Sequence record: PV029745.1
DNA: 64,000 bases
Reading direction: 5' to 3' (one strand)
Shown: positions 1 to 64,000 of the stretch, piece after piece
Position numbering within the stretch: position 1 is the stretch's first letter
Layout of the letters: each line of letters begins with the position of its first letter
Notes under the pieces: model-generated
The model's input: only the letters and a program-made list of their open reading frames with translations
The model's database searches: none
What the model was told of the DNA's origin: nothing
Made by a program: the position numbers and the translations under genes

Positions 1-2187
1 ATGGAACTTATTTTATTCCGCGATGATTGGGAGAAGTTCCCAACAGCAATAGCGGATACAAAAACGTCAAATAAAACATTCTTAAAATTAGCAGCTCTTT
101 ATAGAGATGAGCTTAAAATAGCAAACTGGAAATTCATTTTAGCATTACTCCAGCCTGATCTTCAGGGAGTAGATCCCTATGATCCAGATCTAGACGATGC
201 TACAAAAATGAAGATTGCCTTGGAGTGTAAATACAATCCTTGGTATTACTTCCGTGAAGTTGCCCGTGTCCCAGCGACATCTGGTAACGTCCCAAACCCT
301 TTCCGCGCTAACCGTGGTAACATTGCACTTTTCTGGTGCTTCTTTAACCACTTAGACTTTGGTCTGTTACAACCACGACAGACTGGTAAATCGGTTTCAA
401 CTGACATCTTGATGACGGGTATGATGTATATCTGGGGTGAGAACACCACGATCAACCTGATCACTAAAGATAATAAACTTCGAACAGCGAACATTGAACG
501 TCTAAAGGTAATGCGAGATCTATTACCTGATTACATTCACTGGGCTAATCCAAATGACGTGGACAATAATGAGCTGATGACGTGTATTCGTTTAGGTAAC
601 CGTTATAAGACCGCAGTTGGTCGTAACGATAAGATTGCTGCCGACAAACTTGGTCGTGGTCTTACAGTACCTATCATGCAGTTCGACGAATTTGCGTACA
701 TTAACTTGATTGAGATCTCTCTCCCTGTAGCCCTGGCCTCTGGTTCAGCAGCCCGTGCCGAAGCCAAGCGTCAAGGTCAACCATACGGAAACATCTTTAC
801 AACAACTGCTGGCAACATTACCACTCGCGATGGAGCATTTGCTTACAAGTTCATGACAGGTGGACATACCTGGTCTGAAACAATGTTCGATCTAGTGAAC
901 CAACGTATGGCAGTGTTGGTAATGGAGAAAGGATCCAAGGCTGATCAGAAACCTATCATCTACGGAGCTTTTAACCATAGGCAGTTAGGTCGTACAGATG
1001 AATGGTTGTTCCAGGAACTTAAAGAGTCTAGTTCTTTTGGCGAGATCGCTGACCGAGACTTCTTCAATATCTGGACTGTTGGTGGTGAAGGTTCTCCATT
1101 ATCACCCGAACATAAGAAGCAACTAAAATCATCTGAACGTGAACCAATTTGGACCGAGATCACGCCAGACGGTTACACCATTCGCTGGTATATCCCTAAA
1201 CATGAAGTTGACCAGAGAATGGCTGAAGGTCGCTTTATGATGGGCATGGACCCAAGTGAACTTCTAGGATCGGGTAATGACGCCACTGGTATGGTTATAT
1301 TCGATGTGGAGACACACGAAGTAGTAGCAGCTGGTTGTTATAATGAAACCTCTGTTCCTGTTATTGCTGCATTCGTCGGTAATCTATTAATTCGTTATCC
1401 GACGATTACATGGGTACCTGAACGTAAATCGATGGGCACTGCTCTCATTGACTTCGTTGTAATGCAACTGCATAAAGCTGGGATAGATCCGTTCCGCCGA
1501 ATCTTTAATAGAATCGTAGATGAACACACGGTACTAGAATCTGAGTTCCGTGATATTCAGACTCCGTTGTCTCAACGACCTGCTTCGTTCTATGATCGAT
1601 TCAAACGTTACTTTGGTTTCAACACCTCAGGTTCCGGTCGGTATTCTCGTAACAGCCTGTTCCTTGAAGCATTACCGAGTTCAATGGATTACGGTAGCCG
1701 GAGAATGGCGGATAAGACGCTGATTACAGAACTACTTGCTTTGACAATTAAGAATGGGCGAATTGACCACACTCGTGATAATCACGACGACATGGTAATT
1801 TCCATGCTGTTGGCGCACTGGGTATGTATTCGTGGACAGAACCTTTCTTATTACGGTATTAATCCAGCAACAATTTTCTCCCGTGCTGTTACTCGTGACG
1901 TAGAGTTAACTGCTCTGGAAAAATATCGTGAAGATAAAGAGAAGCAAAACAAAGGTGAGTTCGAGGACTTGATTACTCAGCTAAAAGGTGAGACAAATCC
2001 ATTCGTAATTACCAAGCTTGAGATGCGTCTTCGTAATCTTTCGAAGAGTATTAACATGGAAGAAACAACCGGTGTTGGTATCGACGCCATGTTGAAACAA
2101 GTACGTGATGATCGTGTTAGACGTGTCCGTACTTCTCGTTTCCAACAAGAACGTAGTTTCAATTCACTTGGATTCTATGGACGGTAA
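1..2187 (+). CDS. terL: Terminase large subunit, phiKZ-like
   Basis: 728 aa; Walker A PRQTGKS, Walker B MQFDEFAY, C-terminal RNase H-like nuclease residues (GMDPS, HDDMVIS). Confidence 0.92.
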   Translation: MELILFRDDWEKFPTAIADTKTSNKTFLKLAALYRDELKIANWKFILALLQPDLQGVDPYDPDLDDATKMKIALECKYNPWYYFREVARVPATSGNVPNPFRANRGNIALFWCFFNHLDFGLLQPRQTGKSVSTDILMTGMMYIWGENTTINLITKDNKLRTANIERLKVMRDLLPDYIHWANPNDVDNNELMTCIRLGNRYKTAVGRNDKIAADKLGRGLTVPIMQFDEFAYINLIEISLPVALASGSAARAEAKRQGQPYGNIFTTTAGNITTRDGAFAYKFMTGGHTWSETMFDLVNQRMAVLVMEKGSKADQKPIIYGAFNHRQLGRTDEWLFQELKESSSFGEIADRDFFNIWTVGGEGSPLSPEHKKQLKSSEREPIWTEITPDGYTIRWYIPKHEVDQRMAEGRFMMGMDPSELLGSGNDATGMVIFDVETHEVVAAGCYNETSVPVIAAFVGNLLIRYPTITWVPERKSMGTALIDFVVMQLHKAGIDPFRRIFNRIVDEHTVLESEFRDIQTPLSQRPASFYDRFKRYFGFNTSGSGRYSRNSLFLEALPSSMDYGSRRMADKTLITELLALTIKNGRIDHTRDNHDDMVISMLLAHWVCIRGQNLSYYGINPATIFSRAVTRDVELTALEKYREDKEKQNKGEFEDLITQLKGETNPFVITKLEMRLRNLSKSINMEETTGVGIDAMLKQVRDDRVRRVRTSRFQQERSFNSLGFYGR

Positions 2188-2194
2188 GTGACAA

Positions 2195-2227
2195 CATAAA
2201 AGCCTTCCCGTTGGGGAAGGCTTTATG
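2195..2227. terminator. Bidirectional intrinsic terminator between convergent genes
   Basis: CATAAAAGCCTTCCC-gttg-GGGAAGGCTTTATG inverted repeat with A-run before and T-run after. Confidence 0.8.
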
Positions 2228-2230
2228 CCG

Positions 2231-2725
2231 TTAAGCTCTTTGACCTAAAGAACATTGTTGTTCAAGTCGACGTTTCTCTTTCTTAACATTCGGTTTAGAG
2301 GGACGTGTAACAATTCGGTAACTATCCACACCTGCACGAATCAAACCACGGATAATTGGATTAACCTTAGATACTTTTAGCGCCTCATAGAAGATATGGT
2401 CTATCTCTTTTCGAGTTACCTTAACTTCTGTCTCTTTCCCATCTACCATCTGGAAGATAGTGTATGTCTCACAAAGCTTATCATGCAACGCTGCTGCCTG
2501 ACCATGCTTACCTAATCGAGGGATCAACCAACGTACTGGCCGTGGAATAGATGCACCATCTGTTAGGAAACATTTATTAACAACTGCGTATTTACCAGAG
2601 CCTTCACTTCCAATGTCATATTGAAAGGTCTCCATAATCCGCCAGTAGTCATCACCCAGAATAACAGATGCATCATCGTCATACTGGATAGACATCTTGG
2701 CATTAAACTTAGTATAGCTACTCAT
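2231..2725 (-). CDS. DUF1353-family protein
   Basis: FLTDGASIPR...AAALHD motif typical of DUF1353. Confidence 0.8.
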   Translation of the reverse strand: MSSYTKFNAKMSIQYDDDASVILGDDYWRIMETFQYDIGSEGSGKYAVVNKCFLTDGASIPRPVRWLIPRLGKHGQAAALHDKLCETYTIFQMVDGKETEVKVTRKEIDHIFYEALKVSKVNPIIRGLIRAGVDSYRIVTRPSKPNVKKEKRRLEQQCSLGQRA

Positions 2726-2756
2726 TTACAATCTCCGTTAACCACAGAGGATTGGG

Positions 2757-3278
2757 TTAACGTCTTGCCCAGTATTGCAAACTATATCCAAGACCTGGAT
2801 TACGGGGAGCGTTAGTTACACCTTTCTGACAGGAAATGAATCGCCATTTGATCGGATCAATGTATTCTTCAAACTTAGCAATTTCAGTTACGTCGTCGGA
2901 AGAACAATCAATGTCCATATCCACAACCGTGCGATAGAACTCACTGCAACGAGAGAGACCATCTTTAAATAGTCGTTCTCCACCAATGATAAAAACTTTC
3001 TTTTCATTTTGAGATAATTCCAATGCTTCATCTAGAGATTTAACATGGATATACCCATCACCTTTCAAATTGCCATTAGAAGATAGAACGTAGTTAGTAC
3101 GACCTGGAAGAGGTTTATTACCAAGAGACTCCCAGGTCTTTCGTCCCATTATAACCGCATGTCCCAAAGTCTTCTCTTTGAACCATTTAAAATCTTCAGG
3201 GATATGCCATGGGATATTTCCATTGATTCCAATAATGCCATTGGTAGACACAGCAAAAATCATTGCTAAAGTGGGCAT
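2757..3278 (-). CDS. folA: Dihydrofolate reductase
   Basis: IGINGNIPWHIPEDFKWFK, VIMGRKTW, PLPGRTN and FIIGG DHFR motifs. Confidence 0.96.
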   Translation of the reverse strand: MPTLAMIFAVSTNGIIGINGNIPWHIPEDFKWFKEKTLGHAVIMGRKTWESLGNKPLPGRTNYVLSSNGNLKGDGYIHVKSLDEALELSQNEKKVFIIGGERLFKDGLSRCSEFYRTVVDMDIDCSSDDVTEIAKFEEYIDPIKWRFISCQKGVTNAPRNPGLGYSLQYWARR

Positions 3279-3289
3279 GACTAACTCAC

Positions 3290-3871
3290 TTACTCTGCGA
3301 ACTTAACATTGAAAGAGAAGGGTGTCCAATGGAACGTATATTCCACATCAAAGGTACCACGGAAAACAGCACACTCCTCGTGTAGATTAGCGATGCAATG
3401 ACTCAAAGCAATCTGTTGTAGAATACTGAATTGATTAAGAGAGAACTCAAACTCTTTTTTACTAATCGTGGAAGACGGATCAAAGTCAGGATGTCCATCA
3501 ACTGTCGATTTATGTGCCAGCGTACCACGGAAAATAGCTTTATTACCAGTGGGAAGGACATCGATAAAATATTCGGTAATTACAAATCCTTTCTCTCCAA
3601 CTTCCTTAAGATCCTCTAGCAGATATTGCGTGATAAGGAATAGTTGTGGCGGGAGTTCGAGTGAAGGGTGCTTACCAGTGATGGTATCAATGAGGCTAGT
3701 GATTTGACTGAAATGAAGTGAATGAACAACACCGTCATTATCAAGAATAGAGAGTTCATGCGAAATCATCGTTTCGCTCTCACCCTCAGCTTGATGTTCA
3801 AAAATAAGACCTTTTGTGATCTTATCAAATTTATCCATGGTATCTACAAACGGGTAATTAACAGCGGTCAT
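3290..3871 (-). CDS. chmB: ChmB-like nuclear shell pore / capsid-docking protein (PA1C gp2 / 201phi2-1 gp2 family)
   Basis: 193 aa starting MTAVNYPFVDTMDKFDKITKGLIFEHQAEG, which I recall as near-identical to PA1C gp2. Position beside DHFR fits phiKZ-like gene order. Recall only; needs BLAST. Confidence 0.75.
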   Translation of the reverse strand: MTAVNYPFVDTMDKFDKITKGLIFEHQAEGESETMISHELSILDNDGVVHSLHFSQITSLIDTITGKHPSLELPPQLFLITQYLLEDLKEVGEKGFVITEYFIDVLPTGNKAIFRGTLAHKSTVDGHPDFDPSSTISKKEFEFSLNQFSILQQIALSHCIANLHEECAVFRGTFDVEYTFHWTPFSFNVKFAE

Positions 3872-4263
3872 TTCTTAACTCCATTGGTAACAACTTTTTC
3901 AAAGATCGCTTCAAATTCTTTTTTATGATGAAGCCTGTAACTCAGAATACGTTTCTTGTCATCCCGAATAAACTCAATATAGTCACCTGGACAAACAACA
4001 GCGGGACTATCATCAGTTCGAACTTTAAGGATCCCATGAAGGGCCATCTTACAGTTACAGTCAGGACAGATCATTCCACCTTGTACACTACCATGGCTAA
4101 TATGCCGTCCAACGATAGCCCCTTCGTTAATTCCATTAACGGTGCGGTCCATGGGATGGTCGCCATTTTTAAACCATTGGTGAGCTTCTACGAGTGGTAG
4201 AATAGCTTGATAATAAGGCATTTGTATTCTCCAGATTGAAATAAATAGCATATCCTTTTCCAT
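3868..4263 (-). CDS. Conserved phage protein with CxxC and CPGDYI motif
   Basis: EAHQWFKNGDHP, CPDC...HG...VCPGDYI; overlaps the chmB start (coupled). Confidence 0.7.
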   Translation of the reverse strand: MEKDMLFISIWRIQMPYYQAILPLVEAHQWFKNGDHPMDRTVNGINEGAIVGRHISHGSVQGGMICPDCNCKMALHGILKVRTDDSPAVVCPGDYIEFIRDDKKRILSYRLHHKKEFEAIFEKVVTNGVKK

Positions 4264-4418
4264 CTGAGTAGTTCTTCTTTTTTAGGTGTTGTATGGTATG
4301 CTGTTAGAAGATTTTAACTTATTTAAAACTAAATGATCGTAAAAATACTTGCGTGGTTTTAGTTATGTTAGAATTCATCAACTTACGTTTTACGCAATAA
4401 ACAACTGGAAAAATAGAG

Positions 4419-6704
4419 ATGATTGAAACTATTATCAAACTGGATGGCACTGAACAACCCTTCGATAACGAGAAAGCAAATGGATGGGGCGAGTGGGCAG
4501 CGGCACGTCTGGGCAACAAAGTTGACTGGGGTAGTATCGTACTAGGTGCTGTAAGCGGTAAGCCCAAAAAGGTTACATCTCAGGAGTTCCAGGGTTGGCT
4601 GATCGAAGAATGTCTTAATCGTAAGACCTGGTCGTATTACCTAATGGCTGGTCGTCTGTACGCAGTATTTCTGCGTAAGAAAATCTATGGACTGGACGGT
4701 ATTCCGACAGTAAAACAACTTCATGCCAAAATGCATGAAGATGGAGTAATGATCAAACTGGATTATAGCGATGATGAATATCAGGCTATCCAGGAGATGA
4801 TTGATCATGATCTTGATTTCAATTCCCCTCATTTCGCTCTCCACCATATCCGTGGTAAGTATTCCCTTCGTAATCGCGTGTCTGGGAAAGAGTATGAAAC
4901 TCAGCAGTTTACATACATGCGGATGGCAATGGCTCTTTCTGAGAAAGAACCTAAAGCTGAGCGGCTGGAACATGTGAAGAACTATTATGAATTGTTCTCT
5001 CAAAAACAATTGTCGGCGCCGACTCCTAACTACGTTAACCTTGGTACTGTACTGCGGGGCTTTGCTTCTTGCTGCCTCTTCGCTTCTGGCGACAACGGTA
5101 CTTCGTTGGCTATCGGAGACTACATCGCGAACATCATGACCCAGTCTTCGGCTGGTATTGGTGTAAACATCATGTCCCGTTCTGTTGGGGATCCTGTACG
5201 TAACGGTCTCATCGTTCACCAAGGTAAGAAACCTTACATCGATGTAATGGGTAAGGCTGTTCGAGCTAACCTGCAAAATGGTCGTGGCGGTGCTGTAACT
5301 AGCTTCTATAGTCTCTTTGATCCAGAAGCTGATATGATTTCCCAACTCCGTAACCCTCGCTCTACCGAAGACCGTAAGAATCGTGATCTTCACTATGCAG
5401 CAATGGGTAACGTTCTGTTCGCAGCTAAAGCAGCTAAGAATGAAAAGGTGTTCGTATTTAACCCGTATACTGCTCCTGACCTGTTCGAAGCCTTTTACGG
5501 TAAAGACCAAGCTAAGTTCAAAGAGCTCTATGAAAAGTATGAAGCTGATCCGAACTTTGCTAAGACCTACATCGATGCACGGGATCTTCTAAAAACGGTT
5601 CTTAACGAAGCCTATGAAACCGGTGTTGCGTATACTGCTCAAATCGATGAAATGAATCGCCATACCCCGTTCAAAGAACCGATTCATAGTTCGAACCTCT
5701 GTATGGAAATTGCTGAACCGACAAAACCTTACTATGACATGCGTGACCTCTATTCTGAGGAAGACCATGGTCGAGGTGAGATTGCTACCTGTTCGCTGGC
5801 GGCTATTGTTGTTGACAATATCCCAGATGCAGCAACTTATCGTAAAGCTGCTTATTATGCGCTGAAGATGATTGACTACTGTATTCTCAATGCAGAATAC
5901 GCCTTCCCTCACCTGGGTTTCACTGCTAAGCAGCGTATGAGCGCTGGTGTCGGTATCATGGGTCTTGCTACCCATATGGCCCGTGCAGGTCTAGCATATT
6001 CTTCCGAAGCTGGTAAGCGTGAAATGCACTTTGTTGCAGAACGGCATATGTATCACCTGATCGAGGCTTCCCTGCGTATCTCTAAAGAACGTGGTCTTGC
6101 TCCATGGATGCATAAGACTCTGTGGCCTGAAGGTTGGCTGCCTCTTGATACCTACAAGCGAAATGTAGATGAAATCGTACCTGGTGGGTTTGAGAACATT
6201 TATAACTGGGAGAAACTCCGTAAGGAAATTATTGCTAACGGTGGTATCGGTCACTCGGTGCTCGTTGCATATATGCCTGGTGAAGCATCCTCTAAAGCAG
6301 TAGGCGGTGCTAACTCGATCTATCCGGTTCGTCGTCTTGTTATTAACAAGTCGGACAATAACAACCTGATTAACTGGGCTGCACCGTTTGGTGATGATAA
6401 AGCGTACAAGTATGAACTTGCTTACGATATTCCAACTAAGGATATGATCGAAGCTTACGCTATCTTCCAGAAGTGGACTGACCAAGGTATTTCTGCTGAC
6501 CTGTATCGTCGGATTATCGGCGACGAGAAGATTAGCTCTAACGAAATGCTTCGCGACTACTTCTTGCAGGTTAAGCTTGGTATGAAGACTCGATACTACA
6601 TGAACACCGAGACTTCCGCTAATCTGTCGCTTGCTGCATTAGAATCCGCGTTTGAAAATAACGATGGTTCCAAAGGTTGCGCTGGTGGAGCTTGTACTCT
6701 GTAA
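4419..6704 (+). CDS. nrdA: Ribonucleotide reductase class Ia alpha subunit
   Basis: ATP-cone-like N-terminus, SCCL, SSNLCMEI active site, C-terminal CAGGAC cysteine pair. Confidence 0.96.
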   Translation: MIETIIKLDGTEQPFDNEKANGWGEWAAARLGNKVDWGSIVLGAVSGKPKKVTSQEFQGWLIEECLNRKTWSYYLMAGRLYAVFLRKKIYGLDGIPTVKQLHAKMHEDGVMIKLDYSDDEYQAIQEMIDHDLDFNSPHFALHHIRGKYSLRNRVSGKEYETQQFTYMRMAMALSEKEPKAERLEHVKNYYELFSQKQLSAPTPNYVNLGTVLRGFASCCLFASGDNGTSLAIGDYIANIMTQSSAGIGVNIMSRSVGDPVRNGLIVHQGKKPYIDVMGKAVRANLQNGRGGAVTSFYSLFDPEADMISQLRNPRSTEDRKNRDLHYAAMGNVLFAAKAAKNEKVFVFNPYTAPDLFEAFYGKDQAKFKELYEKYEADPNFAKTYIDARDLLKTVLNEAYETGVAYTAQIDEMNRHTPFKEPIHSSNLCMEIAEPTKPYYDMRDLYSEEDHGRGEIATCSLAAIVVDNIPDAATYRKAAYYALKMIDYCILNAEYAFPHLGFTAKQRMSAGVGIMGLATHMARAGLAYSSEAGKREMHFVAERHMYHLIEASLRISKERGLAPWMHKTLWPEGWLPLDTYKRNVDEIVPGGFENIYNWEKLRKEIIANGGIGHSVLVAYMPGEASSKAVGGANSIYPVRRLVINKSDNNNLINWAAPFGDDKAYKYELAYDIPTKDMIEAYAIFQKWTDQGISADLYRRIIGDEKISSNEMLRDYFLQVKLGMKTRYYMNTETSANLSLAALESAFENNDGSKGCAGGACTL

Positions 6705-6713
6705 CGACATATC

Positions 6714-6741
6714 GCCCTCTCCTAAAGGGGAGGGCTTTATG
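6714..6741 (+). terminator. Intrinsic terminator after nrdA
   Basis: GCCCTCTCC-taaa-GGGGAGGGC-TTTATG. Confidence 0.7.
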
Positions 6742-6833
6742 ATAACAAACATTAACATCACTTTAATAATTAGAAGAATTACTAACGTTCTATATCAAGT
6801 GTAAGTAATCTTGATATTAACAAGGAAACGAAA

Positions 6834-7991
6834 ATGACTGACAAGCTCCCCAAGAAAATCTTTAACGTAGAAAAGACTGACTATGACGTACCCGAAATCA
6901 TTCTTGGTCAAGAACCTGGCCTTCTAGATTCTATCCATACCCATTTCCCTGTACCCTGGTCTCTCTATAAACGTCTGCGTAAGCTTGACTGGGATGAACT
7001 GGAATTCGATTTCCAGCAATGCCTTATTGAATTCGAAACCTGTAATAAGTCGACTTACGACATGATGATCAAAACCCTTGCATGGCAATGGGAAGCTGAC
7101 TCTGTAGCTAGTCGAGCAATTGTGAATATTCTTGGTCCTGTAATGACTGACTCTAGGATTTGGACTGGTTATGTTCGAATCAATGATAACGAAGATGTTC
7201 ACGCCCTTACTTATTCCGAGATTGTCCGTGGTTCGTTTAAGAATCCGCGTGTTATTCTCGATGAAATCCTGCGCGTTGAAGAAGCACAGGAACGCATGGT
7301 TGCTGTTGCACGTGTAATGGGTGAAGCACACGATACATCTCACGCCTATGCATTGAAGCAAGTACCCAACAACCAGGAAACTTACAATAAGATCTTCATG
7401 TTCTTCATTGCACTTTATATGCTGGAACGTATTCAGTTCATGGCATCGTTTGCAGTGACTTTTGCTATTTGTAAAACTGGCCTGTTCCAACAAATCGGTG
7501 AAGCGGTTAAGAAGATCGCTCAAGATGAATTCGAGATCCATGCCCAATACGGACAAGAAGTCATCAAGGCCCTTCTGAAAACTGAACGTGGTATGACTGC
7601 TTATGAGCAATGCAAACCACAAATCGTTGAACTGTTCTGGGAAATCATTCGGACTGAAGTTACTTGGGTTAAATACCTGTTCTCCGAAGGTCGTAGCTTG
7701 GCTGGCGTTAACGCACAAAAACTGTTCCAATGGGTTCTGTTTAATGGTAACGCTGCTGGTACTTTCCTGAATATTATTCCGGAGACTCTGGAAAAGCATT
7801 CGGCAGAATACCTGGAACTTACTGGTGTTCCTCTGGAATTCCCTGAAGATAACCCACTGCCGTTCATGGTAGAATATCTCGACATTTCGGCAACTCAAGC
7901 CTCTCCACAAGAAGCAGAGAAAGGTGACTACATGGTTAACCTTCTTGACACCCGTGGTGAGAAAGACGAATTTGATGTGGATTTCCTGTAA
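6834..7991 (+). CDS. nrdB: Ribonucleotide reductase class Ia beta subunit
   Basis: WEADS, EDVHALTY, ERIQFMASF, QDEFEIH di-iron/tyrosyl motifs and SPQE C-terminal motif. Confidence 0.95.
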   Translation: MTDKLPKKIFNVEKTDYDVPEIILGQEPGLLDSIHTHFPVPWSLYKRLRKLDWDELEFDFQQCLIEFETCNKSTYDMMIKTLAWQWEADSVASRAIVNILGPVMTDSRIWTGYVRINDNEDVHALTYSEIVRGSFKNPRVILDEILRVEEAQERMVAVARVMGEAHDTSHAYALKQVPNNQETYNKIFMFFIALYMLERIQFMASFAVTFAICKTGLFQQIGEAVKKIAQDEFEIHAQYGQEVIKALLKTERGMTAYEQCKPQIVELFWEIIRTEVTWVKYLFSEGRSLAGVNAQKLFQWVLFNGNAAGTFLNIIPETLEKHSAEYLELTGVPLEFPEDNPLPFMVEYLDISATQASPQEAEKGDYMVNLLDTRGEKDEFDVDFL

Positions 7992-8404
7992 TGAAAAAGA
8001 TCACTCTTGCTGTAACTCTAATGTTCCCTCTAATTGCATTTGCAGCAGGGGAGATCAAATCTTCTACCACTGGTATCGTAAAGCAGTCTGAGTGTCAACT
8101 GGTTGCTAAAGATAACAGTATCGTTGGTGCAACTGTCGGTGGTACAGCAGGTGCAGTTGGCGGTGCAATGTTGGGTAGAGCTATCTTCGGTAAATCAGGC
8201 GGTTGGATTGGTGGTCTCGTTGGAGGCGCCGCTGGTGGTGCTGTCGGAAACGAGATAGGGGCTACTGAAACATTCCAGTGTAAGATGATTATCGAAGCTG
8301 ATGGAAAGCAACATCTGGTGCAAACTGTTGCTAACAAGAAACCAGAGGTCGGTAAAACGATTACAGTTCTTGAAATGGCAGATGGTACCCGAGAAGTAAT
8401 GTAA
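7991..8404 (+). CDS. Secreted glycine-zipper 2TM protein
   Basis: Signal peptide (PLIAFA) and GATVGGTAGAVGG...GGLVGGAAGGAVGNEIG glycine zipper. Confidence 0.8.
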   Translation: MKKITLAVTLMFPLIAFAAGEIKSSTTGIVKQSECQLVAKDNSIVGATVGGTAGAVGGAMLGRAIFGKSGGWIGGLVGGAAGGAVGNEIGATETFQCKMIIEADGKQHLVQTVANKKPEVGKTITVLEMADGTREVM

Positions 8405-8411
8405 ACATATA

Positions 8412-8435
8412 GCTCTCCTTCGGGAGGGCTTTATG
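8412..8435 (+). terminator. Intrinsic terminator with UUCG loop
   Basis: GCTCTCC-TTCG-GGAGGGC-TTTATG. Confidence 0.75.
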
Positions 8436-8461
8436 TTATGTCAATTCTAAAGGTAACAATC

Positions 8462-9190
8462 ATGCCTAACATTAACCTTTTGCTGCGATACGCGATATCA
8501 CTCGAAGCGGAAATGGATGACCTCATCAATCAGTTGTTTGATGAAGTTAACAATCCACGCGCGGATCGTCCTTACGATGTATGGGTAGAACCAGATACAG
8601 ATAACGTTATCCAACCACCAACCATAACTGAGCTTATTAATAATACGGACGATATGTGGACCTACTACAATCGCTCCGGAAGATCTAATGTAAAGAGTTA
8701 CAAATATGGTCCTGATTGGATGCTTGTAGAATTCGGTGGAGAGGTGTTTTATCTTTATACACTAAAAAGTATCACTGAAATACAACTACAGGACATGAAA
8801 TACTTCGCTGATGGCGGTGCTGGTTTGAACAGTTATATCAGCAAGGTTATCCGTGGTGGTTATGTAGCTAAAAATATTAATAATGAGATTATCCTAACTC
8901 CAGGTTTTGAAATGTATAAATCTGAAGGACCTATAATCTTCATTCATGTAAGAAACAAAAAAGAGGAAAAGAACATGTCTTCTCTTACTACCCTCACTGG
9001 ATATAAAGCTGCTATTGAAGCAGCAGGTATTGATGGACTTAGCCCAGACGCTCGCAAAGTGATGCAGATTGGACTAGCGCAAATTGATAAAGAACATAAT
9101 TTCACAAGTGTTTCTACTGAGAACTTCGATGAAGTAATAACTCTGGAAAATATCGAAGAGCGTATTGCTTTCGTTAGCGAAGAAGAATAA
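8462..9190 (+). CDS. Probable virion head protein with central KTSC-like domain
   Basis: Start chosen from AAGG SD. GRSNVKSY..G.DW..VEF...YLY...GAGLNSYI resembles KTSC-like domains; SLE/STE motifs present. Confidence 0.6.
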   Translation: MPNINLLLRYAISLEAEMDDLINQLFDEVNNPRADRPYDVWVEPDTDNVIQPPTITELINNTDDMWTYYNRSGRSNVKSYKYGPDWMLVEFGGEVFYLYTLKSITEIQLQDMKYFADGGAGLNSYISKVIRGGYVAKNINNEIILTPGFEMYKSEGPIIFIHVRNKKEEKNMSSLTTLTGYKAAIEAAGIDGLSPDARKVMQIGLAQIDKEHNFTSVSTENFDEVITLENIEERIAFVSEEE

Positions 9191-9350
9191 CTTACCAGCT
9201 ATGTAATGATATGTAGAGATGTCACTCCTCATCTTTACTAGGATCACAGCGCGCCGGAGCCAGCAACCCTTCCAGCTGGCTTCTAGGAAGTAAGACTCCC
9301 TGTTGTGATCCCCTCCTTTCAGTTGGTAAGTTGTATCTTTCTCCTTGTTG
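9191..9350 (+). ncRNA. Candidate structured ncRNA with anti-SD-like motifs
   Basis: ORF-free; nested helices 9191-9200/9321-9330, 9241-9250/9302-9311, 9256-9264/9275-9283; terminator at 9367. Confidence 0.5.
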
Positions 9351-9366
9351 TGTTGATGAGCATATC

Positions 9367-9389
9367 GCCTCCCACTGGGAGGCTTTATG
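9367..9389 (+). terminator. Intrinsic terminator
   Basis: GCCTCCC-act-GGGAGGC-TTTATG. Confidence 0.7.
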
Positions 9390-9429
9390 TTGAATAATAC
9401 TGAGGAGCCTCTATTTATAGAGAAGAAAT

Positions 9430-9515
9430 GCCCGGTTGGTGAAATTGGTAGTACACAAGAGACTTAAAATCTCTCGGCGAAAGCCGTGTCGGTTCGAGTC
9501 CGACACCGGGTACCA
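9430..9515 (+). tRNA. tRNA-Leu (anticodon TAA)
   Basis: GCCCGGT/ACCGGGT acceptor, AGAGA-CTTAAAA-TCTCT anticodon arm, long V arm, GGTTCGAGTCC, encoded CCA. Confidence 0.96.
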
Positions 9516-9521
9516 AATTTA

Positions 9522-9597
9522 CGGAGTGTAGCGCAGTTGGTAGCGCGCCTGCTTTGGGAGCAGGATGTCGGGAGTTCGAGTCTCTCCACTCCGACCA
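9522..9597 (+). tRNA. tRNA-Pro (anticodon TGG)
   Basis: CGGAGTG/CACTCCG acceptor, CCTGC-TTTGGGA-GCAGG, T loop, CCA. Confidence 0.96.
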
Positions 9598-9652
9598 TTT
9601 AAATATAAGCCCTCCGTTATGGAGGGTATTATATTGCATCGGGATAATAAAC

Positions 9653-9874
9653 ATGAACATCGCGACAATGTTTGTTCTGGCAATACATGTTGGCTGGTTT
9701 GGAATTACATCTACAAAAGAATCGACCATTCATTTTGAAAATAAAGAACAATGCATATCACACTTAGACATTTTGGAAAACAAATACCGTAGACACGAGA
9801 TACTACGAACGGATAACGTTTTGAAAGTTACTGATCATAACGAGCATTCTATTCTTATATTCAAATGTCTTTGA
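9653..9874 (+). CDS. Small hypothetical protein with hydrophobic N-terminus
   Basis: Start moved to the ATG downstream of tRNA-Pro and its terminator. Confidence 0.6.
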   Translation: MNIATMFVLAIHVGWFGITSTKESTIHFENKEQCISHLDILENKYRRHEILRTDNVLKVTDHNEHSILIFKCL

Positions 9875-9883
9875 GAGAAACGC

Positions 9884-10171
9884 ATGGAACACCAAGAACA
9901 AAAAGCGCTACTGAAAGAACCATTACAAAAACTTTATAATCTTACGTTTAACCCTCGTTTACGTAATGGAGCGAAAGCGCCCGATTGGATTCGTCTAACC
10001 GATGAAGTAGTCCTATTCCCAAATGGCTTAGATATTACAATCAACGCCATCACACGTTGTATCAAATGGGAACTTATTGAAGAGACTGTAAGTAATATCA
10101 CTTACGTTGAAGTCATGTTCTTTAATAAAGGTCTTAAAGCGATTGAGTCCTACCTCAAACATACGGAGTAA
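9884..10171 (+). CDS. Hypothetical protein
   Basis: 95 aa, GAGAG SD, co-oriented with neighbours. Confidence 0.7.
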   Translation: MEHQEQKALLKEPLQKLYNLTFNPRLRNGAKAPDWIRLTDEVVLFPNGLDITINAITRCIKWELIEETVSNITYVEVMFFNKGLKAIESYLKHTE

Positions 10172-10173
10172 AT

Positions 10174-10521
10174 ATGAATCATCTAACCCCAACACAAAAC
10201 GCTGTATATTTCACATTTGTTAGTCCTGAGTTTATGAAACTAACTCTTGTTGAATCTTTTGTAGCTATCCACAAGAAACATCCAGAAGTAAAACATTGCG
10301 TTAAGAAAAAGATTAGTGATAATGAAACTCAGTTTATCTTTATCTTCAAAGATGGAACTGACAATCTAATCATCACACGTAAGACCGAACCCTGTCCCGA
10401 ACTGGATAGTCCAGTAGGCGATAGAATTAAGTTGTCTGGTGAAGAACTTAAAAACATTCTCGCCAAGCATGGCCGCCCTAGTGACAGTAACTATTTTAAA
10501 CATTGGACAGATCGTCCATGA
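10174..10521 (+). CDS. Hypothetical protein
   Basis: 115 aa, GGAG SD inside the upstream gene end. Confidence 0.7.
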   Translation: MNHLTPTQNAVYFTFVSPEFMKLTLVESFVAIHKKHPEVKHCVKKKISDNETQFIFIFKDGTDNLIITRKTEPCPELDSPVGDRIKLSGEELKNILAKHGRPSDSNYFKHWTDRP

Positions 10522-10538
10522 TATTAAGAATACCCTAT

Positions 10539-10553
10539 GTATACTAATATGTA
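10539..10553 (+). promoter_or_regulatory. Putative phage promoter (TATG-type) for tRNA-Ile2
   Basis: GTATACTAATATGTA, 13 nt before the tRNA; similar motifs precede other tRNAs. Confidence 0.45.
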
Positions 10554-10565
10554 GGTAATGAATTA

Positions 10566-10642
10566 GGGCCTATAGCTCAGTTGGTTAGAGCAGGCGACTC
10601 ATAATCGCTTGGTCGCAGGTTCAAGTCCTGCTGGGCCCACCA
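10566..10642 (+). tRNA. tRNA with CAT anticodon, most likely tRNA-Ile2 (lysidine type)
   Basis: GGGCCTA/TGGGCCC acceptor; AGAGCAGGCGACTCATAATCGCTTGGTCG body resembles enterobacterial ileX rather than tRNA-Met. Confidence 0.9.
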
Positions 10643-10725
10643 AATTAATAAAGCATAATGCCTCCCCTATTTAAGGGGAGGCATTATGCTGTCTACGATA
10701 ATAAAATAAATATCTGAACCGCAAA

Positions 10726-10740
10726 GGTTATCCTATGATC
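10726..10740 (+). promoter_or_regulatory. Putative late promoter of Kelch gene 1
   Basis: GGTTATCCTATGATC; near-copy GGTTATCTTATGAATC at 12785-12800 before Kelch gene 2. Confidence 0.5.
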
Positions 10741-10767
10741 TAAAATGGTTTACTTGAGAGCACACTC

Positions 10768-11775
10768 ATGTTTGAATTACTATTATCACCAGATATAGGC
10801 GAAGAGTTACCCTTGGTTGGATTTAATGAAATTATTAAATTAGGTGATCTACCTGTAGCGTTAGCTGGTACAATGTCATATGTGGATGGAAATACACTGT
10901 ATGTTGGATCTGGTCATCATACTGAAGGACAAACAGCTGCAACTGTGTTCAGACGTTTTACCATATCGCCATTTGCCGATATAGGTGCAACTGCTTCTGG
11001 AACATTCTTACCAGGGGTATCTTTAGGATTTGGGACATTACATAAGAATAACTTTATTGTTTATGGCGGTATTACTGGATGGAACTCGGCTGGTAATGGT
11101 GGTACGGGAACATCTAACTTTATACAACATTTTGATATAGCTACAGGCAATAGGGTTGAGCGATATAGTGGTCCCGTACCACTTTGGGGCACAGCCTCCG
11201 CATCAGATGGTAATGATCTTATTCTATGCGTTAACCCAATTGGCGTAAACGCAATGCGATTAAAACCATCAAGTAAGTCTTGGCTTAGCGGGCAAGACTA
11301 TTCAGGTGGTGCTCGTTCAGGTCAACAGTTATTCTTTTATAATGGTTACTTTTACCATTTTGGTGGTTGGGATAATACAAAGAACATACCTAATCTTGAA
11401 GTTTATCGATATAATGCAACTACCTTAATATGGGAGCAAACACCTTGGATGATTATACCTGCTGATAAAGGAACAATCTGGCAAGGTAATGGTTATGTAG
11501 ATGGGGACTATTTTAATTACCTTAACGCTGTTGATGTCGGCGGTGTAACTAAAATGTTTGCACAGCGTTTTAATATTAGGCGCCGGAAATGGGCTGAACC
11601 ATTTGAACTAGGTATTGGATTCCTTAATATTTCATCTATAGCCAAAGGTCCAGATAATAGCATGATCATTGCAGGTGGATCTAAAATGCCAGTTGGTGGT
11701 GGAGCATATATGTTAAAAAGCCAATTGTTATCGGGTATCTATCAGGTAAAACTAGCACCATTAGCCATTGATTAA
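10768..11775 (+). CDS. Kelch-like beta-propeller protein 1
   Basis: Repeated blades with GG dipeptide and downstream Y/W (LYVGSG, FIVYGG, FYHFGG, MIIAGG). Confidence 0.75.
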   Translation: MFELLLSPDIGEELPLVGFNEIIKLGDLPVALAGTMSYVDGNTLYVGSGHHTEGQTAATVFRRFTISPFADIGATASGTFLPGVSLGFGTLHKNNFIVYGGITGWNSAGNGGTGTSNFIQHFDIATGNRVERYSGPVPLWGTASASDGNDLILCVNPIGVNAMRLKPSSKSWLSGQDYSGGARSGQQLFFYNGYFYHFGGWDNTKNIPNLEVYRYNATTLIWEQTPWMIIPADKGTIWQGNGYVDGDYFNYLNAVDVGGVTKMFAQRFNIRRRKWAEPFELGIGFLNISSIAKGPDNSMIIAGGSKMPVGGGAYMLKSQLLSGIYQVKLAPLAID

Positions 11776-11849
11776 AATAATAATATTTATAATAAGGTTA
11801 ACTACACGTTATTTACATAATGTCATAAAAAATAAATAATACTCAGATT

Positions 11850-11862
11850 GTAATAATATGTA
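11850..11862 (+). promoter_or_regulatory. Putative phage promoter for the tRNA-Asn locus
   Basis: GTAATAATATGTA; matches GTAATGATATGTA (9203) and GTAATACTATGTA (14699). Confidence 0.55.
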
Positions 11863-11924
11863 GTGAAATACTGTAATTCAGTTACTTGTGATTTTTCTAC
11901 AAGAAAGAAGTTGTTAGTAATTCT

Positions 11925-11951
11925 TCCGCGATAGCTCAGTCGGTAGAGCAA
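11925..11951 (+). pseudogene. 5' half of a split tRNA-Asn gene
   Basis: TCCGCGA-TAGCTCAGTCGGTAGAGC-AA: acceptor 5' strand plus D arm, complementary to TCGCGGA at 12731-12737; no anticodon arm follows. Confidence 0.85.
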
Positions 11952-11969
11952 GCGATTGGATAGTTTTCT

Positions 11970-12056
11970 TGGTAAGTACCCGAGCGGTAGCAGGGGGCGG
12001 ACTGTTAATCCGTTGGCGAAAGCCCATCGTAGGTTCGAATCCTACCTTACCAGCCA
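11970..12056 (+). tRNA. tRNA-Asn (anticodon GTT) with long variable arm
   Basis: TGGTAAG/CTTACCA acceptor, G73+CCA, GCGGA-CTGTTAA-TCCGT, V arm GGC-GAAA-GCC, GTAGG-TTCGAAT-CCTAC. Confidence 0.9.
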
Positions 12057-12061
12057 ATTTC

Positions 12062-12085
12062 AAAGAGTAGCTCCGGCTACTCTTT
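12062..12085 (+). terminator. Terminator-like hairpin after the inner tRNA-Asn
   Basis: AAAGAGTAGC-tccg-GCTACTCTTT; near-duplicate of the hairpin at 12751. Confidence 0.65.
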
Positions 12086-12137
12086 ATTCCGTCACATAGA
12101 TCGAACTAGCGATCTATTTATATATCCTAGGTTCGAT

Positions 12138-12695
12138 ATGAAAGAGAAAATAATTAACGGCTATAGGGCATTATATTTACCCGAACATCGTCAAGCCATA
12201 GCTAACCCTAAAATGTTTGGATGGGTTTACGAACATCGAGTGGTTGGAGAAGACACATTAGGTAGACCACTTTACGATGACGAGGAAGTTCATCATCTGG
12301 ATGAGAATAAGCTTAACAACCATCCAGAGAACTTATTGATTCTCCCTCAGTCACAACACATGAAGTTACATGGTTGGATGAAACGGCTCGGTATTGATCC
12401 TAGGAACTATCCAACTAAGCTTTGTGCTGGCTGCGGTATTGTCATTAGTCACCGACTGATAACATTCTGTAGCCCCGAGTGTTCAGCCAAAGGTCGTCGT
12501 AAGGTGGATCGACCATCCAAAGAACAACTTGCCCTCGATGTTACATTGCTATCACTTGTAAAAATAGGAGAGAAGTATGGAGTATCCGATAACGCTATTC
12601 GTAAATGGTGCCGAGCATACAAGATCAATATTCCGGCTAGGTTTATTAGGGTCGGTGCTAATGGGGGTATTAGCACCTTGGTCCCCACACAATAA
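12138..12695 (+). CDS. HNH homing endonuclease-like protein (HNH + Zn ribbon + HTH)
   Basis: YEHRVV...EEVHHLDENKLNNHPENL...HMKLH; CAGC...FCSPEC; KIGEKYGVSDNAIRKW helix-turn-helix. Confidence 0.9.
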   Translation: MKEKIINGYRALYLPEHRQAIANPKMFGWVYEHRVVGEDTLGRPLYDDEEVHHLDENKLNNHPENLLILPQSQHMKLHGWMKRLGIDPRNYPTKLCAGCGIVISHRLITFCSPECSAKGRRKVDRPSKEQLALDVTLLSLVKIGEKYGVSDNAIRKWCRAYKINIPARFIRVGANGGISTLVPTQ

Positions 12696-12707
12696 AAAAA
12701 AATATAC

Positions 12708-12741
12708 TGGGTCCCTGGTTCGAGTCCAGGTCGCGGAGCCA
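12708..12741 (+). pseudogene. 3' half of the split tRNA-Asn gene
   Basis: TGGGTC-CCTGG-TTCGAGT-CCAGG-TCGCGGA-G-CCA: variable loop, T arm, acceptor 3' strand. Confidence 0.85.
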
Positions 12742-12750
12742 AATTCAATT

Positions 12751-12776
12751 GAGTAGCCATTGGCTACTCTTTTATG
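12751..12776 (+). terminator. Intrinsic terminator
   Basis: GAGTAGCCA-t-TGGCTACTC-TTTTATG. Confidence 0.7.
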
Positions 12777-12825
12777 CCGTTAGTGGTTATCTTATGAATC
12801 ATTAATACTAACTGAGAGCACGCAC

Positions 12826-14682
12826 ATGTTCGAGATATTACTCAGTTCTGGTGCAATGGAGAGAGCTCCATATGTACCCTTTTATATGCGAACCAAGAAG
12901 GTAGCTGACCTTCCAGTGGGTATTGCAGGTCCAATCGTTGCAATGGATAACGATAACTTATATGTAGTTGGCGGTCAAGATTCTACTGGGGCTATCCGCT
13001 CTGCAACTGAAATATTTAAACTATCTGATATGTCGATGACTGTTGGTGGAAACCACGCTAGAACTATTTCCATCAATGGAGCAACTATTTATAATAATAG
13101 AATGCTAATACCAGGCGGCCAATTTTCTACTAATTTAGCTGGTCTTTTATCAACGACAGGTGCATTGAATTTACCTGGGTTAACTAGTGCAGTTGAGTTA
13201 ACGGGACGTTTACCACAGACGTCGTATGGGAATGCTGTATGTCAGCATAGAGGGGACATATATGTTTTACCCAGTTATAAAGCCGGATTCTATAAATTAA
13301 ATCCACTTACTGGCGCGACTCTTGAAAATTATCCAGGATTACCAAGTTTTGATGATGTCGGTGGTGGGATATTAGCAGGTATGTCAATTTTTGGACATGG
13401 AGATTATATCTATTGTTTGGGTGGATGGGCAAATAATCAGAACCTAAGAATACATCGATTTAATCTGATTTCCAAACAATGGGAATTATGGCAGACAATG
13501 GACCCTGCGTATCACCATGTATGGCATGGTGGTTTTATTGATGAGGAAGGTTACTATAACTATACCGGCTGGGGTAACCTCGGTCAAGGTAACAAAATAT
13601 ACCTCCATCGTTATAATCCAGTCAAAAAATCTTGGGCGCGCTCGTCGGATACCGGATTATCATATCGAAACATGTCGGGTGTTATTGGACTAAAAGATGA
13701 TATTTATATTGTCGGTGGTACATCTGAATCATTCTCTACTAATTGGACTAGCACAACAAATAAAATAAAAGAAATCTACAAGGTATCTCGTGCTCCCGAA
13801 AACTGGGAACCTGTCCCAGAGAAAACATGGGTAAGAAAAGCAGACATGCCTGGCGGTAGGGTGCAAGCAGCCGTAGCAAGTACTTATTCAGAACTGTTCG
13901 TTATGTTTGGTAGTGATGGTGCAGTAAAGAATACAAACTTGATTTACGATGTATTTACTGATACGTGGAAAGAAGGACCAGTTAAACCATCCGCACGTTA
14001 TCAATCGGCAGCCACAACTGTCGCCGACCAGATTCTTATTTTCTCTGGTAGTAACTATTCTCCAGACCTGTATTCTTATAACCATCTAGAAGACAAGTGG
14101 AGTGACAGTATATCTGAACCAAACGCACCCACATGGCGGACAAACCACTGCATGACATCTTTTGGTAGATATGCCTATCTTTTTGGTGATGATGGACGTA
14201 CCGATAGAGCTATTTATCGTTATAGTTTAGATGCTGCGGCTGGAAGCAAATGGTATAAATTACCTCAACTTGCTCCAGAAGGATTGGCTAGAGCGGCAAT
14301 GGTTATTGTGAATAATAAACTTTACATTGCCTGTGGTTGGATTAGTTCCAACACCATGACTAAAACCATTCGTGTTCTTGATTTGGTCGCTGGTACATGG
14401 TCTACCATATCTAACGTACCCGCCAGCTTTGTTGCTCGTGTAGGTTGTCTATTAGCTGCGATTGATAATAAACTTTACATAGGTGGTGGCGCTAGTCCAA
14501 GCACTGGATTGAATGATTTCTGGGAATATGATACAGTCAGTGGTGCGTGGACAAGACTCCCCGACATTCCTATAAACGGTGATGCTGCTATGATGGCTGC
14601 ATGTGCTGATACCTTATATATCGCTGGCGGTAATAGGCCAAACGGTGTGAAAGGTAATGAGCTCTACGCATATAGGCCATAA
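12826..14682 (+). CDS. Kelch-repeat protein 2 (probably two propellers)
   Basis: About 12 blades (LYVVGG, IYCLGG, IYIVGG, LYIACG, LYIGGG, LYIAGG) with W.....MP spacers. Confidence 0.88.
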   Translation: MFEILLSSGAMERAPYVPFYMRTKKVADLPVGIAGPIVAMDNDNLYVVGGQDSTGAIRSATEIFKLSDMSMTVGGNHARTISINGATIYNNRMLIPGGQFSTNLAGLLSTTGALNLPGLTSAVELTGRLPQTSYGNAVCQHRGDIYVLPSYKAGFYKLNPLTGATLENYPGLPSFDDVGGGILAGMSIFGHGDYIYCLGGWANNQNLRIHRFNLISKQWELWQTMDPAYHHVWHGGFIDEEGYYNYTGWGNLGQGNKIYLHRYNPVKKSWARSSDTGLSYRNMSGVIGLKDDIYIVGGTSESFSTNWTSTTNKIKEIYKVSRAPENWEPVPEKTWVRKADMPGGRVQAAVASTYSELFVMFGSDGAVKNTNLIYDVFTDTWKEGPVKPSARYQSAATTVADQILIFSGSNYSPDLYSYNHLEDKWSDSISEPNAPTWRTNHCMTSFGRYAYLFGDDGRTDRAIYRYSLDAAAGSKWYKLPQLAPEGLARAAMVIVNNKLYIACGWISSNTMTKTIRVLDLVAGTWSTISNVPASFVARVGCLLAAIDNKLYIGGGASPSTGLNDFWEYDTVSGAWTRLPDIPINGDAAMMAACADTLYIAGGNRPNGVKGNELYAYRP

Positions 14683-14698
14683 AAGAAATACCGGTATG

Positions 14699-14711
14699 GT
14701 AATACTATGTA
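14699..14711 (+). promoter_or_regulatory. Putative phage promoter for tRNA-Tyr
   Basis: GTAATACTATGTA, 17 nt before the tRNA. Confidence 0.55.
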
Positions 14712-14728
14712 AGACTATATCGGATTTC

Positions 14729-14817
14729 GGAGAGATAGGAAAATTGGTAACCCCAGCTGACTGTAAATCAGCCGTCCGTATCGGGCATTACTGGTTCGAG
14801 TCCAGTCCTCTCCACCA
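14729..14817 (+). tRNA. tRNA-Tyr (anticodon GTA)
   Basis: GCTGA-CTGTAAA-TCAGC, long V arm, ACTGG-TTCGAGT-CCAGT, CCA; one A-C mismatch at acceptor pair 7. Confidence 0.93.
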
Positions 14818-14829
14818 ATGCGTCATAGT

Positions 14830-14855
14830 GCTCTCCCTTCGGGGAGAGCTTTATG
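14830..14855 (+). terminator. Intrinsic terminator with UUCG loop
   Basis: GCTCTCCC-TTCG-GGGAGAGC-TTTATG. Confidence 0.8.
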
Positions 14856-14879
14856 TCAACTATTACAAAAGGAAATAGC

Positions 14880-15416
14880 ATGTCAGCATTAAGTTTGATT
14901 AAACGTTGGTCGCCCGCAGTACCTAAGATTCTATTGAGTCCACAGGACACGGTCAATGAGACTAAGATGGTCTTAGATAACGAGAGTGGAGAATATATAA
15001 AGTTTAATGACTTCTTGATCCTCCTTCAAAACGGCGTGTACCTAGAAGCCACCAAAGAGATGCACGAGACTTTGTTAGATGGTAAAGCACAGCAAAGTCT
15101 CATTGCTCGACTCAGTCGCATGGGTTATGAAGACTTTGATCAAGTAATGAAAGTCTTAGAAGAACAGCGTGATTCTGTACTTAAGAAGAAAGAATATGAA
15201 ATCTGGCAAGAAGGACATCGCGCTACTGGTGAATCTAGTATAGCCAGCTTTGTAGGTAAAGCTGAAGGTTATTCTTTCTTAGATGCTGTAGACAACTACA
15301 TGAAGACAGCTAGTGCGGAAGTTAAGAAATGTTTCCGTGCTGAACTAGATGCAGCTTATATTTGGGGCTGTCGTTTGTTTGACAATGAAGCCGACGCACG
15401 TAAATCTTTCGGGTGA
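14880..15416 (+). CDS. Hypothetical protein
   Basis: Start chosen from AAGGA SD; no motif recognised. Confidence 0.7.
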   Translation: MSALSLIKRWSPAVPKILLSPQDTVNETKMVLDNESGEYIKFNDFLILLQNGVYLEATKEMHETLLDGKAQQSLIARLSRMGYEDFDQVMKVLEEQRDSVLKKKEYEIWQEGHRATGESSIASFVGKAEGYSFLDAVDNYMKTASAEVKKCFRAELDAAYIWGCRLFDNEADARKSFG

Positions 15417-15419
15417 CTT

Positions 15420-15590
15420 ATGGTTCCTAATCTTTCTATAAAAGCAATTCATGCTCGTCAAACTCCAGAACAACTTGCTGGCAACCGAGAGAAAACTCTT
15501 GAGGCCCTGGCTAAGTTCAACCAGGCTCAACGTAAACTTGAAGAGCATTGCAAACGCAATGGACTTGAAGTACCAATTATGGTTTGTTAA
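15420..15590 (+). CDS. Small hypothetical protein (56 aa, not in the ORF track)
   Basis: MVPNLSIKAIHARQTPEQLAG...PIMVC; starts 3 nt after the upstream stop. Confidence 0.55.
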   Translation: MVPNLSIKAIHARQTPEQLAGNREKTLEALAKFNQAQRKLEEHCKRNGLEVPIMVC

Positions 15591-15592
15591 TA

Positions 15593-15739
15593 ATGACTGA
15601 TGACAAAAAAGAAAAACAGCATAAAGGGCGACAAGCCCTCAATGTAGTTGGTGAAATCATTGGTGCTGTGTTCGAAGCTATTTGGTGGGTCTTGACCTGC
15701 CCGTTCCGTTTAATCGGTGTACTCTGTACGCTTGATTAA
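15593..15739 (+). CDS. Small membrane protein (48 aa, not in the ORF track)
   Basis: MTDDKKEKQHK then hydrophobic IIGAVFEAIWWVLTCPFRLIGVL; TAATAATG coupling. Confidence 0.55.
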   Translation: MTDDKKEKQHKGRQALNVVGEIIGAVFEAIWWVLTCPFRLIGVLCTLD

Positions 15740-15767
15740 AATAATACCTAGTTGATTACAATATGTA

Positions 15768-16010
15768 ACGAACAAAGTTACTTCATCGAAAGCTACCTGT
15801 AGAAACATCTCACATTAGGTCCAGCAGACTGTAGTATTTCGATGTGACCATTTATAGCACCCGGAAACCAAAGGCTAATAGTGGCAAGCCGATGATTGAG
15901 GGAAGTCGAATGGGCCGCCCATACCGAAAGGTGTCTCTTCAGTTCCACTAACTGTCACCTCACGATGGACATTACGATCAAAAAGAGACTGGTTTTAATG
16001 TCCGATATAC
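15768..16010 (+). ncRNA. Candidate structured ncRNA
   Basis: Follows an AATATGTA motif and ends at a terminator; several helices and a possible pseudoknot. Confidence 0.45.
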
Positions 16011-16011
16011 G

Positions 16012-16036
16012 ACTCTCCGATAAGGAGAGTTTTATG
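16012..16036 (+). terminator. Intrinsic terminator
   Basis: ACTCTCC-gataa-GGAGAGT-TTTATG. Confidence 0.7.
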
Positions 16037-16089
16037 TCGTTTTATACTGGGCTATATAACAGTATGTCAAAGGATGTAAAGAGGTAATC

Positions 16090-16380
16090 ATGACAGCTTT
16101 CATGCCATGTCATACTGAGGCTGATATAGACCTAGCTTCAAGAAATAAAATGTTGTCAGAGCTACTTATAGAAGAATTCCCAAATACAGAAGGGATGTCA
16201 ACTAAAGCAGCAGAAGACTATCTACGGTCTAAGGTCATAGATAAATTCAATATTAACCATCCCGAATATCAAGCACATGTAAGTTACGATTGTACTACAC
16301 GTGGAGATTTCATTACGGCTTGGGTAACTCGAAGACTTGCCCTTGTAAAACTTGCTATAACTACAGAGGATCAATCATGA
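16090..16380 (+). CDS. Hypothetical protein
   Basis: GAGG SD, 96 aa. Confidence 0.7.
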   Translation: MTAFMPCHTEADIDLASRNKMLSELLIEEFPNTEGMSTKAAEDYLRSKVIDKFNINHPEYQAHVSYDCTTRGDFITAWVTRRLALVKLAITTEDQS

Positions 16381-16592
16381 ACGAAAACGCACTGTACCAA
16401 GACGATGGACTTGGCGCACTCATTACGGAAATTTTTAGTCGGGATCTGAATAAGAAATTTCAAGAATGGTATCGTCCGATTATGGATGACCCCAGCATTG
16501 AAAAGGTACCCGTTTGTAGAAACGGTCAGGTTGTAAAAGAACCCGTTAATTTTGTAGCCCTTTTGAAAGAATGGTTAGCTAATCAAGATTAA
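16377..16592 (+). CDS. Hypothetical protein
   Basis: ATGA overlap with the upstream stop, GAGG SD. Confidence 0.65.
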   Translation: MNENALYQDDGLGALITEIFSRDLNKKFQEWYRPIMDDPSIEKVPVCRNGQVVKEPVNFVALLKEWLANQD

Positions 16593-16652
16593 AAACATAA
16601 AGCCTCCCTTCGGGGAGGTTATATGTTATGATTTTGACGAAAGGTAATCGTT

Positions 16653-17591
16653 ATGTTTGAAGTTTTGTTAGGAATTGGGGAATATAAAAGTAAGCAAGGT
16701 TGGGTTCAGCTACAGGGACCCGATGTCGGAAGAAATCAGTCAACATCTGTTGTTGTAGGAGACAAACTTTATATCTTCGGTGGACGCCGTGCCACCACTA
16801 ATGCGTTTAACACGGTATCCGTCTATGACTTCATAGCAGACGAATGGAAAGAACTACCAGCTGGAGCGAACGTTAACCTACGTGCTGCTGGTGGTTTAGT
16901 TGGTAATAAATTTTACGTATTCGGTGGATATACAGGTTCCGCTGATACGAATACAATGGTAGAGTTTACTATTGATGGCGAAACTATCACCCCTGTAACT
17001 CGATCCAATGGTGGATTGGCTGTTCGTAATAGCCACTGCATGTCGGCTATTGATAATAAAGTGTATCTGTTTGGTGGGAACGGTGCACAGGGTATTATGT
17101 ATGAATTTAAAAGCTACAATACCGATAACTTTACAGTAGCTAATCTAACACCACCATACCAAATCCGTTATGCGTCTCTAACTAGTCATGATCGCCGTCT
17201 TTACACGCTCGGTGGATATGAAACCGCTAACACATCAGTTGCCTCATTTAGAAGTTATAATGTTGACAACAACACATGGACTGCCCACAAGAATGGTCTT
17301 GTAAATAGAAATAGACATTCTGCCGTAGCTCTTAATAATAAGATCTATGTATTCGGTGGTCAATCTGGTACGAGCTCTACTCCAAACACTATTAACAACG
17401 ATCATATTTTCAGTGTCTATGATATTGAAACCGATACATGGTCAAACATAATACTTCCTCCGGGTAAGATGCCCCCTACTAGATTCTATGCTAATATGGA
17501 AGTCTACGACGGTAAGATTTATTTATCTGGTGGTTACACGAATGGTGTGTACCACAATGATCTATGGGTATACGATCCAGAGAATCCATGA
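16653..17591 (+). CDS. Kelch-repeat protein 3 (single propeller)
   Basis: LYIFGG, FYVFGG, VYLFGG, LYTLGG, IYVFGG, IYLSGG: six canonical Kelch blades. Confidence 0.92.
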   Translation: MFEVLLGIGEYKSKQGWVQLQGPDVGRNQSTSVVVGDKLYIFGGRRATTNAFNTVSVYDFIADEWKELPAGANVNLRAAGGLVGNKFYVFGGYTGSADTNTMVEFTIDGETITPVTRSNGGLAVRNSHCMSAIDNKVYLFGGNGAQGIMYEFKSYNTDNFTVANLTPPYQIRYASLTSHDRRLYTLGGYETANTSVASFRSYNVDNNTWTAHKNGLVNRNRHSAVALNNKIYVFGGQSGTSSTPNTINNDHIFSVYDIETDTWSNIILPPGKMPPTRFYANMEVYDGKIYLSGGYTNGVYHNDLWVYDPENP

Positions 17592-17648
17592 AAACAAATA
17601 CTGGCGTAGTGATTATATGTAAGGATTAGCGTTAAGCATATTCTACAT

Positions 17649-17734
17649 GGGAACATAGGCGAATTGGTATAGCCAGCTGGTTTAGGTCCAGCCGTCGTAA
17701 GACACTGTGGGTTCGAGTCCCTCTGTTCCTACCA
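17649..17734 (+). tRNA. tRNA-Leu (anticodon TAG)
   Basis: GGGAACA/TGTTCCT acceptor, GCTGG-TTTAGGT-CCAGC, long V arm, T loop, CCA. Confidence 0.92.
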
Positions 17735-17743
17735 TTTCAATAG

Positions 17744-17768
17744 AGCCTGCCGAAAGGCGGGCTTTATG
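17744..17768 (+). terminator. Intrinsic terminator
   Basis: AGCCTGCC-GAAA-GGCGGGCT-TTATG. Confidence 0.75.
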
Positions 17769-17899
17769 TTGCAAATTGTATGATTTAGTCTTTTGGTAAG
17801 TACCTTTAATGGGGGAGGCCTTAGACGGTAAGGGAGTAGGAACGTGAAGTTCTATACAGTCACCCCTCTGTAAACAGTCACTTTTCAATGGATAAAATT

Positions 17900-19468
17900 A
17901 TGTTTGAATCGTTGTTGTCAGTACTCATTAAGGTAACAGAAAATAAATTACCCGGTCCCTCTACCTTTGAATACGGTGATTCGACACTTGGTCTGTATGG
18001 TGAGTTAGCAAGTGATAAGTTTATAACTTACCCTCAGTTAAGAACACTTGTTGAACTCGATTCCATTGGTAGCATAAATACCGATGCCGGCTGGATTAAG
18101 GTATCTAGGAATAATGTTGTCATGTATTATTCAAAGACAGCTATTCTCCGATCCATTAGTCCAAACCAACTTGATACCGCTGGTTTAATAGATGGTAGTA
18201 AAGTTATTGTAATTGACGGAAATATGTTTAAAGTCCGTCTTATGAATGCAGGTGAAAATCCTTATTCTGATATTACTACCCAAGGTAATGAAGGTTCCGA
18301 GTTATGGGATATTTTTGGTAACGTTACAACCAAAGGAAGCTGGGCGAAATATACAGATTCTCAACTTATAGGTGCTGAAGGCGGTAGTTATAGCTGGGCG
18401 GCTAATAGAAATACAAATGGTAATTATCTACAGTTCTCGCCTTCGTCTACTCATCCCCAGGCAAAGAATGGAGTTTATGTTTACGACGGACACCCACCGA
18501 CGGAAGCTACTAATTATAGAGGATGGCGTCCAGTACTAGAATATATTCCACCTAAGGAACTTAAAGGTTTATCGTCTGTACTATCGACAGTAAATCCACC
18601 ACCACAACGTGGGATGCCAGTGCTTGCATATGACTCGGATAACAATGATATCTATATGGCTTGTGGATATACAACTGGACCAACTGCTTTCATGTCCGAC
18701 CTACATCGATTAGACATGGATACAAAAACATGGACTAAGTTACCATCGGTTGTGCCATTCCAAGGTGAAACCACTACCACGAATATGGTTTACAGTAACG
18801 GTAAATTAATTCTTCATGGTAACCCATTGTCAACTGGGCCAACTATTTATATTTACACCATAGCTACTGATACCTGGGAAACTAAAAAGCTCGCGGCTAT
18901 TCCAGGTTTGGTTGACGCTTACTACATCGAACGTACAGCCAGTATAGTTAAAGATGACATACTCTATATTGTCGGTGGTTTCTCTGGTCGAAACGATAAG
19001 ATCCATAAGAGTATTATAACGGTTGATCTAACCTCCTACTCAATCGATCTTATTGAAAATATTCTACCATTTGAGGCTTGGCATCACGATCTTGGATTTA
19101 ATGATAATAACGAATTAGTTATTGTTGCATCTCAAGGTAGATTATCTATTGGTGGAACAAATATCACACCAACGGACTATATAAAAATTAGTCCCGATTT
19201 TAGTGCCGCTGAGACCATCCCTTTAAATGCACCGGCTAATAAGTATTCGACGTATAGGTCTATTGTTTTCGGCAACAATATCTATATTACGAATAATACT
19301 ACAACACAGTTAGCATTGGTACAACTTAATAAAGAACCAGAGCTAATCGGAGATCCTTTCCCTACAATTAGGTCGTATGAAGAAATGGTGATTACATCAG
19401 CTGGTGTATATAGATTCAGCGGTGATGTTTCTAAAACAGCACCTGTAGTCGAATACGAAATTAAATAA
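17900..19468 (+). CDS. phiKZ gp131-like virion structural domain fused to a Kelch-like propeller
   Basis: Starts MFESLLS; PGP...GDSTLGLYGEL...GWIK...FKVRLM...GWRPVLE domain, then IYMACG / LYIVGG blades. Confidence 0.75.
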   Translation: MFESLLSVLIKVTENKLPGPSTFEYGDSTLGLYGELASDKFITYPQLRTLVELDSIGSINTDAGWIKVSRNNVVMYYSKTAILRSISPNQLDTAGLIDGSKVIVIDGNMFKVRLMNAGENPYSDITTQGNEGSELWDIFGNVTTKGSWAKYTDSQLIGAEGGSYSWAANRNTNGNYLQFSPSSTHPQAKNGVYVYDGHPPTEATNYRGWRPVLEYIPPKELKGLSSVLSTVNPPPQRGMPVLAYDSDNNDIYMACGYTTGPTAFMSDLHRLDMDTKTWTKLPSVVPFQGETTTTNMVYSNGKLILHGNPLSTGPTIYIYTIATDTWETKKLAAIPGLVDAYYIERTASIVKDDILYIVGGFSGRNDKIHKSIITVDLTSYSIDLIENILPFEAWHHDLGFNDNNELVIVASQGRLSIGGTNITPTDYIKISPDFSAAETIPLNAPANKYSTYRSIVFGNNIYITNNTTTQLALVQLNKEPELIGDPFPTIRSYEEMVITSAGVYRFSGDVSKTAPVVEYEIK

Positions 19469-19507
19469 TACTTCGTGTCTAATAGTATACGAGAGTATTC
19501 AATTTTC

Positions 19508-19585
<78 letters not shown>

Positions 19586-19605
19586 GTTTAAGTAGTTTAA
19601 AATTA

Positions 19606-19682
19606 GGCTCCATAGTTCAGTTGGTTAGAATGCTTGCCTGTCACGCAAGAGGTCGCCGGTTCAAGTCCGGCTGGAGTCGCCA
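19606..19682 (+). tRNA. tRNA-Asp (anticodon GTC)
   Basis: GGCTCCA/TGGAGTC acceptor, CTTGC-CTGTCAC-GCAAG, G73+CCA. Confidence 0.96.
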
Positions 19683-19690
19683 AACATAAC

Positions 19691-19715
19691 AAGGAATCTT
19701 CGGATTCCTTTTATG
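19691..19715 (+). terminator. Intrinsic terminator with UUCG loop
   Basis: AAGGAATC-TTCG-GATTCCTT-TTATG. Confidence 0.8.
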
Positions 19716-19776
19716 CCGTAACATGAATATACTGAAAGACCAGATCCTATGGTTAAACATTATCTAGGGTAAAGAC

Positions 19777-19962
19777 GTGTCACTAAAAGCTTTGCAGGGT
19801 ATAGCTAGTAGTGTTCCTACAAATGAACAAAAGGAACGATTGGCTAAAGTTCGAGAAACAATGGAAGAGCTAAACGAATCTATTAAAAGACAAATTCGGA
19901 ATAGAAAGCCAAGCGCTACTCTTCTCAACAAAACAGTAAACTGGGGAAACAAATATGACTAA
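19777..19962 (+). CDS. Small coiled-coil hypothetical protein
   Basis: GTG start; overlaps the next gene. Confidence 0.55.
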   Translation: MSLKALQGIASSVPTNEQKERLAKVRETMEELNESIKRQIRNRKPSATLLNKTVNWGNKYD

Positions 19963-20254
19963 GACTCTGGTTCGTGCTAAACTGATTACGGAAACAGGTG
20001 CTTGGATGTCTTCTGATTGGGGGAGTGGATTTATCGCTAGTCGGTTTGTTAAGACGAGTGGAGATACCATTACTCCTAACGAATTCGAGTCTCTGATCAC
20101 TGACTTTGAAGTTGGCAATATGCTCGTTGTATGGCCTAACGGATTGAGAACTTCTTATAAAACAGAAAGCTTTGATAAGAACTTTACACACGTGAAGGAC
20201 GAGTATTATCAAACTGATTTGCGTCCATTGTTCTATACAGGGAGTAAACAGTAA
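19955..20254 (+). CDS. Hypothetical protein
   Basis: GGGGA SD; TAATG coupling to the next gene. Confidence 0.7.
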   Translation: MTKTLVRAKLITETGAWMSSDWGSGFIASRFVKTSGDTITPNEFESLITDFEVGNMLVVWPNGLRTSYKTESFDKNFTHVKDEYYQTDLRPLFYTGSKQ

Positions 20255-20514
20255 TGGCTTTCGCATGTTGTAATGCCGTCTATATGAACTACATCAATCA
20301 TGATAGTAGTTTTAACATCGATGTATTAAGAAAGATATTTGGCGTTGTAGACGATATCGTTCAGAAAGAACGTACAGACGAGTTAGCTGTATGGCATGCT
20401 AAGAAACATGATGTACCTGTAGCTAAGGCTACGTTTGTAATCATAGGTGGAATTGAGCAAGAACTCTGTACCTGTGATTGTCATAAGCATGACGGTTTGA
20501 ACGTTTTACATTGA
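20254..20514 (+). CDS. Hypothetical protein
   Basis: GGGAG SD, coupled start. Confidence 0.65.
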   Translation: MAFACCNAVYMNYINHDSSFNIDVLRKIFGVVDDIVQKERTDELAVWHAKKHDVPVAKATFVIIGGIEQELCTCDCHKHDGLNVLH

Positions 20515-20521
20515 GGTGATT

Positions 20522-20698
20522 ATGAGTACACTGGTACATAAATACGTTGCGTTCACACGAACTTTTAAACTCACTGAAATCAAGATGGATAAGGGTGATC
20601 GTATGGTTCGTGTTGGTGGTGGTTTCAATAAAGGTAAAGGGTTTTTTAGAGTAGACTTAGGTGCACTTGGCTACCGTATAACTCGCCGAAATAGATAA
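20522..20698 (+). CDS. Small basic hypothetical protein
   Basis: GAGGTG SD; followed by a hairpin at 20703-20729. Confidence 0.6.
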   Translation: MSTLVHKYVAFTRTFKLTEIKMDKGDRMVRVGGGFNKGKGFFRVDLGALGYRITRRNR

Positions 20699-20878
20699 CA
20701 TAAAAGCCTTCCCCACTGATGAAGGCTTTGTTTCGTCATTAGAGATCGTTAGAACTCCCACTGCACTGAACAACCCCGATTACGCTCGTCTTGCTCGTGG
20801 TGTTATTACAAAGACAGTTGCTACCGATACAACAAATAGAGTGTTGTGGCCACTGTTTAAATATAGAGGGCGAGTTTA

Positions 20879-21763
20879 ATGAAGATTACGTTTTATGGGA
20901 CTGGAGTTGCTTGTAAGGAATATCGTGTTTATGCATCAGCCGAAATCACTGATCTTAATACACTAACGCCAATTGCAACCATTCCAGCTACTCCGCCTTA
21001 CCGTAACTATCATGAAGTTGATTTCAATGCCATAAAGAACGTTCAGTACTATGTTGTTATTAGGCAGGTATTAGAAGAAGGTTTATTCTTAGATACCGGT
21101 CATACTACCTGTATAGAACGTAATACTGGTGCCTTGTCTAATAATGCCGACATGGGTGTAGACAGGCTACAAAGGGGTGATTCTACATTGGGCTATTTCG
21201 GTACAGTCCCTATGGAAGACTTACCTGGACTAACAGAACTCGTAGCAGCATATAGCTCTCTCAGGAGTGCTGACCTCAAGGGTACTACTAAACCTCCTTA
21301 TGGAAAGTTTATGGTTAACAATGAGGTATATTTCATTCCATCCAGCGTACATAACTGGTTGTATCCAAATGAAGTATATGCAGCTGGGTTTGCAGCTGTC
21401 GAGGGAACACTTGACGGTACTTATATAACTCCGCAGATAAAAAGTGACAGTCGATTTAAAGGTCTAGTTGAACAAGGACGCGATATTATCTATCAAGGAC
21501 ATACCTACCGACCATTCATTATGGATCAGTGGATGTTTGATAATCTGTTCACTCCGATGAACAATAATAAACAGTTACGGACAGCATCTAACTTACAAGT
21601 TAAATATGATACAATAAGTAAGAAGGATGCTTATACAGCAGTTGCGCTTTCTAATAACAAGGCATCTAAATACGTTAGGCAAAATACAGTCGGGGCAACT
21701 ATTCTTTGGTACGACCACTGGCTATTGTCTAATATTGATATCTGCTGGAAGCTGATGGAATAA
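20879..21763 (+). CDS. Probable virion structural protein (gp131-like GDSTLGYFG domain)
   Basis: RGDSTLGYFGTV...YGKFMVNNEVYFIP...GHTYR parallels the N-terminal domain of 17900-19468. Confidence 0.6.
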   Translation: MKITFYGTGVACKEYRVYASAEITDLNTLTPIATIPATPPYRNYHEVDFNAIKNVQYYVVIRQVLEEGLFLDTGHTTCIERNTGALSNNADMGVDRLQRGDSTLGYFGTVPMEDLPGLTELVAAYSSLRSADLKGTTKPPYGKFMVNNEVYFIPSSVHNWLYPNEVYAAGFAAVEGTLDGTYITPQIKSDSRFKGLVEQGRDIIYQGHTYRPFIMDQWMFDNLFTPMNNNKQLRTASNLQVKYDTISKKDAYTAVALSNNKASKYVRQNTVGATILWYDHWLLSNIDICWKLME

Positions 21764-21780
21764 AAAAAATAAGGCATATA

Positions 21781-21802
21781 GCCCTCTCCCGAAGGAGAGG
21801 GC
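21781..21802. terminator. Bidirectional terminator at the strand switch
   Basis: GCCCTCTCCCGAAGGAGAGGGC between convergent blocks; exact copies at 53175 and 56052. Confidence 0.85.
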
Positions 21803-21813
21803 TATATGTCGTC

Positions 21814-22347
21814 TTATACCAACTCGACTACATCGTAATCGTGATGTTTACCTTTACCGGTCCACCAGGCAAATTTACCGTCCTTGTTGATCCGATAACC
21901 ATCTCTTTCGGTCAGAGGATTCACAGCCAGATAGGTAGCGAATTGGGGATGGTCGTTATAGACTGGAAAACGATCGATAAGGAGTTTGGAAAATGGGAGA
22001 ATGTCGCGCATCGACTTATACAGCGGTGCGGTGATAGCGCGGTTATATTCTGTCAGGATGCGATTGACCTCAATGAATACAGGATCTTTTTCATCGATCA
22101 ACCATGGCGTTTCACCTTCATTCAGAAGGAGCTGCTCACCATAGATCGGTATAGCAACTTCATAATCCTTTACGAATGCGAGACCACCTTTATTACCGGT
22201 TACTTCGGTGTGAATGATATTACCGTTATCATCACGCATTTGTACACGCCAGGTCATACCGAGCAGTTTTGCAGCGTGAACCATCCTTTCAACAAAGGTT
22301 TTGAAAGTGAAGAGTTCTTTTGCAATAGCGATTTCATGTTGAGACAT
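21814..22347 (-). CDS. Hypothetical protein
   Basis: 177 aa, AAGGA SD. Confidence 0.72.
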   Translation of the reverse strand: MSQHEIAIAKELFTFKTFVERMVHAAKLLGMTWRVQMRDDNGNIIHTEVTGNKGGLAFVKDYEVAIPIYGEQLLLNEGETPWLIDEKDPVFIEVNRILTEYNRAITAPLYKSMRDILPFSKLLIDRFPVYNDHPQFATYLAVNPLTERDGYRINKDGKFAWWTGKGKHHDYDVVELV

Positions 22348-22359
22348 TTTAATTTCCTT

Positions 22360-22488
22360 TTAAAAAAGTTGGATAACAGAAATGATGACAACGACACTGA
22401 TGAACGACCACATCAATCCACGTTGTAGCTTATCTTTACGCATATCACGTTGACGACGTTTAAGCCGTTCTTCAGGGAGGTTGCGCAT
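22360..22488 (-). CDS. Small membrane protein (42 aa, not in the ORF track)
   Basis: Basic N-terminus then GLMWSFISVVVIISVIQLF; fills the gap between neighbours. Confidence 0.55.
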   Translation of the reverse strand: MRNLPEERLKRRQRDMRKDKLQRGLMWSFISVVVIISVIQLF

Positions 22489-22493
22489 TATAT

Positions 22494-23171
22494 TTACCTA
22501 TTTACGATATTAACTGGGCGTGGTTTAGAGTTAACCGAAATCTTTTTCACTGCTCGACTAGCAACCCAATGACGTGCACGATCACTAAGGTCGTTGTCAC
22601 GTGTGAGTATATTAGATTCAGCATTCCAGTGGTCAAACCGCCTACCCAAAACGGGATAATGTGCTTGCGCTAGAACCATACATTCCAACGGACTCAGTTT
22701 GTTCTCAGCCGAGGTGAATACATTATTCAGCAGTTCAACCGCTACAGCGCATCCAAAGATGATTGGTTTCCGTGCAGGCGTGGAATAATAATTGCTCCTA
22801 AACATGTCATGGGTTGATTCGAACACATGAAGAACATTATCCTCATCGATGAGGATGTATTCGGCATTAGGCGTAAGCAGGTGTTGGAAATTCTTTGCGG
22901 TCTCTGCTAGACTATGTACATCATCTCCTGTCTCCAAGAAATTCAACCAGCAATGACGATGTTCCGTATCACCAACCATTGTAAATGCTTTTATAGCTCG
23001 ACCCCAGACTTTAGCTTCCCATTTGTTCTCAGAAGCAAGATAAATCTTAGACTTGTCCAGTTCCACGTAGTATGGTTGTGGTGTACCATCCTCTCCAGTG
23101 ATATCGCTCTGGGTGATCGTAGTAACTCGATCAACCAAAAGATCCTTACCATCCCATATGACAATAGTCAT
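22494..23171 (-). CDS. Ntn-hydrolase / proteasome-beta-like protein
   Basis: MTIVIWDGKDLLVDR resembles phage MTTIAWDG..LAAD proteins; Thr2 would be the nucleophile. Confidence 0.45.
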   Translation of the reverse strand: MTIVIWDGKDLLVDRVTTITQSDITGEDGTPQPYYVELDKSKIYLASENKWEAKVWGRAIKAFTMVGDTEHRHCWLNFLETGDDVHSLAETAKNFQHLLTPNAEYILIDEDNVLHVFESTHDMFRSNYYSTPARKPIIFGCAVAVELLNNVFTSAENKLSPLECMVLAQAHYPVLGRRFDHWNAESNILTRDNDLSDRARHWVASRAVKKISVNSKPRPVNIVNR

Positions 23172-23204
23172 TCTTTATATTCTCCTGTTTACAAGCTGAG
23201 ACGG

Positions 23205-23232
23205 AATAAAACCCGCTCCTCAACGGAGCGGG
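23205..23232 (-). terminator. Intrinsic terminator
   Basis: Minus strand CCCGCTCC-gttga-GGAGCGGG-TTTTATT. Confidence 0.8.
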
Positions 23233-23244
23233 CTATTCGTTAGA

Positions 23245-23572
23245 TTACCTTACCAGAAAGCTGGCCAGCTAAGGCACCGATTACGGGTCGGCACCCATCT
23301 GGTTAGGTAACGCCACTCGGGGATACCCCTCTCAACTGGAGGTAGTAACCGTCGTAACTTCAGATATAAAGACGGCCAAGTCAATATACCTGCTTCGGCT
23401 TGATCCTTTGGCATGGATCGCTGTTATTCTCTCCGATCTTATGCGGAGAGAGCCCACTTACACCGAAAGCTAGTGGGAATAAGGTGAGGTCACTGCGGCA
23501 CCCTAATATGGCGACGGGGAGCCTTAGGGGAGATGATCCGGGTGACCTCTGTTCTGTTGGGACATTAGTCCT
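23245..23572 (-). ncRNA. Candidate large structured ncRNA (about 330 nt)
   Basis: No credible ORF; about 10 helices; upstream motif GTAATGATATACG (23585-23573) and downstream terminator. Confidence 0.6.
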
Positions 23573-23600
23573 CGTATATCATTACAACTCAAGTATTCTT

Positions 23601-24131
23601 TTACGAGAGTTTAACTTCTACGTCAACTGACTCAAGACCAGCCCCGTTTCTTTTATTAGATCCACGTGCTAGCAGGTAACGAGACCAGGTCTCCGCTTGC
23701 ACTCGGTCAAACTTAAAGTAGATATGCTGCATGATCATCTTACTCAGGTCAGCGATTTCTTTCGACACCATATCAAAGAACAGGTCTTTGTCCATTACGT
23801 CAGCATCATAACGAGCCAGCTCAACGTTGCAATACTGTGCTTTCACTTTATCATAGAACTCAACAGCAGGTTCTTGATGAAAGTAATGGACTTTGTTATC
23901 TTTGATTTCGATACCATGGAGAGTGATCTCGATGTGGTTGCTATGATAGAAATGTTCACGCATAGCTTTATTAAACTCTTCCACCATCTTATCCAGATGG
24001 ATACCTCTAATAACCTCTTTGGTAGTGAATAGATAATTGCCATTTGGATCAACGTATTGTTCGCGCGCCCAAAGACAGCACAGACCAATAGGAATGATCT
24101 CAGTGGGGATACGTAGATCACTGAGCTGCAT
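23601..24131 (-). CDS. Hypothetical protein
   Basis: Start chosen from GGAG SD. Confidence 0.7.
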   Translation of the reverse strand: MQLSDLRIPTEIIPIGLCCLWAREQYVDPNGNYLFTTKEVIRGIHLDKMVEEFNKAMREHFYHSNHIEITLHGIEIKDNKVHYFHQEPAVEFYDKVKAQYCNVELARYDADVMDKDLFFDMVSKEIADLSKMIMQHIYFKFDRVQAETWSRYLLARGSNKRNGAGLESVDVEVKLS

Positions 24132-24585
24132 CGAGTTGCTCCTTCTTTGCATGGATGGATTTGGTTATGATAGTACGTCGTTCGCTTGCTGCATTGGACA
24201 TTATTGTAATTTGTTCTTGCATTTGAGTAAACAGCAAAAGTTCCAACATGGTGAGCAGCATATGCTCAATCCAGAGACGTACACACACCTTGTTCATAGG
24301 GGCAGTGTAATTGAGAGGCTGGACGACCTTAGCAAGTGCGCCAGTCAGCGGGCAGGTAAAGCAGATATGTAGATTCTCGCTATCGCTATCTTCTGCCCAG
24401 TGAACATCTTCTCCCTCGCCATGTACCATATTCGTTACATGGACAACCGGCTGATGCTCAAATGCTTCGGGATGAGGAGTCGTGCCTTTCTCCGCGCATT
24501 GATCAAGATAGATATCGCGAATGACAGCCGTAAGCTCAGCTGGCTCAAGAGACGGCATAAAAGGGAATTTAAGAGTTACTGCCAT
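24118..24585 (-). CDS. Hypothetical protein
   Basis: Start chosen from AGGA SD. Confidence 0.7.
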   Translation of the reverse strand: MAVTLKFPFMPSLEPAELTAVIRDIYLDQCAEKGTTPHPEAFEHQPVVHVTNMVHGEGEDVHWAEDSDSENLHICFTCPLTGALAKVVQPLNYTAPMNKVCVRLWIEHMLLTMLELLLFTQMQEQITIMSNAASERRTIITKSIHAKKEQLDAAQ

Positions 24586-24610
24586 TTGAAGGTTCCTATT
24601 GACGAGAGAC

Positions 24611-24642
24611 AAAATAAACCCCTCCCCCGATCAAGGGGAGGG
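24611..24642 (-). terminator. Intrinsic terminator
   Basis: Minus strand CCCTCCCC-ttgatcg-GGGGAGGG then TTTATTTT. Confidence 0.75.
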
Positions 24643-24790
24643 AGCTCAAGGTTGGTTGTGACACTAGTCACAGGGATCAGCCGATGGAAGACCCCTAAAG
24701 GTGATGGGACTCTAACCCATCGTGTCGATCGCTGGATTTCAGCCCAGCTTAACCAAATTGTAAAAGAGCTATCGTAAAGGATCAGGAAAC
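24643..24790 (-). ncRNA. Candidate structured ncRNA (about 140 nt)
   Basis: Closed multibranch fold with three hairpins immediately before a terminator. Confidence 0.45.
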
Positions 24791-24815
24791 GCATATGATA
24801 GTGCGTAACCTTTAA

Positions 24816-25238
24816 CTAAACGATTACCTCCCTAGGTGGAGGTTCGACCTTTGTCCAATCTAAAGTTAGAGGAGTAGCTATCTCTTCCTTCATTTTGAAC
24901 TCAACGATAGTACGTTGTCCAAAGTGCTTAACACCTAACATGTACCCATCGATGGCAACTTCGTATTGTCTACATAATTTACGGATGTATAACTCAGTGT
25001 CAGTTTCAACACGAGGATCTTCCGCTGTAGAACGATGTTGATGATCCCAGAAAATACAGAACTCTAGTTTCTGCCAGTTACTGAATTCTGGGTTATAGGA
25101 GAATTGATGTAGATGGGCCGCCTCATGTTCCTCTCCAACATAGAACATTAGACTATCAGTGGGCTCTCTAGTCAACTCACTGAAGTCGACTTTTTGCCCA
25201 CCTTTAGTGAGATCGACAACAATGAGTTGAGAAGCCAT
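24816..25238 (-). CDS. Hypothetical protein
   Basis: TAATG coupling with the upstream gene. Confidence 0.72.
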   Translation of the reverse strand: MASQLIVVDLTKGGQKVDFSELTREPTDSLMFYVGEEHEAAHLHQFSYNPEFSNWQKLEFCIFWDHQHRSTAEDPRVETDTELYIRKLCRQYEVAIDGYMLGVKHFGQRTIVEFKMKEEIATPLTLDWTKVEPPPREVIV

Positions 25239-25939
25239 TATGCGCTCCGTCGGCTATCGGTCAGAGAACGGATGGTTCTACTGTCCGCCTCATTACGATT
25301 TTTATTCCGCGTGCGTTCAACTACACGGAATACATTTACATGTTGTTCATCAACTTCATAATTCTCAAACAGTTCACCAAAGTTGTTGGTCAACGAATCT
25401 ACGATCAGTCGTTTGGCATCTACCTCATTGATGTAGTGATAGAGAATAACGCCACGATGATACAGGAACAGAGGATAGTCCTGACCATTGATTCGAACTT
25501 CAGCTGCGAAGCCTCCGTAAGACATGGTGTCTGAATTGATGTCTTCGCGATATACATCCAACTGCACGTTATTGATCGTGTGCATTTGGATCATGTCGTT
25601 TCCATGACCACCAAAGAAGGTGGGACGCTTACGACCAGTTACAACATCTTGGATAGATTCCATCAGTCGTGATACGTCTGTAACGATCTCGATTACATCG
25701 CACAGTTTGTTGATTGCTTCGAGGAAACGAGCTTTCATTTCATCGACCTCGAAACTAGACCATGCCCGAGTTTCGTGGTTGAGAATGTTAACGCCAAACC
25801 AGGCATAACCGTTGTTATGTTTTACCTTTACGCACAGATGCGGTACATCATCCAAACCAGACTGATGATTCAACGTATAATCACTGATGCGTTTCAGGAC
25901 CAGTTGTACGAAGGGAAGATTGATGATCTTTGTCGACAT
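25238..25939 (-). CDS. Hypothetical protein
   Basis: 233 aa, AGGA SD. Confidence 0.75.
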   Translation of the reverse strand: MSTKIINLPFVQLVLKRISDYTLNHQSGLDDVPHLCVKVKHNNGYAWFGVNILNHETRAWSSFEVDEMKARFLEAINKLCDVIEIVTDVSRLMESIQDVVTGRKRPTFFGGHGNDMIQMHTINNVQLDVYREDINSDTMSYGGFAAEVRINGQDYPLFLYHRGVILYHYINEVDAKRLIVDSLTNNFGELFENYEVDEQHVNVFRVVERTRNKNRNEADSRTIRSLTDSRRSA

Positions 25940-26016
25940 GGAGCTATTCCTATTAATTCTTAAAAGAGATTAGAGGCTACATAAGCACTCACTAGATTAT
26001 GTAGCCTCAGTACATT

Positions 26017-26706
26017 TTAATGACGAGTGAAGCTTTGATTCAAGCATCGACCCATAGGGGAATCGATGGTGAAGTTTTCCATGATCTCGATTGCTTCATC
26101 AATCGACTTGAACTCAGCTACCTCGGTGATAGTGAAACCCCGACATTTCAGGATATCTTCAGCTTGTTCAGTAACGAAGCTCTGAAGAAGCTTGTTCGAA
26201 CGGAAATGGTGAGAGTGTTCGATCTTACCAATGTAGTACATGAACTTGGTCAGTACTTCATATTCCGTGGTATTATTATTACGGGTTTTCGTCAGGAAAT
26301 AATCCGCCGACTTATCATGGCGGATGACGAACACCCGACCATTGGAAGATTTACGTGGCGCAGTTCGTTGCAGAAGTTGATCCCTTTGATCCAACTCTTC
26401 TCGCAGTTGTTCCACATTGATCTCCGGTTTAGTACAGAACCAAAGATCCAGTTTTTGGCCAGCCTTTACTGCTTCATCAATAGCAACCGGCATGTTTGCC
26501 ATACTTCCAGAACGGAAGCGTTGCATTACAGCAGAAAATGACGGAGACTCCGCAAGCCATACGTCCCCAGTATCGCGGGTGACCAAAGCATACCAACCCT
26601 TTTTAACTTTAGGTGGGGTTGAGGTATTGGTGAAGTCAGCCATGTATTTCATGATCAGGCGGCGAGTATTCTCGTACGCTGCGGTCTTGGAATCATTAGT
26701 GTACAT
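26017..26706 (-). CDS. Hypothetical protein with two GIY-YIG-like repeats
   Basis: KGWYALVTRDTGDVWLAES and GRVFVIRHDKSADYFLTKT resemble degenerate GIY-YIG beta-hairpins. Confidence 0.45.
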   Translation of the reverse strand: MYTNDSKTAAYENTRRLIMKYMADFTNTSTPPKVKKGWYALVTRDTGDVWLAESPSFSAVMQRFRSGSMANMPVAIDEAVKAGQKLDLWFCTKPEINVEQLREELDQRDQLLQRTAPRKSSNGRVFVIRHDKSADYFLTKTRNNNTTEYEVLTKFMYYIGKIEHSHHFRSNKLLQSFVTEQAEDILKCRGFTITEVAEFKSIDEAIEIMENFTIDSPMGRCLNQSFTRH

Positions 26707-26781
26707 CAGGTACTCCTCTTAGAATTTGTATTTTCTATTTAATTGAGAAAAGCGGTGGGTTTTCCCCACCGCAATATATCG

Positions 26782-28296
26782 TCAAACGATATCTTTCGGG
26801 ATAGACTCGATGAAGGCTTTAACGTCATTGCGGTTTTCTGCAAACAGAGCTTGCAGATCACAACCGGCAATTGAACGGAACACAATACCTTTATCTACTT
26901 GAGTAGACGGGAACATCAGCTCGATATAATCACGAACTTCTGCATCCTCCAGCAGACCGATCTCCCATTGATGATCAACACGGCCCTTACGAACCAATGC
27001 TGGATCAAGGTGCTCTGGATGGTTGGTAGTTAGAAGAATCAGCGATCCATCCAACGGAACAACACCATCAAGGGCATTCAACAGGCCAGAGAGTGTTAGG
27101 CCACCCATGCGAGTATCTTCTTCACCTCCATTAGCACGACGGTTATGAAGTTCCCATATGCGAAGCATAATTGGGTCATCGGCAATGTATTTAGAAAGGG
27201 GTTCTTCCGGCACCGGTGCATCAAAGCTGTTTCCAATGACATCTCGGTATTGGCGAGATTCAGTTGGGTTATGTTGCTGATACCCAACACTGAAATCTTC
27301 ACCGGGTATATCCCATATACACATGGGTCCGCCGCCATTATCTATCACTCGATAGTTAGTCAACCCCATCTGAGTGATAAGGCTATCCAACTCATCTTCC
27401 TCGCCAGCTGTCAGTTTCTTAAGCGAACGATTCTGGACTGCCTTATTGGTATCGAAGTCCTCGATCATCAGAACACTACCAGAAGGCATAGACGTAACAG
27501 CTTTACGAAGCAGTTCATCGGAGATACTGGCTAAAGACAACCAATAAATATTCTTATTAAACGCCGAAGCGATTGCCTTACCGATAGATGTCTTACCAGT
27601 GCCAGGGGGACCTGAAAGCATAGCGCACATTTTGTACGGCATGCCACGGGACTCATACCACTCCCGTCCAGAGAAGAACTCTTCAATCTTACCAATGATC
27701 TCCGCTTTTTGTTTGCGGTTCATGATAACTGTGTTCAGCGCGCGTTTAGTAATCGGGATAGAATCACCCCAACGCAAGCCCTCCCATGGAATGACGCAGA
27801 CTTCTTTATCATCTCCCTTAACACGGAATTCCTCTACGAGATCTAACAGTAGTTGAGTGTTCCTAGTCAAGCCGTGGATCTCAATCTGGAATTTTTCCAT
27901 ATGAGTACCAGAGCTATCCAGCTTAGAGCGATTGAACCAGAAGAAGCGCCCTTTGTAGAAGAAGAAATGGGTACCAAAACCAGCGCCGATATCGGTGCTA
28001 GGAGAGGGACTACCATTCCACATAGAGTTCAACGATAGCTTCCGACTGAACCTGGCGATAGGTTGTTGTTTGAACCACTTCATGAAGGCGATACATTGTT
28101 CTTCATTAGGGCCATGTCCGCCATTGTTCATTATCAGAGATGTGACAACCTGATTCCGAATTGCGTTGAACATTTTCTTAGGCAAACTTCGCGCCATCAT
28201 AAGCACCCAGCCACCCAAACCAACACCGACTAAAGATGCGAATGTCGGATTGATCGACATGATCTCTTTGTACCAGGACATAAACTCCTGAATCAT
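26782..28296 (-). CDS. BCS1-like membrane-anchored AAA+ ATPase
   Basis: N-terminal TM; GPPGTGKT, VLMIEDFD, LTLSGLLNALDG, TTNHPEHLDPALVRKGRVD. Confidence 0.88.
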   Translation of the reverse strand: MIQEFMSWYKEIMSINPTFASLVGVGLGGWVLMMARSLPKKMFNAIRNQVVTSLIMNNGGHGPNEEQCIAFMKWFKQQPIARFSRKLSLNSMWNGSPSPSTDIGAGFGTHFFFYKGRFFWFNRSKLDSSGTHMEKFQIEIHGLTRNTQLLLDLVEEFRVKGDDKEVCVIPWEGLRWGDSIPITKRALNTVIMNRKQKAEIIGKIEEFFSGREWYESRGMPYKMCAMLSGPPGTGKTSIGKAIASAFNKNIYWLSLASISDELLRKAVTSMPSGSVLMIEDFDTNKAVQNRSLKKLTAGEEDELDSLITQMGLTNYRVIDNGGGPMCIWDIPGEDFSVGYQQHNPTESRQYRDVIGNSFDAPVPEEPLSKYIADDPIMLRIWELHNRRANGGEEDTRMGGLTLSGLLNALDGVVPLDGSLILLTTNHPEHLDPALVRKGRVDHQWEIGLLEDAEVRDYIELMFPSTQVDKGIVFRSIAGCDLQALFAENRNDVKAFIESIPKDIV

Positions 28297-29120
28297 TTCT
28301 TCTCCCTCACATAGCTGAAGTTTCCACGAGTGTAGGTATTTTGGATCGGATGCTTCTCGATAATCTCATGGTTGGCCATCGAAAGCATGTTTTCAGTGAG
28401 CGCGGGAATATATTCCCCACCGATCATGTAACCGAGGTTCTTCCTTTCTTCATCGCCAATGTGACGTTGATACAAAGGTTGCTCATAGGTCACAATGAAT
28501 AGACCAGTATAACACTTGAAGATGATAAAGCATTGTCCGCGGAGGAACTTATAACGCCATTGCTGCTTTTTAATTTTCTCAATAGGGAACCGGTATTCTT
28601 TACCACCTTCACGGGAAATACGACGAAGCTCACCTGCACATTTCTGTGCCCAGGATCCTTCACCGACGACATAGATGTCTTCGATCAAATCGTCGTAACC
28701 GGGACGGAACTCAGCCTTTCTCCCTCGGGCATTCTTGTAAATTTTGTACGACTGAACTTCAGGACCGAACCAGAATCCTTCAGTGAAGTTTACGACGTGT
28801 GGTGGACGATACACATTACGTGCGATTTTTACATCCACCTTAACGTCGCCATTAAGGGTGAAATCTTCGATATATGCCAGACGACGCATCAGTTGATGAT
28901 ACGGGTAAAGCTTTTGCGTTTGTTCTCCCGGCAAATGAAAACGAAGAAGATGTGGTTCCACGTTATCGGAAATACGCATCCGATGGTTCTTGGTGAGTTC
29001 ACTCAGATTGAATGACTTAATTTCCTCACGCGCAGCTCGCGCTACATATTTCGCATATTTATTTTCACGGTCATCAACGTAAATGTTCATGACAGCTGTG
29101 ACACTTTCATTGAAGTTCAT
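28293..29120 (-). CDS. Hypothetical protein
   Basis: 275 aa; stop overlaps the ATPase start. Confidence 0.75.
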   Translation of the reverse strand: MNFNESVTAVMNIYVDDRENKYAKYVARAAREEIKSFNLSELTKNHRMRISDNVEPHLLRFHLPGEQTQKLYPYHQLMRRLAYIEDFTLNGDVKVDVKIARNVYRPPHVVNFTEGFWFGPEVQSYKIYKNARGRKAEFRPGYDDLIEDIYVVGEGSWAQKCAGELRRISREGGKEYRFPIEKIKKQQWRYKFLRGQCFIIFKCYTGLFIVTYEQPLYQRHIGDEERKNLGYMIGGEYIPALTENMLSMANHEIIEKHPIQNTYTRGNFSYVREKK

Positions 29121-29156
29121 TGCATTTTCCTTTTGGTTAAGCTTAACGGCATAAAA

Positions 29157-29165
29157 GTAATATAG
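29157..29165 (-). promoter_or_regulatory. phiKZ-type early promoter
   Basis: CTATATTAC on the minus strand upstream of the gene starting at 29120; TATTAC is the phiKZ early -10 element. Confidence 0.6.
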
Positions 29166-29199
29166 ACCTCTAAACGGTTAGAATAGAGGTCTACTTTTT

Positions 29200-29412
29200 C
29201 TAGAACTTCAGTTCATGTTCCCTGGCTTTGAATACCAGAGGACGTGCACGATCCTGAACACTGACCACAAATTGATCAGTCCCAGGAATCTGACCGAGCA
29301 GAGTTAGGGGTTCATCCTTTTCTGCACAGAGATAAGAAGTCCGCCCTTTCAAGGCTGAAGCTTCAATTCGTTCACTAGCACGAACAGTAACACGATAAGT
29401 CATTTCATTCAC
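29200..29412 (-). CDS. Small beta-barrel (SH3-like) hypothetical protein
   Basis: ATGA overlap; similar to 40356-40553. Confidence 0.6.
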   Translation of the reverse strand: MNEMTYRVTVRASERIEASALKGRTSYLCAEKDEPLTLLGQIPGTDQFVVSVQDRARPLVFKAREHELKF

Positions 29413-29975
29413 TCAAAGTCAATTACACGCCAACGATCATACCCGCACGCAGCGAGCAAACCGACACGCTCCATTGCAGGCACATAGCCCGACAGTTTGA
29501 CGGTCTTCAATTCTCCGGTTTCCATCCCATGATACAACGATTTCGCAATAGCAGTGTCCGGATACCACTGCGTCAACGGAATCGAAGTATTATAGGTATA
29601 ACCGCAGAACACATCATAAACGTGATGATGTTCATTAATGAACAGACAGTTACCTTGAGCGCCGTTATCGTGATGGGTTTCTTGGATCAACGCGCGGATC
29701 TCACTCAGATGGCCGGAAGTAAAGCTATCGTAAAACCGGCCAACATCATCATCCCAAAGCAGATCACGAATACGACGAACCAGAGTATCTTCACCACCAA
29801 TGATGATACACTTGATTTTCTGTTTGCGTTCTTCCTGCGGGGGATGGTAAGTGTTGTCGTTATTTTCATGGAAGCGAACGACATGGGTATTGAAACCGCA
29901 ATCCTTACGACCGAAGAAAACAACCTGATCGGCAAAAACTGCCTGGGCGAAATGCATTTGTCCTTTCATATTCAC
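29409..29975 (-). CDS. Hypothetical protein
   Basis: Coupled to neighbours; possible distant paralog of 22494-23171. Confidence 0.7.
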   Translation of the reverse strand: MNMKGQMHFAQAVFADQVVFFGRKDCGFNTHVVRFHENNDNTYHPPQEERKQKIKCIIIGGEDTLVRRIRDLLWDDDVGRFYDSFTSGHLSEIRALIQETHHDNGAQGNCLFINEHHHVYDVFCGYTYNTSIPLTQWYPDTAIAKSLYHGMETGELKTVKLSGYVPAMERVGLLAACGYDRWRVIDFE

Positions 29976-30313
29976 TCCTCCAAAATATGGATGGCTTCAC
30001 CGCGTTCCAAGAACGGCAGATAAGTCTCGTAGTTGTTGATGACCCACTGACAGGATTCGTGCTTCGGGGTATCCTGAATGAATACACGCATAAAGGTCAG
30101 AAGGTAGATCAGAGAAGCACGGTTGAAACTCAGACCAGCCTGTTCCCATTCTTCCTTGTATTGGCGGGCCTTATCGATGTGATAATCCAAACCTTCCAAT
30201 GCAGCGATGTTAACACCATCGACAGCGTTAGCCAAATCCTCGATCATGTACGGGAAAACCAGATCGACGTACTCATCATGTTCAACAGCGTTTACTTGTT
30301 CGATAGCGTTCAT
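29972..30313 (-). CDS. Hypothetical protein
   Basis: ATGA overlaps on both sides. Confidence 0.72.
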   Translation of the reverse strand: MNAIEQVNAVEHDEYVDLVFPYMIEDLANAVDGVNIAALEGLDYHIDKARQYKEEWEQAGLSFNRASLIYLLTFMRVFIQDTPKHESCQWVINNYETYLPFLERGEAIHILEE

Positions 30314-30519
30314 ACTTCATTTCCTTGTTTGTAATAAACTGATTTACGAGAATGTGGAAGACACGACATATCGCGGACGGGGAAGATCCCGTCCGCGTAT
30401 GCTGTTATCACCTGTGGTCTTGCCCGAGTGGGCATCTCAGCTTCAGCTTTCATGGTTACAGGCAGCACGCCTTTACTGAGAATATCATCGACCAGCGCAT
30501 TCCAGGCGGTATTTTTCAT
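30310..30519 (-). CDS. Small hypothetical protein
   Basis: TAATG / ATGA coupling. Confidence 0.6.
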   Translation of the reverse strand: MKNTAWNALVDDILSKGVLPVTMKAEAEMPTRARPQVITAYADGIFPVRDMSCLPHSRKSVYYKQGNEV

Positions 30520-31295
30520 TAGCGGTTGACCTGTTCGCGATAGTCACGATCGGCCAGCGCCAACAGAGACCAGGAAGTCGCCACCGGCAGTTCACGGCAA
30601 TCTGTAGCTACACGTTCAACGGTGTAACCCGCTACGCGTTCAGCTACGATATCGATCCGCCAATCCGGATCAGTGATCTGCTTGATCGCTTTCGGCCGCG
30701 CCAGATCGTACACGATACCCTGGAAGGTAATACCAATGACGTTAACCTTACCGGCTGCACGCTTAGAGATCTCGACCATGTCGGATTCTTTCAACAGATG
30801 AGTACGACGTACGATGTGTTGCAGATAACGACGAGTGCTACGCATGGCGTTATGTTCGCCCATGAAGTAGAACTGGCTGATGAAAATATGCTCGTTGTTA
30901 TTAGTACGGATCTGAACTGGACGAGGAAACCCACTGCCGATACCCAGGTTCAGAGTGGTCTTTTTGTCCATGGCGTAGAAGTCTACATACTTCTTACGCA
31001 GCATATAGAGTTCACCAGTGGGAGTCAGATAGATCTTAGTAGCGCTGGAATCATCTACTTCAACTTCGTTCAGTTCGCAATAGATACCCAGACCTTGTAC
31101 AACCGATTGTGCTTGTAGTAGCCGTTCTTCAGTGAGGCGTTTCGAATAGGTCACCAGTGTATCTGCGATTACACCAACTAGCAGGTTCTCACCATTGCAG
31201 GGAATGATCTCCATGCCGATCAGTTCTACAAGCTCTAGAGCCAGCTTTACTTTCTCCGCATCATAGCGGTCATAAATACCAATGAACTTAGCCAT
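30519..31295 (-). CDS. Hypothetical protein
   Basis: 258 aa, GAGGA SD, long structured leader. Confidence 0.78.
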   Translation of the reverse strand: MAKFIGIYDRYDAEKVKLALELVELIGMEIIPCNGENLLVGVIADTLVTYSKRLTEERLLQAQSVVQGLGIYCELNEVEVDDSSATKIYLTPTGELYMLRKKYVDFYAMDKKTTLNLGIGSGFPRPVQIRTNNNEHIFISQFYFMGEHNAMRSTRRYLQHIVRRTHLLKESDMVEISKRAAGKVNVIGITFQGIVYDLARPKAIKQITDPDWRIDIVAERVAGYTVERVATDCRELPVATSWSLLALADRDYREQVNR

Positions 31296-31537
31296 TTCTC
31301 ATTTTCCTCTTTTGGTTGAAGTAATTACATACAACAGGGGTGGGGAGTGGATTCTTACTCGGTGCAGCTACTCTTGAGGTAGCTGAGATCCGAGGAACAA
31401 TAATGCTCGATTGTATCGGGAGTTTAATACTCATTTCGGATGTACCTAAAGGTAGTGTATATTAAAAGAAGAATAAAGAGGGGTAATCTCCCCCTCATTA
31501 GATCAAGGTGATCCAGTATAAAATTCCTTATCTTTTT

Positions 31538-31774
31538 TTAGATAAGGTTATTGCTCCAGGTGAAACCATCAGGAGCATTCTTACTAAAGAACTCATTACC
31601 CCAACCAAAAGAAATCTTAAAGTCTTTAACTACACCTGAATCGGAGTTAATAACTTTATATTCACTGACCTCATCGCTATTCTGCAATACAATCAACAGA
31701 GCGATAAGATCTTCAGGATTGCCAATACAGAGCTCATGACGCTTGTCATGTCTCTTAAAGATAACTGTCAGCAT
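31538..31774 (-). CDS. Hypothetical protein
   Basis: 78 aa, co-oriented. Confidence 0.55.
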   Translation of the reverse strand: MLTVIFKRHDKRHELCIGNPEDLIALLIVLQNSDEVSEYKVINSDSGVVKDFKISFGWGNEFFSKNAPDGFTWSNNLI

Positions 31775-31815
31775 ATCAAACCTCGTGACGGAATAAAGAG
31801 AGCTCCGAAGAGCTC

Positions 31816-32331
31816 TCAGAATTTATACATCAATACGTCTTTCGGATATCGACGCAGAAGAACCTTGAAATCGGTATCCATGGGTGCAGTGGTCGAAGTA
31901 ACAACTTTACCCTTCATAACTTCACGAAGGTCTACCTCTTCAACTGTTACATTGTGGATAGTCTTCCGAGTGGTCCATTCCGTATCAATGTTGTTATACG
32001 GATTATTATTCTTCTGCCATCCATCTGAATCGCGGAAGGGAATAGTGTAAACATAAATCGTCAACTTGAGGAATTCTTCAAGTGTGATTAATCGATCGGA
32101 GAAGATCCATATATCACCATTGATCTCAACGAAGCGATCAGAGTTAAACTCTTTTTCTACAGCACTACCTATTCCAAGTAGTTCAGCTTCTCGTTTGACA
32201 GAGGTAGCATAAAGATTTAGGTTAGACTCAACCCCATCCCACACTGTTAACTTACCGGACCTTTTAAAGCCAGGCATGAGTTCCTTCTGTTTGTAGAGAG
32301 AGCCATGATACAACAGCTCTGGTTTGTCCAT
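31816..32331 (-). CDS. ADP-ribosyltransferase-fold protein (Arr-like)
   Basis: LLYHGS...ELMPG...LYATS...IYVY pattern typical of H-Y type ART folds. Confidence 0.5.
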   Translation of the reverse strand: MDKPELLYHGSLYKQKELMPGFKRSGKLTVWDGVESNLNLYATSVKREAELLGIGSAVEKEFNSDRFVEINGDIWIFSDRLITLEEFLKLTIYVYTIPFRDSDGWQKNNNPYNNIDTEWTTRKTIHNVTVEEVDLREVMKGKVVTSTTAPMDTDFKVLLRRYPKDVLMYKF

Positions 32332-32395
32332 GATGCGTTTCTCTTGATAAACTCATACGATGGATGCCTTTTACAACATCCATCGTCTATGAGCC

Positions 32396-32755
32396 TTACA
32401 CGGCCTTGTAGCTATCATCCATATCGATAGGACTTCCATAATAAATCTGGAACCTATTGAACAGACTGTCCATGTCTACACGTAGAGCACGGATATTCAT
32501 GCGGTTATCACTCGGCCGCCCTTCGGACTCCCAAATGGCATGTGCGATCGAAGGAGCTACGTTATTCAGGTAGTCTTCAACCTCATGCTCTTCGAGTAAC
32601 AGAGTATCCTGGAAACCGATACGGGAGATAATAGCATAGTCACGCTGATCGTGTTTTTTAGAACCTTCACGTACCAGGTAACTCGTGCCAGATCCATTCC
32701 TACAGCCATTACCATGAATCTCTACAACGAACTTACCGTGCCATTTGTAGTCCAT
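32396..32755 (-). CDS. Hypothetical protein
   Basis: AAGGAG SD. Confidence 0.7.
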   Translation of the reverse strand: MDYKWHGKFVVEIHGNGCRNGSGTSYLVREGSKKHDQRDYAIISRIGFQDTLLLEEHEVEDYLNNVAPSIAHAIWESEGRPSDNRMNIRALRVDMDSLFNRFQIYYGSPIDMDDSYKAV

Positions 32756-32768
32756 GTGAAGTACTCCT

Positions 32769-33290
32769 TTATTTGATCCGCTTCATTACAAGAGGGACAG
32801 ACAAAGTAATCCCATTCGACAGTTTCTCCAGGATGCGGTTTACAGCAGCAGCCTCTTGGGCGTTCTCACAAGGGAGCATAATAGCATCCCCGTAGTAATG
32901 ACTGTGATCCAGACGATCACCCCAGACACTGTTTACGAAACCATATTCCATGCCGTCGTTTGTAGTTACAATCGCAACGACATGGTCAGGACCAATCATA
33001 CCAGTTTCGAGATCACCGACAAGATCCAGCTTCTGTACAACGCCCCGCTGGCAGATCCATACTTCATGATAACGATAAGGAGTAAGGTCACCACCAGTAC
33101 TCGGATCGACTTCGCTAACGAAATACAGAGTACCCCAGTTCATGCTTTGAAACTGAACGGTCTGCTTGTAAGCTTCCCATTTGTCTTCAAGACAGTTTAC
33201 ATGTTTGTCGATCCACAAACCCTCGTTATTGAGGCTATCGACGATACCGTCCCGGACACGTACGACATGAAGAGTCTTAGTCATTTTCAA
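32769..33290 (-). CDS. Hypothetical protein
   Basis: AAGGAG SD. Confidence 0.72.
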   Translation of the reverse strand: MKMTKTLHVVRVRDGIVDSLNNEGLWIDKHVNCLEDKWEAYKQTVQFQSMNWGTLYFVSEVDPSTGGDLTPYRYHEVWICQRGVVQKLDLVGDLETGMIGPDHVVAIVTTNDGMEYGFVNSVWGDRLDHSHYYGDAIMLPCENAQEAAAVNRILEKLSNGITLSVPLVMKRIK

Positions 33291-33297
33291 TCTCCTT

Positions 33298-33744
33298 TTA
33301 ATAGTTTCTGAATCGATCGTAAGTGACTTTTTCTTTAAGCCGATCGATAATGTAATTACGACCTTGAGTGAACTGAAGTTTTTGATGACTGTCCAACTCG
33401 CTCCATTCGGTCAAACGAGGAAGATCTGAAACCTGATCATATTTCGCCTTATTGAGCTTCCTGATCATGTCCCAGATATAGTCACCTTCAATGAACCAGC
33501 GGAAACTAGTGAACGTATCCACGTCAGTTAGCTTGACCCCATAGAGGCTAAGATCAACTCCTGCTTCTTCTGCCATCTTACAGGTCTTTTTATAGGCATC
33601 GAATACCGCACGAAGGCGATGGTCGAAACCATCGCCTTCGCACATTTCGATAGCTACGATCAACATCGGAAACGTATCACTGTAGAACTTGATCAGCTTC
33701 CGGGTCGCTGCTTCCAGCGCTTTCTGCTTTTGCGTTTTTGCCAT
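33298..33744 (-). CDS. Hypothetical helical protein
   Basis: Start MAKTQKQKALE chosen from AGGGA SD. Confidence 0.7.
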   Translation of the reverse strand: MAKTQKQKALEAATRKLIKFYSDTFPMLIVAIEMCEGDGFDHRLRAVFDAYKKTCKMAEEAGVDLSLYGVKLTDVDTFTSFRWFIEGDYIWDMIRKLNKAKYDQVSDLPRLTEWSELDSHQKLQFTQGRNYIIDRLKEKVTYDRFRNY

Positions 33745-34189
33745 TTTTAATATCCCTAAATTCACGAAGGAATTCTTTGTGTTCATCGTAATGTTTAAAA
33801 GCCAGTGCAAGCACATTAAGTGCCTTCCCGAAAGCGCGTCGTTCACTGACGGGATATTCTGACCAGATTTTAAACTTGTTCTTTGGTAGTTGAAAGTTCA
33901 GATGTACGATCGTGTCCCAATAGGAATACGAAAGCAACCAGCTCGCATGTTCATAGACAGTGTGGTTAGCAGGGTCTACACCCATCACATCCATGTAGAT
34001 GCCGTTTTCTTTCGCCACGCACAGAAGATTCCTGTGACAATGGAGAAGGTCAGTCATCACATCTACGTCTGGTATGCCTTTACCAGAATAAGAATGGAAC
34101 TTACGAACCATTACCATCCAGGCCTCGAATGCTCTTTTAAATGCAGCAGTCTGCCGACGCGTCTTCGTTGATTTCTTAGTCTCCATCAT
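33677..34189 (-). CDS. Hypothetical helical protein
   Basis: GGAG SD; 3' end overlaps the next gene by 68 nt. Confidence 0.68.
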   Translation of the reverse strand: MMETKKSTKTRRQTAAFKRAFEAWMVMVRKFHSYSGKGIPDVDVMTDLLHCHRNLLCVAKENGIYMDVMGVDPANHTVYEHASWLLSYSYWDTIVHLNFQLPKNKFKIWSEYPVSERRAFGKALNVLALAFKHYDEHKEFLREFRDIKNGKNAKAESAGSSDPEADQVLQ

Positions 34190-34769
34190 GATGCTCCACT
34201 CGACCAGAAAGGTTATATTCGACCTTGAACTGCATTCTTACCGGAGCGTAAGTTTGCGGATATTCTGGAATACTTTTGTATTCACCTTCAAAACAGGTGA
34301 ACAACATTTCACCCGTATTGACTTTGTAGATACTTGGCATGTAGTGTACGTACCACAGCTTGTCATCTTTTAGAACATAATGACCAAAACTGTTTTCACG
34401 ACGAGCATCTTTTATGACCTGGATATTCTTACCAAGTACGTCTCCGATGAAACCGAGGTGATCATCCAGATCCATACCCTCGGAATCACCATTCATGACT
34501 AAAGCTTCAGGAGACAAATACATCTTTCGAATGGTGGCATTAACCGGTTCGAGATAACCTTTCTCTACACCCGACATCCATTTGTTGAAAGAACCAATCC
34601 GCTTGGGATCGTCTGTACCTACCAGGATAGTGGTATCGTCATAAACGATATTAATCAAATCGTAGCCAGCTGCACGATTACGTTGAATGATCCAACCATG
34701 ATAGTTGACCCGCAGAAAAGCCATTGCATGTAGTTTGCCTCGGAGGGCTTCCAGAGTAAGCTTTTTCAT
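34176..34769 (-). CDS. Hypothetical protein
   Basis: AAGGA SD. Confidence 0.72.
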   Translation of the reverse strand: MKKLTLEALRGKLHAMAFLRVNYHGWIIQRNRAAGYDLINIVYDDTTILVGTDDPKRIGSFNKWMSGVEKGYLEPVNATIRKMYLSPEALVMNGDSEGMDLDDHLGFIGDVLGKNIQVIKDARRENSFGHYVLKDDKLWYVHYMPSIYKVNTGEMLFTCFEGEYKSIPEYPQTYAPVRMQFKVEYNLSGRVEHHDGD

Positions 34770-34778
34770 TTTAGTTCC

Positions 34779-35240
34779 TTAGTAAACGCCATTGATGATG
34801 GCCTCGCGGAAACGAGCCCACTCAGTTTGACCAACTACCAGCTCTCTTTCTTTTGGACGCCAGAGGTGGTCGCCGCAATCAAGACCTAGGTAAAGCATAT
34901 TAGCTTTCCATTGGTTCCGATGGTTACGCAGTGTAGCCGACAGACTGAACTCACGCATAACTTCATTAACATCCAAATGAACCAGAGTTTCACTGGTCAT
35001 TCCGCTCATGCTGATACCAAGAACCTCACGAACACGAATCAGATCATCCGTCATCGAACGCCAGGCTTGGATATGTGCGTAATACTCATCTGGAGTCATG
35101 CTGTTTTTATAGTTCGATGCTCCGGGCGTCATGGACATCCAACTCGGAAATTGGATAGACATGTAGTAAAGCCAGTCGCTATCGTATCGCAGTTCGTTCA
35201 GTTTTTCCTGGATAATGGGGTTGGTGGTTGCTTTAGCCAT
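34779..35240 (-). CDS. Hypothetical protein, paralog of 35240-35695
   Basis: Shared KL.L..D, FP..M..P..NYK, QW...L.L...WR and WA.F.E motifs. Confidence 0.75.
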   Translation of the reverse strand: MAKATTNPIIQEKLNELRYDSDWLYYMSIQFPSWMSMTPGASNYKNSMTPDEYYAHIQAWRSMTDDLIRVREVLGISMSGMTSETLVHLDVNEVMREFSLSATLRNHRNQWKANMLYLGLDCGDHLWRPKERELVVGQTEWARFREAIINGVY

Positions 35241-35695
35241 TAGACTACTACCTCGCGTAGATAAGCAATGAGTTCCTCCTGGAACTCAGCCCAGACAGAT
35301 TTCATATCAACCCCTTCAGGTTGACGTGCACGCCATACATCAGAGTCTGCCGGTAGTTCCAGCGCTTTACAGATATCACGCCATTGGTGAACATACTTAC
35401 GGACACCAGCCGGAGTGGAAAGAACCACCAGAGAATCGATGGTAGCCAATTTAACGAAAGGTTCGTCTTCAATCGGCATACCACCCCAACTGACATCAAT
35501 CTCACGAACGATGTCATTCAGTTCAGCCAGGCGATGATGGAACTCGACAACACCTTCACGACCAGGTTTGTAGTTCAGACCAGACGGCATAGTACGCATC
35601 ATGGCCGGGAACAGTTCGGTCAGCACAGCGTAGTAACGCTCGTCCTTGGCCAGATCACGGAGTTTGTTTTCGAGCATGGAATTAACTTTAGGCAT
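35240..35695 (-). CDS. Hypothetical protein, paralog of 34779-35240
   Basis: GAGGA SD; motifs as above. Confidence 0.75.
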   Translation of the reverse strand: MPKVNSMLENKLRDLAKDERYYAVLTELFPAMMRTMPSGLNYKPGREGVVEFHHRLAELNDIVREIDVSWGGMPIEDEPFVKLATIDSLVVLSTPAGVRKYVHQWRDICKALELPADSDVWRARQPEGVDMKSVWAEFQEELIAYLREVVV

Positions 35696-35721
35696 TTCTA
35701 TTTCCTCAGGGCTTGATGGAA

Positions 35722-36240
35722 TTAAGCAGTTGTAACTTTAGGTTGGACGGGTTTGATAATTTCGTTATAGGACATCCAGTTGTAGGTGGTGAAGAACTTC
35801 GGATGACTTACTTTCAACCATTTAACGAACTTATTCAGTTCTTCTTCCCGAACGAAACCATTACCGTAAAGATCACGGCGGCACGGATCACCCTCGGGCA
35901 TTTCAGCGCAGTGGGCGTCATGCATTTGTCGGATCAACTCCAACAAATTTTCTTTACGTCCAATCAGGAACGTAAATACATGCAGCGGATCCCAACTTGT
36001 CATGGTGGTCCACATGGATTTGTTGGCAGTCAGATTTTCGAGCTTGAGCTCTTTCACCTTATCCATCACCAATTTGCATTGGACCAACATCCCTTCAAGT
36101 TGTTCGTTCGGATCACCGTCAATAATCCAGTGAGAACCGCCAGGCATATAACCGCAGAAGGTGTAAAGATTGTCACGCAGATACGCATGACGACCACGTT
36201 CCAATGCTTCTGCTTTCTTCTGTTCCTTAGACTTAGCCAT
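35722..36240 (-). CDS. Hypothetical helical protein
   Basis: Start MAKSKEQKKAEALE chosen from GAGGG SD. Confidence 0.7.
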   Translation of the reverse strand: MAKSKEQKKAEALERGRHAYLRDNLYTFCGYMPGGSHWIIDGDPNEQLEGMLVQCKLVMDKVKELKLENLTANKSMWTTMTSWDPLHVFTFLIGRKENLLELIRQMHDAHCAEMPEGDPCRRDLYGNGFVREEELNKFVKWLKVSHPKFFTTYNWMSYNEIIKPVQPKVTTA

Positions 36241-36676
36241 TTTCATAACCCTCATCAGACTTGAATGTGCGTTCAGGACTGAACACGTATTTGATATCGT
36301 CAATCACAGCTGTGATATAGACCTGATATTCTTTTGAAATAGATTCCATCAACTCTACCGATACGTACTCCGCAGTTTGAATACGGTTGTAAGCATCGTC
36401 AAGCATGTCATCATCATGACCGAACAACAAACCGAGATCAGTAGAATTGATTACCGGGTAATGTACCCAGTTACGGATATACGGTTTACCAAGATGAATT
36501 ACTTGAATAACTTCATCATGTTCCTGTTTCTTTTTCTTGTTTACGTATTTGACGTGACGTTCGATGAAAGCATAGATACCGGAACCGTTGGTGTTACCGT
36601 ATGCAGCCAGTTCGAAGCCGTATTTATGGTCGATGTTATTGGTGTCACGACGCCATTGAGGAATGAAAGCACTCAT
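36233..36676 (-). CDS. Hypothetical protein
   Basis: ATGA overlap with the upstream stop. Confidence 0.7.
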   Translation of the reverse strand: MSAFIPQWRRDTNNIDHKYGFELAAYGNTNGSGIYAFIERHVKYVNKKKKQEHDEVIQVIHLGKPYIRNWVHYPVINSTDLGLLFGHDDDMLDDAYNRIQTAEYVSVELMESISKEYQVYITAVIDDIKYVFSPERTFKSDEGYENG

Positions 36677-37188
36677 TTGAATTCGTACCATCCGTTAATG
36701 ATCAGATCAAGATCCTTCCAGAACAACTGAGAGAATTCATCGAAGGTATCTGCGTTCTCCAGTCCATCGAGATCAACGTCAGGAGACTTAACGAAACTCA
36801 TACCAGTTTCGGGATAGATATCTGTGATGACCCTAGTACTGTTGTCAGAGTAATCACGGGTGAATGTGGTTACCGAATGGTCAGTAAAAAGAGCGACACA
36901 GATATCACCTTTATGATTCCCCAGCTCATCGGTAAGAGCATCGATGATATCGACATCGATGATATTTCCACCAAAGTCAAGAATTTTTAGACGATTACGG
37001 ACAAGTTCATTTGCTGCCCAATCGCCAGACTGGATAACCAAAAGCTTCGCGGTTTCACCGCGATAGGTTACAAGATCTTCCTCGCCTTCTCGCCGCATAC
37101 CCCAGTCGAAACGGATGTCCGTATCTTCATTGGCTTTATCACGTGCGATGATTACACCCTGCTTACCATAAACTACGATATGTTTCAT
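36673..37188 (-). CDS. Hypothetical protein (possible degenerate Ntn fold)
   Basis: MKHIVVYGKQGVIIARD N-terminus; AAGGA SD. Confidence 0.7.
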   Translation of the reverse strand: MKHIVVYGKQGVIIARDKANEDTDIRFDWGMRREGEEDLVTYRGETAKLLVIQSGDWAANELVRNRLKILDFGGNIIDVDIIDALTDELGNHKGDICVALFTDHSVTTFTRDYSDNSTRVITDIYPETGMSFVKSPDVDLDGLENADTFDEFSQLFWKDLDLIINGWYEFK

Positions 37189-37205
37189 TTGTATATTCCT
37201 TTTGG

Positions 37206-37586
37206 TTAATTGAAACGGCTATATTCAACCCACCACTCTTCGTCACGAATGTGAAGAGTAGTACACAGGTCGATGATTGCATCGAAAAGCAGAACAGTCG
37301 TTGGATTGCGTCCAATAAACTGACGTTGGAAAGAAGTGAAGATAGCGATGATGTTATCGCCGTCTTCTGTGTCAAACAAGATCTGATCATGAACAAGAGA
37401 CATGCCATAGAAATCAATCTTAGACAATGCCTCTAGAAGAACTTCCATGCGAGTGAGGGCGGTATTCAGTTCGAATACAATCAGCGGACTGCAACCACGA
37501 TCCTTATGGTGATGCATGCGATGTTTGGAGATACGTTCGACGATAAGCCGGGGAAGACCTTGTACATCTACGAGTTTACGTTTCAT
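37206..37586 (-). CDS. Hypothetical protein
   Basis: GAGGA SD. Confidence 0.7.
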   Translation of the reverse strand: MKRKLVDVQGLPRLIVERISKHRMHHHKDRGCSPLIVFELNTALTRMEVLLEALSKIDFYGMSLVHDQILFDTEDGDNIIAIFTSFQRQFIGRNPTTVLLFDAIIDLCTTLHIRDEEWWVEYSRFN

Positions 37587-37614
37587 TTTTGATTTTCCTC
37601 TTTACGAAATAGAA

Positions 37615-37632
37615 GCCCTCCCGAAGGAGGGC
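37615..37632 (-). terminator. Intrinsic terminator with UUCG loop
   Basis: GCCCTCCCGAAGGAGGGC. Confidence 0.75.
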
Positions 37633-37642
37633 AATTATGTTG

Positions 37643-38122
37643 TTACAGGTTGATAACGGTTACGAACTCGAATACACGACAGAGTTCTTCGTCACGATAA
37701 GCTTGACGGAAAGGTTTACCTTCTTTACCACAATACGGGAAGAACAGTTTACGATGCTCCGTATCGCCAAACCAGAAGGTAGTGGTATTGGAATCGATGA
37801 TCCCGTGTGTAGCCACATCCCGGATGTTCTGGAATACATGGACCACTTTGTCGGCGATAACGCGAAGTTCCACACCATGCTCGGTCATCATGGCCAGAAT
37901 GTCTTCACGACTGTAGTCGGTCCGTTCGTTGTTGGTCATGATCTCGTGAACCAGAGAACGCTTCTCTTTGTCACCGAAGCAGATGCATACCAGATGAACA
38001 GAAGCACCTTCGATCTTCATGCCATTGATAGGTTTAAACAGAACAATGTTCTCGTATTTGAAATCGTTGGTGACGATCAATACCGAACTATCACGTACAG
38101 CGATACCCAGGCTATAGGCCAT
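37643..38122 (-). CDS. Hypothetical protein (possible degenerate Ntn fold)
   Basis: GAGGA SD; CFGDKE and VIADKVVHVF match 22494-23171. Confidence 0.7.
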   Translation of the reverse strand: MAYSLGIAVRDSSVLIVTNDFKYENIVLFKPINGMKIEGASVHLVCICFGDKEKRSLVHEIMTNNERTDYSREDILAMMTEHGVELRVIADKVVHVFQNIRDVATHGIIDSNTTTFWFGDTEHRKLFFPYCGKEGKPFRQAYRDEELCRVFEFVTVINL

Positions 38123-38125
38123 GAC

Positions 38126-38485
38126 TTATTCCTCTTTAGCGATTGAAATAGTTGTACTTGCCGCAATCTCATGATCGCGGAGATACACAAGTTTAACTTT
38201 GTAATTACCCGGAGTTTCACCCATTGCCAGGATCAACTTAGGTAGGTCAGGTTGAGTGGTTACATGTGCCAGCATAAGCTGAGCTGTTTTGAAGTCTTTC
38301 CACCGGACCAACTCCTCATTAACATAAGAAGTGACCCATTCAGCGATCTTCTCACCGCGCTTTCGAACGAACCACAAAAGATCCCGACCATCTTCGGTCG
38401 AGACCTTCATGTAGTACGGCGATTGAACGGGGAGCATCAGGTTACGAATATTATTCGCTCCCGATGTATCCCAGTTAAATACCAT
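38126..38485 (-). CDS. Hypothetical protein
   Basis: GAGG SD. Confidence 0.7.
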   Translation of the reverse strand: MVFNWDTSGANNIRNLMLPVQSPYYMKVSTEDGRDLLWFVRKRGEKIAEWVTSYVNEELVRWKDFKTAQLMLAHVTTQPDLPKLILAMGETPGNYKVKLVYLRDHEIAASTTISIAKEE

Positions 38486-38492
38486 GCTTACC

Positions 38493-38723
38493 TCACAGAC
38501 TTGGTAGAGGGAACGCCGGATTTACACGGATATCAGTTTCAGTGACATACACGTAATTGATGGTGGTTTCATCTCGACGAATACCATACATCAATGGAGC
38601 TTTTGCCGGATCGACTACCATGATTCGACCCGGTTGATCTGCTTCCATATAGATCTCACCTTTGGCATTCTTTACCTGATTATTGGTGAGAATGAACGTA
38701 CCACATTTGAATTTCTTTTCCAT
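38493..38723 (-). CDS. Small beta-rich hypothetical protein
   Basis: GAGG SD. Confidence 0.65.
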   Translation of the reverse strand: MEKKFKCGTFILTNNQVKNAKGEIYMEADQPGRIMVVDPAKAPLMYGIRRDETTINYVYVTETDIRVNPAFPLPSL

Positions 38724-38730
38724 GTTTACC

Positions 38731-39375
38731 TCAATTCAACCAACGGTTATCGGTATCAGCGAAACGTGCAGATGCACGATGCGGGTAACCGTAAGGGATT
38801 TGCGGGAGGATAGGTTGATCGATGAGATTAGAAGGATAACCTTCTTCATCAGGGAAATACCCATCCAGGGAGTAAATCAATTGCACTACACGTACACGGT
38901 CGGAGTTCGGTCCATAAAAACGGCCGCAGTTCAAACCAACTCCATGCATGAACTGTTCGGAGTCAATAGGAATGAACCGATAGTAGTAGCGAAGATTTTT
39001 GGTCGACAACAGCTTTTCGTTCAGATAGTCTGCCCAGTCTCCAGCGTTGTACAGATCCCGTTCCTCAATATCAACAGTATCTGCGGCTACAGCAGCTGCA
39101 CGGAAAATGTCACGCACGTAGTCTTTTTCAGTAAGACCCATGGTAACAAATTCAGGTAACCCGGTTCGACCAAGACCAATGGTGAAACGTGCTTGCGGCA
39201 GTTCGTCAGCACGACGTGTATAAATAACGTAGTCATTACCTTCGAATTGATTAACAATCGCCTTCTGGATATCTGCTACCTTTTGTTCGAGTACATGCGA
39301 CATCTCGAATACAGGGTTGTTCGGTTGAATGGCCATACCAGATACAGTTCCTGCAACATCAACTACATTAGACAT
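38731..39375 (-). CDS. DUF4262-domain protein
   Basis: FTIGLGRTGLPEFVTMGL and VVQLIY...GYFPDEEGY...QPIL motifs. Confidence 0.7.
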   Translation of the reverse strand: MSNVVDVAGTVSGMAIQPNNPVFEMSHVLEQKVADIQKAIVNQFEGNDYVIYTRRADELPQARFTIGLGRTGLPEFVTMGLTEKDYVRDIFRAAAVAADTVDIEERDLYNAGDWADYLNEKLLSTKNLRYYYRFIPIDSEQFMHGVGLNCGRFYGPNSDRVRVVQLIYSLDGYFPDEEGYPSNLIDQPILPQIPYGYPHRASARFADTDNRWLN

Positions 39376-39412
39376 GTTCGCTCCTAAGGGAATAAAGAGG
39401 ACCCGAAGGTCC

Positions 39413-39772
39413 TCAATTGAGTAACAGATAGCTATACTGCGTTTCTTTTAGGGCGATCCGAATGCGACCTTCGATTTGTTTGGCTTCTGCTTGACTTGCA
39501 GGAAACTCCAACAATTCCAGATCGCTGTTTTCTGGATCACCTTCCATCAATCGATTCATCTTAGGCCAAGGGCTAGCTTGTCCTTTAATGCGTGCGATCA
39601 ATTGGTCTACATCTTTAGAGACTGTTTTACTTCGCCCCATGACGAACTTACCGGTCCCAAGATGGACAATGCAGTACAACCCATTCGTTACAACATCTTT
39701 ACGTTTCCCCCTACCCCAGATAGTCGAAGACCATTTGTTGTATTGGGTTTCACCATGGAATGCCTGTTGCAT
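39413..39772 (-). CDS. GIY-YIG-like protein
   Basis: NGLYCIVHLGTGKFVMGRS...E...I resembles the GIY-YIG catalytic domain. Confidence 0.5.
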   Translation of the reverse strand: MQQAFHGETQYNKWSSTIWGRGKRKDVVTNGLYCIVHLGTGKFVMGRSKTVSKDVDQLIARIKGQASPWPKMNRLMEGDPENSDLELLEFPASQAEAKQIEGRIRIALKETQYSYLLLN

Positions 39773-39816
39773 TTCAAAATCCTTGCTAAATGACTATTAC
39801 ATTTAGCAGCCCAGTA

Positions 39817-40341
39817 TTACTTGTGGTATTCTGGGAAGAGCAGACGGGATTCTTCTCGGTATGTAACAACAAGCGATTCCAGCTTACTGAGAATCTCAGC
39901 CATGTTGAGATACGCATCTCGGCTAGCTTTATGTTGCTCATACATAGGATCGAATACACCAATCGATTCCATTTCGGAGTCGAGTTGAATGGCTTTGTCC
40001 AATGCCTCGTCAGAAATCATAAAGATCTGACGACCTTCCATCGCCACCTTCAATTGCATTTCGAGGATACGGTTGTAACCTTTGCGGAAGAACTCGGGGC
40101 TACCATCATATCCTCGTGCAACAGCACGGCGGAAAAGTTCAGGATCGACTGGGATATCAGTAGCTACCCCATTATGAGGTCCGACCACGAATCGACGTCC
40201 GCAGCTATCTACACCGATAAACAGTGTAGTGCCTTCCATTTCTTTTTCGAGGGTAAGTACCCAGCCAGGATGATAGGTTACATTCGGATTATCCTGCGTG
40301 CGCAGTGTGGTAGTTGTATAGAACTGATCACCTACTTTCAT
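39817..40341 (-). CDS. Hypothetical protein
   Basis: AGGA SD. Confidence 0.72.
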   Translation of the reverse strand: MKVGDQFYTTTTLRTQDNPNVTYHPGWVLTLEKEMEGTTLFIGVDSCGRRFVVGPHNGVATDIPVDPELFRRAVARGYDGSPEFFRKGYNRILEMQLKVAMEGRQIFMISDEALDKAIQLDSEMESIGVFDPMYEQHKASRDAYLNMAEILSKLESLVVTYREESRLLFPEYHK

Positions 40342-40355
40342 TTTCGAATCCTCTA

Positions 40356-40553
40356 TTAATGAATGACAATCTGACTACGGGAGGCATAGAACGATACAGC
40401 TTCAGGATCACTCGATAGAACAACCTCGTAAGTGTCCCCGCTTACCTTACGAATGATCTTGAGTTCATCACCTTTATTTGCCATTATTAAACCAGGCCCA
40501 CTATCACTAACGTTGGCAGTGATGTTTTCCAGAGCAGTAGCTTTAACACTCAT
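40356..40553 (-). CDS. Small SH3-like hypothetical protein
   Basis: ANKGDELKII...YEV; GAGGA SD. Confidence 0.62.
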   Translation of the reverse strand: MSVKATALENITANVSDSGPGLIMANKGDELKIIRKVSGDTYEVVLSSDPEAVSFYASRSQIVIH

Positions 40554-40584
40554 GGTTTATTCCTCTTGATCGAGATAACTATGT

Positions 40585-40884
40585 TTATTTGCCATAGTCG
40601 TTGAATGTATCTTCCATCTCACTAAATGGGATGGTTTCAATCTGATTGAAATTATCATGGTTGATTACCCGGAAACCACCAGCTGGATTATCTACATCCT
40701 CACAAATGATTTCAAGGTCATCACCTTCATTGGCATACTTTGTTTCGGTATAACCTTTTTCTCTATCAGTACGGGTAATAAAGATATCCCTGGCCGCCTG
40801 CAATACCATGCCTTTAACGACATCGTTCTTTGCCAGGTTAGCACTAAGTTTCATTGTATCACTAATGAGAGTACTGAAGTTCAT
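40585..40884 (-). CDS. Hypothetical protein, SH3-like
   Basis: YANEGDDLEII...FRV, similar to 40356-40553. Confidence 0.65.
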   Translation of the reverse strand: MNFSTLISDTMKLSANLAKNDVVKGMVLQAARDIFITRTDREKGYTETKYANEGDDLEIICEDVDNPAGGFRVINHDNFNQIETIPFSEMEDTFNDYGK

Positions 40885-40994
40885 TTCTTTTTACCTTTCG
40901 CTTTATCTGTCACTACATCTTTACGCTCTCTCCATTTTTGGTCGAGTATCGTGTTGATGATATATTTTTGTTTACTTGTTGTAACTTGTTGCAT
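40881..40994 (-). CDS. Very small basic protein (37 aa, not in the ORF track)
   Basis: MQQVTTSKQK...KGKKK; TAAAATG and ATGA coupling on both sides. Confidence 0.45.
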   Translation of the reverse strand: MQQVTTSKQKYIINTILDQKWRERKDVVTDKAKGKKK

Positions 40995-40995
40995 T

Positions 40996-41352
40996 TTACA
41001 CCGTTGAAGCAATTACAGCGACAGAGATTAGTTCACGTTGGAAACGATTTGCATCGGGCCAATTCAGAGTGTGATTTGCATGTGCATTGATCTCACCCGT
41101 GGAACGATCAACCCAAACAGTGAGGTAACGGCGATCCCGTCCCTCGAAGATACAGTTTACAACAAACAGACGTTCATCGTTTGCGTTATCCCTCAGTTCA
41201 GCTTTGAAGTCGAAACGATTGTTGAAAGCATCAACGATAGCATTCGTTGCAGCTTCGGTCGTTACACCAGCCTTATGTTGTTGATCGTAATAAATACGCA
41301 TGACGCTAGTTACAGCCGCATTACGTGATTCACGGATCAGTATATCTTTCAT
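40996..41352 (-). CDS. Hypothetical early protein
   Basis: First gene after the early promoter at 41379. Confidence 0.7.
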   Translation of the reverse strand: MKDILIRESRNAAVTSVMRIYYDQQHKAGVTTEAATNAIVDAFNNRFDFKAELRDNANDERLFVVNCIFEGRDRRYLTVWVDRSTGEINAHANHTLNWPDANRFQRELISVAVIASTV

Positions 41353-41378
41353 TACATGTTCCCCGGTTGACCAAGCTT

Positions 41379-41400
41379 GTAATATAGGCTTTTAAAACAA
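41379..41400 (-). promoter_or_regulatory. phiKZ-type early promoter
   Basis: Minus strand TTTTAAAAGCCTATATTAC. Confidence 0.7.
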
Positions 41401-41419
41401 TTGAATGTAACGACATAAT

Positions 41420-41439
41420 GCTCTCCCCGAAGGGAGAGC
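41420..41439 (-). terminator. Intrinsic terminator with UUCG loop
   Basis: GCTCTCCCCGAAGGGAGAGC. Confidence 0.78.
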
Positions 41440-41445
41440 TCTATG

Positions 41446-41886
41446 TTAAGCCACCAGAGAGAACTTAACTCCGATAATCGGAGATTCCCGATCGATCTTG
41501 ATCACAGCACGACCAGTAACACCATCGACTTCGAAGGTAGTTCCCCACCGCAGTCCATCCATCTTGGATACCATACCAAAACGGAAAAGACCATCGCGAC
41601 GAATTTCGATAGGATCGTGTTCGGTGACTTTGTGGAATAGAATATTATCACCCGAATCAACGTAGGCGACTTCTTCAATCTTCAGTTTACGAATGTCTTC
41701 ATCACCACCACAGAGTGCAAAGATATTGAACGTGGAATCCACCTTCACATAACTAGACAGAACCGAACCAACACCTTCTATATCAACCCGATAAACAGGC
41801 ATACGTAAATGTTGTGCGAAGTGCTTATCGCTCTTACCCATTTGGTAAAGCGGTACACGGATAGAACTAGAGACTTTCTCAGTCAT
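41446..41886 (-). CDS. Hypothetical protein
   Basis: GGAG SD, TGATG coupling. Confidence 0.7.
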   Translation of the reverse strand: MTEKVSSSIRVPLYQMGKSDKHFAQHLRMPVYRVDIEGVGSVLSSYVKVDSTFNIFALCGGDEDIRKLKIEEVAYVDSGDNILFHKVTEHDPIEIRRDGLFRFGMVSKMDGLRWGTTFEVDGVTGRAVIKIDRESPIIGVKFSLVA

Positions 41887-42263
41887 CAGTATTCTCCAAA
41901 TTTGAAATTGAAGCTAATGGGTTTATCAGATCGCGTTCTAATGACTCGAACAAATTCATTCAATGAAGTTTCAATGACATAATAGAACGAGGACTGATAT
42001 ATCAAATCTTCCCTATAGCGTTGATCTAGTATAACCATGTCATTAGAAAGATAGACATAAAATGTCGAATCTAAGCTATCGACCACAACAGGATTCGAAC
42101 AGACCGGAGTCGTTTTTATACCGTCATGTGAGTATCCTACTACTTCTATATTCACGCGCTTATTATTCACTACAAGAGGACGATGAATAATAATCATTAC
42201 CCAAGCTAGTAGTAATGCAGTCATGAATAATAGAAAAGATAACTCAATGAGAGTTTTATCCAT
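41886..42263 (-). CDS. Membrane-anchored hypothetical protein
   Basis: N-terminal TM helix; start chosen from GGAG SD. Confidence 0.68.
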   Translation of the reverse strand: MDKTLIELSFLLFMTALLLAWVMIIIHRPLVVNNKRVNIEVVGYSHDGIKTTPVCSNPVVVDSLDSTFYVYLSNDMVILDQRYREDLIYQSSFYYVIETSLNEFVRVIRTRSDKPISFNFKFGEY

Positions 42264-42277
42264 ACGGAATCTCCGTG

Positions 42278-42670
42278 TTAGATTGTCCTCCAATCAATAA
42301 CGTTATTGTTACCCTTCAAATCGAATTCCTCGAATTTATAAGCACCACCGCCTCTTAACCAGACTTGGTGATATTTGAAGTACAGGGTATCAGCATCGTT
42401 GGAGATTAAATCTATCTCCAGATTGGTAAGGTTTTTGTGGTAGGTCACTTCACCATTTCTAACTACAACATAGAACTGGTTCCTACCATCACGCAGCCCA
42501 TAGCAATTACCTTTATTTTTAATTGGTATTTTGCGACTCACTACACCTCGGACATGTAGTACATTTACGACGAAATGTTTCCTGATCCTAAATACAAAAC
42601 GAACGACTGTATAAGCAAGTGCAATTACAGCAACTATGATGCATAAGTTAACCAGTGTTTCAATAAACAT
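42278..42670 (-). CDS. Membrane-anchored hypothetical protein
   Basis: N-terminal TM helix; GAGG SD; architecture like 41886-42263. Confidence 0.68.
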   Translation of the reverse strand: MFIETLVNLCIIVAVIALAYTVVRFVFRIRKHFVVNVLHVRGVVSRKIPIKNKGNCYGLRDGRNQFYVVVRNGEVTYHKNLTNLEIDLISNDADTLYFKYHQVWLRGGGAYKFEEFDLKGNNNVIDWRTI

Positions 42671-42678
42671 TGATAACC

Positions 42679-42939
42679 TCATTGAATATTAAGTTGGCGT
42701 GCAAGACCATGGTTAGATGGGATTTCAACCACATCAAGATCAATGTTGTCTTTCACCCGATAAACCCGTTCTAGAACACCACTCATATTGCATTCGAAAC
42801 GAAGACCCGAGTCAGGATGAATTCCTAGTGACACCCAACTGGTATCATCATCCAGCGAAAACGTAAACTTGTTTTGAGTTTCCATTTTCTGTACCAGCCA
42901 TTCGCCTTCGTTTTTTACCAGTTTGATGTTAGAATTCAT
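42679..42939 (-). CDS. Hypothetical protein
   Basis: GGAG SD. Confidence 0.65.
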   Translation of the reverse strand: MNSNIKLVKNEGEWLVQKMETQNKFTFSLDDDTSWVSLGIHPDSGLRFECNMSGVLERVYRVKDNIDLDVVEIPSNHGLARQLNIQ

Positions 42940-42941
42940 GT

Positions 42942-43364
42942 CTATTCTCCGGGTAATTTTACGACCTTATAAACAGACTGACCATTGTCATGTGTCTCAT
43001 TAGTCGTATGTTCATCTAAATAGAGATAAGCTATCTGCACAGCTTTGCTAATGGTATCGGCCCAGATGCACAAGGTTTTAGTTCGATATGTTTGTTTTTC
43101 CCACGAGTACTTTTTAGGTTCTTTGTAGGTAAGCTCGATGCTAAGCGATACGAATTGCTTCGTAGCCTTAGCGGATTCAAACATAGTCTTCTGGTCTTCA
43201 TCAGACACCAAGAGTTTATTGGCATCGATGAAGGATCCATAATAGCAACTACGGCCACATAGCATTTGTGTCAGAGTGGCCTTTCCATTATAATGGCGAG
43301 GCTCTATCTCTACACGCCAACTCCAGTCCAATAACTTCTTTATCTTTTCGTCGAGTTCAGTCAT
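42942..43364 (-). CDS. Hypothetical protein
   Basis: TAATG coupling. Confidence 0.7.
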   Translation of the reverse strand: MTELDEKIKKLLDWSWRVEIEPRHYNGKATLTQMLCGRSCYYGSFIDANKLLVSDEDQKTMFESAKATKQFVSLSIELTYKEPKKYSWEKQTYRTKTLCIWADTISKAVQIAYLYLDEHTTNETHDNGQSVYKVVKLPGE

Positions 43365-43720
43365 TATGGCATCTCAAATTGAATGGTGACCATAGATTTT
43401 TCAGGGTTGTATTCGATGTAAGGGTTGACATAACCCAAACGGAAAAGCCATTGCCGGAGTTCTTGATAGTCTGCCATGTTCCACGGCATACTGCCCATAC
43501 TGACGCGATAGACCAGACCTTTAGTGTGGTCATAGAGTTTCCAGTTCTCCGGTTCCAATACACCAGACCGAATAATAATGCGCGTTTGATCAACGACATT
43601 GAACATTTCTGGATTAGCTTCGCGTACCTTACGGAATGCTTCAGAAGCCTTACTCGTGTTGTCGAAGAGAGACAACGACTCGGGGAGTGAACCCCAACCT
43701 TGTTTAACTTGCATTTTCAA
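43364..43720 (-). CDS. Hypothetical protein
   Basis: 118 aa, co-oriented. Confidence 0.68.
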   Translation of the reverse strand: MKMQVKQGWGSLPESLSLFDNTSKASEAFRKVREANPEMFNVVDQTRIIIRSGVLEPENWKLYDHTKGLVYRVSMGSMPWNMADYQELRQWLFRLGYVNPYIEYNPEKSMVTIQFEMP

Positions 43721-43768
43721 GACCCTAAAGAAAAATGTATAGAAAGGGGACCCGAAGGTCCCCTGTCA

Positions 43769-44242
43769 TTAGTTCAGAGAAGTGCGATGAGCGTACTCGA
43801 AGGTATCGACACCATCAACCATGTTGAACACAGCGATGATCGCGCTCATGGGTTTCTTACCCATGTTGAAGTGCACGATGAAGCTGTCTTTGTAACACTC
43901 GATGGAACGAATGCCATAAACGACATTGATGCGATCGATTTGGTTACGAATAACCAGCGCTTCCTCATCGGTCATATTTTCGATGTAGTTCTCGATCAGC
44001 TGGAACACCCGCTCATCGCCCAGGATCAGATTTTTACGTTCGACTTCCACCGGAGCGAAGGTCAGTAGGTGAGGCATGAATTCCGGAAGAGCCTCCACGT
44101 TGAACAACAGCTTGTCGTCCATCAGAGGAGTTGCACGATACAGATCCGACAGGACGATATTACCACCCACGATCTCGATTTTGTTTTCTTGAGCCAGAGT
44201 GGAAGCGAGGCGGCGATCAGCAGTATTATTAGAACCGAACAT
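43769..44242 (-). CDS. Hypothetical protein
   Basis: AAGGA SD; followed by a terminator at about 43745-43763. Confidence 0.72.
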   Translation of the reverse strand: MFGSNNTADRRLASTLAQENKIEIVGGNIVLSDLYRATPLMDDKLLFNVEALPEFMPHLLTFAPVEVERKNLILGDERVFQLIENYIENMTDEEALVIRNQIDRINVVYGIRSIECYKDSFIVHFNMGKKPMSAIIAVFNMVDGVDTFEYAHRTSLN

Positions 44243-44284
44243 TACATTTTCCTTTTTAGTTAATCAGTAGATTGGGATTCCGGG

Positions 44285-44860
44285 TTAGACTTCCCAGGTG
44301 TCTTTCCAGCGAGTTACAGGAAGTTGGAACATCTCACAGAGTTTAGTTACTGCACGATGTTCCAGGTTATTTTCTGGATGGAATGTGATGGGGCTCATCG
44401 AACAACCCCAGTCAACACGACAGCCAGTTTCTTTATGGATTTCACTGAGAGCGGTATAAGAACCACTGCCATCATCGTAACCCATTTTGTACGGGTTAAC
44501 GCAGATCTGGGTATTACGCTTCATCAGAACCTTATCAACTTCAATCGACAAGAGTCGGACGAATTCGTTGGTTTTCTCGATGTCATCAACCCAGAATTCC
44601 AGAAGGATCCATTTTCCACGTGGGTCATTATGACCGCCTTGGAAGAATACACTGAAACCTTGTTTTGCTTGATAGAACGGAGAGGACATCAGGTTACATG
44701 TAACAACCCGATGAACAGCTTCCCATACACGCTCGGTGACATAGTCACCATAGAGTTCAATGCATGGACCACGACCAGGGAAACTTTCCTTTTCAGCGAA
44801 TTTGAGTTCGAACATGTTATTCTCCCGAGCGATAGCGGTTGTAACGAACCCAGTTTCCAT
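44285..44860 (-). CDS. Hypothetical protein
   Basis: Start approximate. Confidence 0.7.
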   Translation of the reverse strand: METGFVTTAIARENNMFELKFAEKESFPGRGPCIELYGDYVTERVWEAVHRVVTCNLMSSPFYQAKQGFSVFFQGGHNDPRGKWILLEFWVDDIEKTNEFVRLLSIEVDKVLMKRNTQICVNPYKMGYDDGSGSYTALSEIHKETGCRVDWGCSMSPITFHPENNLEHRAVTKLCEMFQLPVTRWKDTWEV

Positions 44861-45209
44861 CACCCGGCCGCTGGAATTCAATGGTATCCATCATGTGGTA
44901 ACCGAAGTGTTCGATGATCCACAGAGCTACTTGCTTGGAACGCTTCATGCCCATTTCACAATGGACAACGATATTTTCGCCATTACAGGCTTTCACCCAT
45001 TCGACGAGCTCTGCATTACGGCTATTGATGGGATTATCGAATCCATCAATCTCGAAGACATTGACACCGTCAGCGATACCGTAATTATCAGCACGGTTGT
45101 ATTCGATACTGATCAGATTGGTACCGGGATTAACGGCACACCCAACACCACGAGGAACATGGATAACGCCTTTACGCTTACGAGTAACCTTTACAGATAC
45201 GATGCTCAT
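44817..45209 (-). CDS. Protein-tyrosine / dual-specificity phosphatase-like protein
   Basis: IVVHCEMGMKRS = HCxxGxxRS (CX5R) P-loop. Confidence 0.7.
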   Translation of the reverse strand: MSIVSVKVTRKRKGVIHVPRGVGCAVNPGTNLISIEYNRADNYGIADGVNVFEIDGFDNPINSRNAELVEWVKACNGENIVVHCEMGMKRSKQVALWIIEHFGYHMMDTIEFQRPGDGNWVRYNRYRSGE

Positions 45210-45442
45210 TTGGAATCAACCTCTCGCAGTGCTTGAATCAGTTTTTCTTTGGCTTCTACGCTGGAACCCCAGCATTCGATCACGTCGTAGCCGTGCCCAT
45301 CTTTCTTCATGAAAGCACGTGCATCATGTCCGAGTTTACCAGCCACATGCATGTTGTAAGCCTGGAAGCGCTCGGGAGTCATGGTAACCGGATCCAGATG
45401 GATGATGGTAACCATATCGTTCAGGATGTTGTAAGTCAGCAT
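45206..45442 (-). CDS. Hypothetical protein
   Basis: AAGGA SD, ATGA overlap. Confidence 0.65.
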   Translation of the reverse strand: MLTYNILNDMVTIIHLDPVTMTPERFQAYNMHVAGKLGHDARAFMKKDGHGYDVIECWGSSVEAKEKLIQALREVDSK

Positions 45443-45456
45443 TTTGAATTTTCCTT

Positions 45457-46062
45457 TTAAATATTAGTGGTGTAGTGGCGAACGACACTATGTGTACGCT
45501 CTGCGGTTTTTCGGAGAACACTGAAGTTAACGACATCATGATCGTTGAAAACTCCAGTTTTGATGATTTCGGTTACGGACGCCATCTCGCATGCGAGTCC
45601 AAGGCGAGCGATAATCATGTCAGCATGTCCAAGATTATTGAAGTTACATGCCTTGCTGATATCCGATGTGAAGTGAAGAGAATTGGGATCATCTCCAACA
45701 GTGAGAAACACAAATTTGTTCCCAGCCGAGATCTCGATGATAAGTTCATCATCACCGTTTTTGTCTTCCAGTAGCTCATAAAGCTCATGGTATTTGATGC
45801 ACCCTTGTACCCGCCCGAGTTCGATCTCGGTGTTACCATACCAGGTAGCTTTAGCGAGTTGCATGAAATTCATCGCGGAATAGAAATCCACGAACACAGC
45901 ACCGTAACGACGAACATCGTTTACATCGAAATCTTTAGCTAGTTGATTATGGACGATGAACACAGGTACGTTAAAAATGAAATCAACGTACAGGTGAAGC
46001 TCACATGCAGACGGAATACCGTCGATGGTATTGCTCAGAATTTCTTTTCGCAATTGTTTCAT
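45457..46062 (-). CDS. Hypothetical early protein
   Basis: First gene after the tandem early promoters. Confidence 0.72.
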   Translation of the reverse strand: MKQLRKEILSNTIDGIPSACELHLYVDFIFNVPVFIVHNQLAKDFDVNDVRRYGAVFVDFYSAMNFMQLAKATWYGNTEIELGRVQGCIKYHELYELLEDKNGDDELIIEISAGNKFVFLTVGDDPNSLHFTSDISKACNFNNLGHADMIIARLGLACEMASVTEIIKTGVFNDHDVVNFSVLRKTAERTHSVVRHYTTNI

Positions 46063-46098
46063 TGTACTATCCTTTTTACATGGTGGAATATCACATTT

Positions 46099-46180
46099 GT
46101 AATATAGGGATTTAAAAGGTTTAAATATAACCTTCTATTATCACAGTTGTAATATAGGCTTTTAATGCGTTTAAATATAA
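46099..46180 (-). promoter_or_regulatory. Tandem pair of phiKZ-type early promoters
   Basis: GTAATATAGGnnTTTAAnnnnTTTAAATATAA at 46099 and 46149 (50-bp direct repeat). Confidence 0.72.
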
Positions 46181-46198
46181 AAGAAAAAAGGACATAAC

Positions 46199-46218
46199 GC
46201 CTCTCCCGAAGGAGAGGC
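46199..46218 (-). terminator. Intrinsic terminator with UUCG loop
   Basis: GCCTCTCCCGAAGGAGAGGC. Confidence 0.78.
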
Positions 46219-46226
46219 AATTATGT

Positions 46227-46634
46227 TTACTCACCAACGTCGGGTTCGGTTTCGCCGCCAGTCTCCGGAGGAGTACCGCCAGTGCCACCATTCTCACCTT
46301 CGTTATCGCCGCCTTCACCCGGTTCAGGTTCTACCGGAGCTTCCGGTTGTTCTTCAACATAGAAGCTGACGAACATCTCATTTCCATTCTTGATTTCAAC
46401 GGAAACGGATTTCCAACCGGCATCTTCAATCGCTTTCTTTAGAGCAGCAACGGAAGTTTCAGCAATGGTGACATTACGGAAATGACGGTGAACGAAATGG
46501 ACAGCTTGTTCCGGATCGTTAAGGAAATCAACAGTCCCAGGAAGAGACAGATATTCGTTGATAGCATCTTCGTACTGAGCAATCTCAGCATCGGACATAG
46601 CCTTGCCGGCTTCGTCCAGGGAATAAATCGCCAT
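46227..46634 (-). CDS. Hypothetical protein with acidic Gly/Pro-rich tail
   Basis: GGAG SD; EQPEAPVEPEPGEGGDNEG... low-complexity C-terminus. Confidence 0.7.
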   Translation of the reverse strand: MAIYSLDEAGKAMSDAEIAQYEDAINEYLSLPGTVDFLNDPEQAVHFVHRHFRNVTIAETSVAALKKAIEDAGWKSVSVEIKNGNEMFVSFYVEEQPEAPVEPEPGEGGDNEGENGGTGGTPPETGGETEPDVGE

Positions 46635-46685
46635 TGGGTGATTCTCCATAGTCATGAACAGCGGTATTGCTGTACATAACATCGG

Positions 46686-47117
46686 TCACTTCATAGCGAT
46701 AATACCAAAGCCAAGTTCAGTCCGTACACCGGTTTGCCCCTCTGTAACCTGCTCTACTTTAACACTCCATTCAGGATCGCCAACCAAAGTAACTTCTAGA
46801 ATAGAATGCGTATCTTCCCCTGCCATTCGGTATGCCGATTCAAGAGATTGGTATACTTCAATTGTTCTATCCTGACAGCAAAGAAACACAGTGCCCTGGG
46901 TATCTGGAAAGTCTAGATACATTCGACGGAAGTCTGAATAAGCAATAAGGTTACTACCGACGTAGTGTGTCATACTACCGATAATAACACGACGCTTTTC
47001 TTTCTTTTTTGGCTTTTCTTTCTTTTTTGATTCTGTTGGTAGTGTTAACCAAATTAAACCGGCCAGAATTAAAAGAATAATAGCCGATGTCGGAATAGTA
47101 AATGGCATACTTTCCAC
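46686..47117 (-). CDS. Membrane-anchored hypothetical protein
   Basis: TM helix followed by KKKEKPKKKEKRR. Confidence 0.68.
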   Translation of the reverse strand: MESMPFTIPTSAIILLILAGLIWLTLPTESKKKEKPKKKEKRRVIIGSMTHYVGSNLIAYSDFRRMYLDFPDTQGTVFLCCQDRTIEVYQSLESAYRMAGEDTHSILEVTLVGDPEWSVKVEQVTEGQTGVRTELGFGIIAMK

Positions 47118-47170
47118 CTAAAAATTAAACGGTAAAAAAGCTGTCCCCGTGGGGACAGCCTTATGTCAGA

Positions 47171-47482
47171 TCAGTTGTTGACAGTGGCCCAGTAGGATGC
47201 CGCCAGATCAATCTCCAGAGTATTCGGAGCGACTTCAACCGTCTGAGATTCACCACTCTCATTAACAATGAACTTCGGTACCAGATGGAAATCATTCTGG
47301 ATACCGGCCATGGTACCAGCGATAGCACGATCGATAAATGCCGAATGTACTTTGACTGCTTCGGCTTCAACATCAAGACCTTTAAGAAGATCGCTTTTGA
47401 GATCTTCGCAGTATTTCAGTACAGAAGCACCAGCGTTGGTCAGAGCCGAGTGTTGTTCAATTACGTTTTCTACATGTTCCAT
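47171..47482 (-). CDS. Hypothetical protein (VNx-terminal family)
   Basis: AAGGA SD; ends DLAASYWATVNN. Confidence 0.7.
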   Translation of the reverse strand: MEHVENVIEQHSALTNAGASVLKYCEDLKSDLLKGLDVEAEAVKVHSAFIDRAIAGTMAGIQNDFHLVPKFIVNESGESQTVEVAPNTLEIDLAASYWATVNN

Positions 47483-47541
47483 TTTCGTATCCTTAATTAG
47501 AGAGAAGGTATAACTGCGTCTCCTAAGAGACGCAGATTAAA

Positions 47542-48408
47542 TTACTTGCTGAATACACGATTGCTCATGCCAGTGCTGTTCAGTGCTTCATATGGAACAA
47601 AGATGGACGAGCCGGAGTTACCCAGACTGTTAGCCATTTTTTCTTGAACTTCCAGAGCACGATATTGCAGAAGCTTCTCGCTAATACCCGCTGCAACGAT
47701 TTGGTTCTGATCACGCAGGGTACGTGCTTTAGTCAGCTCAACCTCACGATCAGCTTCGGCCAGTTTCAAGGCGTTAGTGCGTTTGGTCATTTCAATCGCT
47801 TGCTGGTTATTCTCGGTCTGAATAGCAAGTTCACGCTCAGCTTGTTTCTCAATAGCTTCAGTAATAACACTCGGATACTTCAGACTACCGAGAGTAACGT
47901 TAGATACTTCAAGCGGAGAATTTTTCATTGCTTCTTGGAGTTTGGCCAGAAGATCAGCAGTGATCTTATCGAAGTTTGCAGGAACTTCTTCGACTTTATA
48001 TTTGCCGAGCACAGAACGAGAAACCGAGCTAACTACATCACGCCCGTAGATACTGTAAACTTGATCCAGGGTAACGATGTTGTCAACAACGGTGATCGAG
48101 TTGAACATGGCGTTGATAACTTGTTCGTTACCAGCAACGCGAGTACGGAAACTAACAGTAAAAGTCAGATCGAGTTTATCTGCCATCTTTACAGTCAGTT
48201 GTTCGTTTTTGGTCTGAACCGAACCATCCAGCAGGATGAGTTGATCACGTCCATAGACAGTGAGTTTACCGGGTTCGAGAACTTCCGGGGAATAGCCGTT
48301 AACAGTGAGTAGCTTACCTTTGTGCGCCGGAGGAATAACCTCAAACGAACAACCTGTAACTGCGAGAGCGATCAGAATTGCAAAAACAAATTGGATGTAC
48401 TTTTTCAT
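47542..48408 (-). CDS. SPFH / band 7 / prohibitin-family lipoprotein
   Basis: Lipobox-like ALAVTGC; EVIPPAHKG...LEPG, VSNVTL..YP..IT.AI, then coiled coil. Confidence 0.85.
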   Translation of the reverse strand: MKKYIQFVFAILIALAVTGCSFEVIPPAHKGKLLTVNGYSPEVLEPGKLTVYGRDQLILLDGSVQTKNEQLTVKMADKLDLTFTVSFRTRVAGNEQVINAMFNSITVVDNIVTLDQVYSIYGRDVVSSVSRSVLGKYKVEEVPANFDKITADLLAKLQEAMKNSPLEVSNVTLGSLKYPSVITEAIEKQAERELAIQTENNQQAIEMTKRTNALKLAEADREVELTKARTLRDQNQIVAAGISEKLLQYRALEVQEKMANSLGNSGSSIFVPYEALNSTGMSNRVFSK

Positions 48409-48755
48409 TGCGCGTTTTCCTGTTTAGATTTCTTGAGTTGTTCGTCAAAAGAAGATTGAGCTTTCGACACATTATCTTGGGGTTTGGTAACTTTTTCCGG
48501 GATCGATGTTTGATCAACAATAGGTGCATCGAATCGAGTTACCGCTGATTGTTTCACCGGAGTGGTAATTTGAAGCAGCGACAATTGGAAGAAGATTACG
48601 ATGACCAAAGCGATGAGGAAGCGTTTTGCAAAACCAAGTTGTTTTACCCAGTTCTTTTTAGAGAACAGAATCCATCCCGCCAGACCAATCGAAATCAGTG
48701 TGAGGATTCCATAGAGGAACGGACTACCAATAATAACGATGTTTAGATTATGCAT
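48405..48755 (-). CDS. Two-TM membrane protein coupled to the SPFH gene
   Basis: Two hydrophobic helices; ATGA overlap with the SPFH start. Confidence 0.7.
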   Translation of the reverse strand: MHNLNIVIIGSPFLYGILTLISIGLAGWILFSKKNWVKQLGFAKRFLIALVIVIFFQLSLLQITTPVKQSAVTRFDAPIVDQTSIPEKVTKPQDNVSKAQSSFDEQLKKSKQENAQ

Positions 48756-48762
48756 ACTTACC

Positions 48763-49107
48763 TCATTGATTAATGTGTTTGAAATATCGATCTGCTAAGG
48801 TATTGTTATTATCAGAAATAAGCCTAACACCAACAGCGCGATCAGTTACAGATTTACTCCGCTTGAGCTTAGAGTCATAATCCCTGGAGCAACGATAGTT
48901 ACCTGAACTCAGGAACCGAAGGGCCAGAAGGATACCTTCTTTAATTCCTTCATCGAACGCGTCTTGTTGTGCAGCGTCCGTGTAACGGAGCACATTTTCT
49001 CGGCTGAACGTTTCATGAGTTTCTGAAAACTCTTGGAGGAATAAGTCATTTGCTCTTAACCACTCTTTTGTAGGTTTAAAGGGACAATCATCTTTCGTAT
49101 CAGTCAC
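48763..49107 (-). CDS. Hypothetical protein
   Basis: GTGA overlap, GGGAG SD. Confidence 0.68.
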   Translation of the reverse strand: MTDTKDDCPFKPTKEWLRANDLFLQEFSETHETFSRENVLRYTDAAQQDAFDEGIKEGILLALRFLSSGNYRCSRDYDSKLKRSKSVTDRAVGVRLISDNNNTLADRYFKHINQ

Positions 49108-49439
49108 GTGTTAACTCCCTCAAAAAGAGATTGCGTGAGATCAGGATACCACGGTGTACTAGTGAGGCGGATTTTACCCTCTTCATCGTACACATCACTA
49201 CCGACGATCATGATTTGACCATGAGTCTGAATAGCATCGATAGTAGCCAAAGCAGCTTTTCTTGCAGTATCAGTGAAGAGTTTAGACATCATTCGTCCTT
49301 CGCCGTTATATGAAATATCAGCGAAACCTTCATTGATGATGCCGTCTACCCGTTCGCGAATTTCATCTTGTAGGAATTTTGTTTTCCCGCTCTGAAATTC
49401 GTTATCATGGTAGGGGTATTCTACTTTCGCTTCTTCCAT
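49104..49439 (-). CDS. Hypothetical protein (VNx-terminal family)
   Basis: GAGGTG SD; ends DLTQSLFEGVNT. Confidence 0.7.
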   Translation of the reverse strand: MEEAKVEYPYHDNEFQSGKTKFLQDEIRERVDGIINEGFADISYNGEGRMMSKLFTDTARKAALATIDAIQTHGQIMIVGSDVYDEEGKIRLTSTPWYPDLTQSLFEGVNT

Positions 49440-49636
49440 ACATTCACCTCGGTTATGGAACTACGCTTCATTCGCCGCCTTAGCGATGATGCTGCTTTCT
49501 CTGTTGTCTCGGTCCAACCACCACCGAAGATGATGTGATCGCCATTGATCTGTGTATGTAGTTCATGTGTAGCCATTACGCCACTAAGACCACGAGATGC
49601 GTAATACTCGATAAGAGCGTTAGCCGGATCACTCAT
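49421..49636 (-). CDS. Small hypothetical protein
   Basis: ATGA overlap. Confidence 0.6.
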   Translation of the reverse strand: MSDPANALIEYYASRGLSGVMATHELHTQINGDHIIFGGGWTETTEKAASSLRRRMKRSSITEVNVWKKRK

Positions 49637-49974
49637 GTGTTAACCCTGTCGTAGTGATAGGAGTAGATGGAACCCACAACGTGACTAGCAGCTGAAGTAT
49701 CCAGAGAATGGTTCTCCACCATTTTCACAGCAGAGAGGTTAATGTCACCGAGCTTGTAAGCAAAGTCAGTGAGCCATTCACGGACAGGTCCTTCAGCTAT
49801 ACCCGTCTTGTCAACCACGTCAACCGTTGCTTTATCCAGAAGATCATTTAACATTGCAACACCGACATTGATAATGGATTTCTCAAGGTCGATAACAACG
49901 GCAGAAAACTCCCCACTCACTCGGAGCAGGGAGTCAAGGTCTGGATCGTTCCAATCTAACGAAGGAACCTTCAT
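49633..49974 (-). CDS. Hypothetical protein (VNx-terminal family)
   Basis: Start moved to the TGATG overlap; ends YHYDRVNT. Confidence 0.65.
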   Translation of the reverse strand: MKVPSLDWNDPDLDSLLRVSGEFSAVVIDLEKSIINVGVAMLNDLLDKATVDVVDKTGIAEGPVREWLTDFAYKLGDINLSAVKMVENHSLDTSAASHVVGSIYSYHYDRVNT

Positions 49975-50264
49975 CAGGTATTCACGGACTCGAAGTAGGT
50001 TTCCGAGAGCCCGGAGACACAAGTGAGATTCACACCAGGATCTTCATCGTGGTCGGTAGACCCAGTGATGATATCCTCGTAATGGTTTTCAACAGCGTCG
50101 AGAACACCACCCACCGCATAGTCAATAGCGGCAGCAGCTGCCCCGCAAAGAACATCATTGCCGTCGTTGGTGTCATCTTTACTGAGTTCACGAACTTTGT
50201 TCTTGAACAGTTCAATTGCCTCAGTACGTACTTCTACAGCAGCGCCAATCAGTTGAGTAGCCAT
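49974..50264 (-). CDS. Hypothetical protein (VNx-terminal family)
   Basis: AGGAG SD; ends GLSETYFESVNT. Confidence 0.7.
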   Translation of the reverse strand: MATQLIGAAVEVRTEAIELFKNKVRELSKDDTNDGNDVLCGAAAAAIDYAVGGVLDAVENHYEDIITGSTDHDEDPGVNLTCVSGLSETYFESVNT

Positions 50265-50764
50265 TAAGCTTCTCCTACAAGTTGTTTGGTTTTAAGACGT
50301 AGTTTGTGTTGCCGGTATTTCAGAATGGACGATGCTTTAACTTCACCCCTCAGAATGCGTTTAGTTTCTTCAGTCGTGAAGTCAGCATCGACTTGGTAGA
50401 TGTAATGCTTCTCGTAGAAATGTTGGTATCCATGGAAACCATAATAACCACGTAGAAGTTTTGGACCAGTCAATCGTCGTAGCTCTTTCACCATACCTGA
50501 ACCGACGCCTTTTCGCCGGAATTCGGGTTTAACGTAGAACATACAGAGATTACGACGGCCAGTATTGTGCAAGATATAACCAACCAGTGCACCATCAGTA
50601 TCATCGATCGCCATTACCACACGGTAACGTCTCACGGTACCATTTTTCAGAATGGTTTTGATATAACGACAGAGTGAACCGGATTGTTCGTAAAGTTTGT
50701 TCTCTATGATCGTACGTAGGGACATCTTCACAAGAATGGGAGCTTCGATGATACTGTAGTTCAT
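50264..50764 (-). CDS. GNAT-family acetyltransferase
   Basis: FYVKPEFRRKGVGSGMV acetyl-CoA binding motif A. Confidence 0.85.
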   Translation of the reverse strand: MNYSIIEAPILVKMSLRTIIENKLYEQSGSLCRYIKTILKNGTVRRYRVVMAIDDTDGALVGYILHNTGRRNLCMFYVKPEFRRKGVGSGMVKELRRLTGPKLLRGYYGFHGYQHFYEKHYIYQVDADFTTEETKRILRGEVKASSILKYRQHKLRLKTKQLVGEA

Positions 50765-51132
50765 TAGCTGTTTACCAATTTGAAATAATCAACTACCCCA
50801 TCGGAAATATCGATTGCTTCCACATCTTCAGATGCGAAAGGAATCCAGTTTCCACCTGCTTCAATAGCTTCGGCTTTTTCTTCTTCACCCACCTTAGGAA
50901 TGAGTGAAAAACCGGGACAGTCGGGATGGTTACCTTCAATCACACCGAGTACACCGGAGACAATATCATCCGCCATGGCAGCATTCGGATTGACGTATGC
51001 CTCATACTTACCTTGTTCAGCTTCAGCGAGAATTTCATCTCGTTTACTATTTACCGCGTCTATAAACAGATCACGTACTTCACTGAACGTGGCTGCGCGC
51101 GGTTCACCAGTGCCTTCGAAATATACGGTCAT
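50764..51132 (-). CDS. Hypothetical protein (VNx-terminal family)
   Basis: Coupled; ends VVDYFKLVNS. Confidence 0.72.
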   Translation of the reverse strand: MTVYFEGTGEPRAATFSEVRDLFIDAVNSKRDEILAEAEQGKYEAYVNPNAAMADDIVSGVLGVIEGNHPDCPGFSLIPKVGEEEKAEAIEAGGNWIPFASEDVEAIDISDGVVDYFKLVNS

Positions 51133-51581
51133 GGTTTTTCGATCGCTTTGTTGAGTTCTTGTTCTAGTTGCACGAGTTCTTCATCGGTGAGATCCCTTGA
51201 AGCACACATGCAACGCCCTGGTCGTTTGTACCACGTGATACAGACATCACGCCAAATCAAAGCACCCTCATCTTCACCTGGAATCCTGAATGTTTCAAGT
51301 TCATCGGTGTTAAGAGTGGGACCACCCGGATAAGGGTTAACTCGATCGTGGTCTATTTTACTAAACTTCATCAGGAGGTCGTAAAGAGGACCGGTAGATA
51401 CGAGTTTCCAATGCGAAGCAAGTTTGATGTCTTCACTCGGTATAGTCGCCCAGTATTCTTTTTCATTTTCATCAAGGTCTTCTGGCTCAGGCAGACCACC
51501 GATTAAACAATAGGCATGTTTAGCCACTTCTACTAAACGGGTGTTTTTCATAGCTTGATCCTGATCTTTGTAATACCGCAA
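51129..51581 (-). CDS. Hypothetical protein
   Basis: Overlaps neighbours; WYKRPGR motif. Confidence 0.7.
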   Translation of the reverse strand: MRYYKDQDQAMKNTRLVEVAKHAYCLIGGLPEPEDLDENEKEYWATIPSEDIKLASHWKLVSTGPLYDLLMKFSKIDHDRVNPYPGGPTLNTDELETFRIPGEDEGALIWRDVCITWYKRPGRCMCASRDLTDEELVQLEQELNKAIEKP

Positions 51582-51892
51582 CTATGTTCGCAGAACTCTA
51601 CCTTCGTCCATCCTGCTTCTTTCAACCGCGCTTTAACAACTTTCTTTACAGACAAAGCAATGTCGTCTTTATGTTCGACAACAATCTCATAGCTTCTGAC
51701 ATAATGGAAGTTATTGAAACCAGGTAGATCTTCAAGGATCTTTTTACGGATGCTTGCACAGACTTCATTAGCCTGGCGTTCTACCAGCATCGCAATAACT
51801 TCACTTTTTGTCGGAATAGAACAATTGTCGGTTTCCATCCGGAGAGTTTTGATTGCATCTTCCAGAAGCGATTTTGAAATACCAAGGGTCAT
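51548..51892 (-). CDS. Hypothetical protein
   Basis: ATGA overlap; C-terminal LKEAGW motif. Confidence 0.68.
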   Translation of the reverse strand: MTLGISKSLLEDAIKTLRMETDNCSIPTKSEVIAMLVERQANEVCASIRKKILEDLPGFNNFHYVRSYEIVVEHKDDIALSVKKVVKARLKEAGWTKVEFCEHSCGITKIRIKL

Positions 51893-52344
51893 CGGACAAG
51901 CTCTCCATGAGTGAGATAGATTTTAATACGGGTCACAATTGACTCACCTGTTTCATTAGTAGGGCTAGCCTCATCAATGATTTCAATTGACCAACCATGC
52001 TTACCCATTGCTTCTCTTAGAGAGAGTTTTAACTCTTTTGTGAGTATGTGGGATACATGTATTTCGAACCAGGCTGCTCCAGACGAATCATATTTTACGT
52101 TCGCGTAATTTCCACCATAATCATCCAATTCCATTTCAGAACGGATATCCCGAAGAATTTGAGTTGTCATGTAGCGAACATATTTGTCATAGAACTCTTC
52201 TTTAGAATCTATGACAATGGTTCTATCTCGAAGCATAAAAGATAACTCTTTTTTATTTAGTGACGTGACATTTGAGTCATTCACCGAAGCGGACTTGCTT
52301 GAGAAGTTCCAAGGTAGCCAATTCCAACAGCTCATCTTCTTCAA
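51889..52344 (-). CDS. Hypothetical protein
   Basis: C-terminal MGKHGW motif; start uncertain. Confidence 0.65.
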   Translation of the reverse strand: MKKMSCWNWLPWNFSSKSASVNDSNVTSLNKKELSFMLRDRTIVIDSKEEFYDKYVRYMTTQILRDIRSEMELDDYGGNYANVKYDSSGAAWFEIHVSHILTKELKLSLREAMGKHGWSIEIIDEASPTNETGESIVTRIKIYLTHGELVR

Positions 52345-52771
52345 CCTCGATGTCTCTCAGTAAGTACATCCCTTCCCATTCAAAACACCGGTCTTTAAGA
52401 GCGGCATTAATATTACTTGGGATCATCAGGTAAACATCATACTCTTCACCTTCATCGTCCAACTGGCCGAGATTATGCATGGTGATACTACCTGTTTTAG
52501 GAACAGGTGTCATTCGATGAATACCTGGTTTATTTGTTACCTTGATAAAGGTTTCAATGTCATGCGTAAATGACATTGAGTTATTAATAGCCTTATCGAG
52601 AACAGTATCATCAGTCAGATTAATCAGACTGAATTGACCACCAGGGATATAACGAGTACAATTTGAATTGCAATACGTCTGAACAAGCGGAACGACAGCG
52701 AGTTCCCAGCCGGTCTCATTATCTGGATCAGGCATCCATGTACCGTGGATTATTGCGATCTTGTTAGCCAA
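52277..52771 (-). CDS. Hypothetical protein
   Basis: GGGTGG SD. Confidence 0.7.
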   Translation of the reverse strand: MANKIAIIHGTWMPDPDNETGWELAVVPLVQTYCNSNCTRYIPGGQFSLINLTDDTVLDKAINNSMSFTHDIETFIKVTNKPGIHRMTPVPKTGSITMHNLGQLDDEGEEYDVYLMIPSNINAALKDRCFEWEGMYLLRDIEVEEDELLELATLELLKQVRFGE

Positions 52772-52958
52772 TTACACCACCCCTCAAAGGTTCTGGATCT
52801 CGGAATGTAATTTTTACAGTGGGAAGTAATTCACCAGAACGTTCTTCCCAACCTATCTCAAGACTGGCGATACGTTTTGCGATATCTGGGTTTGTAGCGA
52901 TAACCGATTTACCACCATTTACAAGTACTTGAAGACGATCAGCGGAACGGCTGGACAT
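52764..52958 (-). CDS. Small hypothetical protein
   Basis: GAGG SD. Confidence 0.62.
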   Translation of the reverse strand: MSSRSADRLQVLVNGGKSVIATNPDIAKRIASLEIGWEERSGELLPTVKITFRDPEPLRGGVIG

Positions 52959-53109
52959 GTGTAACTACCTCTTGACAAGAAAGGGGATATTTTTTACATT
53001 GCTCAACTTGACGTTCAGCGTGTTTCTTCGTGTAGATACAGGCAATAATGACAAAGACGACTAGTCCAATTATCATTAACCAGATAGACTGTTTCCTCTT
53101 ATACGTCAT
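52939..53109 (-). CDS. Small membrane protein (56 aa, not in the ORF track)
   Basis: MTYKRKQSIWLMIIGLVVFVIIAC...; first ORF after the early promoter at 53140. Confidence 0.55.
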   Translation of the reverse strand: MTYKRKQSIWLMIIGLVVFVIIACIYTKKHAERQVEQCKKYPLSCQEVVTHVQPFR

Positions 53110-53139
53110 TTGTAAAGTCCTTATGGATTCAGCAAATAC

Positions 53140-53160
53140 GTAATATAGATCTGAAAAAAA
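53140..53160 (-). promoter_or_regulatory. phiKZ-type early promoter
   Basis: Minus strand TTTTTTTCAGATCTATATTAC. Confidence 0.62.
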
Positions 53161-53174
53161 TTTTAGTACATACA

Positions 53175-53196
53175 GCCCTCTCCCGAAGGAGAGGGC
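53175..53196 (-). terminator. Intrinsic terminator with UUCG loop
   Basis: Exact copy of 21781-21802. Confidence 0.8.
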
Positions 53197-53204
53197 ATAT
53201 GCAT

Positions 53205-53654
53205 TTATTTCTTATCGGCTGGGTTAGGCACCGTAAAAGGTTTAGGATCGAAACTCTTACTCATCCGACATGCAGAAAACAATCTTTCAGCCGCACGATC
53301 GGTCGCAGTCATCCCATTAAAACCATTTGGACCAAACTGTTTCCTGTATCGCGTAATGTCAACATGGAAGTTAACGATCTTGTCTTTGATATACCACAGA
53401 GCCGTAAGGTTTGCAGTGATTTCGTACTCCATGGATTTCGGCATGTCTTTCACTTTATTCCATAGAGTCCAATACGCATTCTGAACAGCAATCGAAGCTT
53501 GATCAGAATTAGCGTTCTTCTCCTCAATCTGATTACCGACAACGATGCTGGTTTGATAAACCAACGCACATACGTCATCGTTCAACACGAGATAATTATT
53601 CGCATTGACTGCAAAGGACAAGACGAGAAGAAATAGAGCTACTACATGTTTCAT
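53205..53654 (-). CDS. Secreted helical protein
   Basis: Signal peptide (LSFAVNA); two Cys. Confidence 0.72.
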   Translation of the reverse strand: MKHVVALFLLVLSFAVNANNYLVLNDDVCALVYQTSIVVGNQIEEKNANSDQASIAVQNAYWTLWNKVKDMPKSMEYEITANLTALWYIKDKIVNFHVDITRYRKQFGPNGFNGMTATDRAAERLFSACRMSKSFDPKPFTVPNPADKK

Positions 53655-53668
53655 GAAATATCCTCAGT

Positions 53669-54124
53669 TTAAAGGGCGCGACCTACAATAGGACGAAGGT
53701 ATTCGAACTTAGTGCCGATTGCTTTTTTGCAATCGAGGTAAGCTGCACCGCCAATAAAATCAGGGTATTGGCTGAGATTACCTTTCAGATTAAGCCAGCT
53801 AAGCCGGTAGGTTTTACTGTAGAGGTTACCGTGCAACGTTGGCGAATAGACCGAAATGAAATGGAATGTTGCCCAACTGGTTGGGTCTTTGCTCTCGTTA
53901 TTAAGAAGAGCAGTAACTACTTGTTGAGAAAGATCCCGTGCACCCACAGAACTCTGCATGTTATCGATGGCAAGAGCAGTCGCGATAATCTCGACTTTTT
54001 CGCAGAGCTCAGTGTCAACCATCCGGATATCCCGCATGAAACCTTTAGGTACCGGCGCTGCATTGGCCACGCTCATTACCGCTATCATTACAAAACCTAC
54101 AATAAGACGAACGAACATATTCAT
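53669..54124 (-). CDS. Secreted helical protein
   Basis: Signal peptide (SVANA); two Cys. Confidence 0.72.
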   Translation of the reverse strand: MNMFVRLIVGFVMIAVMSVANAAPVPKGFMRDIRMVDTELCEKVEIIATALAIDNMQSSVGARDLSQQVVTALLNNESKDPTSWATFHFISVYSPTLHGNLYSKTYRLSWLNLKGNLSQYPDFIGGAAYLDCKKAIGTKFEYLRPIVGRAL

Positions 54125-54477
54125 TTACTCCCTGCGAATTTGTAACCCATGTTAGCTTCACAACTTTCGATTACGGCCTGAATAATATCTTTATCAGGAA
54201 AACGTTTAGTTATGTTGCGTTTAATATCTATTACAAGAACTTGTGCATAGATGGCACCAGTACGAATGTCATCGTTATCAGTGTCGCCCATGCGCTTATT
54301 CAAATAGGACATTGCTTGGAACTGGTCACCGCCATTCCGAAAGATCTTGATAACATCGCGGGACATAGATACAGCGATCTTACAGGATTTTTCGGTTATC
54401 TGTTGATCACGTTCAGCGAACGATGGTTGGCAACCAGTAAACATCATGATCAGAAAAGCGATTATATAGCGTTTCAT
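54121..54477 (-). CDS. Secreted or lipoprotein helical protein
   Basis: Start chosen from AAGGAG SD; MKRYIIAFLIMMFTGC lipobox-like. Confidence 0.7.
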   Translation of the reverse strand: MKRYIIAFLIMMFTGCQPSFAERDQQITEKSCKIAVSMSRDVIKIFRNGGDQFQAMSYLNKRMGDTDNDDIRTGAIYAQVLVIDIKRNITKRFPDKDIIQAVIESCEANMGYKFAGSK

Positions 54478-54584
54478 CTCCTTAACCTCTTTTGAGTATA
54501 TGTCAAGTTTGTTATGTAGTGATTCAAATGTTTTAAATGTAATATCCATCCAACATAAAGTCCTCCCCGAAGGGAGGACTATGT

Positions 54585-54857
54585 TTAGATAGCATACGAC
54601 TCTACAATTGGACCGACCAGATAGCCAATCCATATAGCGAATACGCATGGCATCAAAAAGTTATGTCCAATTACCCAACGTTTATACCACACGGGTGACC
54701 ATTTGAAAATATCTTTCCAAATACCACGTGCTTCCAGTTGTATATAAAGGTAGAACCAGATGGATGTACCTATGAACATAACTATCGCTACACTCTCATG
54801 ATAAGCAGAGATATAGGCGGTTACTATACCAACTATAAAAGCAAGGTAGTATGACAT
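54585..54857 (-). CDS. Three-TM membrane protein
   Basis: Three hydrophobic segments; TAATG coupling with the HD gene. Confidence 0.68.
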   Translation of the reverse strand: MSYYLAFIVGIVTAYISAYHESVAIVMFIGTSIWFYLYIQLEARGIWKDIFKWSPVWYKRWVIGHNFLMPCVFAIWIGYLVGPIVESYAI

Positions 54858-55465
54858 TAAGCCTCCAGTTTAGCAAATGCCTCGTCTAAGAAAATCTTGA
54901 ATACATCTCTTACTACCGGATGAGCTTTAGTCATTCGATTATAGAGGTCCAATTTCTCTTTGAGGAAGACGGGCGCAAACTTAGGAGCATCATCAACGAT
55001 GACATACACGTTGGTGAGAGATTCAATAAGTTTGCACGTCTGTGTAACGTCACAACATTCTTCTAATTGCCGATGATACGCATCGATTCGAACTTTCCGA
55101 GGAGCATCAAAATTCGGCTGCGTTAAACCTTGTACAAGTTTGGTGATATACGGCGTGAAATGAGTTAGAACGTCATCGAGAGTCCAGCTACTATCTTCGA
55201 CGATGTCATGTAACCACAAGGCAGCCTGTTCGCCAGGACCAAGTCCAAACATTTTACCGATGGATGCTGCATTGTGTAAATGTGTCCATACCGGTAGCCC
55301 AGAACCTTTACGTCGTTCACCAGAACCGATCGTATAACCTACACCAATAGCTGCTGCTAACTCTACTGTGTGATGCCCTTTCCATAGCGGAAGCACGTTC
55401 GCCGGGATGCGAGTATCCAAGATAGCTTTAACTTGCTGATATGCTTCTGCTACAATATCCATCAT
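54857..55465 (-). CDS. RelA/SpoT-type HD-domain protein (small alarmone hydrolase-like)
   Basis: RRKGSGLP..THL, ALWLHDIVED, CKLIESLTN. Confidence 0.8.
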   Translation of the reverse strand: MMDIVAEAYQQVKAILDTRIPANVLPLWKGHHTVELAAAIGVGYTIGSGERRKGSGLPVWTHLHNAASIGKMFGLGPGEQAALWLHDIVEDSSWTLDDVLTHFTPYITKLVQGLTQPNFDAPRKVRIDAYHRQLEECCDVTQTCKLIESLTNVYVIVDDAPKFAPVFLKEKLDLYNRMTKAHPVVRDVFKIFLDEAFAKLEA

Positions 55466-55488
55466 TTACTCCACGTTAAGCGTTAGTA

Positions 55489-55974
55489 CTATTGAGGAAA
55501 AAGGATCTTCTCGTTAGGATCAACAAAGAATCCACAATTAACGAGAATTACGTCCATCCAAGTTTTAGTTTGGAGAATACCCGTTTCATATGCATCTTCA
55601 AGATCGATTAGATCAAGCGGATCGAATGAACCATAATAGATCGGACCATCTTCAATCTGCAATTGATAGAATCGAAGTTTGGACATATCCTCTTCGTCTA
55701 GGGTATCATCGAGGTCTTCGTCGTCATCATCCTCATCGTCCACACCGCTCATTAAATCAAGCACGTGTTCACGATAAAGGAATTGTTGACCACTTTCAAC
55801 TGTGAACCAATGTTTCTTATCTTTAATTGGAATCCGGCGCTTAAATTGAGGCTCGGCAAAGAATGCCCTATATTCCTCTTCAAGCTCGTCCGCTCTACCG
55901 CATGCCATGGTAGAAGAACGGATGGCTGTAAGTACAACCGACTCCAAAATAGGATGTAGTTCTATCATTGACAC
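55489..55974 (-). CDS. Acidic hypothetical protein
   Basis: GTG start, AGGAGG SD; DDEDDDDED tract. Confidence 0.7.
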   Translation of the reverse strand: MSMIELHPILESVVLTAIRSSTMACGRADELEEEYRAFFAEPQFKRRIPIKDKKHWFTVESGQQFLYREHVLDLMSGVDDEDDDDEDLDDTLDEEDMSKLRFYQLQIEDGPIYYGSFDPLDLIDLEDAYETGILQTKTWMDVILVNCGFFVDPNEKILFPQ

Positions 55975-56051
55975 CTCCTAGTAATGAGTTCATGATCATC
56001 TACATGATGTAGATCTGAGATAATCTTTAACGGTAAAGAAAAAGATAGAGT

Positions 56052-56073
56052 GCCCTCTCCCGAAGGAGAGGGC
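56052..56073 (-). terminator. Intrinsic terminator with UUCG loop
   Basis: Exact copy of 21781-21802. Confidence 0.8.
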
Positions 56074-56083
56074 TTTATGCACC

Positions 56084-56476
56084 TTAAGCTTTTAATGCAT
56101 CGCAGTTCTGGGCTACGTAGCGAAGCACTTCATGAAGAAGACTTCTCATCCAACCCTCGGAGCGACTTCCTTGACGATATTTCTTAAAGATCGTCAAATG
56201 GTTCATGCAGTCTATGTCGAATTCATATTCGATCCAAGATGTCTCTTTGTCACGAGTTGCCGTGATATGGACGATGAAACGTTCTGGTGCTTCAGATTTC
56301 CAATCAATCCTCACATCAACCGAGTGGTTATCTGGACCAGTGATGTTGTTGAGGATATATGGAAGCTTCTCTGGTGTAACTTTATCGAGAATGAACCTGA
56401 ACAATGCCATTGAGATTGCATCGTGTTCAAGGATATAAAGTTCATTACGACGAAGGCGATGGAATTCTTGATCCAT
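56084..56476 (-). CDS. Hypothetical early protein
   Basis: AAGGA SD. Confidence 0.7.
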   Translation of the reverse strand: MDQEFHRLRRNELYILEHDAISMALFRFILDKVTPEKLPYILNNITGPDNHSVDVRIDWKSEAPERFIVHITATRDKETSWIEYEFDIDCMNHLTIFKKYRQGSRSEGWMRSLLHEVLRYVAQNCDALKA

Positions 56477-56486
56477 TACTTTTTCC

Positions 56487-56825
56487 TTATCGAGTTACAT
56501 ACTCGGCCCATTTCACAAGAACCTGCGCACAGTCACGGTATAGCTCAGCAGATTCGATACAACCGCGACTAGCGTAGTCATTAATTATTACGCCACCGTC
56601 ATGAACGGTCACATCGAAGTGAAGGATACCAGGACCGGTACCTACGGCGATTGTCCAGGTTTTTACTTCCGGATCAAAACTGGTATCACCGATTATCACC
56701 TGTGTCCCATCGCAGAAATGTACATGCTCTTTATCCAAGCAACTTGGATGCGACATGACCGTATCGGTGACAACCATGACTATTGTTTTCTTCCACAGCT
56801 CTTGATAACGCTTATCGGTATCCAT
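56487..56825 (-). CDS. Hypothetical early protein
   Basis: AAGGA SD. Confidence 0.7.
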   Translation of the reverse strand: MDTDKRYQELWKKTIVMVVTDTVMSHPSCLDKEHVHFCDGTQVIIGDTSFDPEVKTWTIAVGTGPGILHFDVTVHDGGVIINDYASRGCIESAELYRDCAQVLVKWAEYVTR

Positions 56826-56861
56826 AAATTAAATCCTTGCAATGTGGGTTAGAAGAAACAG

Positions 56862-57266
56862 TTAGACTTTAGTTTTAACCGTGATAGGTTTACCGTATTG
56901 ATCGAAGTTAGAGGAACAGTATGCAACTGCCTCTGTAAACAAACTGTTCACTTCTTCCATATCCGAAATGATGTCATCAGAAACTGTACCTCCAACTAGT
57001 TGGAAGTCAATGCCACCAGGGACGCCATAGCTATATTCCTGTACGACGTTCCACAGACGATCAGATACCTTTACTTCAGCAATGACATAGCTCAGGCGAC
57101 GATCAACGGAGCGATGATGGAAGGTAACAGTAGCGTCACCAACCTCAACAGTGGGGAGGGCATTAGCAGCTTCACGACGGAAAGCGTTATTATAGTAAAC
57201 GAATACAGCTTCTGCAATGCGTTGCAGAATGGTGATATGTACGCTGGTTTGGATTTCGGTGTTCAT
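56862..57266 (-). CDS. Hypothetical early protein
   Basis: GAGGA SD; first gene after the promoter at 57339. Confidence 0.72.
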   Translation of the reverse strand: MNTEIQTSVHITILQRIAEAVFVYYNNAFRREAANALPTVEVGDATVTFHHRSVDRRLSYVIAEVKVSDRLWNVVQEYSYGVPGGIDFQLVGGTVSDDIISDMEEVNSLFTEAVAYCSSNFDQYGKPITVKTKV

Positions 57267-57338
57267 GGAACATTCCTCTATGGACTATCGATGATCTTCT
57301 TTACGTATTTGAATGATATCTTTACGAATATCAAATTG

Positions 57339-57370
57339 GTAATATAGGTTTTTAATGTATTTAAATGCAA
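57339..57370 (-). promoter_or_regulatory. phiKZ-type early promoter
   Basis: GTAATATAGGTTTTTAATGTATTTAAAT matches the 46099/46149 extended motif. Confidence 0.72.
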
Positions 57371-57411
57371 AAAAAAGAAAAGAACAAAGGGGAGCCGAAG
57401 CTCCCCGTGAT

Positions 57412-57972
57412 TCAGATGGAGCGACGCAGAATCGGATCGAGACTCTGGGTAGATTCCAGGAACACCGAACGCAGATCGATACCCCAACGACTAATGGCTT
57501 CAGCCGCAGCAGGCCAATGCTCTGTACCAAGAGGACACTCGATGGCGAAACGAGGACCATCGATATCACGTAGAGTGAACTTGTTAGCATCAACCAGTTT
57601 TAGGTGTTCTACCAGAATGTGGTAAATGGCGCTACACAGAATTGATTTACCACGATGAGTACCACCAAGAACAGCAATGCGGAGTTCTTTACTCCAAAGT
57701 GGGTTAATTGCATTATTCACCGGTGGAGACACTTTGGTTCCACATGGATGAATAGCATGTTCACTGACAGTGAGATGATACTTGTCTTCTTTGAACTTAC
57801 CCAAGATTACAGCGGGATCGAGATTATCATAGTCTTCACGACCGGTGTGCATTACTTCGTGGTTAAGACCAAGAGATGTCAACCCATTAGAAAGCACATT
57901 GCGAATAGCCAGGCTGGTAGCAGGGTCATCGGTCATAACGAGGATTTGATTACGGATACTGTTGGATTGCAT
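57412..57972 (-). CDS. Hypothetical protein with a P-loop-like motif
   Basis: IAVLGGTHRGKS (GxxxxGKS); start chosen from AAGGA SD. Confidence 0.6.
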   Translation of the reverse strand: MQSNSIRNQILVMTDDPATSLAIRNVLSNGLTSLGLNHEVMHTGREDYDNLDPAVILGKFKEDKYHLTVSEHAIHPCGTKVSPPVNNAINPLWSKELRIAVLGGTHRGKSILCSAIYHILVEHLKLVDANKFTLRDIDGPRFAIECPLGTEHWPAAAEAISRWGIDLRSVFLESTQSLDPILRRSI

Positions 57973-57973
57973 T

Positions 57974-58441
57974 TTATTTTCCTTCAAGTTCTTTTTCGAT
58001 GGCGATGTAGATTTCTTTGATTTCTGAGAAGGGAGGATAAACAATTTCTGCCCTTCTATTCCAAACCCATCTGTAATAAGATTCGATATGGAATAGATCT
58101 GTTCGGTAAACATACTCATCTACACCGACTCCATTCCAATTAGGAGAGTCGATCCAAATACGACAAATATCGAACAGCCAATCGAGTTCGGTTTGAATTT
58201 CTTTTTGAATAGCTTCTTTATCTTCTTCAACCATTACTCTGTAAAGTTGAACGAGATAATGACTATTGTTCCAGATGAGAGGAGCTCTGGTTACGTTTTT
58301 ATAAAAATAGCGTACCTTTCTGACAAACTCTTTTTTGAATTGCTCGAATTCAGTACGTGGAAGTTTTATCGCCTGATTCAAATAAATGAAGCGGAGATAC
58401 ACTTCGTATAGATCTATGTTGATTTTATTTTTTGCTGACAT
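57974..58441 (-). CDS. Hypothetical protein
   Basis: TAAAATG coupling to the next gene. Confidence 0.7.
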   Translation of the reverse strand: MSAKNKINIDLYEVYLRFIYLNQAIKLPRTEFEQFKKEFVRKVRYFYKNVTRAPLIWNNSHYLVQLYRVMVEEDKEAIQKEIQTELDWLFDICRIWIDSPNWNGVGVDEYVYRTDLFHIESYYRWVWNRRAEIVYPPFSEIKEIYIAIEKELEGK

Positions 58442-58543
58442 CGGAATACCCTAATCGATATAAAGCCCAGCTAACGCCGGGCTTATATGACGTTAAGAGA
58501 AGATGTAGTCTTCCCAAGAATCAGAAACCTTCATAATCGTCTC

Positions 58544-58855
58544 TCATAGAGCTTTCCTAATGCGAATAGAAAGAGTACTACCATCGTCACCTTTGAACTT
58601 AAACAGAGCTGTACCAGGTTGAAGAATCGAAGGTACAACGGTGACTGTCCATGTACGCGCTTTCTTACGACTGCGTACATAATCATTGATAGCTTCACTC
58701 AACTGTTCAGTCCAGTGATACTTTTCGAAATGTGCAATTACCTGGAGAATATACTCCTTATCTCCAACAAAAGTAGCTCGATCTTTTAGATAGTTGGGGA
58801 AACCAACAGTGGCGATAGCATGCAGTCGTTGACAAGCAGAAAGGAGCAGACTCAT
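58544..58855 (-). CDS. Hypothetical protein
   Basis: GAGG SD, ATGA overlap. Confidence 0.68.
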   Translation of the reverse strand: MSLLLSACQRLHAIATVGFPNYLKDRATFVGDKEYILQVIAHFEKYHWTEQLSEAINDYVRSRKKARTWTVTVVPSILQPGTALFKFKGDDGSTLSIRIRKAL

Positions 58856-59223
58856 AATGACCTCGTTAAGTAAGCGCTAATGATTTCGATACCAATCCAA
58901 CATCCAGAGAGAAAGGCGATGCAGAACCATGTCCACGGCGATATACCGTCAAACAGATTGAATCGTTCTCTGGGTACAAACTTGACACCAGATTTCTTCT
59001 CATTCCAATCTATGTCTATCGTCGAATAGACTGGATCGACACTCACTGGAATTGGTTCTTTCAATGGAGGTGGGACAGGAACTAACGATTCGATGTCGCG
59101 ATAAATATCACGGACGTCCGTAGCATTCATTCGCGGCTTCGATGGTTTCCTTGTAGTAGTCGGGGTTTCCCATGATCGCCTTATATGGTTCCTTGACGTA
59201 CGCGACGTAGTATTCTTCCTCAT
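58852..59223 (-). CDS. Hypothetical protein with C-terminal TM
   Basis: WTWFCIAFLSGCWIGIEII; start uncertain because of overlap with the upstream ORF. Confidence 0.55.
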   Translation of the reverse strand: MRKNTTSRTSRNHIRRSWETPTTTRKPSKPRMNATDVRDIYRDIESLVPVPPPLKEPIPVSVDPVYSTIDIDWNEKKSGVKFVPRERFNLFDGISPWTWFCIAFLSGCWIGIEIISAYLTRSL

Positions 59224-59677
59224 AAGCTATCCTCGTATTAATATCGCCATTAAGAAGACGATAAGGTTGCGCACCGATCTTCTCTGCAAAGGCTCTAACC
59301 CGAGCGACAGTTATTGGGTAAGCATCTAGACGCTTTTTATCAAGAGTATACAGGACACTGATATCGTAATTGAAGAAGCTGTTATTTAGACTAACCCCTT
59401 GTTCAATTGCTTTATCATAAGCTGTCTCAAGATAGTCCAGCTTATTGTTTACAACACGCATCCATTGATCAATACGGAAATCAGATTCTGCAATGAGCCG
59501 AGGGGTTCTTTCGATGCTCCCCTTCGACTCAAATGTGATAGAATGACTTTCCAACCATTTCTTTGCATCGGGAAGACGATCTGAAATAACTTGTGGACCG
59601 AGAGCAGAGGTCGTACAAAATTCAGAAATGAATTCGTCAAGCAGACCTTTTTGTGTCAGTTGTTCAAGAATTTTCAT
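59108..59677 (-). CDS. Hypothetical protein
   Basis: ATGA overlap. Confidence 0.72.
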   Translation of the reverse strand: MKILEQLTQKGLLDEFISEFCTTSALGPQVISDRLPDAKKWLESHSITFESKGSIERTPRLIAESDFRIDQWMRVVNNKLDYLETAYDKAIEQGVSLNNSFFNYDISVLYTLDKKRLDAYPITVARVRAFAEKIGAQPYRLLNGDINTRIAYEEEYYVAYVKEPYKAIMGNPDYYKETIEAANECYGRP

Positions 59678-60231
59678 TTAAACCGTTCCAGGAAAGTCCA
59701 ACGTTCATACGCGCTATACACACGAAGACCAGGATTAGTAACCAGTTCCAGTTGTCCACCTTCTACATAGGGGCGCATCGCAATTTCGAAATTCTCTTCG
59801 CCGCCACAGTTAAGATCTACGTCAGATTCGAACTTAAAGTCTTCTTTAACAATGGCAATGACCATGTTATTTTTAAGATCGCTACCACTATAAACAGGGC
59901 GAGGGAAAAGAACAATCATTTCACCGGCTTTATAGTCAATCTTACCAGCAGTCATGGTTTCAAACAGAACTTCAGTTCGATCCTTCAGATCTTCCAGCGT
60001 AGTCGGCAGATTTTTACCACGAAGGAATTTCAATCCGAGATCATGACGGTAGACAGTAACTACGTCAGGATTAAAATCGAGTTCTTCTGGAGTGGCATCT
60101 TCATAGCAGAGACGTTTAAAGTCTTCAGTAAGACCACACTTACGGACGATGTCAAAAACGTCAGTCGGTTGTAGGGGAGTCTCTTTACGAGGTTCCAGCG
60201 GAGATACAGTCAAATCGATTTCTTGAGACAT
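59674..60231 (-). CDS. Hypothetical protein
   Basis: AGGA SD. Confidence 0.72.
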   Translation of the reverse strand: MSQEIDLTVSPLEPRKETPLQPTDVFDIVRKCGLTEDFKRLCYEDATPEELDFNPDVVTVYRHDLGLKFLRGKNLPTTLEDLKDRTEVLFETMTAGKIDYKAGEMIVLFPRPVYSGSDLKNNMVIAIVKEDFKFESDVDLNCGGEENFEIAMRPYVEGGQLELVTNPGLRVYSAYERWTFLERFK

Positions 60232-60283
60232 TTTCGTTTCCTGTTTATAGTTAATAACACATTATCAGTTAACTCGGTATTTT

Positions 60284-60733
60284 CTAATTCCGAGAAAAAA
60301 GTTCACGCCAGCTTCGTTTCCATTTGTAGTTAGGTGAGTATATACTACAGAAACCTTCATCTGCCATGAAGATTGGATTAACTCGTTCAACGATTTTTAC
60401 AATTGCGTGAGGGCTATCAGAATTAGCTAGAATACATTCTCTAGCCTCTTTCGTGTAAGTACCCCAATCATCAATGTAACCTTCCTTCAGCTGATCAACT
60501 CGACCAATCCAACACCGAGGTATAAACAGACAACGGAACCAACCCACGAATAGAATATGGATCAACCACATTGACAGAAGGAGAGAACAGAAATATAACG
60601 CTGTAAAGAACGTGTGTCCATCAGATGCATTAGCTGTGGTGAGTTCTTGCCAACCACGTTTAATCCAACTAATGGGATTCCACCAAACAATTTCTGTTTT
60701 AGGTTGACTAGCGTAACGGTAAAATATTGACAT
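60284..60733 (-). CDS. Membrane protein
   Basis: Central long hydrophobic segment. Confidence 0.68.
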   Translation of the reverse strand: MSIFYRYASQPKTEIVWWNPISWIKRGWQELTTANASDGHTFFTALYFCSLLLSMWLIHILFVGWFRCLFIPRCWIGRVDQLKEGYIDDWGTYTKEARECILANSDSPHAIVKIVERVNPIFMADEGFCSIYSPNYKWKRSWRELFSRN

Positions 60734-60735
60734 GT

Positions 60736-61017
60736 TTATCCCTCTACGTCAAGAATAGTTTCCCAGGTTTTGTCCGTCTGAAGCTGGATCTTTATTTGAT
60801 TGACATACATCTGATCCGAGTATTGGCGGAATATCGTCATCCGGATTTTCTGCCATAGTGGCATATAACGACGATAGCTGATGGTGAAGCGTTGATTTGG
60901 GTCATACGCTTCAATAGCTTTCCTGATTGTCTCAGCAAAGAAAGCAAACGAATATACATTGTTGTTATACAGCAATGCAGTTATGGTTTTATTAGAGCCG
61001 ACGAGGTTTACCTTCAT
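60736..61017 (-). CDS. Hypothetical protein
   Basis: Co-oriented, overlaps the upstream gene end. Confidence 0.6.
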   Translation of the reverse strand: MKVNLVGSNKTITALLYNNNVYSFAFFAETIRKAIEAYDPNQRFTISYRRYMPLWQKIRMTIFRQYSDQMYVNQIKIQLQTDKTWETILDVEG

Positions 61018-61378
61018 GGAAGATGTCCATTACGTCAATGGTGGTACTATACTCAACACGAGCATACCCAGGTTCTTCAAAGATAACAATATTGAATCCA
61101 TCGTCACGCCAGATAAACTTAAAGTAGTTGCGAACAACACTGATGAGATCTTCTTGGAACTCTGGAAGATTATGTTCGGCCCGGATAAATCGACAAAGTT
61201 TCCAAATGGCGTTATCGAACTTATAGTAGACGCGTCGCCCTTCTTCACCCATTTCTTCAGATAGGATACCAACTGTCTGAAGAATAGGAGAGAGAACCTT
61301 ATCGGTCTTCCAGTTCAATATCAGGTATAGTTCTTCACTATCCAAATTACGAGTCAGGAATTTTAGAGCTTGTGACAT
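60992..61378 (-). CDS. Hypothetical protein
   Basis: AAGGTG SD. Confidence 0.7.
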   Translation of the reverse strand: MSQALKFLTRNLDSEELYLILNWKTDKVLSPILQTVGILSEEMGEEGRRVYYKFDNAIWKLCRFIRAEHNLPEFQEDLISVVRNYFKFIWRDDGFNIVIFEEPGYARVEYSTTIDVMDIFHEGKPRRL

Positions 61379-61431
61379 ATATTCACCTTCTTGACAAAAA
61401 TAAAAAGGGAGCTAGAGCTCCCTTTATGTCG

Positions 61432-62826
61432 TTATACAGCGTCTTCTTTAGCGGCTGCTTTCTCTTCTTCTTTCTCTTTCTTCAAGAGATAATTAGTCGA
61501 AATGGCTTTCCACGACAGTACACGTTGGTTGGACTTAAATACCAGACCTTCCCGGTATCCACGCTTGTTCTTAAATGCAGATGGACCTTCAGCCATAGCG
61601 AGAACATCTTTAACAGACATTTCCTTAGAAGGTTTCCAGCACGGGTCAAGCACGGGAACATAATTCAGACCAAGGTCTTTTACAACAGCTCGTGCTTCGG
61701 CCGGCAGGAGTTCACGATTACCATCCTCATACACGTTGAAGATGTAATAATCGTAATCAGCCACTTCTTCAAAGTTATCTTGAATAGATGGTCCAATCAG
61801 TTCCCCTTGTACAGAAATGAAGCGACCGGTGTTCTTGTGGAACTTGAGAAGACGTTCGATGATCTGTTGTTGGTTAGTTACACGTACGAAGTTATTGTCT
61901 TCGATAGCGGTACCTTTCGTCCAAAGGGGCAGAATAATACCATTACGAAGTTTACCTTCTGGAGTAACCCAGGTCTTCTTACGGAACAGATTACGGTTAC
62001 GGATAAGGAAGTTACCAACCCAATACCGAAGCTGCTGGATGAATCCCCACTTCTCGCCACCCATTCCGAGTTCGTAGTTCCGCGAACAAACGCCAGTACG
62101 AATGCCTTTGTCATCGACACAGAATACGGTCATGGAGCTACCATCCAGCTTATAGGTAACTTCCATGTCATCACCGTCTTCTTTCAGGTTATAAAACGCA
62201 ACGGTCTTATTCTGAATGCGGTCTTGATCGGACTTAGTTAGCATCTCAGGCCACGGTTTCAGAGCGCCACCCAGATTACCAATCAGCTTGGCACCAAGCT
62301 TAACGATCCACGGAGCGTTACGTGCTGCATGAGCCTTCGATACCATCGGAGGAGCAGACTCGTACTTAAGGATACCCAGCTTCAGGGTCAGGTTAGTATC
62401 AACGGGTTCATCTTTGAACTCATCGGGAATCGGAACCAGTAGTCCTTGAGAGAGCTCTTTACGAAGCTTGATAGTTTTCAAACGATGATAGTTTTTACCG
62501 TCTACACGCCGATTGTCGGACCGACGGCTCTCAAGAAAACCGAAGAGCTTAACGTTATCCAGAGGAAGAAGAGAATCAATCTCGCAGTAAATAGCGCGAT
62601 CACCTTTCTTATATTCGCCCATCTTTACACAAAGTTGCCAACCACCAACAATAGCCAATTCCAGAGCATCGGCATTAGGGTGTTTCACAACATCATCGAT
62701 CTCAACAATGCGTGCAAGCTTACGAGTTTCTTCTACTACACCAAAACCTTCGCGGATCGGTTTCAATTCATCCATTTCAATCGTCATTTTATTTACCTTT
62801 ATCAGTGATGGTTGTGCGAACGTCAT
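61432..62826 (-). CDS. RNA ligase (Rnl2 / DRB0094-like) with N-terminal OB-like tRNA-binding domain
   Basis: KHPNADALE...CEIDS N-domain; TYKLDGSS (motif I), GELIG, REGLVFK, SWKAIS. Start may be 62787. Confidence 0.9.
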   Translation of the reverse strand: MTFAQPSLIKVNKMTIEMDELKPIREGFGVVEETRKLARIVEIDDVVKHPNADALELAIVGGWQLCVKMGEYKKGDRAIYCEIDSLLPLDNVKLFGFLESRRSDNRRVDGKNYHRLKTIKLRKELSQGLLVPIPDEFKDEPVDTNLTLKLGILKYESAPPMVSKAHAARNAPWIVKLGAKLIGNLGGALKPWPEMLTKSDQDRIQNKTVAFYNLKEDGDDMEVTYKLDGSSMTVFCVDDKGIRTGVCSRNYELGMGGEKWGFIQQLRYWVGNFLIRNRNLFRKKTWVTPEGKLRNGIILPLWTKGTAIEDNNFVRVTNQQQIIERLLKFHKNTGRFISVQGELIGPSIQDNFEEVADYDYYIFNVYEDGNRELLPAEARAVVKDLGLNYVPVLDPCWKPSKEMSVKDVLAMAEGPSAFKNKRGYREGLVFKSNQRVLSWKAISTNYLLKKEKEEEKAAAKEDAV

Positions 62827-62995
62827 TACGGAACCGCCGCACTATTTCGAGTATTTCTTTTTGATCTACATAACGAATGTCTGTCAGTTCAATTTCACGA
62901 CAAGCCAATGAAATTTCAGCTTCAATCTGATCTGACAACGTTCGACGTAAACCATCTATCGTTACTTTACCCGGTGGCGGCGGCGCTGCGATCAT
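62789..62995 (-). CDS. Small hypothetical protein
   Basis: ATGA overlap. Confidence 0.55.
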   Translation of the reverse strand: MIAAPPPPGKVTIDGLRRTLSDQIEAEISLACREIELTDIRYVDQKEILEIVRRFRNDVRTTITDKGK

Positions 62996-63390
62996 GTATT
63001 CACACCCCAGTTATAATCATAGAAGGTTTCAACGAAAGACTTACCAGGTAGTTCTTGTACGACCTGCTCTGTGCTATTTACCAAGGTTACAGCTTGCTCA
63101 AATGGGACAGGATGCCCACTTACCGGCGAGATGATCTTGTAACCATTCTCGCGTAGGTGATCAACGAAGTTCACCATACCAGTTTCAAGACCGACATTAT
63201 AAATATCGTTCTCCTGGTTGGTAGTGATTTCATAAGTCTTTCCAGCAGGGATATCGACAATGGGAGTACGGTCGTCACTGGTACGTGCTACGTCGCCCAT
63301 GGTACGACTTACAGTCCAGCAGAACTCATTGAGAACTGGGTTCGATTCTTGCCATTCTTTCTTTTCATCTAAACGGTCTTTATTCGACAT
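62992..63390 (-). CDS. Hypothetical early protein
   Basis: Start chosen from GAGG SD, after the promoter at 63420. Confidence 0.68.
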   Translation of the reverse strand: MSNKDRLDEKKEWQESNPVLNEFCWTVSRTMGDVARTSDDRTPIVDIPAGKTYEITTNQENDIYNVGLETGMVNFVDHLRENGYKIISPVSGHPVPFEQAVTLVNSTEQVVQELPGKSFVETFYDYNWGVNT

Positions 63391-63419
63391 TGCAGTTACC
63401 TCGTTGTGGATACAAAAGA

Positions 63420-63445
63420 GTAATATAGATTTGAAATCTTTTTTA
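63420..63445 (-). promoter_or_regulatory. phiKZ-type early promoter
   Basis: Minus strand AAAAAAGATTTCAAATCTATATTAC. Confidence 0.62.
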
Positions 63446-63479
63446 TGACATAAAGGGGAGCCGAAGCTCCCCATGTCTA

Positions 63480-64000
63480 TTACAGAGAGGTCGCAATCCG
63501 TTCCCGGATTTTTGCCATCGTGTCATTCTTGTAGAATTCACCATTCTTAAAGAATAGCTTCAATTCACCGGATTCTGTTTCCAGAGTCGCCCAAGACATG
63601 TCGGCTTCTTGTTCAAGAACGAAGTTACCTTCTTCATCTTTAATTACACGAAGGAAACCTTTTGCAGACTTCTTACTAGATGCAGCTTTTGGATCTTTAT
63701 ACAGCTCTACGAATTCCTCTTCGATCTGAACAGCAGTGGCTTTAACGGCCATACCGAACGTATCGCGAGTGTTGTACTGATAGGTGTAGCTACCAATACC
63801 GAGAACGACGTTACTAGAGGCGTAGCCTTTACGTTCCAAGCGAGACATGATCTGCTCGGTACGATCTACAGTAATCGAATCACCATAGATCAGGCCAACA
63901 TATTCGTTCAGGCATTTGAAGCCTTTACCGTTAACAGTACCGCCAAAGGAATCCCACAGGACTTCAATCGCACCACGTACTTCAACTTCCGGGATAGTCT
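63480..64000 (-). CDS. nadV: Nicotinamide phosphoribosyltransferase, C-terminal part (5' end outside window)
   Basis: Frame stays open to the window edge: GAIEVLWDSFGGTVNGKGFK...GLIYGDSIT...LGIGSYTYQYNTRDTFGMAVKAT...KKSAKG. Confidence 0.92.
   Translation of the reverse strand, partial: TIPEVEVRGAIEVLWDSFGGTVNGKGFKCLNEYVGLIYGDSITVDRTEQIMSRLERKGYASSNVVLGIGSYTYQYNTRDTFGMAVKATAVQIEEEFVELYKDPKAASSKKSAKGFLRVIKDEEGNFVLEQEADMSWATLETESGELKLFFKNGEFYKNDTMAKIRERIATSL

What the first reader, a model, noticed from the sequence alone, without database searches (positions are those of the whole stretch)
10726..17925. Shared N-terminal heptapeptide MFExLL(S/G) and shared upstream DNA on four divergent propeller proteins
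Seen: the starts are MFELLLSP (10768), MFEILLSS (12826), MFEVLLGI (16653) and MFESLLSV (17900), while the rest of the proteins are highly divergent. Genes 1 and 2 also share GGTTATCYTATGA and TGAGAGCACNCNCATGTT upstream. Inference: a conserved docking or targeting peptide that plugs interchangeable propellers into one site on the virion (baseplate/fibre) or routes them to one compartment.
Basis: partly seen in the sequence, partly recalled or inferred. Interest (0 to 1): 0.68.

Follow-up and report, generated by a model that had tools for sequence, protein, structure and literature searches.

The report
Shared N-terminal tag on phage binding proteins
A seven-residue peptide (M-F-E-x-L-L-S/G/A) starts eight otherwise unrelated particle proteins of this giant Pseudomonas phage and many more in related giant phages, and most likely fixes interchangeable host-binding heads to the virus particle, though the site it plugs into is still unknown.

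Summary
The window is Pseudomonas phage phiHQ (Chimalliviridae). All four starts read MFExLL(S/G). The whole genome holds 7 strict copies plus one relaxed copy (MIEILLS), every one at a gene start (expected 0.004; no internal copy).

- **Carriers:** all five Kelch propellers of the phage and four of five genes with an unrelated ~200-residue "GYFG...GWRPVLE" module.
- **Conservation:** mean identity is 76% in the tag and 10% in the next 15 residues. Codons differ at synonymous sites.
- **Structure:** an AlphaFold2 model leaves residues 1-11 disordered, outside the propeller.
- **Distribution:** verified in 10 of 15 whole chimallivirus genomes scanned (phiKZ gp83 and gp298, phiPA3, Noxifer, D6, 201phi2-1, EL, Ea35-70, RAY, PCH45), also on a third kind of body.
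- **Function of a carrier:** published work shows phiKZ gp298, the ortholog of gene 1, is needed for adsorption to some strains.
- **Upstream DNA:** a late-promoter TATG box plus leader, inherited within the gp298 family only.

Best reading: a virion-docking tag for swappable binding heads. It is analogous to the docking peptide of Klebsiella phage secondary receptor-binding proteins, and I found no paper describing it for these phages. This scan noted the same tag before on an EL-type phage.

The parts
10726..10738 (+). Promoter-like box GGTTATCCTATGA in front of gene 1; TATG at 10734-10737
   Evidence: The phiKZ late-promoter consensus is TATG with G as +1 (PMC4666361). The box is conserved upstream of phiKZ gp298 and phiPA3 gp360.
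10755..10767 (+). Shared leader TGAGAGCACACTC directly before the start codon of gene 1
   Evidence: Shared with gene 2, phiKZ gp298 and phiPA3 gp360 only.
10768..10788 (+). Tag codons of gene 1 (MFELLLS)
10768..11775 (+). Gene 1, 335 aa, ortholog of phiKZ gp298 (weak Kelch propeller)
   Evidence: PHROG 19623 E 2e-218. First 60 residues identical to phiKZ gp298. gp298 adsorption phenotype in PMC12676376.
12785..12797 (+). Promoter-like box GGTTATCTTATGA in front of gene 2; TATG at 12793-12796
12813..12825 (+). Shared leader TGAGAGCACGCAC before gene 2
12826..14682 (+). Gene 2, 618 aa: tag MFEILLS, a gp298-like propeller and a second Kelch propeller
   Evidence: Pfam Kelch hits. Residues 1-324 match PHROG 19623. 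Same-locus alleles in PS119XW and HPP-Temi are 27-30% identical with the tag kept.
16622..16630 (+). Two TATG motifs after a terminator-like hairpin, in front of gene 3
16653..17591 (+). Gene 3, 312 aa: tag MFEVLLG and a six-bladed Kelch propeller
   Evidence: Pfam. AlphaFold2 pLDDT 90.4 with residues 1-11 below 50 and the first strand at 17-20. Foldseek hits to Kelch domains.
17900..19468 (+). Gene 4, 522 aa: tag MFESLLS, a GYFG...GWRPVLE module and a Kelch region; same architecture as phiKZ gp83
20879..21763 (+). Untagged relative: partial GYFG module behind a different N-terminal domain of about 90 residues

Best explanation
The heptapeptide M-[F/L/I]-[E/D]-x-[L/M]-[L/M/I]-[small] is a portable N-terminal tag of chimallivirus particle proteins. 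It sits at the very start of the chain, followed by a variable flexible linker of roughly 5-20 residues and then a self-contained binding head: a Kelch propeller, the GYFG...GWRPVLE module, or a third module of about 230 residues. I infer that it folds on binding, most likely as a two-turn amphipathic helix with M1, F2, L5 and L6 on one face. I further infer that it plugs into a common socket on the particle, so that different heads, made late in infection, are mounted on the same site and can be swapped, duplicated or lost without changing the particle. Shown: the pattern, its exclusive N-terminal position, selection at the peptide level, its position outside the fold in a model, its spread, and (published) the adsorption role of one carrier. 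Inferred: physical docking, the helical binding mode and the shared socket. A candidate partner, by conserved gene order only, is the gp81-like virion protein (phiHQ record 235305-236735, minus strand).
For: 1. Seven strict copies and one relaxed copy in phiHQ, all at gene starts and none internal.
2. Tag identity is 76% against 10% for the next 15 residues. phiHQ 276627 (Kelch) and 235231c (two GYFG modules) have identical tags and no other similarity.
3. Codons differ at synonymous sites (TTT/TTC, GAA/GAG, four Leu codons), so selection acts on the peptide.
4. All 5 Kelch ORFs and 4 of 5 GYFG-module genes of phiHQ are tagged. Of the 120 best Kelch homologs from all sources, only the phage PA1C ortholog carries the tag.
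5. In the AlphaFold2 model of gene 3, residues 1-11 are disordered and the first strand, which I take to be the one closing the propeller, is 17-20.
6. Verified carriers exist in phiKZ, phiPA3, Noxifer, D6, 201phi2-1 (E to D), EL, Ea35-70, RAY and PCH45. The logo from 36 proteins is M 36/36, E 34/36, L5 30/36, L6 28/36.
7. Carriers are annotated as virion structural proteins in phiKZ, phiPA3, Noxifer, PA1C and PS119XW.
8. A phiKZ orf298::Tn mutant fails to adsorb to two wild strains but adsorbs to PAO1 (PMC12676376). In that paper's Table S2, gp83 has 1 insertion site in 1515 bp where about 29 are expected, gp81 has 0 and gp298 has 21 (column meaning inferred).
9. At one locus with flanks 98.5% identical, the alleles of phiHQ, PS119XW and HPP-Temi are 27-30% identical yet keep the tag.
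10. TATG lies within 60 nt upstream of 5 of 8 tagged genes against 18% of ORFs (P 0.007).
11. In a helix M1, L5, F2 and L6 share one face and the variable x4 points away.
Against: The main text of the phiKZ structural atlas names neither gp298 nor gp83. Seven residues is very short for a stable anchor. RefSeq labels phiKZ gp83 a 'structural head protein', which would put the socket on the head; that label is also on the baseplate wedge gp128, so it is unreliable. Whether the peptide is retained in mature particles is unknown. Several chimalliviruses (SPN3US, OBP, Goslar, RSL2) lack it. 'Virion structural' labels may partly be homology transfers.
Confidence: 0.6

Rival explanations
1. The tag is an assembly or handling signal rather than the physical anchor. 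A chaperone or assembly factor, for example the gp81-like protein, recognises it and delivers the heads, which then hold on by other contacts, or it directs them to the assembly site in the cell.
For: The peptide is short and disordered. A gp81-like gene sits immediately upstream of tagged genes in phiHQ, phiPA3, Noxifer and D6, and near gp83 in phiKZ. gp81 has no transposon insertions in phiKZ.
Against: The carriers share no other surface (at least three unrelated body types), so a second common contact is hard to see. gp81 itself is annotated as a virion protein.
Confidence: 0.17
2. The tag is a capsid-targeting sequence like that of T4 internal proteins. It would load the proteins inside the head for ejection into the host.
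For: T4 internal proteins share a short N-terminal peptide on otherwise unrelated bodies (own knowledge). phiKZ gp83 carries a RefSeq note 'structural head protein'.
Against: Loss of gp298 gives an adsorption defect, an outside function. Kelch and lectin-like heads suit surface binding. M-F-E does not fit the A-X-E type motif that PMC5694885 reports for the SPN3US prohead protease and calls analogous to those of phiKZ and 201phi2-1 (S/A/G-X-E for phiKZ is my own recollection). The 'head' note is also on baseplate wedge gp128.
Confidence: 0.07
3. There is no peptide function. The shared start would be a relic of common ancestry or a feature of the mRNA such as translation initiation or a recombination joint.
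For: Genes 1 and 2 are true paralogs and also share promoter and leader.
Against: The residues are kept while codons vary. The upstream DNA is not shared by the other carriers. The tag persists across genera on bodies with no detectable similarity. The motif never occurs internally. Twenty-one partly degenerate bases are too few for homologous exchange.
Confidence: 0.05

Closest known systems
Conserved docking peptide of secondary receptor-binding proteins in Klebsiella podophages (KP32, K11, KP34; PMC6872550, PMC13352976)
   Same: A short conserved N-terminal peptide heads otherwise variable host-binding proteins and is the element that attaches them to the particle, which allows heads to be exchanged.
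   Different: There the partner is known (the branching, T4gp10-like domain of the primary protein), the heads are depolymerase-containing receptor-binding proteins (trimeric tailspikes by my own knowledge), and there is one secondary protein per phage. Here the heads are propellers and other domains, up to eight per genome, the sequence is unrelated, the phages are giant myoviruses and the partner is unknown.
phiKZ gp298, conditionally essential adsorption factor (bioRxiv 10.1101/2025.11.23.690004)
   Same: Gene 1 is its ortholog, with the same length and an identical N-terminus over 60 residues.
   Different: In the passages that my term searches of that paper returned, the N-terminal peptide, its presence on gp83 and its spread to other folds and genera are not mentioned.
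Capsid targeting sequence of T4 internal proteins (own knowledge)
   Same: A roughly ten-residue N-terminal address label on polymorphic, unrelated proteins that brings them into the particle.
   Different: The T4 label loads proteins inside the head and is cut off by the prohead protease. Here the one tested carrier acts in adsorption and the tag does not fit the protease motif.
gp131-like N-terminal domains of phiKZ fibre proteins gp131, gp133, gp134, gp135 (PMC13250141)
   Same: A common N-terminal attachment module precedes different C-terminal heads, one of them a seven-bladed propeller, at the baseplate periphery of the same phage group.
   Different: That module is a folded domain plus a helix bundle, not a heptapeptide. 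gp131-135 do not carry the tag.
12-residue N-terminal tag of 121Q/PBECO4-type jumbo coliphages
   Same: A constant N-terminal peptide on many tandem propeller or glycine-rich bodies, read there as a virion-loading tag.
   Different: Different sequence, length and phage group. I did not test those notes.

Membership tests
Kelch-repeat beta-propeller (Pfam Kelch_1, Kelch_6 and relatives) | Kelch repeat models matched above the curated score | tested here: met
   Genes 2, 3 and 4 and phiHQ 276627 score above the cut-offs. Gene 1 stays below them (Kelch_6 20.0 against 25.3).
Kelch-repeat beta-propeller (Pfam Kelch_1, Kelch_6 and relatives) | Six-bladed propeller fold | tested here: met
   Gene 3: AlphaFold2 pLDDT 90.4. 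Foldseek hits to LZTR1, KLHL12 and KEAP1 Kelch domains, E down to 5.5e-21 and TM about 0.8. Not modelled for the other genes.
phiKZ gp298 family (PHROG 19623) | Full-length match to the family profile | tested here: met
   Gene 1: 1-335 on 1-335, E 2e-218. Gene 2 residues 1-324: E 2e-26.
phiKZ gp298 family (PHROG 19623) | Needed for adsorption to particular host strains | not testable with these tools
   Published for phiKZ gp298 only.
Docking peptide of secondary receptor-binding proteins (Klebsiella podophage type) | Short conserved N-terminal peptide on otherwise variable binding proteins | tested here: met
Docking peptide of secondary receptor-binding proteins (Klebsiella podophage type) | Identified partner domain (branching, T4gp10-like domain) in a primary protein | not tested
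This is therefore 'works like', not membership.
T4-type capsid targeting sequence | Tag ends at a prohead-protease site (A-X-E type; S/A/G-X-E for phiKZ by my own knowledge) | tested here: not met
   By inspection, the only Glu in the tag is E3, preceded by M-F, and none of 36 tags has a small residue at position 1. A-X-E motif for SPN3US, stated to be analogous in phiKZ and 201phi2-1: PMC5694885.
T4-type capsid targeting sequence | Carrier located inside the head | not testable with these tools
   Only unreliable RefSeq notes exist.
Sec, Tat or lipoprotein signal peptide | Positively charged n-region, hydrophobic core of 10 or more residues, cleavage site or lipobox | tested here: not met
   By inspection of 36 N-termini: an acidic residue at position 3, a hydrophobic run of 3-4 residues, no Cys.

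The most novel reading that the evidence does not exclude
The heptapeptide is a universal plug for one multi-copy socket on the chimallivirus particle, possibly formed by the essential gp81-like virion protein encoded just upstream of tagged genes in four genera. Each phage would then display a mixed, freely exchangeable set of propeller and lectin-like heads. Different heads would serve different hosts: in phiKZ, gp83 for PAO1 and gp298 for other strains. That would be a modular display system specific to nucleus-forming giant phages and not yet described in the literature I could search.
Probability: 0.3. Interest if true: 0.8.

Novelty: new variant of a known kind. Interest (0 to 1): 0.62.

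Why it matters
Host recognition by phiKZ-like phages is poorly understood. The published phiKZ atlas text I searched does not mention gp298 or gp83, yet gp298 decides adsorption to some clinical and environmental strains. A seven-residue label that marks every accessory binding head has three uses:

- It gives a one-line rule for finding the host-range genes of any chimallivirus: 8 in phiHQ, 2 in phiKZ, 5-8 in D6, RAY and PCH45.
- It corrects start-codon calls.
- It turns 'where do these proteins sit' into a testable question, because one peptide and one socket have to be found.

It also explains how the tRNA-rich variable region can gain, lose and replace heads without touching the particle.

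Tried and rejected
- **Complex prediction, gp81-like C-terminal domain with gene 3:** I did not send that protein to any further tool.
- **Complex prediction, gene 4 with gene 3:** No verdict exists on any binding.
- **Second structure prediction (gene 4, to see the GYFG module and its tag):** The fold of the GYFG module therefore remains unknown.
- **Other searches on the GYFG module:** Pfam, the PDB sequence search and the protein atlas gave nothing for it.
- **Velcro-strand idea (tag as the closing strand of the propeller):** rejected. My inference is that the closing strand is 17-20, and the tag also heads non-propeller proteins.
- **Motif-like stretches in phiKZ gp128-146:** none in the 14 proteins checked, which include gp143, the one DUF7941 protein among them.
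- **phiHQ 92761-95916 against phiKZ gp146:** no similarity.
- **Searches for relatives:** the IMG/VR scan for gene 3 found nothing. Alignment A2 was too diverse for a scan. The word search with the gene 4 N-terminal part gave only 3 hits.
- **Loose DNA pattern on Goslar, CR5 and RSL2:** not above its control, and the candidates checked were short spurious ORFs.
- **RNA-library contigs of a relative:** they cover the gene 1 ortholog from about 10741-10749 to 11792, but contigs cannot prove a start at the TATG.
- **Literature:** no paper holds the strings MFELLL, MFEILL, MFExLL or MFESLL. The 201phi2-1 virion proteome paper is not held.
Full report
**Identity of the window.** The window equals bases 1-64000 of Pseudomonas phage phiHQ (PV029745.1, 300,578 bp, Chimalliviridae). 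It is 100% identical over the query, and window and record coordinates coincide. Closest relatives are PA1C, phiLBG22, BRkr, PS119XW and HHBS36_1. phiKZ shares 23% of the 10-kb region at 90% identity. The region holds eight tRNA genes and one HNH endonuclease gene between the four flagged genes.

**The observation.**
- The four genes start as reported.
- A DNA pattern for M-F-E-x-L-L found 7 places in the whole phiHQ record, all at annotated gene starts. The reversed control pattern found none.
- After rebuilding the genome from fetched pieces, a six-frame census gave the same 7 strict copies. A relaxed pattern added one true member, 299842 (MIEILLSV, 216 aa).
- About 0.004 strict copies are expected among 400 genes. 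No internal copy exists, where 1.2 are expected.
- The four members outside the window are:
  - 276627 (305 aa, Kelch).
  - 235231c (422 aa, two copies of a ~200-residue module with the landmarks GYFG and GWRPVLE).
  - 299842 (one such module).
  - 90715. This one is not a 48-residue gene. It is the head of a 300-residue gene broken by a single in-frame stop at codon 49.

**What carries the tag.**
- All five Kelch ORFs of phiHQ are tagged, and no untagged Kelch ORF exists.
- Four of the five GYFG-module genes are tagged. The fifth (window 20879-21763) has another N-terminal domain instead.
- Pairwise, the tag is 76% identical and the next 15 residues 10%. The Kelch protein 276627 and the GYFG protein 235231c have identical tags and nothing else in common.
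- Genes 1 and 2 are real paralogs (28% over 298 residues; both match PHROG 19623).

**The tag is not part of the fold.**
- An AlphaFold2 model of gene 3, built with 62 aligned sequences, has mean pLDDT 90.4.
- Residues 1-11 are below 50 and without secondary structure. The first strand is at residues 17-20; I take it to be the one that closes the propeller.
- The model is an ordinary six-bladed Kelch propeller.
- Among the 120 best Kelch homologs in a 5.8-billion-protein collection, only the PA1C ortholog starts with the tag.

**Selection acts on the peptide.** Codons differ among copies (TTT/TTC, GAA/GAG, CTA/TTA/TTG/CTG/CTC) while the residues stay.

**Spread across the family.**

| Phage | Verified tagged proteins |
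|---|---|
| phiKZ | gp83, gp298 |
| phiPA3 | gp080, gp081, gp082 (from 71348), gp083, gp238, gp360 |
| Noxifer | gp078, gp079, gp136, gp207 |
| D6 | eight |
| 201phi2-1 | MIDLMLS, MIDLLMT |
| EL | MIEALLF, 500 aa |
| Ea35-70 | three |
| RAY | five |
| PCH45 | six |

- PS119XW and HPP-Temi also carry tagged genes at the locus examined.
- None was verified in SPN3US, OBP, Goslar or RSL2.
- The logo from 36 proteins is M1 36, F/L/I/M at 2, E3 34 and D 2, x4 free, L5 30, L6 28, S/G/A/T at 7 in 33.
- In D6, Noxifer and PCH45 the tag also heads a third body of about 230 residues that starts with a DVIF-like motif.

**Function of the carriers.**
- A phiKZ transposon study reports that orf298::Tn adsorbs to PAO1 but not to isolates PA1032 and Env201. 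It calls gp298 a low-abundance, tail-associated adsorption factor (PMC12676376).
- In its Table S2 (filtered insertions, central 80% of each gene) gp298 has 21 insertion sites, gp83 has one site in 1515 bp and gp81 has none. The genome-wide average is one site per 42 bp. The meaning of the columns is my inference from the numbers.
- So the second tagged protein of phiKZ behaves like a needed gene on PAO1. This fits, but does not prove, 'different heads for different hosts'.
- The main text of the phiKZ structural atlas mentions neither gp298 nor gp83. Its fibres are built from gp131, gp133, gp134 and gp135, which do not carry the tag.
- The RefSeq note 'structural head protein' on gp83 is not reliable. 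The same note is on gp128, which the atlas shows to be a baseplate wedge protein.

**Turnover with the tag kept.**
- Between the same tRNA genes, phiHQ has gene 1, an HNH gene and gene 2.
- PS119XW has one 631-residue double propeller there, and HPP-Temi a 615-residue one.
- These alleles are 27-30% identical, but all start MFE(I/L)LL(S/A). The phiHQ and PS119XW flanks are 98.5% identical in DNA.

**The upstream DNA.**
- phiKZ late promoters have the consensus TATG, with G as the start point (PMC4666361).
- The shared box of genes 1 and 2 contains this TATG 33-34 bases before the start codon. It is followed by a shared leader.
- The same box and leader stand before phiKZ gp298 and phiPA3 gp360, but not before the other tagged genes.
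- TATG within 60 bases upstream is found for 5 of 8 tagged genes against 18% of long ORFs (P 0.007).
- RNA-library contigs of a relative cover the gene 1 ortholog from about 10741-10749 onward. Contigs cannot prove a start.
- The upstream similarity is therefore a late promoter and leader inherited within one paralog family.

**Likely mechanism (inferred).**
- In a helix, M1, L5, F2 and L6 lie on one face, and E3, S7 and the free position 4 on the other. With a polar residue at position 4 the helical hydrophobic moment is 0.47-0.54 against 0.08-0.17 for a strand.
- A bulky second residue should keep Met1 in place (own knowledge).
- I therefore propose a short amphipathic helix that forms on binding in a hydrophobic groove of a particle protein, tethering the head by a flexible linker.

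**A candidate partner.**
- A gp81-like virion protein (PHROG 18270) is encoded immediately upstream of tagged genes in phiHQ, phiPA3, Noxifer and D6, and two genes away in phiKZ.
- It was found in all five Pseudomonas phage genomes first examined and in 201phi2-1, weakly in EL, and not in SPN3US, OBP or Ea35-70.
- This is gene order and co-occurrence among related phages only.

**Comparison with what is known.**
- The nearest described principle is the conserved docking peptide of secondary receptor-binding proteins of Klebsiella podophages (PMC6872550, PMC13352976).
- T4's capsid targeting sequence is a second analogue.
- No paper in the searchable library contains the tag strings.
- This scan's own notes, unchecked, report the same tag on an EL-type phage and an analogous 12-residue tag in 121Q-type coliphages.

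**Verdict.** The feature is real and strongly non-random. It is best read as a docking tag for swappable host-binding heads. It is a new variant of a known principle, and its socket is still to be found.

Noticed in passing
phiHQ record 90715-91617 (outside the window; L060:6915-7817): A tagged GYFG-module gene of 300 codons is interrupted by one in-frame stop at codon 49 and annotated as two genes (48 aa and 210 aa). Intact orthologs are phiPA3 gp238 and Noxifer gp136.
   Followed up: yes
phiHQ record 235305-236735 minus strand (L054:1498-2928): A gp81-like virion protein (acidic disordered N-terminus, conserved C-terminal domain of about 310 residues, PHROG 18270) lies directly upstream of tagged genes in phiHQ, phiPA3, Noxifer and D6. 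phiKZ gp81 has no transposon insertions in the published screen.
   Followed up: partly
window 17888-17899: An in-frame ATG four codons upstream (MDKI) could extend gene 4. By analogy with the other carriers and the BRkr ortholog, the start at 17900 is the likelier one.
   Followed up: partly
phiPA3 NC_028999.1 71348 and Noxifer NC_041994.1 197618: The tag suggests corrected starts. phiPA3 gp082 is annotated from 71513 but an ORF starting MLELMLS begins at 71348. Noxifer gp207 is annotated from 197561 but the tag MLELLMS starts at 197618.
   Followed up: partly
SPN3US NC_027402.1 about 120.5-130.5 kb (L048, L050): Several paralogous genes of about 470-490 residues share a different conserved N-terminal stretch, ending in a motif like RDNP(D/E/N)L, instead of the heptapeptide. 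This may be another attachment module.
   Followed up: no
window 10566-19682: Tagged genes alternate with tRNA genes (Met, Asn, Tyr, Leu, Thr, Asp), and an HNH endonuclease gene (12138-12695) sits between tRNA-Asn and gene 2. Noxifer gp207 and a D6 Kelch gene also lie beside tRNA genes.
   Followed up: partly
window 11950-12027: RNA-library contigs of a relative join 11950 to 12027 with 15-20 other letters in between. The relative therefore has a different, shorter sequence at the middle of this tRNA-Asn gene.
   Followed up: no
These notes cannot be used to place gp83.
   Followed up: partly

Follow-up and report, generated by a model that had tools for sequence, protein, structure and literature searches.

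How can a selfish nuclease gene enter an essential RNA gene without killing the phage that carries it? The question is raised by a locus in the tRNA region of phage phiHQ, a phiKZ-related Pseudomonas jumbo phage of the PA1C group. The window analyzed here is a stretch of 64,000 nucleotides from sequence record PV029745.1, in which the two halves of a host-type tRNA-Asn gene are separated by a short leader, a complete 87-nt tRNA-Asn(GTT) whose variable arm is long, a pair of terminator hairpins and an HNH_3 ORF of 185 aa. The insert, which occupies the anticodon loop of the outer gene, is probably a free-standing HNH homing-endonuclease cassette. It is apparently a clear and undescribed case of a selfish nuclease element that carries its own substitute for the gene it destroys; a full-text literature search for split tRNA-Asn genes, long-armed phage tRNA-Asn and nested phage tRNAs found no description of such an arrangement. 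The tRNA scan covered the 64-kb window; judged by a single blastn result, which returned one matching place, the 300-kb phiHQ genome appears to have no other tRNA-Asn. The same decayed arrangement, identical to that of the window, is found in PA1C, BRkr and phiLBG22.

Organization of the split tRNA-Asn locus

The features of the locus are as follows, with names for two tRNA-Asn loci (sites A and B) of phiKZ-like phages.

11795..11924, plus strand: non-coding region upstream of the outer tRNA, also found at site B of phiKZ-like phages (homology to Churi and phiKZ)
11925..11958, plus strand: 5' remnant of a Pseudomonas-type tRNA-Asn (acceptor strand, D arm, anticodon-stem 5' strand, loop bases 32-34)
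11959..11969, plus strand: degenerate junction and inner-tRNA leader GATAGTTTTCT, homologous by alignment to phiKZ TTACGATTTCAT; the cassette leader measures 9-12 nt
11970..12056, plus strand: inner tRNA-Asn(GTT), 87 nt, with long GAAA-capped variable arm, U1-A72, G73 and encoded CCA (ARAGORN, Rfam)
12062..12090, plus strand: terminator hairpin 1 with T-run, paralogous to the 12751-12769 hairpin (fold)
12096..12126, plus strand: second hairpin with T-rich tail, 5' of the HNH start (terminator-like match, fold)
12138..12695, plus strand: HNH endonuclease gene, 185 aa, with N-terminal HNH_3, CxxC...CxxC zinc ribbon and C-terminal helix-turn-helix (VSDNAIRKWC) (Pfam, PHROG)
12708..12741, plus strand: 3' remnant (variable loop, T arm, acceptor strand, G73, CCA) without the anticodon-stem 3' strand
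12751..12775, plus strand: terminator of the original tRNA-Asn gene, site A-type (terminator scan, fold)

The outer 5' piece, TCCGCGATAGCTCAGTCGGTAGAGCAA, begins at 11925 and the 3' piece, TGGGTCCCTGGTTCGAGTCCAGGTCGCGGAGCCA, occupies 12708-12741. Their acceptor strands pair at 7/7 positions, and the 11925/12708 pair is exactly what a blind search for orphan T-arms returns. When identity at all 27 + 33 flanking positions is required in the pattern, chromosomal Pseudomonas tRNA-Asn genes match the halves in at least 120 stretches, an agreement that lies far above chance. The identity extends over positions 1-27 of the 5' half and, in the 3' half, over the variable loop, T arm, acceptor strand, G73 and CCA. 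The anticodon arm of the chromosomal gene reads ATGA-CTGTTAA-TCAT in 77 of 80 tabulated loci. These results bear out the initial annotation in its recognition of two halves of one Pseudomonas-type tRNA-Asn and of the inner tRNA-Asn(GTT), terminator and HNH-Zn-HTH ORF between them, all at the positions it gave. That annotation also held that the 5' half ends at 11951 and that only the anticodon arm is missing. The missing region does lie in the anticodon arm, but the 5' half continues past 11951: it includes the anticodon-stem 5' strand AGCGA (11951-11955) and three bases of the loop, ending near 11958, and the missing part comprises the remainder of the loop and the stem's 3' strand. Because the half extends this far, the proposed reconstruction of the junctions as a scar of AGAGCAA[TCGCCTGTTAA]GCGATTGG with a duplicated TGG is wrong, and it is contradicted by the alignment with phiKZ, PA1C and Churi. 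In the outer gene of the window, as aligned with PA1C, phiKZ, Churi and Psa21, the loop is scrambled and the anticodon-stem 3' strand is deleted, with about 33 nt of phiKZ, AATCAC included, missing at the 3' junction.

The region at 11795..11924 is homologous to the sequences that precede the intact tRNA-Asn of Churi and the split tRNA-Asn of phiKZ. It contains a single sigma-70-like match at 11812-11840, which is a weak match to the consensus, and it probably served the interrupted tRNA gene as promoter and leader and now drives the inner tRNA. Downstream of the outer 3' half, the hairpin at 12751-12769 (-12.6 kcal/mol, z = -4.3) is homologous, within 12751..12775, to the terminator 3' of the intact tRNA-Asn of phiKZ and is followed by a Kelch-repeat gene at 12826. 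The flanks in the window are chimeric, the 5' flank being of site-B type and the 3' flank of site-A type. Hairpin 1 (12062-12085; -15 kcal/mol, z = -6.7) is conserved and has a compensatory stem in Psa21; its near-duplication at 12751-12769, noticed in the initial annotation, is confirmed in that both copies fold and are paralogous. The second hairpin (-8.8 kcal/mol, z = -3.6) is conserved in phiKZ.

The inner tRNA is called by ARAGORN and scores 54.2 bits against the Rfam tRNA model. It had been taken for an unrelated tRNA-Asn and proves instead to be a member of a phage tRNA-Asn family with a GAAA-capped long variable arm. Relative to Psa21, it differs by two compensatory T-stem pairs and one compensatory variable-stem pair, and it has U1-A72 where members of the family from enterobacterial phages have G1-C72. 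The indirect Asn pathway of P. aeruginosa, the GatCAB determinant U1-A72 and the identity elements of tRNA-Asn have been described (PMC9976931, PMC2330236). The inner tRNA has the cloverleaf, GUU anticodon, G73 and U1-A72 expected for Asn in a GatCAB host, and its identity elements as read from the gene fit the Pseudomonas GatCAB route. The compensatory changes, together with U1-A72, G73 and GUU, indicate that this tRNA is kept by selection, and the 87-nt gene is predicted to be a functional tRNA-Asn. The long tRNA is accompanied by the 5' half in all 22 phiKZ/PA1C-type GenBank records and in Psa21. A general rule that the two are always tied is contradicted by IMG/VR contig L214, a metagenomic Psa21-like contig in which the long tRNA stands free with neither the 5' half nor the HNH gene, and also by L216 and L217. 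Long-armed tRNAs of this kind occur in T5-like and T4-like phages with no adjacent HNH gene as well. A strict inner-tRNA pattern gave no match in the metagenome scan, and a looser pattern led to two unrelated arrays.

The HNH ORF matches PF13392 (HNH_3) with E = 1.3e-10, above the curated cut-off, and phrog_15471 ('HNH endonuclease') with E = 5.5e-53. Residue H53 is invariant in the protein alignment, and the C-terminal module is near-invariant across relatives. The AlphaFold model has a pLDDT of 83; its best PDB fold match, I-HmuI, is weak and not significant (Foldseek E = 0.4, TM 0.30) and thus serves only as a lead, and a PDB sequence search with the protein found no chain at E <= 1. Values of dN/dS are 0.046-0.056 at a dS of about 1.1-1.3, and about 0.05 against phiKZ, which points to strong purifying selection on the gene. 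The HNH gene has a dS of 1.28 against phiKZ; the values for the neighboring genes are 0.73 and 0.075, and the cassette is old. With a dS of 1.28, the PA1C and phiKZ lineages cannot have exchanged the cassette recently, and the age of the cassette means that vertical descent and ordinary recombination could account for part of its distribution. In all phiKZ-type records the annotated ATG lies one base out of frame relative to the conserved N-terminus, and the level or activity of the enzyme in the phiKZ lineage is consequently uncertain.

Allelic states among phiKZ-like phages

The locus occurs in four states among relatives of phiHQ: empty sites, a clean insertion, a converted allele without the HNH gene and a decayed form. 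Intact alleles are present at the same two loci: tRNA-Asn is intact at both sites in PhiPizzaParty, at site B in Churi and at site A in phiKZ. The filled allele is represented by site B of phiKZ, upstream of gp296, where the cassette lies cleanly inside the anticodon loop; the site reads ...CTGTTA/CGATTTCAT, followed by the long tRNA, the terminator, gp296 and ...AAACAT/AATCACTGGG... (slashes mark the junctions). Site A of Churi is the converted allele and consists of the 5' half and the long tRNA with no 3' half. The window, having lost the anticodon-stem 3' strand, represents the decayed form.

Among the phiKZ-like records surveyed, site B is intact in 23, carries the cassette in 10 and is of PA1C type in 4, and site A is intact in about 31 and of an 'A-long' form in 8. 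The flanks of empty and filled site B are 97-100% identical, so that this site has a presence/absence polymorphism with conserved flanks: the insert is absent from otherwise near-identical relatives that have an intact tRNA-Asn at the same place. A split gene in relatives lacking the HNH gene had been named as an observation that would speak against an HNH-driven interruption. Most such relatives are intact, and the 8 HNH-less genomes with a broken gene carry the exact 5' junction of the cassette, which marks them as its derivatives. The same 5' junction is seen at two different loci among phiKZ-like phages.

Six phiKZ-type genomes combine the HNH gene with an intact tRNA-Asn at site A, which speaks against a simple model in which the enzyme cuts every intact copy. 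This would mean a poor substrate at site A, very low expression or infrequent conversion. The HNH-containing phage 124.01 has precise deletions of the site A tRNAs, and these deletions, with the A-long conversions that carry the cassette junction, hint that site A may also be attacked. Identical 31-nt deletions in both tRNA-Asn copies of PaZh_1 were considered as scars of escape from the nuclease; the record is labeled UNVERIFIED, and an assembly artefact at k = 31 is the more likely source.

The interrupted gene itself decays. In the outer halves of phiKZ the anticodon stem contains an A-C mismatch and a conserved purine of the T-loop is changed from G to T, the 5' half of Churi has a G34T change in the anticodon, and Psa21 has no 3' half and a 5' half with a conserved D arm.

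Proposed homing cycle and competing explanations

Judged by sequence comparison, the cassette at the phiHQ locus is a candidate variant form of free-standing endonuclease homing in which cleavage of the target is predicted. During mixed infection, the HNH enzyme would nick or cut an intact tRNA-Asn gene near the anticodon loop, and repair would copy in the cassette with the two tRNA halves serving as homology arms. Once interrupted, the target could no longer be cut. The resident upstream promoter would then transcribe the 5' remnant and the inner tRNA, which would be freed by RNase P and have its 3' end set by the encoded CCA and the terminator. The non-discriminating AspRS/GatCAB route of Pseudomonas would recognize the inner tRNA through GUU, G73 and U1-A72, and decoding of AAC and AAU would pass to it. 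The inner tRNA is proposed to escape the enzyme because it has only 11 nt (GACTGTTAATC) in common with the target and because its long arm shifts the T-arm by ~10 bp. The HNH-less allele, consisting of the 5' half, the long tRNA and the terminator, may arise by conversion or deletion via the two similar GCCAA-TTC-hairpin repeats, and would constitute a nuclease-free resistant allele.

A rather unlikely alternative is that the cassette results from a one-off illegitimate insertion that has been spread and lost by ordinary homologous recombination only, with an HNH protein that does some other job (competition, attack on host DNA or packaging) and does not target tRNA-Asn, and with the long tRNA as useful cargo, for example because it resists a host anticodon nuclease. 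All cassette copies have one 5' junction in common, so a single founding event would suffice, and the great age of the cassette favors such an event. The coexistence of the HNH gene with an intact tRNA-Asn in phiKZ and the free-standing long tRNAs of L214 and of T5-like and T4-like phages agree with this account, as does the published description of the targets of phiKZ nucleases as largely unknown (PMC12571901). Against it, the junction is the same at two separate tRNA-Asn loci, in the window with a chimeric flank, and strong purifying selection acts on an HNH gene whose only conserved context is the insertion.

The wider HNH family is also hard to explain without targeting of tRNA genes. Same-strand tRNA arrays hold 78 of the 80 IMG/VR loci that encode relatives of the HNH protein, and at least 10 distinct tRNA genes (Lys, Pro, Thr, Leu, Cys, Phe) have such an ORF in the anticodon loop with both stem strands intact. 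One of these loci (L078) is a class II tRNA-Leu with the insert in its anticodon loop, which weakens the idea that a long variable arm acts as a protective ruler against the whole HNH family. In the metagenomic arrays, the anticodon loop of otherwise perfect tRNAs holds either the ORF or only a 44-75 nt tRNA or acceptor/T-arm minihelix ending in NCCA. The +1 base of the inner unit in these nested elements abuts the outer 5' exon and its CCA abuts the outer 3' exon; an Rfam E-value scan of ten metagenomic loci found no ribozyme. It is conceivable, though unlikely, that the HNH family with its near-invariant Zn-ribbon/HTH tail marks an undescribed intervening element in phage tRNA genes, and that the phiKZ/PA1C cassette derives from such an element, its nested tRNA having become a full replacement and splicing having been abandoned. 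If so, the nested geometry could allow the insert to be cut out by RNase P and 3' tRNA-processing enzymes, leaving exon halves with 3'-OH and 5'-phosphate ends that an Rnl1-type RNA ligase could seal, which would amount to protein-only tRNA splicing in bacteriophages.

Far less probable is that the insert of phiHQ and phiKZ is itself an intron, with the outer tRNA-Asn transcribed across the cassette, spliced (by self-splicing, a bulge-helix-bulge mechanism or nested-tRNA excision and ligation) and functional. The phiKZ insert does lie exactly in the anticodon loop, at 36/37-37/38, with both halves nearly complete; HNH relatives occupy the anticodon loops of tRNAs with perfectly preserved halves, and some inserts are framed by tRNA-like minihelix ends abutting the exons. 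However, Rfam searches of window positions 9000-20500 (E <= 1) and of the phiKZ, Psa21 and Churi loci (E <= 0.1) returned tRNAs only, with no group I or other ribozyme, and the phiKZ junctions ...CTGTTA/CGATT and ...AACAT/AATCAC have neither a U at the 5' splice site nor a G at the insert 3' end. As for an archaeal-type intron, no terminal pairing of the insert ends is seen in phiKZ, and the anticodon stem cannot be rebuilt in the window. The scrambled loop and deleted stem strand of the window, PA1C and BRkr, the stem mismatch and T-loop change in the phiKZ halves and the absence of the 3' half from Psa21 and from site A of Churi also run counter to splicing. The lack of any detectable ribozyme and the presence of two terminator hairpins within the insert mark the outer gene as a pseudogene and not an intron-bearing gene. 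The structural part of the proposal in the initial annotation, that an HNH cassette with its own tRNA-Asn interrupts the gene and replaces its function rather than splicing out, accordingly stands, given the intact alleles in relatives, the clean insert of phiKZ, the lack of a group I intron, the internal terminators and the lost stem strand.

There is almost no likelihood that the halves form a split tRNA, separately transcribed and assembled in trans as in Nanoarchaeum: the 7/7 acceptor pairing and the D arm conserved even in Psa21 would suit it, but complementary leader or trailer sequences to join the halves are absent, the window lacks part of the anticodon loop along with the stem's 3' strand, the 3' half comes immediately after the HNH stop codon with no evident promoter of its own, and conservation of the D arm is equally explained by a homology-arm role, refreshed at each conversion. 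To our knowledge, the splicing endonuclease that a split tRNA needs is absent from bacteria. An assembly artefact, which the initial annotation had raised as a concern, is just as remote, for although tRNA-like repeats can mislead assemblers and the 31-nt deletions of PaZh_1 look like a k-mer artefact, the structure recurs in four PA1C-type genomes that were sequenced independently, and ten phiKZ-type records, the 2002 Sanger genome among them, show it in a cleaner form.

Relation to known homing systems

The interpretation of the phiHQ locus as a homing cassette places it beside several known systems. Through the GIY-YIG endonuclease SegB, the tRNA region of T4 is inherited preferentially and its flanks are co-converted (PMC2330249), and the same paper, citing its reference 18, mentions F-TflI/II/IV as HNH proteins encoded in the T5 tRNA cluster. 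Like the phiHQ cassette, these are stand-alone endonuclease genes that lie among tRNA genes and are absent from close relatives. SegB belongs to a nuclease family different from the HNH protein of phiHQ and is located between genes, in a phage that is simply without the targeted tRNA-Asn, whereas the phiHQ cassette sits inside its putative target tRNA gene, leaves both halves as flanks and supplies a structurally different isoacceptor that would restore the function.

Genes can also be split by free-standing endonuclease genes, as is reportedly the case for nrdA of Aeromonas phage Aeh1 with mobE, and in 'collaborative homing' a free-standing endonuclease acts with an endonuclease-less intron. 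The mobE/nrdA type and the phiHQ cassette are alike in that the endonuclease gene disrupts its own target in an essential gene, so that the carrier is immune, and in that function is kept by a co-travelling or adjacent component. The difference lies in how: in mobE-type and collaborative homing, function is kept through polypeptide reassembly or RNA splicing, while in phiHQ the broken gene is abandoned and the cassette holds a full replacement.

Within the same phage group, gp210 of PhiPA3 is an intron-encoded HNH nicking endonuclease that nicks the intron-less allele and the phiKZ homologue and acts when jumbo phages compete in the same infected cell (PMC11620839). Like the enzyme proposed for phiHQ it is a homing endonuclease of the HNH class, but it resides in a self-splicing group I intron of an RNA polymerase gene, whereas the phiHQ element has no ribozyme, a putative tRNA target and a replacement gene. 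Group I introns in bacterial tRNA anticodon loops occupy the same insertion position as the phiHQ cassette, which differs from them in having no ribozyme core, no splice-site signature, internal terminators and decayed exons. The nicking enzyme I-HmuI of SPO1 shares with the phiHQ protein the Pfam HNH_3 class and the order of an N-terminal HNH and a C-terminal helix-turn-helix; I-HmuI is intron-encoded in a DNA polymerase gene, and the phiHQ protein has an additional CxxC...CxxC zinc ribbon.

The phiHQ locus suggests a third way of keeping the function of an invaded gene, in which a spare gene is brought along, as opposed to splicing or the reassembly of a split protein, and in which a selfish nuclease gene could enter an essential RNA gene without killing its carrier. 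It also provides a concrete candidate target for one nuclease of phiKZ, the model nucleus-forming jumbo phage, for which competition through another HNH endonuclease during co-infection is already on record (PMC11620839). The isolates with an empty site, a filled site, a nuclease-free resistant allele and a decayed site would represent a homing cycle caught in nature. The phage-specific long-armed tRNA-Asn family, with U1-A72 in Pseudomonas phages as a likely adaptation to host aminoacylation, may help to explain unusual phage isoacceptors. In existing annotations the tRNA halves are unmarked, and the 'tRNA-Asn x2' of phiKZ hides two very different genes.

Structure of the split tRNA-Asn locus

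The initial annotation described a tRNA-Asn gene interrupted by an HNH-endonuclease cassette that carries its own tRNA-Asn, and all the elements it named were found in the window. The components are as follows, on the given strand.

Components of the split locus
11925-11958: outer tRNA-Asn, 5' half
11970-12056: inner tRNA-Asn(GTT), 87 nt (ARAGORN; Rfam, 54 bits)
Downstream of the inner tRNA: strong hairpin with a T-run (-15 kcal/mol, z = -6.7), then a second, terminator-like hairpin
12138-12695: 185-aa ORF with an HNH_3 domain
12708-12741: outer tRNA-Asn, 3' half

A BLASTN search with window positions 11700-12900 returns phiHQ (PV029745) at 100% and the same coordinates, followed by phiLBG22 (99.3% identity), PA1C (97.3%), BRkr (94.5%), the phiKZ-type phages (~83%) and Psa21 (68%, over part of the query only). 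The locus lies within a phage tRNA cluster for which ARAGORN reports eight tRNAs at 9430-19682 of the window, one of them tRNA-Asn. A blind scan for T-arms outside annotated tRNAs finds an orphan at 12714, whose acceptor strand pairs 7/7 with the strand at 11925. A search pattern comprising both outer pieces, with the anticodon stem alone left open, matches at least 120 stretches, which are tRNA-Asn genes on the chromosomes of Pseudomonas and its close relatives; among the matches listed, TCCGCGATAGCTCAGTCGGTAGAGCAAATGACTGTTAATCATTGGGTCCCTGGTTCGAGTCCAGGTCGCGGAGCCA is the gene sequence in 77 of the 80 tabulated loci. The halves are therefore the ends of a host-type tRNA-Asn, and chance resemblance is excluded. 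As had been noted, the hairpins that follow the outer 3' half and the inner tRNA are near duplicates of each other. The proposed insertion scar with a duplicated TGG is wrong, because GCGAT forms the 5', not the 3', strand of the anticodon stem.

Two paralogous Kelch-repeat genes flank the cassette (10768-11775 and 12826-14682). Their products both begin MFE(L/I)LLS and are homologues of the phiKZ virion protein gp298. The first is 98% identical to gp298 with a dS of 0.075, whereas the adjacent gp299 has a dS of 0.73, a contrast that indicates local mosaicism or recent exchange. PA1C (L002 2836-3492) and BRkr (L003 2570-3226) each carry an additional 218-aa ORF, located downstream of the outer tRNA terminator and ahead of the second Kelch gene. 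The two copies have diverged considerably from each other, and phiHQ has no such ORF (near window 12776-12800). In Psa21 (L005 1936-2540), the 600 nt from tRNA-Pro to the cassette hold no annotated gene and no Rfam match at E <= 0.1, but do include tRNA-like fragments such as GCCCACCTAGCTTAATCGGTAAAGCGC.

Intact and filled alleles in related phages

The structural reading of an HNH cassette interrupting a tRNA-Asn gene is supported by phiKZ-like relatives with both intact and filled alleles. In these phages tRNA-Asn genes occupy two places: site A, between tRNA-Asp and the gp298 gene, and site B, downstream of gp297. PhiPizzaParty carries an ordinary 76-nt tRNA-Asn at each. phiKZ has the ordinary gene at site A, and its site B reads ...GCAAATGACTGTTA / CGATTTCAT-long tRNA-terminator-gp296(HNH)-...AAACAT / AATCACTGGGTCC...; the insert cleanly interrupts the anticodon loop at 36/37-37/38. 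In Churi, site B holds the ordinary gene, and site A starts with the 5' half and continues through the junction found in phiKZ into the long tRNA and the site A terminator; it lacks both the HNH gene and the 3' half (the 'A-long' allele). Alleles were counted across all deposited relatives by four flank-specific megablast searches.

Allele states of the tRNA-Asn loci
Site A intact: about 31 records
Site A, A-long: 8 records
Site B intact: 23 records
Site B with cassette: 10 records
PA1C-type arrangement: 4 records

The window belongs to the PA1C type, which combines a site-B-like 5' flank with a site-A-like 3' flank and shows more advanced decay. Its anticodon loop is scrambled (AGCGATTG-GATAGTTTTCT versus AATGACTGTTACGATTTCAT), and the insert has lost ~33 nt from its 3' end, among them the 3' strand of the anticodon stem. 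In Psa21, all that is left upstream is a remnant of the D arm, and nothing of the gene is left downstream. Genomes of the phiKZ type tolerate an intact site A tRNA-Asn. In the HNH-positive, phiKZ-type phage 124.01 (L213 3030-3175, minus strand), the tRNA-Asp, tRNA-Asn and terminator of site A are precisely deleted, and the boundary, CATACGTTT/CTTTTATG, recurs in 2PS and at the start of the 14Ps5-6 record. Both tRNA-Asn copies of PaZh_1 (L012 280-360 and 2375-2455) lack the same 31 nt of T arm and acceptor strand, probably a k = 31 assembly artefact in a record flagged UNVERIFIED.

The inner tRNA and the HNH nuclease

The inner tRNA-Asn has a cloverleaf fold whose variable arm is 3 bp long and capped by GAAA. 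Its anticodon, variable and T arms are nearly identical to those of the 80-85-nt tRNA-Asn in VSe12 (T5-like), Stubb (Novosibvirus) and CHI14 (T4-like), and the inner tRNA is therefore a member of a phage-borne family. Such GAAA-capped tRNA-Asn(GTT) genes of 80-87 nt (L006 1480-1559; L007 1500-1584; L008 1475-1555; window 11970-12056) are widespread among phages; no description of the family was found in the literature. The first pair is G1-C72 in members from enterobacterial phages and U1-A72 in those from Pseudomonas phages. Pseudomonas aeruginosa makes Asn-tRNA by the indirect route, using a non-discriminating AspRS and GatCAB, for which U1-A72 is the positive determinant (PMC2330236; PMC9976931); aminoacylation is determined by the anticodon and G73 (PMC9976931). 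Comparison with Psa21 shows compensatory changes at two T-stem pairs and one variable-stem pair of the inner tRNA, and a metagenomic relative (L216) has a compensatory acceptor-stem pair. Judged by sequence, these changes together with U1-A72 are the mark of a functional tRNA fitted to a Pseudomonas host. Since ARAGORN finds no other tRNA-Asn in the 64-kb window and BLASTN finds one matching place in phiHQ, the inner tRNA is probably a replacement in the phiHQ lineage and not an extra copy.

The HNH protein consists of an HNH_3 domain (residues 31-75), a CxxC...CxxC motif and a helix-turn-helix, in that order. Relatives with widely divergent N-terminal halves share the helix-turn-helix sequence (G)VSDNAIRKWC almost without change. 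A sequence search of the PDB matched no chain; the AlphaFold model is confident (pLDDT 83), and its top PDB match is I-HmuI, without significance. Between the window and phiKZ the gene has a dN/dS of 0.046-0.056 at a dS of 1.1-1.3 and has therefore been kept functional over the long term, which exceeds the prediction of the classical invade-and-decay cycle. The annotated ATG of the gene in phiKZ-type records is shifted by one A, within an A-run, from the frame of the conserved N-terminal 24 residues (L001 3804-3880, gp296 start). In the upstream direction the frame of these 24 codons stays open as far as a TGA, which suggests slippage or a non-ATG start, and low expression. The literature mentions gp296 solely as a non-core 'HNH nuclease' whose knock-down gives a weak phenotype; its absence from Churi is also recorded.

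At 78 of 80 IMG/VR loci, relatives of the nuclease lie in tRNA arrays and share the strand of the tRNAs, and in at least 10 distinct cases the ORF is inside a tRNA gene (Lys, Pro, Thr, Leu, Cys and Phe among them). In these genes the stems interrupted by the ORF are complete, with 7/7 pairs in the acceptor stem and 5/5 in the anticodon stem that flanks the insert; no ribozyme was detected in the inserts examined. The closest non-Pseudomonas homologue (L015, 43% identity) splits tRNA-Lys(UUU) at 36/37. HNH ORFs split tRNA-Pro(UGG) at the same position (L037 1937-2813; L051 1893-2813; L064 1937-2837), and there the untranslated 5' and 3' ends form a long terminal helix that covaries between loci (e.g. 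TTTATTA/TAATAAA versus CTATTAA/TTAATAG). Across these loci, anticodon-loop targeting of tRNA genes is apparently a property of the family. This family context is the main indirect argument that the window's enzyme plausibly once cut, or still cuts, tRNA-Asn genes, and T4 SegB, a free-standing endonuclease in a tRNA cluster, provides an experimental precedent. In Bacillus phage PBC2 (L010 1261-2016), a 39%-identical homologue adjoins tRNA-Asp and tRNA-Asn of a tRNA array, on the opposite strand.

Proposed origin and nested elements

A plausible ancestor is a free-standing long tRNA-Asn with terminator and HNH gene, because the U1-A72 tRNA stands alone with the same terminator in L214, a Psa21-like contig (5962-6090, reverse complement), and in L216 (reverse complement) another HNH_3-like ORF (about 770 onward) lies ~200 nt downstream of a long tRNA-Asn at 482-569. 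This segment may then have been captured when an ordinary tRNA-Asn gene was broken in its anticodon loop, and the two halves would thereafter serve as homology arms for converting any intact tRNA-Asn gene. Repeated cutting and repair would leave the junction shared by sites A and B, the chimeric PA1C-type flanks, the A-long alleles and the exact loss of the site A tRNAs in 124.01. An A-long allele could form by template switching or by deletion between the two GCCAA-TTC-hairpin repeats, and would then be both nuclease-free and target-free. Two observations limit this proposal: phiKZ-type genomes tolerate an intact site A copy, and by dS comparison the cassette is older than its neighbours. Ordinary recombination could explain part of the allele pattern; enzymatic homing by the cassette HNH is a plausible mechanism, and the arrangement, of which no description was found in the searchable literature, is best filed with free-standing endonuclease homing as a variant with a replacement tRNA.

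An intron is rejected: Rfam E-value scans of the window region and the phiKZ, Psa21 and Churi loci give tRNAs only, the phiKZ junction bases break group I rules, two terminator-like hairpins stand between the inner tRNA on one side and the HNH gene and 3' half on the other, and damaging changes in the outer halves arose independently per lineage (in phiKZ, a conserved T-loop purine is replaced and the stem has an A-C mismatch; in Churi, the anticodon has G34T; in the window, there is a deletion).

Some anticodon loops in the same metagenomic arrays hold non-ORF elements.

Elements nested in anticodon loops
Whole tRNA-Asp inside tRNA-Asn: L015 1241-1390
Acceptor/T-arm minihelix of 44-63 nt ending NCCA: L091 1908-2026; L064 980-1116
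HNH ORF framed by minihelix ends: L013 465-1138; L015 2418-3092; L042 2064-2846

In all five contigs, the first base of the inner element adjoins the outer 5' exon and its CCA adjoins the outer 3' exon, and no ribozyme was detected at these loci. With this geometry, RNase P and 3' processing enzymes could excise the insert and leave ligatable halves. No description of such nested tRNA or minihelix elements was found in the literature, and they are possibly a larger finding than the split tRNA-Asn. Metagenomic phage tRNA arrays also hold other structured RNAs (L051 3379-3968; L035 903-954; L015 616-725; L035 4121-4226), comprising a full-length ROOL RNA (320 bits) and, below threshold, twister-P1-like (46 bits) and YrlA-like matches.

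Follow-up and report, generated by a model that had tools for sequence, protein, structure and literature searches.

A phage tRNA-Asn with a long variable arm, and its nesting with an HNH gene in a displaced tRNA-Asn gene of phiKZ-like phages

A family of asparagine tRNAs with a long, stemmed variable arm is found almost only in phages, and in phiKZ-like phages it appears together with a gene for a putative HNH endonuclease. It is probable, we think, that the 87-nt RNA analyzed here is a working phage tRNA for asparagine; it belongs to a long-arm family whose gene travels with an HNH gene in phiKZ-like phages. As read from the sequence, the long-arm tRNA gene and the HNH gene are nested in a displaced class I tRNA-Asn gene, which has thereby been put out of use. 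Bacterial-type tRNAs with a long variable arm are held to be those for Leu, Ser, Tyr or Sec. The family is a conserved exception for Asn to that rule, with members in phiKZ, OMKO1 and many T5-like and T4-like phages. Both the tRNA-Asn with class II-like architecture and the putative tRNA-cluster homing cassette, which carries a substitute for the gene it interrupts, are new variants; no description of a long variable arm on a phage tRNA-Asn was found in the searchable literature. The finding bears on the isotype models used for tRNA annotation and on how AsnRS, non-discriminating AspRS (ND-AspRS), GatCAB and SerRS treat such a tRNA body, and it is relevant to tRNAs as targets in the conflict between phages and defense systems.

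The window, i.e., the whole stretch of 64,000 nucleotides analyzed (sequence record PV029745.1), derives from Pseudomonas phage phiHQ, a relative of phiKZ and a jumbo phage of the phiKZ group (Chimalliviridae); positions 11700-12400, the 701 bases searched, are 100% identical to phiHQ at identical coordinates. The tRNA gene occupies positions 11970-12056 on the plus strand, where ARAGORN calls a tRNA-Asn (gtt), and it is annotated as tRNA-Asn in both phiHQ and phiKZ. The Rfam tRNA model RF00005 matches positions 11970-12053 with 54.2 bits (gathering score 29; E 6.9e-9), and the minimum-free-energy structure obtained with RNAfold is a cloverleaf with an extra hairpin, that is, with five arms, at -31.7 kcal/mol. 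The acceptor stem has 7 bp (11970-11976 with 12046-12052) and includes the U1-A72 pair, formed by T 11970 and A 12052. It is followed by a D arm of class II style (11979-11995, plus strand), read from the sequence and the RNAfold structure, with a 3-bp stem and an 11-nt loop, and by the anticodon arm (11997-12013, plus strand), in which the anticodon GTT at 12004-12006 (plus strand), identified both in the sequence itself and by ARAGORN, decodes AAC and AAU. The variable region comprises 15 nt (12014-12028, plus strand) and forms a 3-bp GGC/GCC stem (12015-12017 with 12022-12024) capped by a GAAA loop (12018-12021). A standard T arm (12029-12045), the discriminator G73 (12053) and an encoded CCA (12054-12056) complete the molecule, all on the plus strand. 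An earlier note on this DNA, made from the letters alone, had described an Asn anticodon arm, G73, a class II-style D arm and a GAAA-capped variable arm, and ARAGORN, Rfam and RNAfold confirm that anatomy in all its details.

This architecture departs from that of class I, since in the class I tRNA-Asn of phage 30-1 the D loop has 8 nt instead of 11, and the variable region 5 nt instead of 15. The RNA does have the stemmed long variable arm of class II, but not a Leu, Ser or Tyr anticodon, nor the A73 of Leu and Tyr tRNAs. Bacterial class II tRNAs (Leu, Ser, Tyr, Sec) share with the family the hairpin in the variable region; the phiKZ branch also has their 3-bp D stem and large D loop, and G73 is found in tRNA-Ser as well. 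In contrast to them, the tRNA described here combines GUU, U1-A72 and G73, the set of tRNA-Asn, with a shorter arm, mostly of 3-4 bp. The phiKZ copy, annotated as a tRNA-Asn of 89 nt, lies beside the HNH endonuclease gene gp296. Across 22 phiKZ-like records the tRNA is 95-100% identical to that of the window, compared with about 83% overall for the 701-base query that includes the tRNA and its flanks, and all four differences between the window and phiKZ tRNAs fall at unpaired positions. Thus, because the differences are confined to unpaired positions and the tRNA is better conserved than the larger query, the phiHQ and phiKZ tRNAs seem to be under selection.

The distribution of this form was assessed with a pattern scan anchored on the end of the anticodon loop, the motif GAAAG and the start of the T arm, which captures the form with a GAAA loop; relatives with GCAA or GGAA loops exist beyond this pattern. 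Among the viral contigs of IMG/VR the scan returned 59 stretches, 58 of which ARAGORN calls as tRNA-Asn(gtt). These represent 38 distinct sequences and span very different acceptor, D and T arms. The same pattern, applied to one genome per species for 185,579 bacterial and archaeal species, returned seven stretches. Six were rejected, not being long-arm tRNA-Asn genes, and the single genuine case lies on a metagenome-assembled contig, inside a phage-like run of seven tRNAs. A BLAST search with the 87 nt identified long tRNA-Asn genes in unrelated phages, namely in T5-like Tequintavirus and its relatives, in Novosibvirus Stubb and in the T4-like Serratia phage CHI14; these have 83-85 nt and the same GAAA-capped hairpin. 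UAVern and many metagenomic phages are further carriers. The earlier note had spoken of a chimeric body; the tRNA is no one-off chimera, given that long-arm tRNA-Asn is common across T5-like, T4-like, Novosibvirus, phiKZ-like, UAVern and metagenomic phages, one of the findings that the note itself had named as counting against its reading. Within the stretch of array examined, the long-arm gene is the sole tRNA-Asn in 54 of the 58 viral loci, and the same is true of the regions examined in CHI14 and OMKO1 and of the 64-kb window.

Among the 39 distinct family members, GUU and G73 are present in every one, while the 1-72 pair is U1-A72 in 28, G1-C72 in 10 and A1-U72 in one. The stem of the hairpin is 2-5 contiguous pairs long (3-4 in most members) and covaries, with four or five types of base pair at the second position and likewise at the third. 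To quantify this, the pairs flanking the GAAA loop were counted directly, in place of a MAFFT/RNAalifold alignment whose variable arm was out of register, and the 3' strands were redistributed among the sequences as a control. The mean number of contiguous pairs across the 39 sequences is 3.36, versus 1.75 +/- 0.16 after shuffling, with a maximum of 2.51 in 1000 shuffles.

As to the origin of the tRNA body, pairwise identity of the window tRNA is 73-78% with other members of the long-arm family and 72-74% with tRNA-Asn and tRNA-Thr of class I, versus 60-67% with the tRNA-Tyr and tRNA-Leu of the window itself. It has no special sequence similarity to the Tyr and Leu tRNAs of its own phage, and the notion of a chimeric body, put forward in the earlier note, gains no support from these identities. 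Descent from a Tyr, Leu or Ser tRNA of the same phage was considered and rejected, as the pairwise identities give it no support. In a comparison with 1,109 phage tRNAs, the D arm is of class II style, yet distant from every Tyr and Ser D arm; the nearest non-Asn D arms, at an edit distance of 4-5, are from Thr, Lys, Ser and Tyr tRNAs. The family members from enterobacterial phages have a class I-like D arm with a 4-bp stem and a loop of 7-8 nt, and the class II-like D arm occurs in the branch of the Pseudomonas jumbo phages. A blastn comparison with the tRNA-Asn of the host E. coli gave no match, with a query too short for this result to be informative. The simplest reading of these sequences is that a tRNA-Asn gained a hairpin and that its D arm was later remodeled in one branch; an origin from a Tyr or Ser tRNA through a change of anticodon seems less likely.

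To evaluate which amino acid the long-arm tRNA would carry, we compared its sequence with known identity elements. In E. coli, the anticodon and G73 suffice to transfer Asn identity to another tRNA, and G73 is an antideterminant for TyrRS and LeuRS; serine identity, by contrast, depends on the variable arm and G73, and the anticodon is ignored (PMC9976931). Charging by TyrRS or LeuRS is therefore unlikely, including the mischarging by TyrRS that the earlier note had envisaged. In P. aeruginosa, Asn-tRNA is made by the indirect route, through ND-AspRS and GatCAB (PMC2330236). Bacterial GatCAB distinguishes its substrates in part by the first base pair, as U1-A72 promotes amidation and G1-C72 prevents it (PMC1635274; PMC2811023). 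U1-A72 is shared by the three lineages of Pseudomonas phages in which a long-arm tRNA-Asn occurs, namely the phiKZ-like phages, Psa21 and UAVern. The G1-C72 pair is found in lineages infecting Enterobacterales, hosts that charge tRNA-Asn directly. Taken together, the GUU anticodon and G73 throughout the family, a 1-72 pair matched to the host, and the usual status of the gene as sole tRNA-Asn favor Asn identity over Ser or Tyr. This pattern argues that the family decodes Asn codons as Asn, with charging that in Pseudomonas would proceed via ND-AspRS and GatCAB.

An alternative is that SerRS charges the tRNA through the variable arm and G73, so that Asn codons are partly read as Ser, and that Asp may persist on the tRNA if GatCAB rejects the D loop. 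G73 and a hairpin in the variable arm are indeed the features that SerRS reads, whatever the anticodon. The D loop could also matter, for a supernumerary nucleotide there acts as an antideterminant of bacterial GatCAB, blocking the enzyme on tRNA-Asp (PMC1635274). With its enlarged D loop the phiKZ branch has a similar feature, which might hinder GatCAB, and efficient formation of Asn-tRNA in Pseudomonas is not assured for this reason. There is also precedent in tRNAs that likewise pair a long variable arm with the anticodon of a class I amino acid, i.e., nematode nev-tRNAs, whose class II bodies with foreign anticodons can direct charging, and bacterial allo-tRNAs (PMC3333845; PMC7609411). 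With these tRNAs it is the body that decides which amino acid is attached (Leu, Ser or Ala), and recoding is thereby caused or permitted, whereas in the family described here the elements of the acceptor end match the Asn anticodon, and the long-arm tRNA-Asn is normally the sole Asn decoder seen in the array. Against recoding stand the retention of GUU, G73 and, mostly, U1-A72 in the 39 distinct members and the way the 1-72 pair tracks the Asn pathway of the host. The arm, mostly of 3-4 bp, is also shorter than that of the phage tRNA-Ser genes in the same loci, and these tRNAs have 83-89 nt in total, compared with 85-94 nt for those tRNA-Ser; bulk replacement of Asn by Ser at 6% of codons would be costly. 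We thus regard such recoding as very improbable, and a chimera that mistranslates as an unlikely description of this tRNA.

The genomic context of the long-arm gene in phiHQ is that of an insert. A piece of a class I tRNA-Asn gene closely precedes the long-arm tRNA, and another closely follows the HNH ORF; each was matched on its own to the intact gene of phage 30-1, which has 76 nt, and together they delimit an interrupted gene at positions 11925-12741 on the plus strand. Neither piece is called as a tRNA by ARAGORN or Rfam. A single insertion of about 0.75 kb breaks the gene and comprises the long-arm tRNA, a pair of hairpins and the HNH ORF; the same arrangement, with 5' and 3' pieces on either side of the tRNA and HNH gene, is found in PA1C, BRkr and phiKZ. 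The first hairpin, of 10 bp (12062-12085, plus strand), directly follows the long-arm tRNA and is homologous to the terminator that follows the intact class I tRNA-Asn, as seen by comparison with phiKZ and OMKO1. The second, with a T-rich tail, is a terminator-like site upstream of the HNH start (12096-12117, plus strand) and is conserved in phiKZ. A further terminator-like hairpin (12751-12769, plus strand) lies beyond the 3' end of the interrupted class I gene and is again homologous to the terminator of the intact gene. In phage 30-1, the gene at the equivalent site is uninterrupted and has neither the long-arm tRNA nor the HNH gene, and its flanks are almost identical to those of phiKZ. 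PA7 and SL2 are further isolates without the long-arm tRNA.

An insert located within a tRNA gene could also be an intron, and in phiKZ the two pieces do together make up a complete class I gene. Phage group I introns, moreover, often encode HNH enzymes. In that case the insert of about 0.75 kb would splice itself out, the HNH protein would be its homing enzyme, the class I tRNA would still be made, and the long-arm tRNA would be an embedded extra. An Rfam search of positions 11850-12850, with E values up to 10, revealed no group I or group II intron, the only matches being the tRNA and one chance match on the opposite strand. In phiHQ, PA1C and BRkr, about half a dozen class I bases near the insertion are also missing or changed, and the pieces no longer add up to a whole gene, so that the class I gene in these phages is a decaying remnant. 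In addition, the insert has its own complete tRNA-Asn and terminator hairpin, and OMKO1 has the 5' piece and the long-arm tRNA and lacks the 3' piece and the HNH gene. The intron explanation is therefore disfavored, and we consider it extremely unlikely. By contrast, an insert that displaces the class I gene is consistent with all occupied genomes examined, in which the class I gene is interrupted and the intact empty-site sequence is absent.

Comparison of related genomes demonstrates a presence/absence polymorphism at two loci in the phiKZ clade. In a megablast census of 47 phiKZ-clade records, 24 have the uninterrupted class I gene with neither insert and with flanks that are otherwise 97-100% identical, about 10 have the insert with both class I pieces, and in about six (OMKO1, T2P, U1B, U5, phi9_PA9 and kmuB) only the 5' piece was matched. 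Four further occupied genomes, phiHQ, phiLBG22, PA1C and BRkr, lie outside the census, whose search did not reach their lineage. OMKO1 has its long-arm tRNA elsewhere, at the second of the class I tRNA-Asn loci, which follows tRNA-Asp, and has no HNH gene there. A class I 5' piece precedes the long-arm tRNA, and behind the tRNA comes the terminator otherwise found downstream of the class I gene; the joint falls at that terminator, which is shared with the hairpin at 12062-12085 of the window. This arrangement is what a short conversion tract would leave, with the 5' piece and the terminator as homology arms. The pair of tRNA and HNH gene also occurs in Psa21, where a class I tRNA upstream of it is reduced to a 5' remnant, and in one viral contig of 310 kb. 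A Psa21-like contig has the tRNA and terminator without the HNH gene, and the long-arm tRNA likewise occurs without it in most other phages. The tRNA and the nuclease are thus separable.

The HNH gene of the window (12138-12695, plus strand) encodes a protein of 185 residues, with an HNH_3 catalytic motif at residues 31-75. The protein matches Pfam PF13392 (HNH_3) with an E value of 1.3e-10 and, over its full length, the family PHROG 15471, 'HNH endonuclease', with an E value of 5.5e-53. In the translated sequence, which is 88.6% identical to phiKZ gp296, the His-Asn-His motif is followed by a cluster of four cysteines and a C-terminal region that is conserved. Pfam gave no match in the C-terminal region, and a sequence search of the PDB with the HNH protein returned nothing at E values up to 1. 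Relatives of the protein were gathered by means of six conserved peptides, and 80 loci were kept; tRNA genes lie within 1.5 kb at 76 of these, to a total of 353 tRNAs. That is, the HNH family resides in tRNA gene clusters. In the phage arrays near these loci, 25 of 279 class-I-type tRNAs (~9%) have at least 80 nt. Such long class-I-type tRNAs are not significantly enriched beside HNH-family ORFs, as they account for eight of 60 immediate neighbors and 17 of 219 others (p = 0.20). A link between the extra arm itself and HNH genes is not supported.

Our best reading of the locus, which we hold to be likely, is that of a homing-endonuclease cassette with a replacement tRNA-Asn as cargo, in which both the activity and the target of the HNH protein are putative. 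According to this mechanism, the HNH enzyme would cut uninterrupted class I tRNA-Asn genes, and in repair from an occupied copy one homology arm would be provided by the 5' piece of the class I gene. If the 3' piece were the other arm, the tRNA and the HNH gene would be copied together; if it were instead the terminator shared after the tRNA, the tRNA alone would be copied, as in OMKO1. The long-arm gene, which has different stems and an insertion, would be spared, and it persists beside the nuclease. It is the version that coexists with the nuclease, in that both sit together inside the interrupted tRNA-Asn gene. Since the insertion has put the class I gene out of use, the long-arm tRNA would supply the Asn function and make up for the lost class I tRNA-Asn. 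The connection to the adjacent HNH gene proposed in the earlier note is therefore substantiated; its suggestion that the tRNA evades this nuclease is supported as well, in a stronger and different form.

The codon usage of the window suggests that the phage has reason to carry a tRNA-Asn, as Asn represents 6.1% of the codons in its long ORFs, half of them AAT, and the window has a GC content of 43%. The host of the phage is G+C-rich. The tRNAs of phiKZ are, as a class, expressed, and co-sediment with 30S subunits (PMC8545117).

The closest known parallel is SegB of T4, a free-standing GIY-YIG homing endonuclease of the tRNA cluster that recognizes a tRNA gene motif and spreads itself along with neighboring tRNA genes (PMC2330249; PMC13096335). 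In both cases a nuclease gene resides among phage tRNA genes and is present or absent between relatives. Unlike SegB, the enzyme described here is of the HNH type (HNH_3, PHROG 15471), and its insert has disrupted, and thereby inactivated, the tRNA gene in which it is located. A further difference is the cargo, a structurally distinct isoacceptor that would replace the lost function. Furthermore, the cassette is known from its sequence, and its cleavage and preferential inheritance are putative. Such an element would offset the loss of the gene that it interrupts not by splicing but through the different version that it brings along.

Why the tRNA has an extra arm is a separate question, and the defense systems of bacteria suggest one possible answer. 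PARIS AriB cuts the tRNA-Lys, tRNA-Thr and tRNA-Asn of E. coli in the anticodon stem, and phages counter such systems with tRNAs of their own, e.g., T5 tRNA-Lys, tRNA-Thr and tRNA-Asn against AriB, and a phage tRNA-Tyr against Retron-Eco7 and Septu (PMC11464382; bioRxiv 10.1101/2025.02.04.636281; PMC11555353; PMC13096335). The long-arm tRNA resembles these in being the phage copy of a tRNA cleaved by host defenses, whose known targets include tRNA-Asn(GUU). The escapes known from such tRNAs involve base changes at the cleavage site or overexpression, and the addition of a variable arm is not described there. By analogy, the extra arm and the altered D arm might make the tRNA a poor substrate for host tRNA-cutting nucleases, so that Asn codons would still be read after loss of the host tRNA-Asn. 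The modeled AriB dimer reaches from the anticodon stem to the D loop, and the long-arm tRNA departs from class I in the variable region and the D loop. Among long-arm versions in phage arrays, moreover, Asn is the most frequent isotype, followed by Thr, Ile, Trp and Lys. This overlap with the targets of AriB is partial, as Trp, Cys and Val tRNAs are also long-armed. From U36 to C41 the long-arm tRNA has the sequence of the AriB cleavage site in E. coli tRNA-Asn, and any escape must therefore come from shape. The experimental rescue from PARIS was obtained with T5, whose tRNA-Asn is a class I tRNA of 78 nt, and these data thus do not apply to the long-arm type; T5 was considered as an experimental proxy and rejected for the same reason. 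No documented defense that targets tRNA-Asn was found for Pseudomonas. On balance, we consider protection of this kind plausible but unlikely. It would add a reason for the arm to the cassette explanation, not replace it.

The hairpin might, on the other hand, have no adaptive role at all, being a tolerated insertion in a successful, horizontally spreading lineage of phage tRNA-Asn. Engineered tRNAs do tolerate hairpins in the variable arm (PMC7590224), and the 25 long class-I-type tRNAs among 279 suggest that phage tRNAs are generally permissive. This possibility accounts less readily for a stem that is maintained by compensatory changes, for the recurrence of the GAAA form on very different acceptor, D and T arms, or for the virtual absence of the long arm from cellular genomes. 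A neutral hairpin is conceivable, and we doubt it.

If the analogy with anti-defense tRNAs were nevertheless to hold, the family could be a phage-specific tRNA-Asn shielded from nucleases, and the phiKZ-like HNH enzyme would replace a vulnerable ordinary gene with the shielded version. This proposal is tentative, and we rate its chances as low. On that view the cassette, though selfish, would earn its keep by upgrading a tRNA against host defenses, and phage Thr, Lys, Ile and Trp tRNAs with a mini-arm of this kind would show the strategy in its general form.

Among the phage class-I-type tRNAs of at least 80 nt are those for Trp, Thr, Ile(UAU), Val, Glu, Cys and Met as well as amber suppressors, and a tRNA-Lys of 90 nt is found in CcrColossus; in most of these long tRNAs a short stem ends in a GNRA loop.

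The relatives of the HNH protein encoded in the insertion are found almost constantly in one setting, namely the tRNA arrays of phages: among the IMG/VR loci compared (L009-L088), this is the case for 76 of 80, with 353 tRNAs. The association applies especially to the C-terminal region of the protein, approximately residues 95-170. The T5 HNH genes F-TflI, F-TflII and F-TflIV likewise lie among the tRNA genes of that phage.

Short GNRA-capped hairpins in the variable arm are not confined to tRNA-Asn; phages also have them on tRNAs that serve other class I amino acids. Examples are found in tRNA-Trp (L019:1786-1870 and L046:1761-1845), tRNA-Thr (L024:761-842 and L093:4406-4492), tRNA-Cys (L054:1786-1870) and, in phage CcrColossus, tRNA-Lys (L006:1500-1589). 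In the phage arrays examined, about 9% of the tRNAs for class I amino acids are at least 80 nt long, and no significant excess of these long tRNAs was detected alongside genes of this HNH family.

The long-arm tRNA-Asn itself recurs in other genomes. In Pseudomonas phages of the OMKO1 type it occupies the other class I tRNA-Asn locus, behind tRNA-Asp (OMKO1, L158:1801-1887), and that region contains neither an HNH gene nor a further tRNA-Asn. In some metagenomic phage arrays a pair of long-arm tRNA-Asn genes stands in tandem, and one of the pair has a GCAA loop, while in others class I and long-arm genes are adjacent; arrays with multiple tRNA-Asn genes of these kinds are those of contigs L102 (13362-13447 and 13460-13547) and L141 (2343-2425, 2453-2525 and 2962-3055). 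The sole genuine long-arm tRNA-Asn found in the collection of cellular genomes searched is on a contig of a Bacteriovoracales metagenome-assembled genome (L154:2642-2729). Because the run in which this gene sits consists of seven closely packed tRNA genes, the contig may be that of a phage or prophage.

At the locus of the insertion, the class I copy of tRNA-Asn in phiKZ and its relative 30-1 (L003:4035-4110, and the 3' piece in L001) has an unusual T loop, TTCTAAC, as opposed to TTCGAGT in the other class I copy. The interrupted gene may already have been a weaker one before the insertion. T5 has a class I tRNA-Asn of 78 nt (L157:5453-5530), whose anticodon stem pairs poorly, whereas many T5-like phages have a long-arm tRNA-Asn instead.

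Relative to the phiKZ region examined, the window's lineage has an additional tRNA-Tyr and tRNA-Leu(tag), and its tRNA-Asp adjoins tRNA-Thr rather than a tRNA-Asn (differing sites at window 14729-14817, 17649-17734 and 19508-19682). In phage PA1C (L089), the interval separating the gp298 homologue from the interrupted class I tRNA-Asn gene is about 210 bases longer than in the window.

Interspersed with the tRNA genes of the window are several genes for large Kelch-repeat (beta-propeller) proteins, at 12826-14682, 16653-17591 and 17888-19468; a weaker Kelch-repeat match lies at 10768-11775. These proteins seem to be paralogues belonging to the 'virion structural protein' family of phiKZ gp298, and this Kelch family appears to be enlarged in the window's lineage compared with phiKZ.
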